Part shown: piece by piece, positions 1-14,794 of the stretch
How positions within the stretch are numbered: position 1 is the first letter of the stretch
Layout: every line of letters starts with the position of its first letter
IMG/VR virus record: IMGVR_UViG_3300031521_002449
DNA from: a virus
Strand: one strand, 5' to 3'
Length of the DNA: 14,794 nucleotides
Made by a program: the position numbers and the translations under genes
The notes under the pieces: generated by a model
Told to the model about the DNA's origin: nothing
What the model saw: only the letters and a program-made list of their open reading frames with translations
Databases searched by the model: none

Positions 1-89
1 CAAAAAATACTGGGGATTTATCTGAGTCAATTATGATTGCAGATATAAGAATGATTGAATCTAAAAATAAATTAAAAGAATTATTATGA
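1..89 (+). CDS. 3' end of an upstream gene (partial, frame 3); ends ...SKNKLKELL*
   Basis: Open frame from the window edge to the TGA at 87-89. That TGA overlaps the ATG at 86-88 of the next ORF (ATGA coupling), consistent with the operon pattern seen elsewhere in the window. Confidence 0.3.
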   Translation, partial: KNTGDLSESIMIADIRMIESKNKLKELL

Positions 90-277
90 ATAATGATATA
101 ATGAATGATAATGTATATAAAAATTCCTATGGTATAGAACCAATATTTGACGGCAATCAGTTTTATACAAGAAAAATAATAATAACAAATGAAACTATTT
201 TAGATAAAATACCTATTAATGAAATAGAACAGTTTTTACGCAAGAAAAAATTAGAAAAATTAAAATATATAAAATGA
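86..277 (+). CDS. hypothetical protein, 63 aa
   Basis: ORF with ATGA overlaps at both ends (upstream partial gene and downstream NT5C gene). No recognisable motif. Confidence 0.4.
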   Translation: MNNDIMNDNVYKNSYGIEPIFDGNQFYTRKIIITNETILDKIPINEIEQFLRKKKLEKLKYIK

Positions 278-747
278 AGGTATTACTTATTGATATGGAT
301 GGTGTTATAGTAGATTTAAGACAACATATAAACGAATTTTTTGAAAAATATCCATATTTATTTACTAAATATGAACATTGTCCAGATCATATACCTGGAA
401 TTTTTAGAAATCCTAAACCATATAAAGATGCAGTAGAATCAATAAACAAATTATATGAATCTGAAAAATATGATATGTATATTGCAACCGCTGCGCCTTG
501 GGGTAATCCTGATGCGGCAACAGATAAAAGATACTGGATTGAAACATATTTTGGTAATATGTTTCATAAAAGATTAATTTTAACACATAGAAAAGATATG
601 TTAAAAGGAGATATATTAATTGATGATAGAGAAAAAAATGGGGCTGGAGAATTTGAAGGTGAATTAATAAGATTTGGCTATAATCATATTACAGATAGTA
701 TGAATGAATACCAAGATTGGAATGCAGTTTTAAACCATTTATTATAA
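274..747 (+). CDS. 5'(3')-deoxyribonucleotidase, NT5C family (HAD superfamily)
   Basis: N-terminal HAD motif I LLIDMDGVIVDL. C-terminal block DKRYWIETYFGNMFHKRLILTHRKDMLKGDILIDDREKN matches the NT5C/dNT signature (RW..Q...F..RIILT.DK..V.GDLLIDDK). 157 aa is the typical length. Confidence 0.8.
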   Translation: MKVLLIDMDGVIVDLRQHINEFFEKYPYLFTKYEHCPDHIPGIFRNPKPYKDAVESINKLYESEKYDMYIATAAPWGNPDAATDKRYWIETYFGNMFHKRLILTHRKDMLKGDILIDDREKNGAGEFEGELIRFGYNHITDSMNEYQDWNAVLNHLL

Positions 748-753
748 AAAAAC

Positions 754-915
754 ATGAATAATAAAGATATAAATTTAGAAATTGAAAAATTAAAAGAACA
801 AATAAATATTTTGAGTGAAGAAAATAATAAACTCAAAGAAGATATAAAATATTATATTAGACGTGAAGACGAATTAAAATCTCAATTGGTTACTGAGAGA
901 TGTATGAAATATTAA
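754..915 (+). CDS. small coiled-coil protein, 53 aa (MNNKDINLEIEKLKEQINILSEENNKLKEDIKYYIRREDELKSQL...)
   Basis: ATG at 754, 6 nt after the NT5C stop; heptad-like E/K/L pattern. Below the 60-aa threshold of the ORF track, so hand-translated. Confidence 0.3.
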   Translation: MNNKDINLEIEKLKEQINILSEENNKLKEDIKYYIRREDELKSQLVTERCMKY

Positions 916-1067
916 TCGTTTTTTTGTTCTAACTTTTCTTTTTTTATTTCTTTTTCTATCAGTAATATTTTAATGCCCTGTCCATTACAAACTGGACATC
1001 TATTTTTAGTGCTTCTATCATATCCACTAGCATCACAAGCAATACAAATTTTATAAGTATCTTCCAT
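912..1067 (-). CDS. small zinc-ribbon protein, 51 aa (MEDTYKICIACDASGYDRSTKNRCPVCNGQGIKILLIEKEIKKEKLEQKND)
   Basis: Hand-translated minus-strand ORF. Two CxxC pairs (CIAC ... CPVC) spaced 13 residues apart are typical of a Zn ribbon. It is convergent with 754..915, and the two stop codons overlap. Confidence 0.4.
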   Translation of the reverse strand: MEDTYKICIACDASGYDRSTKNRCPVCNGQGIKILLIEKEIKKEKLEQKND

Positions 1068-1070
1068 TTT

Positions 1071-1242
1071 TTATATGTTAAATTTTATTTGATTTATTAT
1101 TATTAACAATTCTTCTTTACATTCTTCTATATTATCAGATGTAAATATTATTGAATCTATCCCATCTATTTCTATAGATCCTTCTGTTTTTATTAAGTAT
1201 TGTTTCAAAATCATCGTTTTCAAATGTTTTAATATATTTCAT
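1071..1242 (-). pseudogene. frameshifted or truncated member of the MKYIK...KFNI tandem family
   Basis: Minus strand reads ATG AAA TAT ATT AAA ACA TTT GAA (MKYIKTFEND...), then stops after 35 codons. A +1 frame continues ...EGSIEIDGIDSIIFTSDNIEECKEELLIIINQIKFNI* and ends with the family C-terminus. The frame switch must lie near the A5 run in TAATAAAAACAGAAGG. Confidence 0.35.
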
Positions 1243-1243
1243 A

Positions 1244-1714
1244 TTAAATATTATATTTTTTTGAATCTTTTTTAATTTCTAACTCTTCCATCAATGAGCC
1301 TTTAATATAACTATAAACTCTAACCTTAAAATCAGGCGAAGTTTTAGTATTATTATAATTTGTAAATAACGTGTGCCATATATTTTCATTATCAATTTTT
1401 ACTAAAATATCAGAATCATGATATTTTGGATTTTCAAATTTAACATCTTTACATATACCAATAATGCTATGTTTTTTTTGATCGTGCGGATTTTCATTAG
1501 AAAAATCTAAGCTGTAACACCAAGTACATTGAAATGCTATTTGTTTGTTTATTATAATTTCTTTAGCCAGATCATAAAAATCAACGTTATAGTTTCTACA
1601 ATCTTCTTTTAAATTCTTTAAACTAAATGATTTATATGATTTATCTTTAATTTTAGAGAATTCATCTCTAATTGGTTGTTTTTGATGTATAAATAGTTCG
1701 TATAATTTTATCAT
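1244..1714 (-). CDS. tandem-family protein, 156 aa (N-term MIKLYELF, C-term KKYNI)
   Basis: ORF in the minus-strand array. ATGA overlap with the upstream member. Ends with the KYNI family tail. Confidence 0.55.
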   Translation of the reverse strand: MIKLYELFIHQKQPIRDEFSKIKDKSYKSFSLKNLKEDCRNYNVDFYDLAKEIIINKQIAFQCTWCYSLDFSNENPHDQKKHSIIGICKDVKFENPKYHDSDILVKIDNENIWHTLFTNYNNTKTSPDFKVRVYSYIKGSLMEELEIKKDSKKYNI

Positions 1715-2193
1715 ATATTGTATTTTTCAACTTTCTTTTTAAATTTTACTTCTTTATGTAATGGTTTTGTATCAGCATCGTAATCATAAATTGAAACTAT
1801 TGAATCACTATCTACTAAAAAAGATTTATCTGAAAGTGGAGTAAAATCTATATATTTTTCACCACTTAAAATTTGTATATTTGATAATGTAACATTAATA
1901 TAAAAATCATCTTTATAGTAAAGACAATCAACATCTTTCACCTTACCTTTTATTATTGGGTTATTTATAAGTTTATTTATATTTTTAAATATAATAGTTT
2001 TATTTATTAAAATTTCCTTGAAAAAATTTATAACATTTATATTATAAATACTCTCTAAAGTATAATCTTCATCAAATTCTTCACTATCAAGACTGACACC
2101 TAAATATTTAATAACATCATTAATGAAAAATTGATCTTTACCAAGCATATAATTATTTTCTACACCTTCAAATATTTTAAATTTTGTTATCAT
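1711..2193 (-). CDS. tandem-family protein, 160 aa (N-term MITKFKIFE, C-term EKYNI)
   Basis: ORF in the array with ATGA overlaps on both sides and the family tail. Confidence 0.55.
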   Translation of the reverse strand: MITKFKIFEGVENNYMLGKDQFFINDVIKYLGVSLDSEEFDEDYTLESIYNINVINFFKEILINKTIIFKNINKLINNPIIKGKVKDVDCLYYKDDFYINVTLSNIQILSGEKYIDFTPLSDKSFLVDSDSIVSIYDYDADTKPLHKEVKFKKKVEKYNI

Positions 2194-2417
2194 AGTTTTT
2201 TTATCGTATCTTTAATAGTATCATTTTTAACATATAATAAGTATTCACCTTTATTTGTTGTAAGGTTATAAATAGAATGACCTTCATTAATAGCGGTTAT
2301 AATTTCAAGATATTCATCTATTTCTTCTTTAGATAATTTATAACTTTTTGACAATTCTTTCAACGCCATTTCTTTTGTAATTTCTTCAGTTTTCAGAATT
2401 TCTGTTTTTTTCTTCAT
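2190..2417 (-). CDS. hypothetical protein, 75 aa, embedded in the array (no KYNI tail)
   Basis: ORF with ATGA overlap downstream and a 3-nt spacer upstream. K/E-rich, probably helical. Confidence 0.45.
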   Translation of the reverse strand: MKKKTEILKTEEITKEMALKELSKSYKLSKEEIDEYLEIITAINEGHSIYNLTTNKGEYLLYVKNDTIKDTIKKL

Positions 2418-2420
2418 ATA

Positions 2421-3152
2421 TTATATATTATATTTTATAAATTTCTTTCTAAGATTATATCTTTCAAATTTTTCTGGAAATTTTTCTTGTAATTCCTTAA
2501 TCTTTTTTATATCACCATTACTTGATAAATTAGATATAAAATCATCTCCTCTATCATCTTTAATACCCCAATCTGCATCTAATTCTATTAATTTATCAAC
2601 AATAGAAAAATTATCTTTTCTATGTTTCTCATTTGTAGCTTTCATTAAAGCTGTTCTTCCAAATGAATCTTGAATATCTAAGTTCGCGCCATATTTAACA
2701 AACAAGTTAATTATTTTAATTATTTGTGATGGTCTACCATTTGATGATAATATTGCAATCATCAATGGTGTTCTACTAGATTTATTTTGAACATTCGCAT
2801 TTGCGCCTTTCCTCAACAAACTTTCAATTTTTTTGATATTTAAACCATGAATTACATCAAACAATTTATTACTATCTACAGAATCATATATTGAAGATTC
2901 AGACAATTTTTTCTTAAAATTTTTATGAATTAAATATTTAACATATTTGTATATTTCTTTAGAATTTAGCAAATCAATACCATAATCATTATAAATATAA
3001 TGTATTATAAATTCTAGAACATGATCTTCAGTTAATGATTGATGTACATTAACAATATTTTTTATAGCCTTTCTATATAATATTGGAAATAGACTGGCTA
3101 TAAATTTTAGATTATTTGTTCCTTCTTTATATAATTCAAATTTGATTATCAT
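2421..3152 (-). CDS. ankyrin-repeat protein carrying the family termini (MIIKFELYKE ... KFIKYNI)
   Basis: Central ANK signatures: LLRKGANANVQNKSSRTPLMIA, LFVKYGANLDIQDSFGRTALMKA, LIELDADWGIKDDRGDDFIS (G-TPLH/ALM--A, GA-ID motifs). Embedded in the array with ATGA overlap. Confidence 0.7.
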   Translation of the reverse strand: MIIKFELYKEGTNNLKFIASLFPILYRKAIKNIVNVHQSLTEDHVLEFIIHYIYNDYGIDLLNSKEIYKYVKYLIHKNFKKKLSESSIYDSVDSNKLFDVIHGLNIKKIESLLRKGANANVQNKSSRTPLMIAILSSNGRPSQIIKIINLFVKYGANLDIQDSFGRTALMKATNEKHRKDNFSIVDKLIELDADWGIKDDRGDDFISNLSSNGDIKKIKELQEKFPEKFERYNLRKKFIKYNI

Positions 3153-3559
3153 ATGTTATATTTGTCTATTTCTATCTCAGTATTTATATTTTTTAATCTA
3201 TTTATCAATTCTATCATTTTTTCTTCTGATCCTATATACATATTACTAGTTGGGTATTCTTTTAATAAACCTATTTCATTTGCAATTTTTTTATATTTTT
3301 CTACTTTTATTTTTTCTGATGGTAATATACCGTCAGTAACATAAATAGAATATAACATTGTATTACCTGTATAATCAATATAATTTGATGTATAATATTG
3401 TTCTGTATCTGCCTTAAGATATTTAACTTTTTCTACTCCACAACTAATATTATTGTTTTTATCAGCAAAAACTTTATTTAATGAATATCTTAATTTATTA
3501 ACAAATTTTTTATTTTCTTCACTATATTGTAATGCATCATATGTTTTTATATATTTCAT
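3149..3559 (-). CDS. tandem-family protein, 136 aa (MKYIKTYD ... DKYNI)
   Basis: ORF with ATGA overlaps and both conserved termini. Confidence 0.6.
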   Translation of the reverse strand: MKYIKTYDALQYSEENKKFVNKLRYSLNKVFADKNNNISCGVEKVKYLKADTEQYYTSNYIDYTGNTMLYSIYVTDGILPSEKIKVEKYKKIANEIGLLKEYPTSNMYIGSEEKMIELINRLKNINTEIEIDKYNI

Positions 3560-4029
3560 ATGTTAAATTTGCTCTTAGTTTTATACATTTCTGAATCTAG
3601 ATCTAAATAAACTATAACTTCTTCATCTACATTATAATAGTCTTCTTCATTATCTATTTTTATACTTATATATTCAAATTGGAATATACTATCGTTTTTA
3701 CTATCCTCTGTAAAAGGACCTGATTCAAATGAAACATTAGTACATAATCCATAATGTGATCCAAAATCAGGATCATTAAAAGATATAACTTTATTTTCTA
3801 TTAAGTTTCTAACTAAAGTTATATATTCTGTTTCCATATCTGATACAATTTTATTATCATCAGGTATAGAATACCCACCTCTTGTTAATTTTTTATTTTC
3901 TCTTACTTTATTAGCATGATTTTCCATTTCAAAAATAAGTTGATGTAAATTAATATATAAATTTCCATCTTTTTCAATTATATTTTTCCATCTATAACCG
4001 TAGTCTTCAAATGTTTTTATATATTTCAT
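3556..4029 (-). CDS. tandem-family protein, 157 aa (MKYIKTFE ... SKFNI)
   Basis: ORF with ATGA overlaps and both conserved termini. Confidence 0.6.
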   Translation of the reverse strand: MKYIKTFEDYGYRWKNIIEKDGNLYINLHQLIFEMENHANKVRENKKLTRGGYSIPDDNKIVSDMETEYITLVRNLIENKVISFNDPDFGSHYGLCTNVSFESGPFTEDSKNDSIFQFEYISIKIDNEEDYYNVDEEVIVYLDLDSEMYKTKSKFNI

Positions 4030-4340
4030 ACGTTGTACTTTTTAATATTTTCTATTTGATCATCAAATTCTTCTTCATCCTCAATTAAGTTTCCTAAACC
4101 GTCATAAAGTTCATAACTATAATGATTTGCACCTTCACCAGTTTCATTAATATATTCTTCTATTCCATAATGAATACAACTATCTCTATCATCTGGCACT
4201 TTATAATAATTTTGATAATAGTTAGTATTTTCTATTCTTTTCATTGATACTTCAAAGCTACCATCAAAAGTAACCTTCAATATCTTATCAGCAGGATTAT
4301 ATGATCCTTCTAATGATTCATTGAATCTTTTAATTTTCAT
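4026..4340 (-). CDS. tandem-family protein, head of array 1, 104 aa (MKIKRFNES ... KKYNV)
   Basis: First gene downstream of the divergent intergenic region 4341-4425. Variant leader and tail. Confidence 0.55.
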   Translation of the reverse strand: MKIKRFNESLEGSYNPADKILKVTFDGSFEVSMKRIENTNYYQNYYKVPDDRDSCIHYGIEEYINETGEGANHYSYELYDGLGNLIEDEEEFDDQIENIKKYNV

Positions 4341-4425
4341 ACACTATATATAATTTTTCAAAACTAAAATAAATATTCAACTATAATTGATAGATAGAAT
4401 TCTATAAAAAATAATATAAAAAAAG

Positions 4426-4821
4426 ATGAATATAATTTTGGTAACAATTTTATTGACATTGTTAGGGACTAGTTTAGTTGTACTTTTAGTATGGTTAAGT
4501 GTAGTGTCTTGTAGAACAATAAAATTTAAAAAGAAAGTCAAAGTTCAACTTAACGACATCAGGGAAGAAATGTATAATAATGAGCAATCATTAAATACTG
4601 TAGTAAATGAACTATATAAACATATAGAAGAAATTTCAAATAATCAGTATAATAATTTGAATGATTATAAAAAAGAAGTAGGGCTAGTTTTTGAAGAATT
4701 ACATAAAGGGATTTTAAATGATCTATCTTCAAATTTACGTGAAACAAGAAAAGATATCAAAACATTAGAAAAAAACATTGATTCTCGTTTTGATAAGTTT
4801 CACAATTTAATAAAAGAATAA
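4426..4821 (+). CDS. membrane-anchored coiled-coil protein, 131 aa
   Basis: N-terminal hydrophobic helix IILVTILLTLLGTSLVVLLVWLSVV, followed by a charged coiled-coil-like region. Terminator hairpin lies immediately downstream. Confidence 0.5.
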   Translation: MNIILVTILLTLLGTSLVVLLVWLSVVSCRTIKFKKKVKVQLNDIREEMYNNEQSLNTVVNELYKHIEEISNNQYNNLNDYKKEVGLVFEELHKGILNDLSSNLRETRKDIKTLEKNIDSRFDKFHNLIKE

Positions 4822-4847
4822 CAAACAAAATAAGAATTCTATCTACT

Positions 4848-4878
4848 AAACCTCTATTTAAGAGGTTTTTTATTTTTA
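4848..4878 (+). terminator. intrinsic terminator hairpin AAACCTCT-attta-AGAGGTTT followed by TTTTATTTTT
   Basis: Perfect 8-bp inverted repeat with a 5-nt loop and a T-run, 27 nt after the stop of 4426..4821. Confidence 0.5.
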
Positions 4879-4961
4879 GAAAAATATTTATAAAACTTAA
4901 TTATTTTTATTACTATATAGAGGGTAGATTTTTCTACATAATAAAAATAATAAAAATAAAA

Positions 4962-5159
4962 ATGAGTAAATTGAATGGAAAAATAAAATTTTTTTCCGAA
5001 AAAGGATTTGGTTTCATCAAGGAAAATGAAACAAATATGGAATATTTTGTTCACGTAAGTGGATTAATAGATACCGTATATGAAAATGATGAGGTTACTT
5101 TTGAGTTAATTGAAGGTAAAAAAGGTTTGAACGCTATAAATGTACAACTTGTAGATTAA
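4962..5159 (+). CDS. cold-shock domain protein (CspA family)
   Basis: GKIKFFSEKGFGFI (RNP1-like KGFGFI) and FVHVSG (RNP2-like), then VTFELIEGKKGLNAINV. This aligns closely to E. coli CspA (GIVKWFNADKGFGFI ... VFVHFSAI ... VSFTIESGAKGPAAGNV). 65 aa. Confidence 0.85.
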   Translation: MSKLNGKIKFFSEKGFGFIKENETNMEYFVHVSGLIDTVYENDEVTFELIEGKKGLNAINVQLVD

Positions 5160-5186
5160 AAAATATTTTTAAACATTTTCTAACAA

Positions 5187-5216
5187 AAAGAGCCTCACAA
5201 GAGGCTCTTTTTAATT
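5187..5216. terminator. bidirectional intrinsic terminator AAAGAGCCTC-acaa-GAGGCTCTTT between convergent genes
   Basis: 10-bp GC-containing stem flanked by an A-run upstream and a T-run downstream. Sits between the csp stop (5159) and the minus-strand gene end (5252). Confidence 0.6.
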
Positions 5217-5251
5217 AGATAAAACTTTAACCAATTGGGTATAACCAACCA

Positions 5252-5575
5252 TCATAAGCCGACCAATAATCCTTTATATTCACCATCTGGCAAATTCACT
5301 TTTTCTAAAGATTTACATTTTTCCATTTTTTTTAGTTTTTCTTTTCTTTCAATTTTTAATGTGGTAAATCTACTTGCAAATACATATGGATAATAAATTC
5401 TATGTTCATCACAAACTACAAGATTATCAGAATTATATTCTCTGATTGATTCAATAACAGTATATTCCTTACCGACAGTAAACTCACTTCTTCCAATATT
5501 GTTTCTACATATTACAATATCTCCATTTTTAAAATGGTAATTACATTGGGAACCTGTACTTTTAATCAAATTCAT
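5252..5575 (-). CDS. hypothetical protein, 107 aa (start taken at internal ATG 5573-5575)
   Basis: The ORF-track version starts at 5599 and would overlap the NUDIX gene by 23 nt. The ATG at 5575 lies 1 nt after the NUDIX stop, consistent with the tight packing elsewhere. No recognisable motif (KNGDIVICRNN ... TVGKEYTVIE). Confidence 0.45.
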   Translation of the reverse strand: MNLIKSTGSQCNYHFKNGDIVICRNNIGRSEFTVGKEYTVIESIREYNSDNLVVCDEHRIYYPYVFASRFTTLKIERKEKLKKMEKCKSLEKVNLPDGEYKGLLVGL

Positions 5576-5576
5576 A

Positions 5577-5993
5577 TTATATTGATTCACTATATACAAA
5601 ATTTTTCAAAGGTAAGAACAAATTTTCTGGAAATTCATTATACTTGAAAAATTTCCATTCTTCACATTTATCTGGCTCAGCAATTTTTAGATTTTTAAGT
5701 TCTTTTTTTCCAATATTTTCTACTTCATATATAACTGTAATATAATGAGTTTCTTCATCAAACACAGCATTTGTAACTCCAGCAAGTTTAAGTTTATTAG
5801 TTGTTGTAGTTAAATTAGTTTCTTCTTTCAATTCTCTTATTGCACAGTCTTTCAATTCTTCGCCAAAATCAAGTTTTCCACCTGGTAATCCCCAAGTATG
5901 ATAACCTAAATTGATATTTTTTCTGTAGCCAAGTAAGATTTCACCTTTTTCATTTCTTACTATTACTGCTACTCCTACTCTCGGATTGTTCAT
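5577..5993 (-). CDS. NUDIX hydrolase
   Basis: Nudix box GKLDFGEELKDCAIRELKEETNL fits Gx5Ex7REUxEExGU, with N in place of the last G. The preceding RVGVAVIVRNEKGEILLGYR is the typical beta-strand region. 138 aa. Confidence 0.75.
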   Translation of the reverse strand: MNNPRVGVAVIVRNEKGEILLGYRKNINLGYHTWGLPGGKLDFGEELKDCAIRELKEETNLTTTTNKLKLAGVTNAVFDEETHYITVIYEVENIGKKELKNLKIAEPDKCEEWKFFKYNEFPENLFLPLKNFVYSESI

Positions 5994-6065
5994 ATATTTG
6001 TGTTATTTTTTGAAGTTTAAGTTTTCTCAATTTTTTATACAATAATATTTTTTTCTCTTATCATT

Positions 6066-6263
6066 TTAAAAATGCCTAAATTTCTTTACTTCACTATTAA
6101 TATTAAGTTTTTTTTCATCTTCTACAATTTGTAACCAACGATGAAAAATTTCAAAATCAGAATCTTCTAATTTTTCTGACAAAATTCTATGCAATTGAAT
6201 TGTATATTGACAATTCCTTGACACTGAGATCATTTCTGGTAGTATTGTTCTTTTATTTGCCAT
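6066..6263 (-). CDS. hypothetical protein, 65 aa
   Basis: ORF in the same-strand run with NUDIX. No motif recognised. Confidence 0.35.
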   Translation of the reverse strand: MANKRTILPEMISVSRNCQYTIQLHRILSEKLEDSDFEIFHRWLQIVEDEKKLNINSEVKKFRHF

Positions 6264-6289
6264 TGTCTAATAATTATTTTTTTATTTGT

Positions 6290-6658
6290 TCAATAATTTT
6301 CAATTTCAAACTTTGGAATTGTTGATTGATTCTCAGACCAAATTTTAACAATATCAAGTCTCATTTTTTCTAAACGTTCTTTATTTACTAAAAAAATATC
6401 TCCATGCAATTTAAGTTTTTTAGAAGTTTCGTCAATAGAGTATTCATCATATTTTTTGCCTAAATCTTTCACAAATGCATTAAATTCCATTTGTTTTTCT
6501 ATATTAATATTATCTATCATAACAGTTTTACACGTGTGGTCATAATGTTCAATATCAAAACAATATTGATTATAATTACCATATCCCCTGCTGTATATTT
6601 TACCAATACGATAAATACTTTCTGTGTCGATAAATTCATCTTGAACTACGATTTTCAT
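6290..6658 (-). CDS. hypothetical protein, 122 aa
   Basis: ORF starting 8 nt after the upstream gene's stop. No motif recognised. Confidence 0.45.
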   Translation of the reverse strand: MKIVVQDEFIDTESIYRIGKIYSRGYGNYNQYCFDIEHYDHTCKTVMIDNINIEKQMEFNAFVKDLGKKYDEYSIDETSKKLKLHGDIFLVNKERLEKMRLDIVKIWSENQSTIPKFEIENY

Positions 6659-6665
6659 AATTTTT

Positions 6666-6896
6666 TTAATTTTTTACAGATTCGTTAATATATGGTCTCA
6701 ATTTTGTTAATATAATACATTCTAATGCAGACTCTTTAGAAGTCCATTCAGCTTTATAATCATTCCAATATACTATAACATCAATAAATTCACCGCAAGA
6801 ACTACCATGATTAGATTCTATAAAAGTTTCAACTTTTGATTTTAAAACAACATCCTTAGTAAGTTCTTTAATCAAGTCTAATAATTCTTGTTTCAT
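6666..6896 (-). CDS. hypothetical protein, 76 aa (MKQELLDLIKELTKD...)
   Basis: The ORF track extends to a TTG at 6983. The first ATG in frame is at 6896-6894 and gives a compact 76-aa product. Confidence 0.4.
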   Translation of the reverse strand: MKQELLDLIKELTKDVVLKSKVETFIESNHGSSCGEFIDVIVYWNDYKAEWTSKESALECIILTKLRPYINESVKN

Positions 6897-7113
6897 ATCT
6901 AATAGTTTTAATTTGATAGTACAAAGATACAAAAAATAATTCAAATAAACAAGAAGGGAACAACATTTTTTAATATATAACAACGTATCGCACTCAAAAC
7001 GCGAACAAATTCTTTTTGGTTTATGTTAGTTCAGAGTTAATAAAATGACTTTGAAATTGTTGAAAGGCAATAAATGAATTAGCAAAACAAAAACAAAAAA
7101 ATAAAAAAGAAAA

Positions 7114-8082
7114 ATGACACACAACAGAATGTTGGACCGTGCTCCCTCGGTCGTGATTACTAGTAATCGTAATGAATTAAAGGTTTATCAAGGAAACAAT
7201 GTTTACCTAAACAATGGTGATAACTTTGAACTAAGGTTTTTTAACCCATTAAATGAAAAATTAGGAGTTGAAATTAATTTCAACGGAATGAAAAAAGGTA
7301 ACGGCTATTTAGTCTTAAATCCAGGACAAGATATAGTCTTAGACCGTTTTTTAGATGAACAACGAAAAATGTTATTTGAAACTTATACTGTAGATGGTAA
7401 CAACGAAGAAGCAGTTAAAGCAATTGAAAAAAATGGTATAATTACATTTAATTTCTTCAAAGAATATGGTTCTTATATGCCTAAAGATGTAAATATAAAT
7501 TATGCTTTTCCACCTAAGCCTCGTAAATATGATGCTAATAGATATTCTAAAAGTATGAATTATTATAATTCAGGCACATCAGGGAATTCTGGAATATCAG
7601 GTAATTCTGGAACATCTGGCAGTTGTGGAACTGGTGGAAATGGTGGATTTTCAACAAATAATTTTAATTATACTGCACCTGGAGTTTTTTTCTCTGAAAA
7701 GGATTTTTCAACGTCTATATCAAATACTATGTTTTCTGCGGATTTATCAAGAGGTATATCATCAACTATCACAAATACTGTACATATCGATAAAGATTAT
7801 TGGTTTCCGTCATCAAGCAGTAACATTTCAGCAGTATTACCAACAATAGATAATTTAGAAACAGGAAGAATAGAAATGGGAGAAATATCAAAACAACAAT
7901 TAAAAACTATTAATGCTCAATTTTGTTCAACACCTATTCATACTGTAACATATCAACTATTACCTATTTCAGCAATGAATCGTACTATTAGTGAAGTTCG
8001 TCAATATTGTCCAGAATGTGGATATCGTTTAAGAAAAGAAACTTGGCATTTTTGTCCAAAATGTGGTGAAGATTTAAAATAA
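7114..8082 (+). CDS. protein with beta-rich N-domain, Gly/Ser-rich tandem-repeat linker, S/T/N-rich region and C-terminal zinc ribbon (CPECGYRLRKETWHFCPKCG)
   Basis: 322-aa ORF. C-terminal CxxC-x13-CxxC. Internal 18-nt periodic repeat encoding GTSGNS/GISGNS/GTSGSC/GTGGNG. Followed 14 nt later by the vWA gene. Confidence 0.55.
   Translation: MTHNRMLDRAPSVVITSNRNELKVYQGNNVYLNNGDNFELRFFNPLNEKLGVEINFNGMKKGNGYLVLNPGQDIVLDRFLDEQRKMLFETYTVDGNNEEAVKAIEKNGIITFNFFKEYGSYMPKDVNINYAFPPKPRKYDANRYSKSMNYYNSGTSGNSGISGNSGTSGSCGTGGNGGFSTNNFNYTAPGVFFSEKDFSTSISNTMFSADLSRGISSTITNTVHIDKDYWFPSSSSNISAVLPTIDNLETGRIEMGEISKQQLKTINAQFCSTPIHTVTYQLLPISAMNRTISEVRQYCPECGYRLRKETWHFCPKCGEDLK
7572..7646 (+). repeat. 4 copies of an 18-nt tandem repeat (GGNANNTCNGGNAATTCT-like) inside the CDS
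   Basis: ggcacatcagggaattct / ggaatatcaggtaattct / ggaacatctggcagttgt / ggaactggtggaaatggt, read directly from the sequence. Confidence 0.7.
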
Positions 8083-8096
8083 AAATAATAGAAAAT

Positions 8097-8705
8097 ATGA
8101 AAAAGATTGATATAATATGTATATTAGATATGTCTGGTTCTATGAGTTCTATTATAGCCAAGGCAAGAGAAGGATTTAATCAATTCTTAAAAGAACAACA
8201 ACAAAGTGAAAATAATATCAAATTCTCATTATTATTTTTTGATACAGATTTTTATATGCCATATAAAAATATTAATATTAAAAAAGTAAAACCAGTGAAT
8301 GAAGATACTTATTATTCTCGTGGTGGTACGGCATTACTAGACGCTATTGGGTTTTCAATAGAGTCATATTTAGATGATTTAGCATTAATACCGAAAAATA
8401 AAAGGGCAAATAAAACACTATTTGTTATTCTTACTGATGGAGAAGAAAATAGTTCAAAAATTTATCATAGAGACTTAATAAAATTAATGGTAGAACAAAT
8501 GCAGGAAGAATTTAATTTTGGATTTATTTACCTAGGAGCAAATCAGGATTCTTGCTTTCAAGCAGAATCTATGGGAATGAATAGAAGTAATGCTTTTAAC
8601 TATGATGCCACTAACGATGGAATAACAGTCGCATATTCAAAAATATCAGAAGCGGCAACATACTACGCTAGTAATAACGTAAAAGATAATTTATTCCAGC
8701 AATAA
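8097..8705 (+). CDS. von Willebrand factor type A (vWA) domain protein with an intact MIDAS
   Basis: DMSGSM (DxSxS), GGTALLDAI (MIDAS Thr), ILTDGEEN (MIDAS Asp), in the canonical order and spacing. 202 aa. Confidence 0.8.
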   Translation: MKKIDIICILDMSGSMSSIIAKAREGFNQFLKEQQQSENNIKFSLLFFDTDFYMPYKNINIKKVKPVNEDTYYSRGGTALLDAIGFSIESYLDDLALIPKNKRANKTLFVILTDGEENSSKIYHRDLIKLMVEQMQEEFNFGFIYLGANQDSCFQAESMGMNRSNAFNYDATNDGITVAYSKISEAATYYASNNVKDNLFQQ

Positions 8706-8735
8706 TTAAAAAGAGTGTTGATACAAAATAACCTG

Positions 8736-8766
8736 AAAAGGTGAATCAAACTGATTCACCTTTTTT
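8736..8766 (+). terminator. intrinsic terminator AAAAGGTGAATC-aaact-GATTCACCTTTTTT
   Basis: Stem of 8-12 bp plus a T6 run, 30 nt after the vWA stop. Confidence 0.6.
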
Positions 8767-8977
8767 ACATAAATGGAAAAAAGTGACATTTTTTATTTTA
8801 TATATAGAATAAAAAAGAATTTGCTAATATCTAAAGATATTAAAATAAATATAACAAATAGAAATATAAAATTTTATATAAAAATACCAGATATATCACC
8901 AGAAGAAATATGCAAATTAGAAAATTTATGTTTTACAAAAAGAACAATAAATTCAAAAAAACAAGAAAGTTGTGATT

Positions 8978-9130
8978 ATGAAAGAAAAGAAAAAAATTAG
9001 TATTCATTTTACTATAGATAAAGTAATAAACGAATCCTTTGATAGATTAATTAAAAATGAATGTTTAAATAAATCATTATTAATACAGACATTAATTGAG
9101 AAATATATAAAAGAAAAGGAAGTCAATTGA
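8978..9130 (+). CDS. putative ribbon-helix-helix (CopG/Arc-like) DNA-binding protein, 50 aa
   Basis: Hand-translated: MKEKKKISIHFTIDKVINESFDRLIKNECLNKSLLIQTLIEKYIKEKEVN. The pattern of an N-terminal beta-strand (KISIHFTID) followed by two amphipathic helices is characteristic of RHH regulators. Flanked by terminators. Confidence 0.4.
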   Translation: MKEKKKISIHFTIDKVINESFDRLIKNECLNKSLLIQTLIEKYIKEKEVN

Positions 9131-9140
9131 CTTCCTTTTT
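9114..9140. terminator. bidirectional terminator: perfect 18-bp palindrome GGAAGTCAATTGACTTCC with an A-run upstream and a T-run downstream
   Basis: Located between the RHH gene stop (9130, inside the stem) and the end of minus-strand array 2 (9140). Confidence 0.55.
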
Positions 9141-9493
9141 CATAAATTATATTTTTTTGTCATATCAAACAAATATGCATATTTTTTAATTTTATATTCT
9201 GGAACTTTAACATCTATTTGAGATGACCCCATGTGTAATTTTTCATTTTTAACTTTTAACTTTAAACTTTTAAGAAAATTGTAAAATCTATCATAAATCT
9301 CTTCTTCTGTAAAATCAAAAAAATAAAATGTAAAATATTCTTTATATAACCCGTTATTATCGTCAAATAGACATTCACTAAATCCTTCTTCTTTAGTAAT
9401 AGGAATTATATCCTCAAAATATAAGCAAACAGAAGTTAGAATATCTTCTCTTTCTTTTGATATGATATAATTCTCAAATATTTTAATTTTCAT
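9140..9493 (-). CDS. tandem-family protein, last of array 2, 117 aa (MKIKIFENY ... KKYNL)
   Basis: ORF with ATGA overlap to the upstream member. Tail is a KYNL variant. Confidence 0.55.
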   Translation of the reverse strand: MKIKIFENYIISKEREDILTSVCLYFEDIIPITKEEGFSECLFDDNNGLYKEYFTFYFFDFTEEEIYDRFYNFLKSLKLKVKNEKLHMGSSQIDVKVPEYKIKKYAYLFDMTKKYNL

Positions 9494-9807
9494 ATATTAT
9501 ATTTGATTGATAATTTTTTTGCTTCGTACTCTTCAATTTCTTTTGGTGTTAATTTTCTCTCAATTATATTTTTATTATCGTATAAAACATTGAGTTTATC
9601 ATCTGCAATTATTTCAAACTTTAGATTAAAGAAATCATCTTCTGTATTATTACCAACTATTTGAGCAAAATTAAATATTTTATATCCATTAGGCAATTGG
9701 GGGGTAGGCATAAACCAACTTTTTATGTTAGAATCTTCAAGTTTAACATAATCTCCTATTTGGAAATTTTCTATCCAACGATCTTCAAATTGTTTTATAT
9801 ATTTCAT
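9490..9807 (-). CDS. tandem-family protein, 105 aa (MKYIKQFE ... IKYNI)
   Basis: ATGA overlaps and both conserved termini. Confidence 0.6.
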   Translation of the reverse strand: MKYIKQFEDRWIENFQIGDYVKLEDSNIKSWFMPTPQLPNGYKIFNFAQIVGNNTEDDFFNLKFEIIADDKLNVLYDNKNIIERKLTPKEIEEYEAKKLSIKYNI

Positions 9808-10148
9808 ATGTTAAATTTTTTTGATTCTGACATTAATTTTGCGACATTTATACAATCTTGTAAATTATCCGATTCATATAATATTTCTTTTTCTTTATAT
9901 GGTCTATCTGTTACAAAATGTTTGAAGGACTGTTCAAGTGTCAATTTTTTATTTAAACCATCATATATTGCATGTCTTTTAGATCTGAAAAATATTCTCT
10001 CTTCAACATTTTTTCTATTCGGTTCTCTATATATATTTAACACTTCAAACACAACGTATATATCAAAAAAATGTGGCTGGTCTTGCCATATAACATATTT
10101 TTTAAGTTTTGGCAATTCTATTGATTCAAATTTTTTAATATACTTCAT
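9804..10148 (-). CDS. tandem-family protein, 114 aa (MKYIKKFE ... KKFNI)
   Basis: ATGA overlaps and both conserved termini. Confidence 0.6.
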   Translation of the reverse strand: MKYIKKFESIELPKLKKYVIWQDQPHFFDIYVVFEVLNIYREPNRKNVEERIFFRSKRHAIYDGLNKKLTLEQSFKHFVTDRPYKEKEILYESDNLQDCINVAKLMSESKKFNI

Positions 10149-10417
10149 ATGTTATATTTGTTTGCAATATATTCTTCTTCTGGTACTAATTTTAATTTTT
10201 TACCAGATACCCAATATTTATTATTTTTATTTTCAATTTGATATGGTTGATAATCATCTTCAGTATTTATAGCAACTATTTGCATAATAATAGTTGCTAA
10301 TGGATTATTCATTTTAACATGATCACCAATTTTATATCTATATGCTAGTAATAATTCAGAGTTTTCTTCTTTATTAATAGCATCAATATATATTTCATAT
10401 ATTTTTATATGTTTCAT
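10145..10417 (-). CDS. tandem-family protein, 90 aa (MKHIKIYE ... NKYNI)
   Basis: ATGA overlaps and both conserved termini. Confidence 0.6.
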   Translation of the reverse strand: MKHIKIYEIYIDAINKEENSELLLAYRYKIGDHVKMNNPLATIIMQIVAINTEDDYQPYQIENKNNKYWVSGKKLKLVPEEEYIANKYNI

Positions 10418-10725
10418 ATGTTAAATTTTAATGCATTATTTTTTATATTTTGCAAATCTATTTCTTCTGGTGTAGCAAATCTAAAATACATTTTATAACT
10501 ACTTATTTCGTTATTACTATCTGTTATATAACCATTTTTTGGACTATTAGGATTAATATCATATCTAATTTTAATCATAGTTTTAGTAGATCCGACCACT
10601 TCCCCTACATTAGTAGTTACAAAATTTTTTGCAGCGGGAAGAACTGTTGGATAACTTGGTAATGCAATTACAAAGTCTTCTGATTCAAAGTCTTGAAATA
10701 TTTCATATGTTTTTATATATTTCAT
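10414..10725 (-). CDS. tandem-family protein, 103 aa (MKYIKTYE ... LKFNI)
   Basis: ATGA overlaps and both conserved termini. Confidence 0.6.
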   Translation of the reverse strand: MKYIKTYEIFQDFESEDFVIALPSYPTVLPAAKNFVTTNVGEVVGSTKTMIKIRYDINPNSPKNGYITDSNNEISSYKMYFRFATPEEIDLQNIKNNALKFNI

Positions 10726-11024
10726 ATGTTAAATTTATTTGTATCATCAAGTATTGATAACATAGAAATACAATCTTTCAATCTATGTGCTTCATATACC
10801 ACATTTATATTATTATAATTAAGATAAAATGTATTATTCATAGTACCATAATTATGTTTATCATTATATTTGAAATAATATTTTACCTCAGCACGAAGTT
10901 TGCCAGTTTCATATAATATGTTTATAATTTTTATAATATAATATTTATATCTATCAATAAAATCATCAACTTCTCCGTTGGTTACAATAAGAAATTTTGA
11001 TTCATATGTTTTTATATATTTCAT
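10722..11024 (-). CDS. tandem-family protein, 100 aa (MKYIKTYE ... NKFNI)
   Basis: ATGA overlaps and both conserved termini. Confidence 0.6.
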   Translation of the reverse strand: MKYIKTYESKFLIVTNGEVDDFIDRYKYYIIKIINILYETGKLRAEVKYYFKYNDKHNYGTMNNTFYLNYNNINVVYEAHRLKDCISMLSILDDTNKFNI

Positions 11025-12331
11025 ATATTAAATTTTGCAGCATTTGCTTTATATATGAATTGCTCATAATTTTCAAAATCATCCTCTGATTTTTCTTCTT
11101 TTAATCTATTTTCAAATTCAGGTGACACAAACCATTGTAATATTTCACCTTTATAAAATCTTGCAAGATTAAATAAATCTAATTTTTTGTTATCATAATC
11201 TATACGAACATCATAATCATAATTAAATTCTGCTTTATCAAAATTTTCCTTAAATGCTTCTAAATTATCTACTTCTATTAATTTTGGAAAAATATCATCT
11301 GGTGATATCATATAGTCATTTATAACATTATTAACTTCTTTTTTTAAATCTTCGAAATCTCCCATAAATTTATATTTATCTTCTTCAAATTCATATGATA
11401 AATCACTGGCTTCATAAATATTTTCTAAAAATTCTTTTATTGTTTTAACATTCATATTATGTTTTTTCATATATTCTATAATTGATTCATAATCAAATAC
11501 TAATTCAATATCAAAATCTCCTGTGTGTTCAAAACTCAACTCAAATGGTAACGATTTTATTAATGCTCTTGCAGCTTTATCAATAGCACGTTCATTTTCC
11601 ATTGCTATTTCCATTTTAAAATCATCCAATTCACTTTTTAATCCTAAATAATTAAATAATTTATGAATTTCATTTTCTTCACCTGGATCTATTTCATAAT
11701 TAAATAATTTAGAAAATTCTTTAATTTTATTTAATGTCTCTTCAGATAAATAAGAATAGATATAATCTAATTCATCATCATCAACATAATAATCTTGGCT
11801 ATTTCCATAAGAGCCAAAACTTAAAAGATGATTTATAATACCCTCTTCTAATTCCATTAAATCTTCTAATTTTCTAGACTTCATAAAAATGATTAGTTTA
11901 TCTTTATCATACTCTGGTTCATATCTATAATAACTACTAGATTTTGTTATGTATTCTTTTTCATCTAAACCTATATAATTAACAATATCTTCTGGTTTGA
12001 AATCTGGGGATTCTAATATTTGAATTAAATTTTGTTTATCATCATCTTCATCATCTGAATAACTTTCTTTAACAGGATTATTTCTCAAATATTCCGCTTG
12101 TTTTAATGTTTTAAAGCTTATTGATTTAAGTTTCTGTATTTTAGAATTTTTATCATTATTTAACTTTGTGCGTTTTGCTGGATCTTTTTCTCTACCTAAT
12201 CTTTTTCTATCACTTTTAATACCTTTTTGTAAATAAACAGCATTCTTTAATAAACCTTTTTTAACTTTGAAAGGTTTTGCTGAATTTATTGTTATTGGTT
12301 TAAAATTTTCGTATGTTTTGATATATTTCAT
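11021..12331 (-). CDS. large acidic tandem-family protein, head of array 2, 436 aa (MKYIKTYE ... AKFNI)
   Basis: Long ORF. It carries the family leader even though no gene lies upstream of it. D/E-rich interior (SYSDDEDDDKQ...). Confidence 0.65.
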   Translation of the reverse strand: MKYIKTYENFKPITINSAKPFKVKKGLLKNAVYLQKGIKSDRKRLGREKDPAKRTKLNNDKNSKIQKLKSISFKTLKQAEYLRNNPVKESYSDDEDDDKQNLIQILESPDFKPEDIVNYIGLDEKEYITKSSSYYRYEPEYDKDKLIIFMKSRKLEDLMELEEGIINHLLSFGSYGNSQDYYVDDDELDYIYSYLSEETLNKIKEFSKLFNYEIDPGEENEIHKLFNYLGLKSELDDFKMEIAMENERAIDKAARALIKSLPFELSFEHTGDFDIELVFDYESIIEYMKKHNMNVKTIKEFLENIYEASDLSYEFEEDKYKFMGDFEDLKKEVNNVINDYMISPDDIFPKLIEVDNLEAFKENFDKAEFNYDYDVRIDYDNKKLDLFNLARFYKGEILQWFVSPEFENRLKEEKSEDDFENYEQFIYKANAAKFNI

Positions 12332-12433
12332 AACAATATATATAAAATTATTAAGGCATTTTTTTGTTAGATAAAATATTTTTATATTTGAACAACTATA
12401 TCTTAGAAAAAGATATAATAAAATAAAAATTAA

Positions 12434-12844
12434 ATGAAAACACGAACAGGTTTTATAAGTAATTCATCTTCAAGTAGTTTTGTATTATTGAGGGATTCAA
12501 TATCTATTGACCAATTAGAAATGATAATAAATATTGATGAATGGATTAAAGAATTAATTAAAGAAGATAAACAGAATGATAATATAGATAACTTAGAAGA
12601 TAAATTTTCTTATTATGATTCTGATCCGTGGAGAATTGTTGTATATGATGATTTTATATTTGGTGAGACATCAATGAATAATTTCAGTATGGAAGATTAT
12701 CTTAATTATATAAAAGTTGATGATAATTATGTAAGTTGGGATGAAGGATATAACGATGAACCATATCAATCGCAACTTGATTTTATTAAAGATGTAAAAC
12801 AAGAATATCGAAAAAAAAAACTTAATAAACTTAATAAGTTATAA
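12434..12844 (+). CDS. hypothetical acidic protein, 136 aa
   Basis: ORF divergent from array 2. Ser-run near the N-terminus, D/E/Y-rich. A terminator lies downstream. Confidence 0.5.
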   Translation: MKTRTGFISNSSSSSFVLLRDSISIDQLEMIINIDEWIKELIKEDKQNDNIDNLEDKFSYYDSDPWRIVVYDDFIFGETSMNNFSMEDYLNYIKVDDNYVSWDEGYNDEPYQSQLDFIKDVKQEYRKKKLNKLNKL

Positions 12845-12855
12845 AAACCTAAAAT

Positions 12856-12884
12856 AAACCACTATATAGTGGTTTATTTATTTT
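12856..12884 (+). terminator. intrinsic terminator: palindrome AAACCACTATATAGTGGTTT followed by ATTTATTTT
   Basis: Perfect 20-bp palindrome 12 nt after the stop of 12434..12844. Confidence 0.5.
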
Positions 12885-12970
12885 AAATTTATAAAACTCT
12901 TCAAAAATTTTTATCTATAGTTTAATACAGAATATAAAATTTACTAAAATATAAATCTAAAAATTAAATT

Positions 12971-14794: not shown

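Follow-up and report, generated by a model that had tools for sequence, protein, structure and literature searches.

Layout of the array

The window analyzed here, a viral contig of 14,794 nt (IMG/VR record IMGVR_UViG_3300031521_002449), carries on its minus strand a genuine operon-like row of mostly unrelated small genes transcribed in one direction (array 1, 1071-4340). It consists of seven intact genes with a conserved N-terminal leader and C-terminal tail (members 1 to 6 are given below), an untagged gene at 2190-2417, and a frameshifted remnant at 1071-1242. These and the other features of the window that we refer to are as follows.

4341-4425, minus strand: upstream region of array 1, shared with a divergent plus-strand gene at 4426
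4026-4340, minus strand: member 1, 104 aa, leader MKIKRFNE, tail KKYNV
3556-4029, minus strand: member 2, 157 aa, leader MKYIKTFE, tail SKFNI
3536-3570, minus strand: example of a canonical junction, 35 nt, AAATTTAACATATGAAATATATAAAAACATATGAT (tail, ATGA overlap, leader)
3149-3559, minus strand: member 3, 136 aa, leader MKYIKTYD, tail DKYNI
2421-3152, minus strand: member 4, 243 aa, ankyrin repeats, leader MIIKFELYKE, tail IKYNI, TAA stop
2190-2417, minus strand: untagged gene, 75 aa, without leader or tail, ATGA overlap with the next gene
1711-2193, minus strand: member 5, 160 aa, leader MITKFKIFE, tail EKYNI
1244-1714, minus strand: member 6, 156 aa, leader MIKLYELF, tail KKYNI, TAA stop
1071-1242, minus strand: decayed ninth member, leader ORF MKYIKTFENDDF.. 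(1135-1242) and body ending ..QIKFNI (1071-1223) in different frames
912-1067, minus strand: zinc-ribbon (CxxC) gene, 51 aa, without leader, 3 nt after the last tail
9140-12331, minus strand: array 2, seven tagged genes, same junctions as array 1
12974-14794+: MVP-like gene adjoining array 2 (PF11978, 2.2e-24; PF17795, 3.5e-10; MVP shoulder and repeat domains)

The eight minus-strand ORFs of a preliminary description, with the leaders and tails named there, are all present at these coordinates. That description noted that the embedded gene 2190-2417 lacks the tail, which is correct, but the leader is absent too and the gene is conserved: it is kept at the same position in all syntenic arrays (three related contigs), with the tail of member 4 and an ATATATA motif standing ahead of its start. 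The leader of member 6 is the canonical one minus the KY codons. At the end of the array, the ORF at 1071-1223 with a TTG start was rejected as an ORF-calling artefact, as a canonical leader begins in another frame at the ATG at 1240-1242. Relative to an intact 120-aa orthologue in the related contig L157, this stretch has an internal deletion of ~190 nt and a frameshift, and 1071-1242 is therefore a ninth, decayed member. The zinc-ribbon gene that follows is kept at the array end in relatives. In the upstream region, TTATATATA (4345-4353) lies 4 nt ahead of the first ATG of the array, together with a TAGTTTTG/TTG pair. Searches of Pfam and PHROGs with all array members returned nothing besides the ankyrin repeats of member 4 (Pfam Ank_2, 8.8e-11).

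Terminal peptides and junctions

The leader comprises eight N-terminal residues with the consensus M-K-[YH]-[IL]-K-x-[FY]-E, or a stable variant of it, and the tail four to six C-terminal residues with the consensus [ATS]-[NKD]-K-[FY]-N-[ILV]. Both meet in a junction of ~35 nt that fuses tail, stop and next start, ..AAA TWT AAY NTA TGA overlapping ATG AAA TAT ATA AAA... Six of the eight junctions of array 1 are 4-nt ATGA overlaps, and in the other two, 1-3 nt separate a TAA stop from the next start; the architecture is that of array 2, and the assignment of both arrays to one tagged family stands.

Whether such tags could arise by chance from an AT-rich background was a reasonable concern, which shuffled sequences rule out. 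The tail pattern AARTWYAAYRTATGA, scored with one mismatch permitted, has 15 matches against 0.71 expected (none of 200 shuffles gave 15), and the leader pattern has nine against 0.01. Leader and tail also tend strongly to occur together in related AT-rich loci: 139 proteins have both, 37 have the leader only, 87 the tail only and 988 neither. The exact junction was found at 41 sites in IMG/VR huge-phage contigs; a search of 185,579 bacterial and archaeal genomes for a prophage or a hint of the host gave no matches, and a literature search with the leader peptide as a string gave no true match.

Interiors of the tagged proteins

Once trimmed of leaders and tails, no member of array 1 resembles any other member of array 1 or any of array 2. 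No such pair falls below E = 0.02, and the sole weak pair (E = 1.6e-4) lies inside array 2. Similarly, the interiors of 82 tagged proteins from relatives fall into 35 unlinked BLAST groups, and no whole-length similarity of the kind expected of a simple tandem paralogue family was seen between members of array 1 or between the two arrays. Thus, given interiors without detectable similarity, the arrays are not the product of simple tandem duplication, and the earlier suggestion that array 1 arose by duplication of array 2 or grew by repeated tandem duplication does not hold. Tagged proteins range from 40 to 438 aa (median 114 aa); the payload domains among them include ankyrin, LRR and ArdC-like ones, and most have unknown folds.

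AlphaFold2 models agree on the position of the leader. In member 1, residues 1-9 have pLDDT below 50 and no secondary structure, and in member 2 the same low values are found for residues 1-10 and 154-157; in these models neither leader nor tail forms secondary structure. The two models differ in topology, while in both the leader is detached and unstructured; it is thus predicted to sit outside the fold. A fold search with the 157-aa member 2 gave only weak, uninformative Sm/Pelota-like matches (Z up to 6.4).

Conservation and turnover in related contigs

The preliminary description had proposed comparing the array with syntenic regions, and in the related contigs L155, L156 and L157 we could identify which members have been gained or lost, exactly at junctions. 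The cassette 3149-3559 is found in the window only; L155 and L156 hold a 71-aa gene in its place, and L157 holds nothing. The gene 1244-1714 is missing in L157, and the ninth member is missing in L155 and L156. Whole cassettes have thus come and gone precisely at junctions, with vestigial leader stubs persisting. Of the proposed repeated duplication plus insertion, then, the duplication fails, while the insertion survives in spirit.

This behavior recalls the promoter-early stem-loop (PeSL) cassettes, repeats found at gene boundaries in the hyperplastic, ORFan-rich regions of T4-type phages, where relatives differ by whole genes (PMC2839356). In both cases, a short boundary repeat accompanies whole-gene gain and loss. 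However, PeSL is a non-coding intergenic element with a sigma70-like early promoter and a stem-loop terminator, whereas the repeat described here is coding and has neither stem-loop nor intergenic space beyond the 1-3 nt gaps. A unit of terminator plus TATATATA does occur in relatives, at array starts only.

The leaders that diverge from the canonical form had been described as degenerate, with a gradient of decay along the array that might record its age. We find instead that the variants are stable, specific to the interior family and conserved between orthologues. MKIKRFNESL is invariant in the orthologues of member 1 (P0006-P0010) and identical in six orthologues with an overall identity of just 42-72%; MITKFKIFE and MI[IT]KF.. 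are retained in L155-L157, where the orthologues of member 4 start with MITKF... No gradient is apparent, as canonical leaders occupy positions 2, 3 and 9 and variants positions 1, 4, 6 and 7. Overall, the ends of orthologues are 80% identical in amino acids and the interiors 61% (p = 9e-5).

The phage clade and its head module

The 14.8-kb contig belongs to an AT-rich, T4-related clade of huge phages with close relatives of up to ~500 kb, whose genomes carry dozens of leader/tail genes. The leader is common to many environmental phage contigs, and its peptide is retained while the codons vary synonymously with a GC content of 0.20 to 0.46. Because the peptide is kept under varying codons and is invariant in diverged orthologues, and because ends are more conserved than interiors, these comparisons show that selection acts on the leader as a peptide.

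Several relatives link tagged genes to a T4-like head. For instance, LR756500, which has an MVP-like protein sharing 57% identity with the one in the window, encodes a terminase and a sheath beside its T4-like portal and its S77 protease (PF03420, 6e-11); it keeps the leader, but its tail is wholly different (..ADDFGFFDN) and its genes are often separated by gaps. Six contigs of the clade with KFNI/KYNL tails hold tagged genes together with an S77 (gp21-like) protease, portal and MCP. Furthermore, a gene located between portal and S77 protease begins with MKY[VI]KLFEQFIKE in 24 of 80 protease loci. This protein has no Pfam or PHROG match and no informative database name, and a leader protein of L117 gave no tblastn match among 50,697 annotated phages. 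The only non-generic name attached to the protein between portal and protease is one JGI label, CarD/CdnL/TRCF family regulator.

The idea that the tail mimics the C-terminus of the scaffold or protease found no support: one protease clade ends in ..KKRFNK, but that of the window's clade ends in ..F[DN]KLNS, and LR756500, with the tail ADDFGFFDN, has a protease ending in ..RRFNK.

A possible capsid-targeting function

The leader resembles the capsid-targeting peptide (CTS) of T4, and the array proteins may therefore be packed into the head and injected into the host. In T4, IPII and IPIII start with MKTYQEFIAE and IPI with MKTFKEF; residues 4 and 7 of the CTS serve targeting and residues 8 and 10 processing (PMC9026906). 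Propeptides of this T4 type are 10-19 aa long and resemble MKT[YF].EF, and targeting requires their aromatic residues. The internal proteins of T-even phages are diverse anti-defence proteins of which the CTS is the sole shared part (PMC3012670). The extended leader MKYIKTFE.F[ILV].E (MKYIK-TFEDFINE), found in L117, LR756500 and many contigs, matches T4 residues 4, 7, 8 and 10, while the window leaders, M-K-Y-I-K-T-[FY]-E, have K-T-[FY]-x-E/.. in common with T4. As in the T-even IP loci, a short N-terminal MK..[FY].E(F) peptide stands on otherwise unrelated small proteins, the payload set differs between related phages, and in phages of the clade a gp21-family (S77) prohead protease comes with a T4-like portal, MCP and terminase. 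There are also differences. T4 has 3-10 tagged genes, whereas dozens per genome are found here, in long ATGA-coupled arrays; a conserved C-terminal tail is added; and packaging is in this case a prediction.

The reading that we favor, with a little less than an even chance of being right in our judgment, is one in which the array genes encode capsid-targeted, probably injected accessory proteins, with a junction that would also provide translational coupling and in-frame cassette shuffling. The leader would act like the T4 CTS and dock freshly made proteins on the prohead core or scaffold, so that varied payloads (ankyrin, LRR, ArdC-like and mostly unknown folds) would be enclosed in a very large head. 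The S77 prohead protease might trim the leader after Glu, and the payloads would reach the host along with the DNA. The first leader codons (AAA TAT/ATA) would also suit a known translation-enhancing ramp, the ATGA overlap may give termination-reinitiation coupling, and the repeated junction could offer in-frame homology through which recombination adds or removes whole cassettes. The tail could be a second terminal signal or, in part, an embedded start signal for the next gene.

Several observations count against this capsid-targeting reading. The leader of the window's clade has the first half only: it ends at Glu8, without the F-[ILV]-x-E half. Of 139 proteins with leader and tail, 133 have E at P1, and P2 is occupied by F or Y, but P3 varies among T, K, L, I, Q and S without favoring L/I. 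The (L/I)-x-E site cleaved by gp21 is thus lacking here, although other clades have it in their extended leaders (F-[ILV]-x-E). The contig itself has no head genes, the gp21-family protease and T4-like head module being found at the level of the clade, and tagged genes lie within 9 kb of just 4 of 27 head-module loci of the clade. Some leader-bearing proteins have HNH, polynucleotide kinase-phosphatase or ATP-grasp domains, which would be unexpected in a capsid.

Giant phages of the phiKZ-like group, with their tandem paralogues of head or ejection proteins, offer a further parallel in favor of capsid targeting. In one of them, SPN3US, 20 head proteins encoded in tandem make up family B, from which a gp21-like protease removes N-terminal propeptides (PMC5694885). 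There too, large tandem sets of small proteins are found, and these end up inside the head; however, the members of family B are paralogues detectable by PSI-BLAST with propeptides of more than 100 aa, whereas the array proteins combine common termini with unrelated interiors.

Alternative explanations

It is possible, although we lean against it, that leader and tail arise mainly as side effects of a junction element acting at the level of nucleotides, and that the peptides have no sorting role. Such an element would combine the gene-start motif of the clade, T[TA]ATATATA placed 4-7 nt before the ATG, ATGA reinitiation, an unstructured A/U-rich start and an AAA-TAT/ATA ramp. The motif T[TA]ATATATA-N4-7-ATG in fact stands ahead of array 1 (4345-4353), array 2 (12337-12345) and 83 ORF starts in related loci, and T[TA]ATATATA occurs at eight sites against 1.7 expected. 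The tail plus TAA reads TTTAATATATAA, and the same motif recurs in non-coding DNA ahead of head genes and of the genes that open arrays, where a hairpin and a T-run often precede it. Codons 2-3 of the leader match AADUAU, or K|N-Y|I, a motif that maximizes protein yield (PMC6920384), and the conservation of the first leader residues may thus partly reflect expression, which weighs against capsid targeting. So do the tail, for which the T4 model does not account, and its nucleotide-level bias: its last codon is NTA in 83-100% of cases, including tails without an overlapping downstream gene. Junction RNA is unstructured (MFE 0 to -3.1 kcal/mol, z-scores -0.4 to +1.2), searches for structured RNA at junctions, Rfam families and tRNAs found none, and 105 of 142 junctions have an in-frame back-up stop within three codons past the TGA. 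Finally, identity at synonymous sites of orthologues is slightly higher at the ends than in the interiors (84% vs 73%, p = 0.04).

Nevertheless, a nucleotide element is difficult to reconcile with a leader peptide that stays constant under freely varying codons at a GC content of 0.27-0.46, with conservation of residues 6-8 (x-[FY]-E), and elsewhere 10-13, past any ramp, or with swaps between F and Y and among I, L and V that are conservative at the protein level. The tail is enriched for synonymous codons ending in C (AAC, 42% vs 11%; TTC and TAC, ~22% vs ~10%), which break the A/T motif. Leader and tail can also part: the first genes of arrays bear leaders without an upstream tail, the tails of last genes precede leaderless genes, and LR756500 combines the leader with another tail and frequent gaps. 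MCP, portal and protease, structural genes that are presumably highly expressed, have no leader, which is therefore not a general high-expression signal.

Protein-level conservation of the leader and the flexibility of both ends would also suit tags that direct the proteins elsewhere than to the capsid or govern how they are handled. Candidates are recognition by a protease or chaperone, of phage or host origin, through which protein abundance is timed, assembly onto another phage structure, and export; we regard this reading as unlikely. In its favor, the two-ended tagging is left unaccounted for by the T4 model, and the payload domains are diverse and include cytoplasmic enzymes. The tail end, [FY]-N-[IL], is a Phi-x-Phi C-terminus, a type of motif read by C-terminal peptide-binding domains. 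However, no partner was found, the leaders have no hydrophobic stretch resembling a signal peptide that is visible by eye, and the capsid is favored both by the specific likeness of the leader to the T4 CTS and by a leader protein encoded within the head module. A separate, bolder reading, in which leader and tail form a genome-wide two-ended address system that marks about a hundred unrelated proteins per genome for the giant capsid or an MVP shell, with the junction doubling as an in-frame recombination site, strikes us as distinctly improbable.

Lower still do we place the proposal that the tags load proteins into a vault-like shell made of the MVP-like protein, by analogy with encapsulin and vault cargo. 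Here, as there, a short terminal tag stands on diverse cargo, and the gene of a putative shell protein with both PF11978 and PF17795 adjoins one array; tagged arrays are directly upstream of such a gene in the window, L159 and L161, and MVP-like genes occur in LR756500 as well as in the KFNI clade, the two lineages that bear tails, a co-occurrence that is inseparable from shared ancestry. Unlike in those systems, the MVP-like shell is putative, as is any binding of the tags to it, and most arrays, array 1 among them, are not beside an MVP-like gene. The array of L163 is 8 kb from one, L166 (GC 0.59) has one with no tags within 10 kb, and the leader is widespread in phage contigs where none was seen. 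Moreover, eukaryotic vault cargo uses a domain of ~160 aa, not a short peptide.

Least credible is a single fast-evolving paralogous family whose termini are structural parts of a shared fold and whose interiors have diverged beyond recognition: many members are similar in size, relatives hold one 24-member and one 14-member interior family, and a weak amphipathic pattern precedes the tail, but the range of lengths, the ankyrin, LRR and other unrelated domains, the 35 unlinked groups, and two models of differing topology with a detached leader all oppose it.

Implications

If the leader is a capsid-targeting signal, MK[YH][IL]Kx[FY]E, or the longer form with ..F[ILV]xE, would serve as a simple rule for recognizing which proteins many uncultured T4-related phages package and inject, genomes of ~0.5 Mb among them. 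Most of the array genes analyzed here are currently without an assigned function. The ankyrin, LRR and ArdC-like payloads would then be candidate anti-defence and host-takeover effectors, and the leader would offer a transferable tag by which foreign proteins could be packed into large capsids. Should the two-ended address system be real, any captured ORF could become a deliverable cargo cassette, making the arrays a protein-level analogue of integrons. Independently of capsid targeting, the tail-ATGA-leader junction is a clear case of whole-gene shuffling in which reading frames and the translation of the operon remain intact.

Gene content of array 1

The GC content of the window is 22–24%, and the window covers its source contig entirely (14,794 bp). 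The units of array 1, six of whose eight junctions carry a 4-nt ATGA overlap, are listed below together with other genes of the window.

Table. Array 1 and other genes of the window
4026-4340, minus: 104 aa, MKIKRFNE...KKYNV; first in transcription order
3556-4029, minus: 157 aa, MKYIKTFE...SKFNI; second
3149-3559, minus: 136 aa, MKYIKTYD...DKYNI; third
2421-3152, minus: 243 aa, MIIKFELYKE...IKYNI; ankyrin repeats (Pfam Ank_2, 8.8e-11); fourth
2190-2417, minus: 75 aa, without leader and without tail; fifth
1711-2193, minus: 160 aa, MITKFKIFE...EKYNI; sixth
1244-1714, minus: 156 aa, MIKLYELF...KKYNI; seventh
Last unit, minus: ORF with canonical leader, ATG at 1240-1242, MKYIKTFENDDF..., in a different frame from the body at 1071-1223, which ends ...QIKFNI
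274-747, 4962-5159, 5577-5993 and 7114-8705 (flanking and central blocks): NT5C 5'(3')-deoxyribonucleotidase, cold-shock protein, NUDIX hydrolase, and zinc-ribbon protein then VWA-domain protein
12974-14794, plus: partial gene like that of the major vault protein (MVP), running off the window end; MVP shoulder 2.2e-24, Vault_3 3.5e-10

Set against its intact 120-aa orthologue in the related viral locus L157, the last unit shows an internal loss of about 190 nt together with a frameshift. In syntenic contigs, GGDEF and Cob_adeno_trans genes adjoin array 1.

Significance of the tags and composition of the junctions

The tagged array is real and significant. The tail pattern (C-terminal K[FY]N[ILV]) has 15 matches where 0.71 are expected; for the leader pattern (N-terminal, canonically MKYIKT[FY]E/D) the figures are nine and 0.01, with none of 200 shuffles as high in either case. 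AT-richness as the source of the tags, a doubt that the preliminary description had itself raised, is ruled out by these tests of both patterns. In related AT-rich loci, 139 proteins have both leader and tail, 37 the leader only, 87 the tail only and 988 neither. The 139 proteins with both, which are 40 to 438 aa long (median 114), give the N-terminal logo M-K-[YH]-[IL]-K-x-[FY]-E and the C-terminal logo [ATS]-[NKD]-K-[FY]-N-[IL], in which the penultimate Asn is invariant.

The junction, in which tail, overlap and next leader are fused, has the consensus AAA TWT AAY NTA TGA overlapping ATG AAA TAT ATA AAA ACA TWT GAA, and no structure was found in its RNA. Past the overlap TGA, the upstream frame of the window junctions reads AAT ATA TAA or TAA (e.g., 3553-3570), and at 105 of the clade's 142 ATGA junctions a second in-frame stop lies at most three codons past the TGA. 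AATATAT occurs twice within the junction, spaced by two bases. The exact 28-nt junction recurs at 41 sites in IMG/VR, spread over about ten contigs of 181–330 kb and two of about 37 kb; each contig bears several arrays. It is absent from all 185,579 genomes of bacteria and archaea searched.

Relation between members and synteny

It had been proposed that array 1 and array 2 (seven tagged genes at 9140-12331, minus strand) reflect array duplication, or expansion by tandem duplication plus insertion, and that a gradient of tag decay along array 1 may record its age. After 10 N-terminal and 6 C-terminal residues had been cut off, no pair inside array 1 or between the two arrays showed significant similarity, and one weak pair was found inside array 2 (E = 1.6e-4). 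For 82 tagged proteins from the window and related contigs, the interiors form 35 unlinked BLAST groups, the biggest being one family with 24 members (about 110 aa each) and an ankyrin group with 14.

The same array was found, with its gene order kept, on three contigs (L155, L156 and L157), and the boundaries of cassette presence and absence between these and the window coincide exactly with junctions. For instance, 3149-3559 occurs in the window only, with a 71-aa gene at that spot in L155 and L156 and nothing in L157, from which 1244-1714 is also absent; the last unit, counted as the ninth member, is complete in L157, has decayed in the window and is missing from L155 and L156. Tails without a next cassette are followed by short stubs such as ATGATAATAA (MII*) and ATGAAGCACTTAATAA (MKHLI*), both in L155, where stubs lie after 645 and after 1719, and in the window at 9121-9141 on the minus strand (MKKEVN*); these leader stubs look like scars of deleted cassettes. 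The variant leaders MITKFKIFE and MI[IT]KF.. are retained throughout L155–L157, and MKIKRFNESL is identical in six orthologues with an overall identity of 42–72%. Across ten orthologue pairs, the ends are more conserved than the interiors both in amino-acid identity (80% vs 61%, p = 9e-5) and at synonymous sites (84% vs 73%, p = 0.04).

Synteny and orthologue conservation thus argue against both the decay gradient, which the conserved variant leaders contradict, and array duplication, given the dissimilar trimmed interiors and the turnover of cassettes at junctions. In the proposal of tandem duplication plus insertion, the duplication finds no support and cassette insertion and deletion do, as whole cassettes differ exactly at junctions. 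These comparisons support cassette turnover, presumably by recombination at the repeated junction.

Relatives and the leader across phages

The MVP-like protein of the window is 55–57% identical to those of the uncultured huge phages LR756500 (462 kb) and LR756501 (735 kb) and 84–95% identical to proteins of IMG/VR contigs, one of 501 kb. A relative at 45% identity lies on a contig with a GC of 0.59. Going by record labels such as WOOD18 and BUCK21, relatives of the window seem to derive from metagenomes of peatland and lakes.

A degenerate back-translated leader pattern was found in at least 120 IMG/VR loci; among the leader matches listed, contig GC ranges from 0.20 to 0.46 and nearly all lie at true ORF starts. 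The leader codons shift synonymously with GC and the peptide stays constant; on sequence grounds, this is a signal at the protein level, and a widespread one. Outside the AT-rich clade it is longer, MKYIK[TL]FE.F[ILV].E, and comes without the KFNI tail: the viral locus L117 has at least 14 extended-leader genes in tandem, with unrelated interiors, and in LR756500, 21 genes begin MKYI[KL]EYEEF[IL].E, about 11 ending ..ADDFG[FML][FLI](DN), another conserved tail, written out as ..NADDFGFFDN. Leader genes are located at 26–32 kb in locus L001 and at 11.7–17.0, 181, 313–317 and 332 kb in LR756500, several with LRR interiors. In AlphaFold models of window proteins 3556-4029 (best-model pLDDT 77.9) and 4026-4340 (five models, pLDDT 69–75), the leader has a pLDDT below 50 and no secondary structure, and the tail lies past a terminal helix at low confidence.

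Tail and nucleotide-level signals

Of 209 distinct tail genes, 94% have NTA as their final codon (ATA 98 vs ATT 7), a bias that persists in tail genes without an overlapping downstream gene. Tail plus TAA reads TTTAATATATAA, identical to a clade motif in which T[TA]ATATATA stands 4–7 nt before ATG; the tail therefore overlaps a probable gene-start signal. T[TA]ATATATA lies in non-coding DNA before first-in-array and head genes of the clade, often past a hairpin and T-run, precedes both window arrays (4345-4353 and 12337-12345, minus strand) and is found at that spacing before 83 starts of ORFs of at least 40 aa in related loci. It is a candidate start signal or a candidate phage promoter, whose transcripts would be leaderless or nearly so.

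The same sequences argue for selection on the tail peptide as well, because C-ending codons are enriched (in the 209 genes, AAC encodes 42% of tail Asn vs 11% in interiors, and TTC and TAC in tails are about twice background), the F/Y and I/L/V swaps are conservative, tails precede genes of any kind, and the LR756500 tail differs. In the 501-kb relative L161 (IMGVR_UViG_3300044712_000732), one or two residues follow the tail motif (KYNISL, KYNIL, KYNII), so that K[FY]N[IL] does not in every case form the very end of the protein.

Head assembly and the T4 capsid-targeting sequence

The T4 internal proteins IPII and IPIII begin MKTYQEFIAE, and IPI begins MKTFKEF (translated from AF158101). In T4, the first 10 residues are enough for packaging, residues 4 and 7 of the capsid-targeting sequence (CTS) being needed for targeting and 8 and 10 for processing, and Alt also loses a C-terminal propeptide (PMC9026906). 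The extended leader (MKYIK)TFEDFINE, aligned to T4 (MK)TYQEFIAE, matches at residues 4, 7, 8 and 10. T-even internal proteins are diverse anti-restriction proteins with only the CTS in common (PMC3012670).

The head and tail genes of LR756500 include a T4-like portal (5e-33), an S77 (gp21-like) prohead protease (PF03420, 6.3e-11), terminase and sheath. At 193–198 kb of this genome, three ORFs match the T4 gp17-like large terminase separately, as does a fourth at 396 kb, which suggests a gene that is split or broken up by introns or inteins. Of 80 viral loci with an S77 protease, 24 have, between the portal and protease genes, an ORF that starts with MKY[VI]KLFEQFIKE and is acidic at its C-terminus; in T4, the prohead-core genes 67 and 68 take this position. 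In loci L178–L257 (e.g., L193, 5989-7914), the S77 protease and a long coiled-coil, scaffold-like region form one fused protein of 600–800 aa, and in one clade this protein has ..KKRFNK as its conserved C-terminus (at least 37 of 68).

In the window's own clade (L378–L404), the head module comprises a portal, an acidic protein that starts MS[IL]DRRIV.., a protease-scaffold protein (about 790 aa) and an MCP beginning MNLIIDNQKAINKWKPVL; the leader is absent from all of these abundant structural proteins. Six contigs carry this module together with KFNI/KYNL-tagged genes.

Interpretation and place among known systems

Two observations count against a capsid-targeting reading: the leader of the window's clade comprises the first eight residues only, the (L/I)-x-E site being absent, and tagged genes lie near a head module in only 4 of 27 loci. 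The reading is also weakened by the domain content of 134 non-redundant longer leader proteins: the majority have no Pfam domain, and Ank (6), LRR (5) and ArdC-N (1) occur, but so do ATP-grasp, polynucleotide kinase-phosphatase, AAA and HNH domains. It is weakened, finally, by leader codons 2–3 (AAA TAT), which fit the AADUAU / K|N-Y|I motif that maximises protein yield (Verma et al., PMC6920384). The main rival, in which expression signals produce the tags largely as a by-product, is conceivable if unlikely, and the constancy of the leader peptide under synonymous change speaks against it. A protein-level address of some other kind is doubtful, and loading into a shell like that of MVP, a relative of which the window encodes, is quite improbable. 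That the members are a single diverged fold is scarcely credible, with so many unlinked interior groups.

Compared with the T4 CTS and internal-protein loci, the shuffling of promoter-early stem-loop cassettes in T4-type phages and the head-protein paralogue arrays of giant phages, what is new here is the scale, the tags at both ends and the coding nature of the junction.

The most likely mechanism, which we hold tentatively, joins capsid targeting, coupling and in-frame cassette shuffling. A CTS-like leader would steer a large, variable repertoire of accessory proteins into the prohead of this T4-related huge phage, and the fused tail-ATGA-leader junction would provide for translational coupling and may also supply the in-frame homology by which cassettes are shuffled.

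Follow-up and report, generated by a model that had tools for sequence, protein, structure and literature searches.

The gene at positions 2421–3152 of the window (the whole 14,794-nucleotide stretch of viral DNA that we analyzed) is real, and its product bears Pfam-significant ankyrin (ANK) repeats over residues ~96–230. It belongs to a very large and apparently undescribed family in huge bacteriophages, whose members carry one short conserved peptide at the N-terminus (the head) and another at the C-terminus (the tail) around otherwise different middles. The pattern of conservation in these termini, their predicted position outside the folded cores and their separate occurrence in other phages point to tags that are very probably modular signals acting at the peptide level. 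No description of this head-and-tail family was found in the literature searched, and a comparative review of jumbo phages mentions neither such a family nor ankyrin or vault proteins.

The ankyrin gene and its arrays

All three peptides that the earlier note had quoted as ANK repeats are present in the translation, and four Pfam models match it above their curated cut-offs: Ank_2 (E = 8.8e-11, 42.7 bits with a cut-off of 27.3, residues 106–199), Ank (3.4e-10, 40.1 bits, cut-off 21.1), Ank_4 (1.1e-09, 38.8 bits, cut-off 22.7) and Ank_5 (1.3e-07, 32.3 bits, cut-off 27). In the AlphaFold model, residues 96–230 form four helix-pair units (96–114, 129–153, 168–190 and 205–224) with pLDDT values of 85–93, stacked as helix-turn-helix repeats of ~33 residues. 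The preceding residues 11–95 have no Pfam match. An identical protein is encoded on five metagenome contigs, and the ortholog P0002, with the head MITKFKVYEG, is 57% identical.

The suggestion that this protein wears the same head and tail as its neighbors holds for the tail but not for the head. Family tails are recognized by K-[FY]-N-[ILV]-stop after a small residue and N or K; the ANK gene ends in RKKFIKYNI-TAA, in which FIKYNI-stop is an exact family tail. The head, MIIKFELYKE, does not match the canonical M-K-[YH]-[IL]-K-x-[FY]-E (typically MKYIKxFE). The only class into which it falls is the minority variant MITxFK[IV][FY]E, found in 26 of the 220 family members, and it departs even from that by K6→E and E9→K. 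Because its helical hydrophobic moment is 0.07, compared with 0.65–0.72 for canonical heads, it does not share their amphipathic-helix pattern. These ten residues are not part of the first repeat or of a capping helix: they lie ~85 residues before the first repeat and are modeled as coil. An untagged ANK homolog does exist elsewhere, the nearest one outside the family being 36% identical and located on a giant-virus-like (NCLDV-like) contig.

Table 1 Features of the window, with coordinates counted from its first nucleotide
Feature	Position	Strand	Description and basis
Array A	1071–4340	minus	ORFs 4026–4340, 3556–4029, 3149–3559, 2421–3152 (ANK), 1711–2193, 1244–1714 and a frameshifted copy, 1071–1242
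Array B	9140–12331	minus	Seven family genes: 11021–12331 (436 aa), 10722–11024, 10414–10725, 10145–10417, 9804–10148, 9490–9807, 9140–9493
Promoter-like motif, array A	4341–4362	minus	A/T run + TTATATATAGTGT; directly upstream of first gene; no Shine-Dalgarno
Promoter-like motif, array B	12332–12355	minus	TTTTATATATATTGTT; directly upstream of first gene
Intrinsic-terminator-like hairpin + T run	9114–9139	minus	Directly after last gene of array B
ANK family member	2421–3152	minus	ORF, 243 aa; Pfam Ank_2/Ank/Ank_4/Ank_5; AlphaFold model
Head of ANK protein	3123–3152	minus	aa 1–10, MIIKFELYKE; diverged variant class h2; coil, pLDDT ~25
N-terminal helical region	2868–3122	minus	aa 11–95; pLDDT 35–67; common only to ortholog P0002
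Ankyrin core	2463–2867	minus	aa 96–230; two canonical repeats + flanking capping repeats; Pfam, AlphaFold
Tail of ANK protein	2424–2453	minus	aa 234–243, LRKKFIKYNI, then TAA; last residues low pLDDT
Small member of largest cargo class	9490–9807	minus	105 aa; SH3/Tudor/KOW-like beta-barrel, GDYV...NNIG motif; AlphaFold

Fourteen family genes lie in the window, in two translationally coupled operons (Table 1). Array A also includes an embedded non-member (2190–2417), and most of its junctions are 4-nt ATGA overlaps; in array B every junction is of this kind. The ANK gene has family genes on both sides, and its start overlaps the stop of 3149–3559 by ATGA. The junctions are direct repeats of 35–50 nt with 70–86% identity (50 nt in array B). 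Across many related loci, a T-run plus AATATATA motif stands 4–9 nt before the ATG of array-first genes. A hairpin often precedes the promoter-like TATATA motif in related loci. Terminator-like sites number 7, against 1.7 expected; a sigma-70 promoter scan was uninformative (135 sites, 136 expected), and the genes in the window all lack a Shine-Dalgarno sequence, their leaders being A-rich. The family genes are predicted from sequence to form operons of translationally coupled cistrons that run from promoter-like motif to terminator.

The PeSL promoter-terminator cassettes, by which T4-type phages shuffle modules, are likewise arrays of small variable genes beside conserved short DNA elements, and cassette indels occur at the junctions here. 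PeSL, however, has a terminator stem-loop and a promoter between mobile genes, whereas such elements stand only at the array ends in the present case, and the internal junctions of the family are overlapping coding sequence under amino-acid-level selection rather than an intergenic regulatory element.

Since the head and tail motifs are too short for database-wide E-values, we relied on scans with DNA patterns. The window contains 14 copies of the tail pattern AARTWYAAYDTDTRA, where 0.41 would be expected, always on the minus strand and always at an ORF end; for the canonical head pattern the count is 9 and the expectation 0.00. Across 185,579 prokaryotic genomes, the head pattern gave mostly single chance matches and four loci with at least two head/tail ORFs, which are probably misbinned phage contigs. 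A match of the head DNA to the ‘virion associated protein’ of Staphylococcus phage Machias lies mid-gene and was set aside as chance.

Conservation and modularity of the tags

Related IMG/VR loci yielded 220 distinct proteins with both head and tail, whose middles fall into 65 BLAST clusters. Among the family members scanned, ANK occurs in ~15 of 150 and LRR in ~11 of 150; together with the SH3/Tudor-like barrel as a third cargo fold (Foldseek support weak and not significant), this supports at least three unrelated folds between the tags. The barrel class alone has 522 database homologs, on contigs of up to 711 kb. Contigs carry at least 21–40 members in the 28–50 kb sampled, and in some genome regions the family makes up 21–45% of the sampled sequence. 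Two-domain tandem members have a single head and a single tail each, and one cargo family occurs with different head classes. Of two profile searches confined to head and tail information, the one with the 150-sequence family alignment against 5.8 billion proteins returned 3 weak matches, and the one with the 13 window members against 1.84 billion representatives returned 8, including the window’s own ANK protein. As an annotation marker, the head/tail motif is simple and applicable to hundreds of ‘hypothetical’ genes in Mahaphage-type genomes.

The canonical head spans ~10 residues, M-K-[YH]-[IL]-K-x-[FY]-E-x-hydrophobic, with a variant MITxFKI[FY]E, and the tail also spans ~10 residues, L-K-x-N-[ATS]-[NK]-K-[FY]-N-[IL]-COOH, with a conserved helix ahead of it (…KEELExxL… / KYPxxYxxYL…). 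At head position 6, which is P3 with respect to E8, this clade mostly has T or K, and sister clades have L. Within the head, synonymous codons are used as in bulk, the tail Asn is 94% conserved with AAT:AAC at 93:91, and the tail is kept by last-in-array genes, where no gene follows. Because synonymous sites vary freely while residues are conserved, selection acts on the amino acids of the tags; for the same reason, we rejected conservation of the junction purely at the DNA or RNA level as the main cause.

Two AlphaFold models, of the ANK protein and of the barrel member at 9490–9807 (built from 119 sequences), place both tags outside the folded core. Head and tail have pLDDT <50 in both; in the barrel member these are residues 1–10 and 100–105, and the core is beta. 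The tags are thus predicted to be flexible and external to the cargo fold, low AlphaFold confidence alone not being proof of disorder.

In this clade, 176 of 196 head-bearing ORFs (90%) also have the tail. In other huge phages the two come apart. LR756500.1 has 25 head genes, about half of which end in variants of NADDFGFFDN and none of which has a KFNI-type tail, and the KFNI tail is absent from 119 of 210 head ORFs of other viral contigs. The heads of these phages sit on LRR, GNAT, DUF2201, ATP-grasp, PNK phosphatase, lysozyme and NUDIX domains. Head and tail are evolutionarily separable, though coupled in this clade. With their number, the diversity of the middles and the position of the tags outside the core, the family members support the view that the termini are portable tags attached to diverse cargos.

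Candidate roles of the tags

That unrelated folds share a conserved pair of ~10-residue tags strongly hints at one common machine that handles them, be it in packaging, docking, turnover or expression, and the tags are a direct handle for finding it. We propose that they may be docking or targeting peptides, which would send a diverse arsenal to one common destination; this arsenal would consist mostly of protein-binding modules (ANK, LRR, SH3-like barrels), with enzymes in sister clades. That the tags are docking or targeting signals of some kind is quite possible, if somewhat short of an even chance. The most likely destination would be the assembling prohead, in which case the proteins would be packaged and then injected along with the DNA, to act as first-strike counter-defense factors, and the tail, itself specific to the clade, would provide a second docking motif that a clade-specific partner binds. 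Naming the capsid in particular is a more tentative step, taken by likeness to the T4 capsid-targeting sequence (CTS).

That peptide is 10 residues long, MKTYQEFIAE, and targeting depends critically on its residues 4 and 7; Alt of T4 is processed at both termini (PMC8442874, PMC9026906). On the hypervariable internal proteins of T-even phages (IPI/II/III and Alt), the CTS is, as in the present family, an N-terminal peptide of ~10 residues on unrelated, fast-evolving phage proteins, and it is portable to foreign cargo. Aligned with it, the family head (MKYIKxFExF) has three identities in ten (M1, K2 and F7) and a hydrophobic residue 4, a comparison too short for statistics, and the likeness could be chance. 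Unlike the T4 proteins, the family has a conserved C-terminal tag as well; it is mostly acidic (median pI 5.7, 73% of members below 7) where the T4 internal proteins are highly basic; it counts tens to >100 members per genome instead of a handful; and it belongs to Mahaphage-type huge phages rather than Tevenvirinae.

Giant phages have large paralog families of head and ejection proteins, and families A and B of SPN3US and the inner-body proteins of phiKZ are likewise large and plastic, with propeptides thought to be CTS-like (PMC5694885). Those, however, are true paralogs (e.g., pfam12699) with propeptides of >100 residues, whereas here tags of ~10 residues sit on unrelated folds, and searches of PHROGs and Pfam found no sequence relationship to giant-phage head or ejection families. 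Several further observations count against the capsid: the head of this clade has no strict T4-type [LI]-x-E cleavage motif, the arrays resemble early-gene operons (small genes, AT-rich promoter-like motif) rather than late structural genes, and the head-tagged PNK phosphatase, ATP-grasp and NUDIX proteins of sister clades are normally cytoplasmic enzymes. The ANK gene’s own head, without helical amphipathicity, counts against targeting. Should the tags indeed load proteins into capsids, they would account for the delivery of a broad, ready-made counter-defense arsenal by the largest phages, and foreign proteins could be packaged by means of the same portable tag.

A more elaborate form of the proposal, which we think very unlikely, is that head and tail together make up a two-signal cargo-loading code for a phage-built compartment, either the giant capsid (for co-injection) or a vault-like cage formed by the phage’s own homolog of the major vault protein (MVP). 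Binders and enzymes numbering dozens to hundreds per genome would be its cargos. The cargo peptides of encapsulins and bacterial microcompartments are short, terminal and often amphipathic, have flexible linkers and bring diverse cargos into a protein shell. Their amphipathic pattern is comparable to that of the canonical head, but they are poorly conserved, one-ended and encoded in an operon with the shell gene, unlike the family tags. We saw neither an encapsulin gene nor a BMC shell gene here, the MVP homolog being the sole cage-type gene nearby. It lies 640 nt from array B, and in LR756500.1 ~4 kb from a head-tagged array; we do not regard this adjacency as meaningful evidence for vault cargo, as MVP is single-copy and stands beside one of many arrays. 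Were the compartment reading true, huge phages would possess a programmable means of packaging proteins, which in the vault version would amount to a virus-encoded organelle in bacteria.

The absence of Shine-Dalgarno sequences and the A-rich leaders in the window bear on a different explanation, possible but doubtful, in which the two ends are an expression cassette. The head would supply an optimal ramp for early elongation and a start context for translation that does without Shine-Dalgarno sequences, the codons of the tail would be the initiation region of the next, overlapping cistron, and new genes would gain both ends by recombining into operon junctions, the peptides having no post-translational role. 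In keeping with this, 71% of the family genes have an NNA-TGA end that overlaps the ATG of the following gene, which forces the last codon to ATA or TTA, and K, Y, I, F and N, for which AT-only codons exist, make up almost the whole of the tags. Head residues 2–5 (K-Y-I-K; in the variant K-F/K-I) match the best-expressing ramp motifs K|N-Y|I of Verma et al. 2019, which at codons 3–5 give top protein yield whatever the synonymous codon (PMC6920384). As this ramp motif acts at the amino-acid level, amino-acid conservation alone is no proof of a targeting role. The junction repeat could support gain and loss of cassettes, and a related genome is one cassette short exactly at the junctions, with two genes upstream of the ANK ortholog where the window has three; the heads of other phages, moreover, sit on many unrelated enzymes.

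The ramp motif nevertheless covers codons 3–5 only and leaves unexplained the conserved F/Y7 and E8 (94–97%), the hydrophobic residues 10–11 and the C-terminal tail. The E8 codon is not AT-only, the head shows no depletion of G/C-ending codons, and the tail Asn is AAC at a rate of 35–49%, compared with 11% in bulk, where an AT-rich need would act in the other direction. Last-in-array genes retain the tail with nothing downstream, the non-family genes 2190–2417 and 86–277 overlap by ATGA without KFNI, the order of residues is conserved and not composition alone, and the acidic tail NADDFGFFDN of another clade is not AT-only. Should the tag pair be an expression module instead, nature would have provided in it a rule for designing genes that Bacteroidota translate independently of Shine-Dalgarno sequences.

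The tight coupling of head and tail in this clade (176/196) would also fit termini that are integral to the architecture, for instance an N-terminal helix or strand and a C-terminal strand that pair with each other or mediate homo- or hetero-oligomerization (as in head-to-tail chains), within one divergent family with domain insertions. The strong amphipathic-helix pattern of the canonical head and the conserved helix before the tail agree with such a structural element, and the termini of inserted ANK, LRR and small barrels can be close together; in addition, AlphaFold obtains no co-variation signal from invariant positions and could miss such pairing. Yet in neither model do head and tail pack on the core or on each other, the ANK protein carries its head ~85 residues from the repeat core, the head is found without the tail or with another tail on many proteins, and the cargo folds are unrelated. 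We judge a structural element to be unlikely.

Protein-binding modules (ANK, LRR, SH3-like) dominate the cargos, and the tags stand at the extreme termini and appear flexible, as might be expected of degrons or protease-adaptor tags. Such termini would tether binders to a host or phage AAA+ protease or unfoldase, for self-turnover or for delivery of bound host defense proteins, in a bacterial analog of viral ANK/F-box and LRR/E3 adaptors. Poxvirus ANK-PRANC proteins and Legionella ANK/LRR-F-box/U-box proteins likewise combine a variable binder with a constant terminal module in expanded gene families. Their constant module, however, is a folded, F-box-like domain that recruits eukaryotic ubiquitin ligases, whereas here the host is prokaryotic and the modules are 10-residue peptides; neither the ANK protein nor 150 family members have a Pfam match to a PRANC or F-box domain. 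The motifs that ClpX recognizes are Met-basic-hydrophobic at the N-terminus and basic/hydrophobic at the C-terminus, as in RRKKAI of MuA. The tags MKYI… and …NKFNI resemble these, but the likeness is loose, no protease or unfoldase was found as a partner, and the enzyme cargos of sister clades are unfit for an adaptor role. A degron function appears quite unlikely.

ANK and LRR are also typical of the effectors of intracellular bacteria, and the phage could have infected an intracellular or protist-associated bacterium, the tags routing these proteins through a secretion system of the host. In the extended tail, a hydrophobic residue at −3 comes after an acidic block, which resembles Dot/Icm C-terminal signals, the GC content is very low, the bog habitats are rich in protists, and the closest ANK outside the family is on the giant-virus-like contig. 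We nevertheless hold secretion to be highly improbable: only ~17% of members have ANK or LRR, genomes of 300–700 kb and the link to Mahaphages with predicted Bacteroidetes hosts do not suit reduced endosymbionts, such signals are normally degenerate rather than tetrapeptides conserved at 94–100%, and the head has no signal-peptide character.

Phage identity and host

The window most likely derives from an uncultured, AT-rich, Mahaphage-type huge phage of bog metagenomes, and its host is probably a member of the Bacteroidota. The MVP gene has 79% nucleotide identity to LR756500.1, and a megablast search of the whole window against 50,697 phage records gave a single match, of 347 nt, in the MVP gene; in a tblastn search of the same phage records, the ANK protein had no ANK match. 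The Mahaphage-type call rests on MVP identity, head motif and gene organization, the clade itself being defined by terminase/capsid phylogeny. Mahaphage holds the largest genomes of the study that reported them, including all those >634 kb (PMC7162821). The Mahaphages linked to the window are predicted infectors of Bacteroidetes, and the genomes that bear the family range over 300–700 kb.

An NCLDV origin was suggested by the ANK repeats, the MVP homolog, the low GC content and the contig of the nearest untagged ANK homolog, but we rejected it in view of the operons, the ATGA coupling, the gene content and the relatedness to huge phages. Genes for Dam methylase, MgtC, PPK2, phage lysozyme and GIY-YIG are found in the neighborhood, and no NCLDV hallmarks were seen among the neighboring genes. 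In this huge-phage context, with prokaryote-style operons, the framing of the ANK protein as a host-manipulation effector of the kind found in large viruses and intracellular bacteria is unproven. The head DNA motif occurs at 10 places in LR756500, at 7 in LR756501/3 (735 kb) and at 5 in LR745206 (634,780 bp).

The ankyrin-repeat gene and its termini

The protein singled out by the earlier note does contain the ankyrin (ANK) repeats recognised there: Pfam returned Ank_2 (E = 8.8e-11, residues 106-199) together with Ank, Ank_4 and Ank_5, all above curated thresholds, and an AlphaFold model that drew on the single ortholog available shows a confident repeat stack of helix pairs within residues 96-230 (pLDDT 85-93). 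Residues 1-39 and the final few residues are low-confidence coil in this model, which places the head, i.e., the N-terminal family peptide, outside the first repeat or capping helix. In short ANK family members, no residues separate the head from the first helix. Five independent metagenome contigs (JGI, ENA, Logan) encode the identical protein, and a 57%-identical ortholog lies on a syntenic contig.

The claim that this gene has the same head and tail as its neighbours holds only in part. Its tail, …FIKYNI-stop, is the family tail. Its head, MIIKFELYKE, departs from the canonical MKYIKxFE and is a diverged variant of a minority class, MITxFK[IV][FY]E; the head of the ortholog reads MITKFKVYEG, and the copy in the window differs further, with K6 and E9 exchanged. 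Untagged relatives of the cargo between the tags, for which the earlier note had suggested a search, also speak for modular tags: one, 36% identical, lies on an NCLDV-like contig, and the other, with 29% identity, is part of a secreted ANK protein from bacteria. The domain itself is unremarkable within the ANK clan, and the gene is one cargo among many, with a diverged head of its own. Just after it, within array A, lies a 75-aa gene (MKKKTEILK…DTIKKL) with neither head nor tail, which has an ATGA overlap with the next family gene and keeps its position in the contig of the ortholog; its product is a possible partner for the ANK protein.

Features of the window discussed in the text
Feature	Position	Strand	Remarks
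Array A of family genes	1071-4340	minus	ATGA overlap between most neighbours
Array B of family genes	9140-12331	minus	ATGA overlap between most neighbours
Promoter-like motif TTTTATATATATTGTT	12332-12355	minus	directly before array B
Promoter-like motif TTATATATAGTGT	4341-4362	minus	before start of array A
Hairpin-plus-T-run terminator	9139-9114	minus	end of array B
ANK gene	2421..3152	minus	ORF, 243 aa
Untagged gene after ANK gene	2190-2417	minus	
Frameshifted family member	1071-1242	minus	head MKYIKTFEND… in frame 1135-1242; tail …QIKFNI in frame 1071-1223
Largest family member	11021-12331	minus	436 aa
Tail Asn codons (examples)	3152-3154, 3559-3561, 9807-9809	minus	
Conserved gene pair	7114-8705	plus	syntenic in related contig
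Major vault protein (MVP) homolog	12971-14794	plus	continues past window end

Extent and modularity of the tagged family

The window contains 14 genes with the tail K-[FY]-N-[ILV]-stop (KFNI tail), all on the minus strand, with a canonical head in nine, a variant head in four and a frameshifted copy as the last. For the tail DNA pattern, 14 occurrences compare with 0.41 expected, and each of them lies at the end of a minus-strand ORF; for the head DNA pattern, nine compare with 0.00 expected. Scanning IMG/VR for the tail/head junction gave 99 stretches, mostly on 110-330-kb contigs from the same sample series, and the 910 kb of DNA fetched encodes 220 distinct two-tag proteins (median ~118 aa) with canonical (181), MITxFK (26) or MKIKKFNE (13) heads. 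Large contigs each have at least 21-40 family genes, counted in the 28-50 kb sampled.

Single-linkage BLAST of the tag-trimmed middles gave 65 clusters, and Pfam searches of 150 representatives identified ~15 ANK and ~11 LRR proteins and no other recurring domain. The biggest cluster (74 members; 522 matches in a 5.8-billion-protein database, with homologs on contigs as long as 711 kb) consists of small beta-barrels with the signature GDYV…NNIG…Y.I.Y.NIP, whose nearest structural neighbours, Tudor, KOW and SH3-like domains, are below significance. About 12 members, from L040, L061, L075 and other related loci, have between the family head and tail an LRR of 20-residue period (LPxLPxxLxxLxCxxNxL), a type seen in bacterial type III effectors; these loci also include 13446-14279 of L332, the phage genome LR756500.1.

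The proposal that the termini are portable tags on diverse cargos is well supported. Three unrelated folds (ANK, LRR and barrel) stand between identical termini, and all three head classes are found on the barrel and two on ANK. Proteins with two barrels in tandem (218-219 aa) have one head and one tail each; thus, the tags mark polypeptide ends, not domains. In an AlphaFold model of the barrel from 119 sequences, head (residues 1-10) and tail (100-105) have pLDDT <50 and lie off the beta core, yet they are the most conserved columns. The tags fall outside the folded core in both the ANK and barrel models, a point that the earlier note had proposed to check; that they are a structural or oligomerisation element is improbable.

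Head and tail are also separable. A head-only scan of IMG/VR gave 210 head ORFs, 119 of them without the KFNI tail and often in arrays with other tails (e.g., GYTYI) or none; cargos of these heads include LRR, GNAT, DUF2201 peptidase/VWA, ATP-grasp, PNK 3'-phosphatase, lysozyme, NUDIX and 2OG-oxygenase. In LR756500.1, the head MKYI[KL]EYEEF is on 25 genes, about half of which end in NADDFGFFDN variants and none in a KFNI-type tail. The family is more general than the earlier note saw. In this sister clade, the acidic tail …NADDFGFFDN accompanies the same head on LRR and unknown cargos in L332 (11706-17016 and eight other clusters) and in L231, and L234, from another clade, has the tail …EKIEGYTYI. 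From these sequences, tail type seems to be clade-specific.

The tags match no Pfam or PHROGs family. Searches of open-access full text for the motif strings and for huge-phage ankyrin or LRR proteins yielded no description of the family, nor did a comparative review of jumbo phages. Terminal peptides for the targeting or handling of diverse cargo are a known kind, to which the family belongs; it is unusual in its two-ended tags, in its scale (tens to probably more than 100 genes per genome) and in that the phages with it are the largest known.

Selection on the tags and signals in the arrays

Synonymous codon frequencies in the head are at or above bulk usage (AAG at K2 12% and at K5 17%, vs 10% in bulk; TAC at Y3 16% vs 7%; GAG at E8 12% vs 13%). 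Among head-selected ORFs, 176/196 have the tail, with K(-4), [FY](-3) and N(-2) conserved at 91-94% and an AAT:AAC ratio of 93:91 at Asn. The tail is still present on last-in-array genes with non-coding DNA downstream, and the ATGA overlap accounts for its final codon (NNA) only. Together, the free synonymous codons, the tail without a downstream gene and the limited reach of the overlap show selection on the tag amino acids.

The strongest rival, which we regard as unlikely, is that head and tail form an expression cassette. Head residues 2-5 agree with the K|N-Y|I motif of the early-elongation ramp, an effect exerted through the amino acids (PMC6920384), tail codons constitute the next cistron's initiation region, and the host system is one without Shine-Dalgarno sequences: none was found upstream of genes in the whole window, where leaders are A-rich instead. 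However, such a cassette leaves unaccounted for F7 and E8 of the head, the tail on terminal genes, the acidic NADDFGFFDN tail and the enrichment of AAC at the tail Asn (35-49%, vs 11% for the other Asn codons of these genes, with or without stop-start overlap).

A motif consisting of a T-run and (A/T)ATATATA is conserved upstream of array-first ATGs in the window and many related loci; in the latter, the array-first gene usually has a T-run plus AATATATA 4-9 nt 5' of the ATG, often right after a hairpin. Such spacing implies that 5' leaders are minimal or missing altogether and that the promoters form a phage-specific class, and the combination of hairpin and motif at array starts recalls the PeSL terminator-promoter cassettes of T4. 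Array junctions are direct repeats of 35-50 nt with 70-86% identity. Two genes lie upstream of the ANK ortholog in the related genome vs three in the window, indicating that one cassette is missing there, exactly at junctions; recombination at junctions probably contributes to turnover.

The frameshifted member reflects gene decay to a pseudogene, an error in sequencing or programmed frameshifting; contig L001 has the same split arrangement, called there as a 47-aa gene. The product of the largest member had no match in a Pfam search. Its 438-aa counterpart in L017 is likewise array-first and beside an MVP gene, and L064 and L096 have relatives with 456-460 aa.

Candidate function and source genome

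Tentatively, and at somewhat short of even chances, the tags may be docking or targeting peptides of some kind. A degron or protease adaptor is a very improbable alternative, and a secretion signal would be more surprising still. By analogy, the closest precedent would be the T4 capsid-targeting sequence (CTS), MKTYQEFIAE, a 10-residue N-terminal peptide with residues 4 and 7 critical for targeting; it is the sole feature common to the T-even internal proteins, which are hypervariable and serve in counter-defence, and it works on foreign proteins, and T4 Alt is processed at both termini (PMC8442874, PMC9026906). The canonical head has M1, K2, F7 and a hydrophobic residue 4 in common with the CTS, and a strong amphipathic-helix pattern (helical moment 0.65-0.72, matched by 0.6-2.4% of shuffles). 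Giant phages have large, plastic paralog families of head/ejection proteins (PMC5694885), and a fast-evolving, mostly protein-binding family under one address label would fit a packaged first-strike arsenal.

That the destination is specifically the capsid is doubtful. The operons look early, not late, and cytoplasmic-type enzymes are among the head-tagged cargos of sister clades. Whereas basic charge, a cleavage motif and virion presence define the CTS system, the present family is acidic (median pI 5.7) and does not conserve the [LI]-x-E cleavage motif in this clade. If the tags are docking peptides, their nearest functional parallels would be the CTS on internal proteins or the peptides that load cargo into protein compartments.

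The most likely source of the window is a huge phage of the Mahaphage type, sampled in bog metagenomes. GC content is 20-30%, and neighbour genes encode NT5C, cold-shock, NUDIX, zinc-ribbon and VWA proteins and the MVP homolog. The sole match among 50,697 phage records, at 79% nucleotide identity inside the MVP gene, is LR756500.1, a curated 462-kb 'uncultured phage'. The head DNA motif occurs at 10 places in that genome, seven in LR756501/3 (735 kb) and five in LR745206 (634,780 bp); the largest genomes of Al-Shayeb et al., including all >634 kb, were assigned to the Mahaphage clade, with predicted Bacteroidetes hosts (PMC7162821). On related contigs, the larger ORFs near family arrays encode PPK2, Dam and N4/N6 methylases, MgtC, HD, SIS, PARG, phage lysozyme, GIY-YIG/NUMOD3 and PRPP synthetase, with no NCLDV hallmarks among them. 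A Bacteroidota host is plausible given the clade and the lack of Shine-Dalgarno sequences; this lack and the A-rich leaders are consistent with a Bacteroidota-type translation system.

The MVP homolog (Pfam MVP_shoulder, 2.2e-24; Vault_3, 3.6e-10) lies 640 nt from array B, an adjacency without statistical meaning. No papers on vault proteins in phages were found, only a report on Borgs. A full-length relative of 803 aa (L017:5997-8405) matches PDB vault chains (E~2e-12) across MVP residues 455-757, and the copy in LR756500.1 has 827 aa. In the conserved gene pair, the first product (322 aa) combines a low-complexity stretch rich in Ser, Gly, Thr and Asn (SGTSGNSGISGNSGTSGS) with a zinc ribbon at its C terminus, and the second is a VWA-domain protein (phrog_7371, E = 6.7e-44).

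Follow-up and report, generated by a model that had tools for sequence, protein, structure and literature searches.

A covarying leader RNA links a zinc-ribbon gene and a vWA gene in Lak-type and related huge phages

Do a zinc-ribbon gene and the stand-alone vWA gene that closely follows it in a viral genome fragment belong together, and if so, what sets their expression? The pair lies in a 14,794-nt stretch of DNA (IMG/VR record IMGVR_UViG_3300031521_002449; hereafter, the window), and its source is a huge phage that has the Lak phages and LR756500/501 among its relatives. Low GC content, ankyrin repeats and an MVP gene had prompted us to consider a giant eukaryotic virus as the source, and this origin was rejected, since genes overlap by 4 nt, intrinsic terminators are present and homologs came from Lak and other huge phages alone. 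We also rejected a link between the pair and the nearby MVP gene in the manner of a vault-like RNP: MVP was found only in LR756500/501/503, at least 100 kb from the pair there, and was undetected in Lak genomes. A GTDB host assignment was discarded as well, the matches being to two short MAG contigs (one Muribaculaceae, one Izemoplasmatales) that are probably mis-binned. The pair sits in a region of small accessory genes, with no structural genes nearby.

The two open reading frames are closely spaced on the same strand, and a strong hairpin lies downstream of the second (Table 1). This hairpin has a predicted energy of -16.7 kcal/mol (z = -6.45) and was also flagged by a terminator scan; its stable stem-loop, U tract and conserved position are those predicted for a Rho-independent terminator, and because an A-run precedes it and a T-run lies both inside and after it, it could act in both directions. 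Among the 14 lineages that have the same layout, at least 11 place an analogous hairpin, of unrelated sequence, 3' of the vWA gene. As judged from these signals, the genes form a single predicted transcription unit that begins upstream of position 7021 and ends at the terminator, in agreement with the co-transcribed, terminator-closed unit proposed in the preliminary description. A sigma70-like promoter is present upstream in several lineages, reading TTGACA-N17-TATAT where recognisable, and in those lineages the operon is probably transcribed early by the host RNA polymerase.

Table 1. Features of the leader RNA, the two genes and their products; nucleotide positions are those of the window, and aa positions those of the zinc-ribbon protein.
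Feature	Position	Strand	Details
Conserved 5' leader RNA	7021..7087	+	64-nt three-way junction
Leader P1	7024-7033 with 7075-7084	+	
Leader P2 hairpin	7034-7039 with 7046-7051	+	
Leader P3 hairpin	7056-7061 with 7066-7071	+	GAAA loop
Leader junctions		+	J2/3 = UGAA, J3/1 = AAA
A-rich unstructured spacer, leader RNA to start codon	7088..7113	+	without Shine-Dalgarno
Zinc-ribbon protein gene	7114..8082	+	322 aa
Ig-like beta-sandwich of zinc-ribbon protein	aa 8-118, nt 7135-7467		
Hypervariable linker of zinc-ribbon protein	aa 119-246		G-x-y and S/T/N-rich
Conserved beta-hairpin of zinc-ribbon protein	aa 247-292, nt 7852-7989		'LETGRIExGxxSxQ'
C4 zinc ribbon of zinc-ribbon protein	aa 293-322, nt 7990-8079		
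Intergenic spacer	8083..8096	+	14 nt, unstructured, folds at 0 kcal/mol
Stand-alone vWA gene	8097..8705	+	202 aa
Intrinsic-terminator-like hairpin	8735..8765	+	14-bp stem, 3-nt loop

In the first protein, much as originally described, a hypervariable linker joins an Ig-like beta-sandwich to a beta-hairpin and a C4 zinc ribbon, and no Pfam or PHROG family covers the protein. Its match to the PF13240 zinc ribbon is marginal (25.4 bits against a cut-off of 25), with two CxxC knuckles present; neither alignment of the protein shows any variation at C299, C302, C314 or C317, and 36 of 38 distant family members match the same profile. Six further ribbon residues (R296, Y298, Y304, R305, R307 and W311) do not vary across the 38 sequences of alignment A1, and these arginine and aromatic side chains are possible RNA contacts. 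At 50% identity the family defined by the N-domain falls into 1163 clusters; of 149 members inspected, 122 have CxxC..CxxC at their end. Within the phage collection, homologs were found only in Lak phages and in huge phages of 460-735 kb, and all 22 matching huge-phage genomes (Lak/Mahaphage type) carry the protein.

The second protein consists of one vWA domain only (PF00092, aa 5-173; 33.2 bits against a curated cut-off of 23.8) with a Rossmann-like alpha/beta fold. Its MIDAS, reported as intact in the preliminary description, is indeed so: D11-x-S13-x-S15, T78 and D114 are shared without exception by 27 sequences, cultured phages among them. The family motif TDGxENxS is invariant too. The possibility that it is a fragment of a larger virion protein was not borne out, the protein belonging to phrog_7371 (E = 7e-44), a complete family of ~200 aa. 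This family stands alone in more than 200 cultured phages, including Streptomyces, Microbacterium and Pseudomonas phages; Streptomyces phage Bmoc gp97, Xanthomonas phage XacN1 ORF413 and Pseudomonas phage Pyxpy02 gp61, for example, have the same length and identical MIDAS and TDGxENxS motifs, but these three have neither the zinc-ribbon partner nor the leader RNA described below.

Several vWA homologs carry the JGI labels 'YegL' or 'ChlD', and TerY/YegL and vWA-MoxR proteins resemble the phage protein in having a small, cytoplasmic vWA whose MIDAS is intact. The earlier analogy with TerY-like, vWA-MoxR and vWA-ternary systems nevertheless finds no support in the surroundings: PADLOC-DB 2.0 returned no family for either protein at E <= 0.01, neither defence nor anti-defence families gave a match, PP2C phosphatases, Ser/Thr kinases and TerD/TerC/TelA were absent from Pfam scans of 18 window ORFs and from the gene tables of loci L001 and L004, and no MoxR-type AAA+ ATPase was found in the scanned window ORFs or in the gene tables precomputed for L001-L006. 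The PP2C/kinase triad, Ter genes and MoxR AAA+ neighbour of those systems are thus lacking here, as are a TerF-like Pfam match and, in the scanned ORFs and related loci, any NTPase partner, and the family motif here is TDGxENxS.

The same results bear on the counter-defence module suggested earlier, in which a host immune protein would be captured by the MIDAS of the vWA protein, with the zinc-ribbon protein as sensor or adaptor. MIDAS domains mediate protein capture, the pair is accessory, patchily distributed and set among small accessory genes, and distant vWA homologs lie next to a PARP gene in XacN1 and, in phage PV036457, between the genes for a macro-domain protein and for an HD hydrolase, with an antitoxin and HsdM close by. 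Against this, PADLOC gave no match, no NTPase, kinase, phosphatase or nuclease partner accompanies the pair, and the presence of the zinc-ribbon protein in all 22 huge-phage genomes, with hypervariability confined to the linker, looks more like a core function than like a gene in an arms race; we consider a counter-defence role quite improbable.

A role in the virion or its assembly, in which the zinc-ribbon protein would be a fibre or decoration protein of collagen-like type and its partner an adhesin or a MoxR-vWA-type assembly co-chaperone, appears very improbable. The linker does contain G-x-y triplets, with a weak PF01391 Collagen match below the cut-off (E = 0.065; 13.5 bits against 27.2) and PF01391 found in some homologs, and the Ig-like fold would suit such a protein; but the triplets number nine, contain no Pro and lie in a hypervariable region that many homologs lack or have replaced. 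For a fibre protein, a C-terminal zinc ribbon and a leader resembling a translational operator would also be atypical, structural genes and a MoxR ATPase are absent nearby, and the promoter is sigma70-like in several lineages. An adhesion role for the pair, as had been suggested, is unlikely given this non-structural setting, the zinc ribbon carried by the partner of the vWA protein, the promoter, and the lack of a signal-peptide-like N-terminus; by eye, neither operon protein has such an N-terminus or a TM segment, and both are probably cytoplasmic. In locus L044, a metallopeptidase-vWA protein, which would be in keeping with a virion or assembly role, is encoded two genes downstream. Group 2.2 jumbo phages have been described as carrying a metallopeptidase-vWA fusion paired with MoxR (PMC7824862).

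Across 14 diverged lineages with differing flanks (zinc-ribbon identity 32-68%), the sole gene order in common is that of the zinc-ribbon gene followed by the vWA gene, and the same layout occurs in 6/6 further complete metagenomic cases. Metagenomes offer hundreds of paired sequences of the two proteins. The gap between the genes in relatives is 0-33 nt, the exceptions being LR756500 (67 nt) and locus L016, where a homing endonuclease is inserted; in L044 and L066, related endonuclease copies follow the vWA gene, and the gene order is kept. Co-occurrence of the two genes, proposed earlier as a check on the pairing, was confirmed for these lineages, and in LR756501, where the two genes are unlinked, they share a dedicated leader RNA. 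The pairing is not obligate. In 82 distinct zinc-ribbon loci, 74 of them informative, the vWA gene lies directly downstream in 19 and not in 55, as counted over the available flank only (up to ~5 kb for IMG/VR loci), and the 15 Lak genomes, in which the zinc-ribbon gene is present, gave no vWA match. On the strength of these 55 loci and the Lak genomes, the zinc-ribbon protein functions without this vWA in most phages. The commonest neighbour at vWA-less loci occurs in only 19 of 65; neighbours there include a metallophosphatase, cREC, an AAA_33 kinase and a Pyr_excise-like protein, which is suggestive, though not diagnostic, of an RNA or nucleotide-repair neighbourhood.

Upstream of the zinc-ribbon gene lies a leader RNA that is absent from the preliminary description and is the most informative feature of the locus. 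The minimum-free-energy structure of the single sequence is exactly the three-way-junction fold (-13.8 kcal/mol, z = -3.1), and RNAalifold, run on an unfitted MAFFT alignment, predicted P1 and P3 with compensatory changes. In model-fitted alignments, from which the covariation counts derive, 94% of alignment cells pair, as compared with 67% in shuffles and at most 46% in slid controls, and 20 of the 22 pairs show double-sided changes. The junction nucleotides are conserved (UUnGA and RAA), amounting to ~8 conserved unpaired positions, whereas the P2 and P3 loops are variable. An Rfam 15 search of positions 6850-7250 gave three noise-level matches only (E 2-6, far under the gathering scores), and the leader is a previously undescribed, strongly covarying RNA motif. 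A hammerhead or other ribozyme was rejected, as the junctions do not fit (neither the CUGAnGA nor the GAA core is present) and Rfam returned no match.

Searches with two covariance models (R1 and R2) showed that 68 of 71 matches precede the zinc-ribbon gene, and a search with filters off placed the leader before this gene in Lak-A1, LR756508 and LR745206 as well. In nearly all of 51 distinct copies the leader ends 13-31 nt before the start codon; the distance is 9 nt in one copy and ~190 nt in two lineages with an intervening small ORF, and some lineages, the window lineage not among them, have AGGAGG or AAGGA in this spacer. Exact-pattern scans gave 11 real matches out of 15 in IMG/VR and 12 among the 80 loci listed for metagenomes (at least 120 matching stretches), the others being chance matches. 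Over ~2.2 Mb of phage DNA, all strong matches (>= 47 bits) precede the zinc-ribbon gene, bar one, which precedes a vWA gene. This copy is found in LR756501, a complete genome of 735 kb with exactly two leader copies (58.9 and 67.1 bits; next best 18.9 bits), one before the zinc-ribbon gene and the other before an unlinked vWA gene 107 kb away, and the two copies differ through compensatory changes. The genes stay adjacent in one sub-lineage and, separated as here, each have their own leader copy. The low copy number, one at each locus and two in the whole 735-kb genome, rules out a general promoter or UTR element. Because the leader marks exactly these two genes, even ~100 kb apart, we take them to be co-regulated partners.

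This distribution also weighs on a reading in which the conserved synteny reflects no physical partnership, the zinc-ribbon protein having a function of its own as a hallmark accessory protein of huge phages, and the vWA gene being an independent accessory gene in the same early transcription unit. Such independence would agree with the many zinc-ribbon loci and Lak genomes that lack a vWA match, with the solitary vWA genes of Streptomyces, Microbacterium and Pseudomonas phages, and with LR756504, whose vWA gene is unlinked to the zinc-ribbon gene and has no detectable leader. However, it leaves the pair as the only common gene order across diverged flanks, kept despite the endonuclease insertion, and it is very unlikely that the two leaders of LR756501 precede these two among many hundreds of genes by chance. 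We regard synteny without partnership as unlikely.

How the leader acts is suggested by its position and by the company it keeps. Under the reading we favour, tentatively and at a little under an even chance, the two genes make up a dedicated operon in huge phages of the Lak/Mahaphage type, controlled through the leader; their products would form a complex, and their expression would be autogenously repressed. The leader, just upstream of what would be the ribosome-loading region of the zinc-ribbon gene, would be the operator that sets the levels of both proteins, and most likely the zinc-ribbon protein would bind its own leader and block ribosome loading. Such an arrangement resembles the T4 operators (the gene 32 pseudoknot, the gene 43 hairpin, RegA) and ribosomal-protein leaders, in which a structured RNA lies directly 5' of an unstructured A/U-rich loading region, the downstream gene encodes the binding protein (as presumed here), and the RNA co-occurs strictly with the protein family; the fold and the protein family are unrelated to those here, where in addition a second gene, in trans, has a paralogous copy of the leader.

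A leader common to two genes would be accommodated equally well by a small-molecule riboswitch or by a third trans-acting factor. As a riboswitch, the three-way junction would bind a small molecule or metal ion and switch translation of both genes, with the proteins as effectors. The compact, strongly covarying junction with its conserved nucleotides is of a suitable kind, the same element precedes two unlinked genes in LR756501, as in riboswitch regulons, and both products are predicted to bind metal through the zinc ribbon and the MIDAS; with a longer stretch folded, P1 can give way to pairing between the U-rich 5' flank and the A-rich ribosome-loading region, which could form an expression platform, although with a z of only -0.95. 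Yet the few conserved unpaired nucleotides and the variable loops offer little for a pocket, the leader region has neither a terminator nor a clear anti-RBS helix, Rfam holds no match, and attachment to a single protein family over the DNA searched is typical of protein-binding autoregulatory leaders. We regard a riboswitch as a somewhat unlikely account.

Within the favoured leader-controlled operon, the zinc-ribbon and vWA proteins would act as a complex, the former contributing its Ig-like beta-sandwich and, on a long flexible tether, its zinc ribbon, and the latter a metal-dependent capture site at its MIDAS. The pair may thereby recreate, over two chains, the set of zinc finger, beta-sandwich and vWA found in ArnA/ArnB of Sulfolobus (PDB 8s05), which was likened by its authors to the Sec23/24 core (PMC12852372). 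The likeness to ArnA/ArnB lies in domain content and in gene adjacency; the phage zinc-ribbon protein, however, has no FHA domain, and the phage vWA has neither the split beta-sandwich nor the C-terminal helical bundle (ArnB_C). TFIIH p44/Ssl1 and p34/Tfb4 likewise combine a vWA with zinc fingers, in that order, but within a single eukaryotic chain, without a functional MIDAS requirement in the vWA, without a beta-sandwich partner and at an identity of 11-12%, and the complexes are unrelated.

To our knowledge, no phages have larger genomes than those of the Lak and "Mahaphage" types, and nearly all the conserved genes of these phages lack an assigned role. The zinc-ribbon protein adds a new conserved gene family of ~1,160 clusters at 50% identity, and the leader RNA ties it to a widespread phage vWA (phrog_7371). 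With an RNA of 64 nt and two small proteins, in vitro tests are feasible without phage culture. It is conceivable, if doubtful, that the leader represents a new cis-regulatory RNA class of the largest phages, either the operator of an RNA-binding zinc-ribbon family or a riboswitch, that controls a split zinc-finger/beta-sandwich/vWA core. Such a core serves as an assembly or regulatory platform in archaea (ArnAB) and eukaryotes (Sec23/24, TFIIH p44), and should the pair indeed assemble into an ArnAB/Sec23-like core, this ancient module would extend to viruses of bacteria.

The zinc-ribbon and vWA reading frames were confirmed as drawn in the preliminary description, and its account of a two-gene module with no terminator inside and one directly after held up: the 14-nt spacer between the genes is incapable of folding, and a stable hairpin lies 3' of the vWA gene (see the table of features). 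Zinc-ribbon followed by vWA was the sole gene order common to all 14 lineages compared, whose zinc-ribbon proteins are 32-68% identical to that of the window and whose flanking genes differ. The intergenic gap was 0-33 nt across lineages, the exceptions being the huge-phage genome LR756500 (67 nt) and locus L016, where an HNH homing endonuclease has inserted into the gap. At least 11 of these 14 carry, within ~45 nt 3' of the vWA gene, an A-run/stem/T-run hairpin whose sequence differs from lineage to lineage; six further complete metagenomic cases had the same layout. The pair is an operon with a terminator.

This linkage is not obligate. The expected co-occurrence across genomes stood in part, the order being kept in 14 lineages, but in the majority of distinct zinc-ribbon loci (55/82) the flanking sequence available (up to ~5 kb in IMG/VR loci) contained no vWA gene, with 19 carrying it directly downstream and eight having too short a flank. 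An adjacent vWA gene was absent beside the zinc-ribbon gene in the Lak megaphage Lak-A1 and in the huge-phage genomes LR756504 and LR756508, and no vWA match was found in 15 Lak genomes at E <= 1e-5. Loci without vWA often have a cREC_REC, AAA_33 kinase, metallophosphatase or Pyr_excise-like gene nearby. By gene content, the neighbourhood appears to be of RNA or nucleotide-repair flavour.

Features of the window around the zinc-ribbon/vWA pair
Feature	Position	Strand	Description
NT5C-type 5'-nucleotidase gene	274-747		accessory gene
Ankyrin-repeat gene	2421-3152		accessory gene
Cold-shock-domain gene	4962-5159		accessory gene
NUDIX hydrolase gene	5577-5993		accessory gene
Leader RNA	7021-7087		three-way junction; -13.8 kcal/mol, z -3.1
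Zinc-ribbon gene	7114..8082	+	322 aa
vWA gene	8097..8705	+	202 aa
Terminator hairpin	8735-8765		3' of vWA gene; -16.7 kcal/mol, z = -6.45
75-aa ORF	8773-9000	+	C-terminal remnant only (ENLCFTKRTINSKK) of HNH-type homing endonuclease
52-aa protein	8972-9130	+	ribbon-helix-helix DNA binder-like by eye
Second terminator-like hairpin	9113-9140		bidirectional; -15.5 kcal/mol, z -5.0; at switch to minus-strand genes
Major vault protein (MVP) homolog	12971..>14794	+	off window end; Pfam MVP_shoulder 2e-24, Vault_3 4e-10

In the phage collection, the zinc-ribbon protein matched 22 records only (tblastn), namely 15 Prevotella Lak megaphage genomes and seven 'uncultured phage' genomes of 460-735 kb (LR756500-504, LR756508, LR745206). 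LR756500/501/503 carry genes 54-57% identical to the MVP homolog, which we could not link to the vWA pair; the first report of MVPs in phages is bioRxiv 10.1101/2023.11.10.566534. Because of these zinc-ribbon and MVP matches, and because metagenomic relatives lie on contigs of up to 711 kb, we infer that the window is a piece of a Lak/Mahaphage-type huge phage. The only matches in GTDB, a Muribaculaceae and an Izemoplasmatales MAG contig, both short, are a weak hint of the host. GC content is 22-30%, and the small genes are densely packed with frequent 4-nt overlaps. The 30 genes of the window stop at TGA (16) or TAA (14) and never at TAG, which translation table 15 reads as Gln. The Lak genome publication, as cited in PMC7824862, used tables 11 and 15, and TAG avoidance may mark the same code change in part of this genome.

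Small paralogous genes, at least 12 in all, form arrays at 1244-4340 and 9140-12331 (minus strand); nine of them were found by DNA pattern. Each begins ATGAAATATATAAAAACATATGAA (MKYIKTYE) and overlaps by ATGA with the gene before it, which ends in K(Y/F)NI. A junction sequence of ~30 nt thus recurs at every boundary, and the arrays look like a cassette-like, lineage-specific expansion. The homing endonuclease left as a remnant in the window is full-length in relatives (276-385 aa), is the element that interrupts the pair in L016, and lies 3' of the vWA gene in loci L044 and L066, immediately so in the latter. The 52-aa protein had no Pfam hit and is 77% identical to its counterpart at the same place in L066.

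Pfam recognised nothing in the 322-aa protein but the zinc ribbon at its C-terminus (PF13240, 25.4 bits; cut-off, 25). Across 38 aligned homologs there is a conserved N-domain (aa ~8-118), a linker hypervariable in length and sequence (nine G-x-y triplets, then an S/T/N-rich stretch), a conserved 'LETGRIExGxxSxQ...' segment past it (aa 247-292), and a C-terminal CxxC...CxxC with invariant Arg, Tyr and Trp. In the AlphaFold2 model (pTM 0.52), a beta-sandwich is predicted for the N-domain and a beta-hairpin for aa 247-284 (pLDDT 85-93), and the linker is disordered. The N-domain family comprises 1163 clusters at 50% identity, and its architecture is constant.

The 202-aa protein belongs to the family phrog_7371 (E 7e-44) and matches the Pfam vWA domain (PF00092, 33.2 bits; cut-off, 23.8); its AF2 model has a pLDDT of 93.6. 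Its MIDAS was described as intact, and D11, S13, S15, T78 and D114 were indeed invariant in 27 sequences, cultured phages included. Inspection by eye revealed no signal peptide or TM segment in either protein, and the adhesion role once considered is unlikely. The phrog_7371 vWA also occurs alone, without a zinc-ribbon partner, in more than 200 Streptomyces, Microbacterium and Pseudomonas phages. A distant stand-alone homolog lies directly 3' of a poly(ADP-ribose) polymerase (PARP) gene in Xanthomonas phage XacN1 (L008 2687-4618), and in the Heliusvirales gut phage PV036457 (L114 1923-4802) the vWA gene sits between genes for a macro-domain protein and an HD phosphohydrolase, adjoined by an antitoxin-like gene and hsdM. 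From these neighbours, the family may be tied to ADP-ribosylation. Counter-defence is a possible role for the pair, at which solely the distant homologs beside PARP, or between macro-domain protein and HD hydrolase, weakly hint. The proposed analogy to conflict systems of the TerY, MoxR or ternary kind fails: the partner genes that define them are all missing from the window ORFs and related loci scanned. Two genes past the pair in L044 (7054-8568), a 504-aa metallopeptidase (HExxH) is fused to a second vWA, and may be of the type that PMC7824862 describes from group 2.2 jumbo phages as a co-chaperone of MoxR.

Conservation of the noncoding DNA 5' of the zinc-ribbon gene exceeds that of the protein. 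From an unfitted MAFFT alignment of 12 lineages, RNAalifold predicted a hairpin and a closing helix with compensatory substitutions, a second hairpin was visible by eye, and the single-sequence minimum free energy fold of the window's copy is exactly the three-way junction. Rfam 15 contained no match. A covariance model (R1, refined to R2) searched against 96 loci (957 kb in total) gave 71 hits: 68 directly 5' of zinc-ribbon genes, one 5' of a vWA gene and two weak ones elsewhere. With filters off, weaker copies emerged 5' of the zinc-ribbon gene in Lak-A1 (E 4e-5), LR756508, LR745206 and Lak-B4 (E 0.06). Among 51 distinct leader sequences, 94% of cells were paired (column shuffles, 67%; slid partners, 46% or less), and 20/22 pairs had double-sided changes (289 cells); this alignment was fitted to the covariance model, and the unfitted RNAalifold and minimum free energy evidence agrees. 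Several lineages have a TTGACA-N17-TATAT(T/A)TATA promoter 15-35 nt upstream.

In nearly all copies the RNA ends 13-31 nt 5' of the start codon, placing a conserved, structured leader at the ribosome-loading region of the zinc-ribbon gene. In two lineages (L004 9740-10001, L041 4688-5001) it lies ~190 nt 5' of that codon and a small ORF appears to intervene, which would make a three-gene unit.

A test of coupling apart from adjacency came from LR756501, in which the zinc-ribbon and vWA genes are 107 kb apart. Searched whole (735 kb, both strands), this genome contained exactly two significant leader copies (67.1 and 58.9 bits; next best, 18.9), one 31 nt 5' of the vWA start codon and the other 31 nt 5' of the zinc-ribbon start codon, differing by compensatory substitutions in P1 and P2. 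With many hundreds of genes in a genome this large, chance placement of both copies is very unlikely. We conclude that the zinc-ribbon and vWA genes constitute a dedicated regulon, which supports their functional coupling. The shared-leader rule is not universal, since no copy was detectable at the unlinked vWA gene of LR756504.

The leader would act as a translational operator. We tentatively propose, with somewhat more doubt than confidence, that the zinc-ribbon protein itself, possibly jointly with the vWA protein, binds it; three features favour this, in that the RNA strictly accompanies a single protein family, the Arg and aromatic residues of the ribbon are invariant, and the junctions are short and conserved. 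The first of these is also the pattern of the T4 gp32, gp43 and RegA leaders and of ribosomal-protein leaders. The main alternative to such a protein-bound operator, a riboswitch, seems unlikely. In a longer stretch of the window's transcript (6990-7140, plus strand), the U-rich UCUUUUUGGUUUAUGUU 5' of the leader can pair with the A-rich pre-start region, replacing P1, and could be a switch, its z of -0.95 not being significant.

The zinc-ribbon and vWA proteins probably assemble in the cytoplasm as a complex whose MIDAS would capture an acidic ligand, either the partner or a target. In Sulfolobus, the side-by-side ArnA and ArnB genes encode a zinc ribbon, linker and FHA beta-sandwich, and a vWA, beta-sandwich and helical bundle, respectively; the ArnA ribbon docks on ArnB, in an assembly likened by its authors to the Sec23/24 core (PMC12852372). 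The phage pair has the same three module types, split differently over the chains.

Descriptions of the pair, the RNA and the zinc-ribbon family were sought without success in the jumbo-phage survey (PMC7824862), the Lak taxonomy paper (PMC11165621), literature searches, Rfam, Pfam, PHROGs and PADLOC. Operons under a cis-regulatory leader are known in kind, as are vWA proteins paired with zinc-finger partners; the families themselves are new.

Follow-up and report, generated by a model that had tools for sequence, protein, structure and literature searches.

The window, i.e. the whole stretch of 14,794 nt that was analysed (IMG/VR virus record IMGVR_UViG_3300031521_002449), harbours on its minus strand, at 9140-12331, seven consecutive ORFs, neighbouring members of which share the 4 nt ATGA. 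That these ORFs have a head and a tail in common, as put forward in the original prediction, is confirmed by the ORF list, the sequence itself and shuffled controls. The members of this array (array 2) and its boundaries are the following:

11021-12331, minus strand: A2_1, 436 aa, pI 4.8, head MKYIKTYE, tail AAKFNI
10722-11024, minus strand: A2_2, 100 aa, head MKYIKTYE, tail TNKFNI, a distant paralogue of A2_5
10414-10725, minus strand: A2_3, 103 aa, head MKYIKTYE, tail ALKFNI
10145-10417, minus strand: A2_4, 90 aa, head MKHIKIYE, tail ANKYNI
9804-10148, minus strand: A2_5, 114 aa, head MKYIKKFE, tail SKKFNI
9490-9807, minus strand: A2_6, 105 aa, head MKYIKQFE, tail SIKYNI
9140-9493, minus strand: A2_7, 117 aa, head MKIKIFEN, tail TKKYNL
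9139-9114, minus strand: predicted intrinsic terminator, 11-bp stem AAAAGGAAGTCAATTGACTTCCTTTT followed by CTTTT/T-run, directly after the last stop codon of array 2
12332-12433, minus strand: ORF-free intergenic region 5' of array 2, presumed promoter, shared divergently with the plus-strand gene at 12434

The head of A2_7 is one residue shorter than the MKHIKTFE of its orthologues. Array 2 has the organisation of one operon of translationally coupled cassettes, which is predicted to end at the terminator located at 9139-9114; two terminator-like sites were found as compared to 0.3 expected in shuffles. Its promoter most likely lies within 12332-12433, and the sequence TTCAAATATAA...TTTTATATATAWTGT-ATG found upstream of the array is also present at the syntenic locus of a related genome (L094). 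A scan for sigma-70 promoters was uninformative in such AT-rich DNA, with 39 sites detected for 39.2 expected.

A second array on the same strand (array 1, 1071-4340) encodes products with the same tags and has orthologues in L094 and in a second relative, L098. Its members, together with the gene that adjoins array 2 on the other side, are:

4026-4340, minus strand: tagged member, MKIKRFNE...KKYNV
3556-4029, minus strand: tagged member
3149-3559, minus strand: tagged member
2421-3152, minus strand: member with ankyrin repeats (Pfam)
2190-2417, minus strand: untagged member
1711-2193, minus strand: tagged member
1244-1714, minus strand: tagged member
1071-1243, minus strand: frameshifted member
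12971-14794, plus strand: major-vault-protein-like (MVP-like) gene, running off the window

The MVP-like gene is a neighbour of array 2 not only in the window but also in L094, L096 and L135, and its orthologues display the Pfam domains Vault_3 and MVP_shoulder. Among deposited phages, its homologues were found only in huge phages, with 54-57% identity to LR756500 (57%) and LR756501. Based on this flanking gene, the window most likely belongs to a huge tailed phage of ca. 22-24% GC related to the Mahaphage-type huge phages, of which LR756500 is the deposited representative. The other genes surrounding the arrays (NUDIX, cold-shock, nucleotidase and VWA genes) do not correspond to a head module.

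Scanning related contigs of ca. 22% GC in IMG/VR with a regular expression for the tail yielded 150 unique tail-bearing ORFs, 104 of which also carry the leader, and the tags are present in the orthologous arrays of L094, L098 and L135. The leader follows the consensus M-K-[YH]-[IL]-K-x-[FY]-E, with an information content above 3 bits up to E8 and below 1 bit right after it. The tail reads [ATS]-[NK]-K-[FY]-N-[IL]-COOH; its K and N were fixed by the regular expression used for selection and their conservation is not evidence, whereas enrichment was observed at two positions free of this constraint, namely -5 (N/K) and -6 (A/T/S).

Between these tags, the proteins are diverse. A2_1 is composed of the leader, a basic helical-hairpin N-module (ca. 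residues 13-85), a linker, an alpha/beta domain of ca. 330 aa and the tail, and no match was found for it in Pfam, PHROG or among PDB folds. Its AlphaFold model, built on a 39-sequence alignment, reaches a pLDDT of 84.4 and drops below 50 at residues 1-12 and 434-436. Homologues (n = 66) occur on contigs of up to 531 kb, and relatives with as little as 25-30% identity retain both head and tail. The N-module and the alpha/beta domain are each found separately in other tagged proteins, and proteins in which the N-module is fused to other domains still terminate in K-Y-N-L. The model of A2_5 (pLDDT 77.9, pTM 0.71) displays a beta-meander followed by a C-terminal helix, again with the extremities (residues 1-6 and 111-114) below 50, so that in both models the two tags lie outside the fold. 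A2_5 aligns over its full length with A2_2 (27% identity, E 6e-11 in a small database), the two having in common an L-[KQ]-D-C-I motif that precedes the tail. A weaker kinship (IGDxVK...NTEDD...PEEI) links A2_3, A2_4 and A2_6 via the relatives L098_10309 and L094_8380, while A2_1 and A2_7 represent separate classes. The seven genes thus fall into at least four sequence classes, and the earlier view that their interiors are unrelated is only partly correct, as it does not apply to the paralogues A2_2 and A2_5, nor to the weakly related A2_3, A2_4 and A2_6.

At a larger scale, BLAST comparison of 149 interiors resulted in 44 components, one of which has 51 members, and Pfam matches revealed ankyrin and LRR repeats among the tagged bodies. 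The anticipated diversity of cargo is therefore borne out. Full-length homology, which would be expected of ordinary paralogues, was detected only within subsets such as A2_2/A2_5 or A1_2 with A1_6 and A1_7 of array 1. This kinship and the 51-member component are what would speak for a single, ordinary fast-evolving paralogous family whose termini are simply the best-conserved structural elements, for instance pairing N- and C-terminal strands. We regard such a family as extremely unlikely: no single fold can accommodate ankyrin and LRR solenoids as well as a beta-meander and an alpha/beta domain of 330 aa, both models place the tags outside the fold at low confidence, domains are swapped within the head-tail bracket, and conservation stops abruptly at residue 8. 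In our view, every cassette encodes a body that folds on its own and whose origin varies, bracketed by a leader and a tail that lie outside the fold; the bodies comprise small beta or alpha/beta domains in array 2, and binders of the ankyrin and LRR types in relatives.

The boundaries between cassettes are also conserved at the nucleotide level. The junction 20-mer AAYATATGAAATATATAAAA has 9 matches in the window when 3 mismatches or fewer are allowed, for 0.29 expected, a number reached in none of 200 shuffles, and exact junction 20-mers recur across the window and related IMG/VR contigs. A direct-repeat family of ca. 40 nt (D1) marks eight gene boundaries with 75-100% identity. Its copies are located as follows, those of array 2 (83-100% identity) comprising the tail codons, the ATGA and the leader codons:

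9784-9823, minus strand: junction repeat, array 2
10125-10164, minus strand: junction repeat, array 2
10394-10433, minus strand: junction repeat, array 2
10702-10741, minus strand: junction repeat, array 2
11001-11040, minus strand: junction repeat, array 2
1219-1258, minus strand: junction repeat, array 1
3536-3575, minus strand: junction repeat, array 1
4006-4045, minus strand: junction repeat, array 1

Such a repeat raises the question of whether the junction acts primarily at the nucleic-acid level, as a signal for recombination and/or, in a host devoid of Shine-Dalgarno sites, for translational coupling or reinitiation. The conserved amino acids would in that case be incidental, their uniformity being due to gene conversion. 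Besides the repeat and its recurring 20-mers, this explanation accounts for the ATGA overlap of 103 of the 150 tail genes, for the uniformity of the tail variant within a genome and for a bias in the tail Asn codon (AAC in 60% of cases vs 11-13% in interiors) that may act at the nucleotide or translation level. However, the tags are retained on first genes, on last genes, on lone genes of the opposite strand and on the 45 of 150 tail genes that end in TAA followed by a gap of 1-20 nt; in LR756500 a leader is found on 30 ORFs of both strands outside ATGA tandem arrays. At synonymous sites, the leader is as variable as the background (AAG 8-11%, GAG 12% vs 11-13% in interiors), and orthologues differ synonymously within the tags. 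The AAC bias itself holds for TAA-stop genes and for Ile- and Leu-ending tails alike, and is accompanied by an enrichment in TTC and TAC, a pattern that would follow from a preference for accurately read codons where the residue is critical. A primarily nucleic-acid role is for these reasons considered improbable. Since the tags are kept on non-overlapping, first and last genes, show synonymous differences between orthologues, survive on bodies that are only 25-30% identical and lie outside the fold, the comparisons indicate that both are under protein-level purifying selection independently of the overlaps, in agreement with the original prediction that they are real features of the proteins.

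The window, L094, L098 and L135 differ by gain, loss or reordering of whole ORFs, with the repeat flanking each variable ORF; a 531-kb contig is one of four syntenic genomes whose arrays vary in content and order. While array 2 is ordered 1-2-3-4-5-6-7 in the window, the order is X-1-5-3-Y-Z in L094 and 1-Y-6-7-W in L098, and L135 has ten tagged genes; this variation among relatives is consistent with the hyperplastic locus that had been proposed. The orthologue of A2_3 in L094 (59% identity) occupies another array position, those of A2_5 in L094 and of A2_6 in L098 (L098_1749) are both 58% identical, and none was found for A2_4 in L094, L098 or L135. One cassette type belongs to array 1 in one genome but to array 2 in another, and A2_6 has further relatives both in L135 and within array 1 of L098. 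These data suggest recombination at the junction repeats, and T4-type recombination requires less than 50 bp of homology (PMC2839356). In T4-type phages, hyperplastic regions contain ORFans flanked by promoter-early stem-loops (PeSL) that mediate modular shuffling (PMC2839356, PMC4122927). Both situations involve a short conserved sequence at each gene boundary of a hyperplastic region, close relatives that differ in gene content and order at these boundaries, and a length of homology that suffices for T4-type recombination. PeSLs are nevertheless intergenic, ca. 100 bp long and equipped with a promoter as well as either a terminator or an attenuator, whereas the repeat described here is coding, ca. 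40 nt long and leaves no intergenic space, with one presumed promoter and one terminator per array. At the junctions, where genes overlap by 4 nt, neither an intergenic sigma-70-like promoter nor a stem-loop was present, promoter-like sites being not above chance.

Further indications as to the role of the leader came from relatives. In T4, the capsid-targeting sequence (CTS) reads MKTYQEFIAE; the prohead protease cleaves it at a single site, and foreign proteins can be loaded by means of it (PMC8442874, PMC3012670). LR756500 possesses homologues of the T4-type terminase gp17, sheath gp18 and portal gp20 together with a gp21-like protease (phmmer, 2.3e-8 with T4 gp21 and 6.5e-33 with gp20). 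Its 30 leader-bearing ORFs start with MK[YF][IL]xxYx[ED]F[LI]xE, as for example MKYIKEYEEFILEA which has Y.EFI.EA in common with the T4 CTS; they are clustered in several regions rather than in ATGA-overlapping tandem arrays as in the window, and 12 of them have [LIV]xE[AGS] at positions 11-14. In L179, the portal gene is followed by a gene for a MKHIKLFEQFIGEN protein, by that of a gp21-like protease and by three genes which have an identical 17-aa leader (MKHIKLFEQFCSSLNE, then G) and whose bodies display no BLAST similarity to each other. Similar layouts were found in L201, L141, L137 and L150. The leader thus heads unrelated proteins beside portal, protease and major capsid genes in phages with a gp21-like protease family, and in LR756500, L179, L201 and L141 it ends in a T4-type [LI]-x-E site. 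A gp21-type protease is widespread in the relatives and was not found in the available stretches of the window's clade; in Tenacibaculum phage PTm1, an isolated relative, the head module is devoid of such leaders. The C-terminal peptide of LR756500 is NADDFGFFDN as compared to K[FY]N[IL] in the clade of the window, and the leader is the older of the two tags.

These observations provide independent, if partial, support for the analogy with the T4 CTS that had been drawn from the window, although the likeness between the leader and the T4 sequence extends over about 8-14 residues and carries no meaningful statistic. Both are MK leaders of about ten N-terminal residues with an aromatic residue and a Glu, carried by diverse proteins of a hypervariable locus, and the longer leaders of the relatives end in [LI]-x-E[AGS] as well. 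The analogy is less complete in the window: the leader of its clade has eight residues, ending at E8 with K, T or a variable residue, but not L or I, at P3, and residues 9-24 show no excess of [LIV]-x-E (17 occurrences vs 23 ± 3.7 in controls). Protease cleavage at Glu8, as initially suggested, is consequently unsupported. T4 internal proteins are packaged with their leader cleaved and are highly basic (PMC8442874), whereas most of the tagged products have an acidic or neutral pI (median 5.9; 51% of members below 6), the only basic tagged part being the N-module of A2_1. They also differ in being encoded by ATGA-coupled operons, in carrying an additional conserved C-terminal hexapeptide, which has no counterpart in T4 and no known one elsewhere, and in having dozens of members per genome instead of three or four. 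At least 34 tail-bearing ORFs were counted in one related 222-kb contig, an abundance that was weighed against packaging.

The lack of basic products, together with the location of the arrays amid metabolic and early-type genes rather than structural ones, would also fit a cytoplasmic role in which the arrays encode early host-takeover adaptors. The free N- and C-terminal peptides would be handles for attachment to one common machine of host or phage origin, such as a chaperone, a compartment or a protease of the AAA+ or PDZ type, while the binder domain grips a host target. With regard to motif classes, the ending [FY]-N-[IL]-COOH presumably fits a hydrophobic-x-hydrophobic C-terminal ligand of the PDZ type. 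Two classic protein-binding repeat scaffolds, ankyrin and LRR, are found among the cargo, both models leave the tags exposed, and the tail is strictly C-terminal with a genome-specific variant (KYNL in 10 of 10 cases in L135 vs K[FY]NI in the window), which fits co-evolution with one receptor. We nevertheless find this docking role rather doubtful, because the leader of relatives is found on proteins encoded between the genes for portal, protease and major capsid protein, where it terminates in a protease-type site.

Short terminal peptides located outside the fold of diverse cargo are also known from other systems. Encapsulins load diverse cargo by means of such peptides, and terminal secretion signals mark effector repertoires containing ankyrin or LRR domains. 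The tags described here likewise sit on diverse cargo with ankyrin and LRR binders; they have no sequence relation to either kind of signal and are two rather than one, and none of the tests pointed to shell assembly or to a secretion apparatus. As in encapsulins, a shell-type gene is at hand: the MVP-like gene adjoins array 2 both in the window and in three genomes syntenic with it, and a cluster of six leader-bearing genes is located ca. 4.5 kb from the MVP gene of LR756500. By encapsulin-like logic, the tags could be cargo-loading peptides for a vault-like shell. Such a function is very unlikely given that tagged arrays are not confined to its vicinity (array 1, at a distance of ca. 8 kb, and many IMG/VR loci), that the stretch retrieved contains no visible MVP gene in the phages in which the leader lies beside portal, protease and capsid genes, and that the tail differs between two lineages whose MVP genes are 57% identical.

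The explanation that we favour, at about even odds, is that a T4-CTS-like prohead-targeting leader has been placed on a shuffling library of effectors, with the tail acting as a second docking peptide and the junction as a module for coupling and recombination. The leader would be the local form of a CTS-like leader that delivers proteins to the core or scaffold of the prohead in a phage with a gp21-type protease; if so, the products of the arrays would form a library of host-directed proteins that are packaged in the capsid and injected. The tail may be a lineage-specific docking peptide requiring a free carboxyl terminus. As the same ca. 40 nt are found at each gene boundary, the tail-ATGA-leader junction may couple translation without a Shine-Dalgarno site and provide the short homology through which phage recombination would delete, duplicate or swap whole in-frame cassettes.

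A broader form of this prohead-targeting explanation, which we put forward tentatively, is an effector system with two addresses, in which an ancient CTS-type leader loads the prohead while the lineage-specific C-terminal peptide docks to another receptor, which might serve retention, set the order of ejection or be a target in the host. In such a system, the coding junction would let dozens of cassettes, whether ankyrin, LRR or novel binders, be swapped in frame. If true, such a system would be the phage counterpart of the effector arsenal of secretion systems, possibly linked to the vault-like shell gene.

The seven minus-strand ORFs of array 2 run from 12331 down to 9140, and both the ORF list and the sequence confirmed that they are coupled by an ATGA overlap at each junction. 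The shared ends claimed for them were recovered as well: M-K-[YH]-I-K-x-[FY]-E opens six of the seven products (hereafter, the leader) and K-[FY]-N-I closes six (the tail), the last ORF having MKIKIFEN and KYNL, respectively. The array is considered as one transcription unit because a terminator occurs directly after the last stop codon. The elements concerned are as follows.

9140-12331, minus strand: array 2, from A2_1 (11021-12331, 436 aa) to A2_7 (9140-9493) in order of transcription
9139-9114, minus strand: intrinsic terminator directly 3' of the last array-2 stop codon
12332-12433: intergenic DNA of about 100 nt upstream of array 2
1071-4340, minus strand: array 1, which bears the same tags as array 2

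The window represents the entire 14.8-kb contig and has a GC content of ~22-24%; its DNA was too AT-rich for a sigma-70 promoter scan to be informative, and neither an Rfam search nor a tRNA scan returned matches. A 20-mer of the gene junctions occurs nine times in the window at ≤3 mismatches versus 0.29 expected, and a 40-nt direct repeat is found at eight gene boundaries, those of array 1 included. Frameshifting by -1 at AAATTTA was considered and dropped, the phase being wrong and the motif missing from K-Y-N tails.

Two genes of array 1 deserve a separate description. The last one (1071-1243, minus strand) is a frameshifted tagged gene, in which MKYIKTFENDDFETILNKN and ...KTEGSIEIDG...ECKEELLIIINQIKFNI are read in different frames, the switch taking place at an A-run (AATAAAAAC); the gene may be a pseudogene, or else the shift may stem from a sequencing error or from programmed slippage. 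The other (2190-2417, minus strand) is an untagged gene of 75 aa whose product displays 71-80% identity to its orthologues in two syntenic loci described below, L094 and L098, versus 46-66% for the surrounding tagged cassettes.

IMG/VR was scanned with the junction 20-mer, and tail-bearing ORFs were picked by the regular expression [KR][FY]N[ILV]. Matches were found in 93 IMG/VR stretches, mostly contigs of 168-330 kb with ca. 22% GC; those in giant-virus MAGs or bins and in higher-GC contigs were rejected as chance matches because no tagged ORFs occur there. The low-GC loci contain 150 unique ORFs ending in [KR][FY]N[ILV], 104 of which carry the canonical leader, the remaining having mostly variant starts such as MKI-RFNES or MITNFKLYE. 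At least 34 tail-bearing ORFs occur in one related contig, and the window has 14-15 tagged genes that occupy about 6.5 of its 14.8 kb. In species-representative prokaryotic genomes, the search gave single chance matches only, with no tagged ORFs and no clue to the host. Leader positions 1-5, 7 and 8 each carry more than 3 bits of information, as opposed to less than 1 bit at position 9 and beyond. The tail consensus of this set is [ATS]-[NK]-K-[FY]-N-[IL], in which K and N are fixed by the regular expression used for selection, so that positions -5 and -6 only provide independent evidence.

That the tags are features of the proteins and not by-products of the overlaps, as originally predicted, was borne out by several observations. 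While 103 tails end in an ATGA overlap, 45 are followed by TAA and a gap of 1-20 nt, and both tags are kept on first genes, last genes and isolated genes of the opposite strand. Synonymous alternatives are as frequent in leader codons as in gene interiors, and orthologues of different genomes show synonymous differences inside the tags. In the tail, the Asn codon is AAC in 60% of 159 genes versus 11-13% in interiors (in the window, see for example 9146-9148, 9496-9498 and 9810-9812), independently of the last codon and of the stop codon, and TTC and TAC are enriched at the conserved Phe/Tyr. This bias probably reflects a preference, under selection, for codons that are read accurately where a residue is critical, rather than an RNA signal. 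A CATATG palindrome was also considered as a site but was dropped since the AAC bias holds before TTA too.

The interiors had been described as unrelated, which is only partly the case: array 2 comprises at least four sequence classes rather than seven, A2_2 being a distant paralogue of A2_5 over its full length and a weak relationship linking A2_3, A2_4 and A2_6. Altogether, the interiors of the tagged ORFs fall into 44 BLAST components, and window and IMG/VR members have essentially the tags alone in common, except for the ankyrin protein of the window, the array-1 member A1_1 and a single weak match of A2_6. With A2_5 alone or an 11-member alignment as the query, word-indexed homologue searches returned few relatives; the productive searches were a homologue search with the larger A2_1 and a HMMER scan run exhaustively over 1.84 billion representatives, in which A2_1 had relatives in 62 clusters. 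The first ~100 residues of A2_1 correspond to the leader and a basic helical module, which was found fused to very different C-terminal domains, one of them ankyrin; six of the seven fusions retrieved end in K/E-Y-N-L. Its C-terminal domain of ~330 residues stands alone in proteins of 340-400 aa with 25-35% identity, most of which have their own leader (e.g. MKYLKxFE or MI[KT]K[FY]KIFE) and their own tail ([FY]-N-[LI], sometimes G-L-[LFY]). The modules of A2_1 thus occur apart in other tagged proteins, which indicates that domains are shuffled between a head and a tail that stay constant.

Pfam and PHROG scans of the seven array-2 members gave nothing above threshold. With Pfam, leucine-rich repeats (LRR) were detected in 5 and ankyrin repeats in 3 of 27 longer members from related contigs, and the tagged ankyrin protein of the window was located at 2421-3152. 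AlphaFold models had a pLDDT of 77.9 for A2_5 (residues 1-6 and 111-114 below 50) and, with 39 sequences, of 84.4 for A2_1 (residues 1-12 and 434-436 below 50), and the two agree in that the tags would lie outside the fold. Neither predicted fold had a match among known folds. A pairing of the N- and C-termini was dropped since both are of low confidence and lie far apart in solenoid cargo.

Syntenic loci were found in three related contigs, and the arrays compare as follows.

Window: array 2 in the order 1-2-3-4-5-6-7
L094: syntenic locus on a 75-kb contig
L098: syntenic locus on a 59-kb contig, binned in an NCBI MAG too; array 2 in the order 1-Y-6-7-W
L135: syntenic locus on a 531-kb contig; array 2 of ten tagged genes, among them A2_7-like and A2_6-like genes in two copies each

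All three have an A2_1-family array followed by VWA, zinc-ribbon and NUDIX genes, and L094 and L135 also have the full upstream part, composed of SIS, glucosaminidase, a gene resembling that of the major vault protein (MVP) and two genes before the array. Despite an identity of 46-66% between orthologous cassettes, the content and order of array 2 differ, and one cassette type belongs to array 1 in L098 and to array 2 in L094 and the window. In T4-type hyperplastic regions, a conserved boundary element (the promoter-early stem-loop, PeSL) provides the homology for cassette exchange, for which less than 50 bp is enough (PMC2839356). The turnover of array 2 next to a conserved boundary element resembles this situation, except that here the element is coding sequence; by analogy, recombination may have taken place at the 40-nt coding junction. 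In L135 (9429-14619), all 10 tagged genes have a KYNL tail as compared to K[FY]NI in the window. Tails are thus of a uniform, genome-specific variant, and this points to concerted evolution or else to co-evolution with a receptor.

Other genes of these loci were also recorded. In the window, 7114-8705 (plus strand) encodes a G/S/N-rich low-complexity protein with a C-terminal zinc ribbon and then a VWA-domain protein, a pair kept beside array 2 in L094, L098 and L135. An array member of 271-273 aa (L094 10668-11489; L098 947-1762) has the leader MKK[IL]KLFEDF and lacks a tail; its identity between the two loci, 85%, is far above that of its neighbours, and it has a faint methyltransferase match. 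In L098, a GIY-YIG/NUMOD3 homing endonuclease and a TnpB (OrfB_IS605) are inserted at the ends of array 1 (9118-9768 and 12788-14026), and a T4 gp30.3-like gene (Pfam Phage_30_3) is found near this array.

The MVP homologue (Vault_3, MVP_shoulder) adjoins array 2 at the following positions.

Window 12971-14794, plus strand
L094 4952-7363
L135 5811-8228

Because of this constant neighbourhood, an alternative in which the arrays would form the cargo set of a shell retains a low probability. The MVP-like gene has 54-57% identity to genes of two huge phages with complete genomes, LR756500 (462 kb) and LR756501 (735 kb). These come from a study in which the largest genomes belong to the Mahaphage clade, with Bacteroidetes as predicted hosts (PMC7162821). 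Examination of the whole LR756500 genome (L102-L111) revealed genes for a T4-type terminase, sheath, portal and gp21-like prohead protease. No K[FY]N[IL] tail occurs in this genome, but 30 ORFs, spread over several regions and both strands, start with MK[YF][IL]xxYx[ED]F[LI]xE (for example MKYIKEYEEFILEA), and 11 of these have a different tail, NADDFG[FL][FLI](DN), for example at 11706-17016, 180972-181730, 197835-199531 and 313382-313912. The two-tag architecture therefore recurs with another C-terminal tag. In T4, the capsid-targeting sequence (CTS) MKTYQEFIAE receives a single cut from the prohead protease and can load foreign proteins as well (PMC8442874), and the internal proteins of T-even phages are diverse defence proteins having only the leader in common (PMC3012670). 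The LR756500 leader shares Y.EFI.EA with the T4 CTS. It also ends in [L/I]-x-E, the form of the gp21 cleavage site in T4.

IMG/VR was further scanned with a profile of the protease. In several other lineages, leader-bearing ORFs were found within the head module, as listed here.

L179: portal, MKHIKLFEQFIGEN protein, protease, then three genes with an identical 17-aa leader, MKHIKLFEQFCSSLNE-G
L201: protease, major capsid, MAKLKTYTEFVNEA, MKHIKLFEQYINEA
L141: portal, protease, MKHVRLYEEFITES, MKYIKLFEQFVQDLNES
L137: portal, protease, major capsid, MKHIKTFELFTEEA

By BLAST, no similarity was found among the bodies encoded by these three genes of L179, and this layout is that of the T4 internal proteins. 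Leader genes in head modules are the strongest evidence from which we infer that MKYIKxFE of the window is a local, shortened form of a prohead-targeting leader.

The original analogy with the T4 CTS thus stands as regards a leader on unrelated proteins in head modules, but not in all respects. The tagged products are not basic but mostly acidic or neutral, and the arrays sit among nucleotide-metabolism and stress genes, neither of which fits capsid targeting. No T4 core genes were found in the loci examined from the window's clade, two IMG/VR scans for its prohead-protease module gave other lineages only, and the isolated relative Tenacibaculum phage PTm1, with the same protease family, has no leader ORFs around the protease. 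The proposed protease cut at Glu8 found no support in the window's clade, in which the leader ends at E8, P3 is variable and [LIV]-x-E is not enriched downstream. Finally, the tail is without known counterpart; since it is strictly C-terminal, varies from lineage to lineage and stays uniform across a genome, it suggests a putative receptor for the free carboxyl end.

Overall, the tagged cassettes are real and outside known families, with no Pfam or PHROG match, and a literature search did not find the leader strings in any paper. With tag functions that we infer, they are best filed under the T4 principle of one leader on diverse cargo, with three extensions: a second, C-terminal tag; dozens of cassettes, ankyrin and LRR binders included; and a coding junction that probably also serves translational coupling and cassette exchange. 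This junction would be a compact case of one sequence with three roles, acting in the addressing of proteins, in translation of the operon and in cassette exchange. For most genes of huge phages the function is not known, and a rule based on an 8-residue leader and a 6-residue tail would flag many of these genes as one large class. If the leader does direct proteins to the capsid, the tagged genes would form one functional set and megaphages would inject dozens of different proteins, ankyrin and LRR binders among them. The injected arsenal would then be far larger than the T4 internal proteins and a natural source of anti-defence or host-takeover factors, and the leader could be turned into a practical tool for packing foreign proteins into large capsids, a use that the T4 CTS already has.

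Follow-up and report, generated by a model that had tools for sequence, protein, structure and literature searches.

Why should the junctions between neighbouring genes of a phage operon carry some 30 bp of DNA that reads almost identically from one junction to the next? The first-pass annotation of this locus had proposed that selection or gene conversion acts on the DNA itself, as a translational re-initiation or coupling element, as a recombination border between gene cassettes, or as both. The window analysed here, which is the whole 14,794-nt stretch of the viral record IMGVR_UViG_3300031521_002449, has a GC content of 22–30% and holds about 16 tagged genes, that is, genes bearing one or both of the terminal peptide tags described below, in two minus-strand arrays (1071–4340 and 9140–12331) that together make up about 44% of it. 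The genes are laid out as follows.

9140–12331, minus strand: array 1, seven tagged genes in one operon, H to B in the order of transcription, all joined by ATGA overlaps
11021–12331, minus strand: array 1 gene H (436 aa)
10722–11024, minus strand: array 1 gene G
10414–10725, minus strand: array 1 gene F
10145–10417, minus strand: array 1 gene E
9804–10148, minus strand: array 1 gene D
9490–9807, minus strand: array 1 gene C
9140–9493, minus strand: array 1 gene B
9114–9139, minus strand: intrinsic terminator, hairpin and T-run, immediately downstream of gene B
1071–4340, minus strand: array 2
4026–4340, minus strand: array 2, tagged gene
3556–4029, minus strand: array 2, tagged gene
3149–3559, minus strand: array 2, cassette missing from the relative L027
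2421–3152, minus strand: array 2, gene with ankyrin repeats and tags MIIKFELY..KYNI
2190–2417, minus strand: array 2, untagged gene
1711–2193, minus strand: array 2 gene
1244–1714, minus strand: array 2 gene
1071–1242, minus strand: array 2, frameshifted tagged gene
12971–14794: partial MVP-like gene (Pfam MVP_shoulder, 2e-24; Vault_3)

The presence of the intrinsic terminator at the end of array 1 indicates that its genes are transcribed as a polycistronic operon. Near-identical plus-strand readings had been reported at junctions 3541–3570, 9791–9820, 10401–10430, 10701–10736 and 11006–11036, and this observation is borne out. The 26-mer TTTTATATATTTCATATGTTAAATTT is found six times in the window at three mismatches or fewer where none is expected, since none of 200 shuffles gave any match. 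On the plus strand the copies are exact at 3545–3570, 9793–9818 and 10711–10736, differ by one mismatch at 10403–10428 and 11010–11035 and by three at 10134–10159, and all six lie on a 4-bp ATGA stop/start overlap between two minus-strand ORFs. More diverged junctions of the same kind are observed at 1714, 3152, 4029 and 9493, and the longest exact repeat, of 33 nt, is shared by 3538–3570 and 10704–10736. Read on the coding strand, the 26-mer is AAA TTT AAC ATA TGA overlapping ATG AAA TAT ATA AAA ACA T.T GAA, and its translation is K[FY]N[ILV]-stop for the upstream gene and MKYIKx[FY]E for the downstream gene. Nucleotide conservation extends from −12 to +24 around the ATG and falls to background level immediately outside these limits, which agrees with the limits given by the first-pass annotation, codon −4 in the upstream gene and codon 8 in the downstream one. 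The sequence that it had seen doubled within 10696–10742 is likewise there, as CATATGAAATAT on the minus strand at 10698–10709 and 10717–10728; the second copy corresponds to codons 6–10 (T-Y-E-I-F) of gene 10414–10725 and arises by chance from the form of the tag that reads Thr-Tyr-Glu. The junctions considered below are the following, with the upstream gene given before the downstream gene.

10702–10736, minus strand: focal junction, last four codons K F N I and TGA of 10722–11024 and first eight codons M K Y I K T Y E of 10414–10725, with the ATGA shared
3536–3570, minus strand: junction 3556–4029 (..KSKFNI*) / 3149–3559 (MKYIKTYD..), a 33-nt exact copy of the focal junction
9784–9818, minus strand: junction 9804–10148 (..SKKFNI*) / 9490–9807 (MKYIKQFE..)
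10125–10159, minus strand: junction 10145–10417 (..ANKYNI*) / 9804–10148 (MKYIKKFE..), three mismatches including synonymous AAG and ATT
10394–10428, minus strand: junction 10414–10725 (..ALKFNI*) / 10145–10417 (MKHIKIYE..)
11001–11035, minus strand: junction 11021–12331 (..AAKFNI*, Asn as AAT) / 10722–11024 (MKYIKTYE..)
4006–4040, minus strand: junction 4026–4340 (..KKYNV*) / 3556–4029 (MKYIKTFE..)

What, then, is being conserved? Two conserved peptide tags abut in the motif, which is the main point that the earlier reading had missed. The explanation that we favor, and that we consider probable, is that the junction is the nucleotide image of two abutting peptide tags that serve as gene-borne labels for sorting or processing, with recombination at the junction being secondary. 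According to this explanation, a C-terminal tag ..(A/S/T)(N/K)K[FY]N[ILVM]-stop abuts the N-terminal tag M-K-[YH]-[IL]-K-x-[FY]-E of the next gene, and the carriers are a very large set of small tandem genes, mostly ATGA-overlapping, in the hypervariable arrays of AT-rich huge phages that are relatives of the 462–735 kb ‘uncultured phage’ genomes. Some 35 nt appear near-invariant because a codon bias of 86–93%, an A forced by the overlap and purifying selection on the peptides act together.

The distribution of the motif places it among phages of this kind. The exact 28-mer of the junction occurs in 24 stretches within IMG/VR contigs of 23–330 kb, most of them 113–330 kb, a degenerate pattern for the N-terminal tag has at least 120 matches on contigs of up to 501 kb, and among 185,579 cellular genomes scanned the junction was matched once, on a 4-kb MAG contig. 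Because the matches are large viral contigs and a single cellular one, the tag feature is a property of a group of uncultured phages with large, AT-rich genomes. Related contigs with tagged proteins have a GC content of 20–27% and reach about 500–700 kb, and contig names suggest a lake hypolimnion as the habitat. The MVP-like protein is 55–57% identical to regions of LR756500, LR756501 and LR756503, which are ‘uncultured phage’ records of 462 kb and 735 kb, and a survey of huge phages gives a 735-kb genome as the largest reported and places the largest genomes in the Mahaphage clade, with Bacteroidetes as the predicted hosts (PMC7162821). The untagged genes of the window and its relatives are without Shine-Dalgarno motifs and their upstream regions are A-rich, and these two features fit a Bacteroidetes-type host, by inference only. 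A megablast search of the whole window against deposited phages returned a single match of 347 bp, inside the MVP-like gene, and comparison of the window with Rfam at gathering thresholds, together with a tRNA scan, returned no match.

Do the tags belong to the junction or to the genes on either side of it? Among the first 24 loci and the window, 161 ORFs carry the N-terminal tag, 175 the C-terminal tag and 149 both, and in an enlarged set the C-terminal tag is present on 233 of 300 unique proteins with a strict N-terminal tag. Each array begins with a gene that bears the N-terminal tag and has no upstream gene (11021–12331 and 4026–4340), and the C-terminal tag is present on the last genes before a terminator or a gap (9140–9493 and 1071–1223). 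Both tags are also kept throughout a ten-gene array in L043 whose junctions are non-overlapping and read TAA-n-ATG. In L028/L111, a 501-kb contig, the C-terminal KYNI and the overlap are separated by one or two additional residues, such that the distance from KYNI to the ATG shifts by 3–6 nt. Moreover, in LR756500.1 the N-terminal tag, as MKYIKEYEEF, is paired with a different C-terminal end, DDFGFFDN, on LRR proteins whose genes are separated by intergenic spacers. These observations show that the tags are properties of each gene and not of the junction. Substitutions within the tags keep the amino-acid class (I/L, F/Y, E/D) and not the nucleotides, such that codon 4 is written as ATA, ATT, ATC, TTA, TTG or CTA and codon 7 as TTT, TAT, TAC or TTC, and this pattern is indicative of selection on the peptide.

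An alternative hypothesis is that the junction is primarily a DNA-level cassette border, kept by selection or gene conversion, and that the tags are simply its translation. The first place to look for such a border is in the synonymous positions, where the first-pass annotation had seen identity in excess of what the peptides require. Codons were counted in 50 doubly tagged genes from loci fetched via the neighboring MVP-like gene, with no use made of the motif. The K, Y, H, F and E codons of the tags match the interiors of the same genes (AAA 89%, TAT 93%, TTT 86%, GAA 93%), Ile4 is written as ATA, ATT and ATC in 13, 7 and 1 cases, which is interior-like, and the ATGA overlap obliges the last codon to end in A. 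For most tag codons the apparent excess is thus no more than interior bias, which argues against a DNA border. Three sites depart from the background in this set: Thr6 is ACA in 13/13 genes (p=4e-4), Asn(−2) is AAC in 18/46 as compared with 12% (p=3e-6), and Tyr7 is TAC in 7/15 (p=4e-5), the last representing more variation and not less. The first two are the part of the earlier claim that stands, and both favor a border.

The AAC excess is greatest at overlapping tag-tag junctions. In the unbiased set, AAC is found at 16/23 overlapping tag-tag junctions vs 8/44 elsewhere (Fisher p=5e-5). Across all loci, after removal of the junctions found through the original pattern, it is found at 89/174 (51%) tag-tag overlaps vs 55/204 (27%) other C-terminal tags (p=1.6e-6) and at 10.8% of interior Asn codons, and a by-locus sign test has AAC higher at tag-tag overlaps in 16 loci and lower in 6 (p=0.05). 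Since a C at position −3 is rare at ordinary starts (8%), the AAC excess is not a general start context. One candidate explanation, that AAC breaks an ATATAT/ATATAT hairpin over the start codon, was rejected on the grounds that AAC is equally common when the downstream sequence cannot pair. The first-pass annotation had set free synonymous variation across family members against selection on the DNA, and the count falls between these two outcomes: even at the junctions the Asn site is about 50:50 AAC/AAT. The apparent synonymous conservation is therefore mostly extreme codon bias, with a real but small DNA-level excess remaining. The AAC and ACA excess implies an influence at the nucleotide level, of which selection on the mRNA is one possible form.

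The second place to look for a border is in the rearrangements that separate related contigs. Relatives whose MVP-like protein is 93–95% identical to that of the window carry very different arrays, and three clear cases place the change at tag junctions. Gene 3149–3559 is absent from L027 exactly junction-to-junction. Array 1 runs H G F E D C B in the window; its order and size differ in L026, which has X H' D' F' Y Z, where primes denote orthologues and X, Y and Z are genes without a counterpart in the window. Finally, contigs L009 and L013 are 100% identical over 7.6 kb and then split 1–2 nt upstream of a tagged gene's start codon; a relic, ATATGAAATATT, is present. The tags also fall into dialects, among them KFNI, KYNL and KYNISL, such that the use of F or Y in the C-terminal tag differs by locus (chi2=198, p=1e-27), which indicates concerted evolution via homogenization of the junctions, lineage-specific expansion or co-evolution with a reader protein. 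Genome-specific dialects, like the three rearrangements and the unrelated interiors found between identical borders across the tagged set, would be expected of a DNA border.

How far does this carry the claim that the junctions are cassette borders? The breakpoint scan yielded 13 scoreable internal events, only one of them between contigs that are >99% identical and too few in all to tell tag junctions apart from ordinary gene boundaries, and in this 13-event scan breakpoints in untagged regions also fall within 1–40 nt of ORF ends, so that breakage at ORF ends is general in these contigs. Moreover, the L027 counterpart of array 1 consists of an H-F fusion and one short gene, and the fusion point lies at an interior DF.xED microhomology and not at a junction. 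For this reason, namely the fusion through interior microhomology together with the untagged breaks near ORF ends, recombination is treated here as a by-product: it is a plausible consequence of having repeats of 26–33 bp every ~300 bp and not the cause of their conservation. A secondary role of the junction as recombination homology is plausible but not proven from the sequence comparisons. A border hypothesis must also accommodate tags that persist at the ends of arrays and at spaced junctions, where there is no border pair, replacements that keep the residue class and not the nucleotides, and an N-terminal tag that exists without the C-terminal one. We therefore regard a primarily DNA-level border as rather unlikely, and the earlier proposal of a recombination border has some support, from the three junction cases and the AAC excess at tag-tag overlaps.

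A further hypothesis is that the motif is an RNA-level signal for translational coupling or re-initiation in a host without Shine-Dalgarno recognition. The arrangement does resemble ATGA coupling, in that most tagged genes overlap their neighbor in operons that end in an intrinsic terminator and the ATGA overlap is present at 214/378 unique C-terminal tag contexts; the A-rich starts without Shine-Dalgarno motifs and the enrichment of a synonymous C at −3 at overlapping tag-tag junctions, though it is rare at ordinary starts, would also be compatible with such a signal. However, coupling of this kind needs the overlap only and leaves unexplained both the amino-acid-level conservation of 12 + 24 nt and the tags at uncoupled ends. 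A coupling element would be a sequence tied to the stop/start overlap, and instead the tags persist on first and last genes, at the TAA-n-ATG junctions of L043 and across the longer spacers of LR756500.1, which argues against a coupling element as the conserved entity. The variable KYNI-to-ATG distance in L028/L111, conservation of amino-acid type that reaches 24 nt into the downstream ORF and the negative outcome for start-hairpin avoidance argue in the same direction, and the junction RNA has no conserved or stable fold above shuffled controls (z-scores −1.0 to +2.2). This part of the first-pass annotation is not supported as an explanation of the conservation, and we consider a coupling signal very unlikely. 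A −1 frameshift at AAATTTA was also entertained and rejected by inspection, the phase of the putative slippery site being wrong (XXX YYY Z and not X XXY YYZ).

The nature of the tagged proteins themselves was then considered. At least 378 distinct tagged proteins are available, and once the tags are removed they fall into 149 BLAST families, of which 106 are singletons. The largest interior family has 116 members of ~105 aa, including 9490–9807 and 10414–10725 in array 1, with the consensus MKYIKxFE..(P)..GDYVI...NNIGKII...Y.V.Y.NIP...EI..WSKNKEDLE....NK[FY]NL. A database search at E<=1e-3 adds 269 relatives to this core family; the 120 of them that are listed lie on contigs as long as 711 kb and have neither a Pfam domain nor an informative name. 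The small tagged proteins of the window, core family members included, have no Pfam or PHROG match, the core family has no match to PDB sequences below E=0.1, and in a tblastn search none of 50,697 deposited phage genomes matched a core-family member. An AlphaFold2 model built from a 118-sequence alignment (pLDDT 66, moderate) predicts a small beta-rich core with a C-terminal helix; residues 11–96 have block-mean pLDDT values of about 61–82, and the best Foldseek matches, all of them non-significant, are SH3-like barrels (FeoA, Tudor, KOW). The tag residues, 1–10 and 97–105, are modeled with pLDDT <50, which is weak evidence at protein termini, yet they are among the best-conserved columns of the alignment. 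A model of the protein of 10414–10725 from a 4-sequence alignment (pLDDT 48) was uninformative.

Beyond the core family, the tags are found on ankyrin repeat proteins (2421–3152 in the window, and L091), on leucine-rich repeat proteins (L025 and L013), on an L106 protein that contains an ART-PolyVal ADP-ribosyltransferase with a Tpt1/KptA-like region (2e-24), on proteins with HAD_SAK_2, NUDIX and DUF4240 domains and on many ORFans, and the tagged array of L111 has a weaker ART/DUF3990 match. Several of these folds are typical of conflict effectors, and phage T4 packages and injects an ADP-ribosyltransferase, Alt. Since the largest family is truly paralogous, part of the sharing of tags is due to common descent; the hypothesis that all of it is ordinary paralogy, with slow-evolving structural termini of one expanded family and no signal function, has in its favor the common core of the 116 members and their 269 relatives, and is the least probable of the readings considered given that the tags also occur on ankyrin, LRR, ART-PolyVal, NUDIX and other folds and on the singleton interiors, are modeled as unstructured next to a folded core, and are far better conserved than any core position. 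The persistence of the tags at array ends, the class-conserving changes, the unrelated folds and the unstructured models together argue that the tags are portable peptide labels, that is, short linear motifs predicted to be unstructured and carried by proteins of different folds.

The preferred reading of the tags as labels can be compared with known phage systems. The internal proteins of T4 and other T-even phages are diverse small anti-defense proteins that have in common only a leader of ~10 aa, MKTYQEFIAE, which targets them to the capsid or prohead core and is then cleaved off (PMC8442874, PMC3012670, PMC12373910). These proteins comprise IPI, IPII, IPIII and more than 30 variants, and their genes lie in hyperplastic variable hotspots flanked by repeated sequence (PMC3012670, PMC8442874, PMC12373910, PMC2839356). 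The likeness lies in an N-terminal leader of ~8–10 residues that starts with MK, includes an aromatic residue and Glu and stands on unrelated small proteins; here it heads the 378 unique proteins and 149 interior families, Ank, LRR and ART folds among them. By inspection, the tag and the T4 leader show no alignable homology, only MK and the aromatic-plus-Glu flavor being common to both. Cleavage by the T4 prohead protease gp21 occurs at Leu/Ile-x-Glu, and in the tag position 8 is Glu in 39/50 genes while position 6 is Thr, Lys or Phe, usually one of the first two, and not Leu/Ile. The T4 system is also without a counterpart of the conserved C-terminal tag, the tagged family is far larger than that of the T4 internal proteins, with dozens of genes per genome and nearly half of the window, and the repeated DNA is here the coding junction itself, whereas in the T4 hotspots it is a flanking regulatory element. 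Packaging and cleavage of the tagged proteins in the manner of T4 are proposed here by analogy.

A second comparison is with PeSL cassettes, in which short repeats bracket small non-essential ORFs in hyperplastic regions and the insertions, deletions and replacements that distinguish close relatives end in the repeats (PMC2839356, PMC4122927). The three clear cases described above end at tag junctions in a similar manner, with the limit that only 13 breakpoints are scoreable and untagged gene ends behave alike. However, PeSLs are non-coding promoter-plus-terminator units, whereas the junction here is fully coding and lies inside an operon: no PeSL-type promoter and stem-loop is present at the junctions, where promoter-like sites occur at shuffle level only, and the sole terminator follows the last gene. 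A sigma-70 or T4-late-like promoter inside the tag was likewise rejected, as the matches are at chance level and transcription would start downstream of the ATG. The tagged proteins also resemble polyvalent proteins in having ART-PolyVal, Tpt1/KptA, HAD_SAK_2, NUDIX, ankyrin or LRR modules, but polyvalent proteins fuse such domains into one giant protein and here they are encoded by separate small genes with common address tags. Overall, the tag pair resembles leader-tagged phage effector loci combined with PeSL-type shuffling, and is set apart by its two tags, its scale and the coding nature of the repeated junction. A description of the tag pair was not found in Pfam, PHROGs or the searchable literature, and ‘MKYIK’ was not found in the searchable literature.

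What would such labels do? The same end-tags on hundreds of unrelated proteins have the look of an address label and not of a DNA signal, and a sorting or processing function is the one that we prefer, by analogy with the systems above. We hypothesize that these short linear motifs direct the addressing or processing of an effector repertoire that is diversifying. Judging from T4 capsid targeting, their most likely role would be to direct proteins to the virion, the leader being cut off after Glu8, and K[FY]N[ILV] may serve as a second recognition element. As a secondary and partly demonstrated effect, repeated homology at the junctions would allow whole cassettes to be deleted, duplicated, reordered and exchanged in frame and would homogenize the junctions, which would explain the small synonymous excess and the genome-specific dialects.

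A more far-reaching version of this hypothesis, which we put forward tentatively as a possibility, is that the tag pair is a bipartite sorting signal that routes the effector repertoire to the virion or to another phage-built compartment, while the coding junction is an in-frame, integron-like exchange site through which cassettes would move with their address label kept. For an integron-like attC site, the junction has no fold above shuffled controls, and Pfam scans of selected window ORFs revealed no integrase domain. The repertoire envisaged in this version would include SH3-like binders, ankyrin and LRR proteins, ADP-ribosyltransferases and RNA-repair-type enzymes, in hosts that are probably of Bacteroidetes type.

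For genome scanning, these arrays carry a caution, since at 22% GC conserved peptides mimic conserved DNA. For the biology of these phages, the arrays show how an address label can be held constant while its cargo diverges beyond recognition, and that repeats within coding sequence can serve as cassette borders. Should the tags prove to be a label for sorting or processing, the rule MKYIKx[FY]E ... K[FY]N[ILV] would single out candidate injected or targeted effectors of uncultured huge phages, which would be valuable because the functions of ORFans in such phages are almost wholly obscure, and, if true, the label would also provide a ready-made tag for cargo loading.

The N-terminal tag of the array proteins (MKYIKx[FY]E) is found in related contigs together with other C-terminal ends or with ADP-ribosyltransferase domains, as in the following loci:

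L025 (LR756500.1), 26351-31661: seven genes with the same N-terminal tag (MKYIKEYEEF..)
L106, 10715-11941, minus strand: N-tagged protein with an ART-PolyVal ADP-ribosyltransferase domain
L111, 6478-7194, minus strand: N-tagged protein with an ART-PolyVal ADP-ribosyltransferase domain

Most of the L025 genes encode another conserved C-terminus, (A)DDFGFFDN, two of the proteins ending in this way being leucine-rich-repeat proteins, and neighboring genes are separated by spacers rather than overlapping. In L106 and L111 the ART-PolyVal domain immediately follows the tag; the L106 protein has an additional Tpt1/KptA-like region, and the L111 gene lies within a tagged array and encodes a protein that ends in KKYNIL.

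Two further genes, one in a related contig and one in the second tagged array of the window, depart from the usual form:

L027, 8370-8972, minus strand: natural fusion protein with parts matching the window proteins at 11021-12331 and 10414-10725
Window, 1071-1242, minus strand: frameshifted tagged gene, start and C-terminal tag in separate frames

In the fusion, the N-terminal ~107 residues of the 436-aa protein (11021-12331) are followed by the 103-aa protein (10414-10725) from residue 10 on, and the joint falls at a DF.xED(F/I)V microhomology common to both source proteins. In the frameshifted gene, the frame opened by the ATG at 1242 (MKYIKTFENDDFETILNKN..) reaches a stop after 35 codons, and the C-tagged remainder (..IIINQIKFNI*) is read in a different frame. 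The shift appears to be located at an A-run. The gene could have become a pseudogene, or the shift could stem from slippage or from an error in sequencing.

At the junctions between tagged genes, the palindrome CATATG occurs at the junction itself and again at codons 6-7 (ACA TAT G), both at window 10698-10728 and at other junctions with Tyr at position 7 of the tag. Because the sequence is palindromic and present twice, the mRNA can form a weak 6-bp hairpin enclosing the start codon. This hairpin is present in the minimum free energy folds of two junctions, and is not conserved at junctions with Phe at position 7.

Other genes lie around the arrays:

Window, 7114-8705, plus strand: two adjoining genes between both tagged arrays, conserved in L026
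Window, 274-747, 4962-5159 and 5577-5993: 5'(3')-deoxyribonucleotidase (NT5C), cold-shock domain protein and NUDIX hydrolase
Window, 12971-14794, plus strand: major-vault-protein-like gene (Pfam MVP_shoulder 2e-24, Vault_3 4e-10), truncated by the window end

In the adjoining pair, one gene product is 322 aa long, is rich in Gly and Ser in its middle part and has a zinc ribbon at its C-terminal end; the other is 202 aa long and has a von Willebrand factor A domain. The NT5C, cold-shock and NUDIX genes are ordinary auxiliary genes scattered among the arrays. The vault-like protein is ~800 aa long in relatives, with 54-95% identity among huge-phage contigs that include LR756500, LR756501 and LR756503; a vault-shell-type protein is unusual in phages.

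A second tandem family, unrelated to the tagged one, is present in another related contig:

L030, 13477-15229, minus strand: seven paralogues of ~75 aa

These paralogues start with MFKVGDRVVC, end in LMKCSK or QLECSK, and have overlapping junctions. Tandem arrays with conserved termini may be a feature that these phages show more generally.
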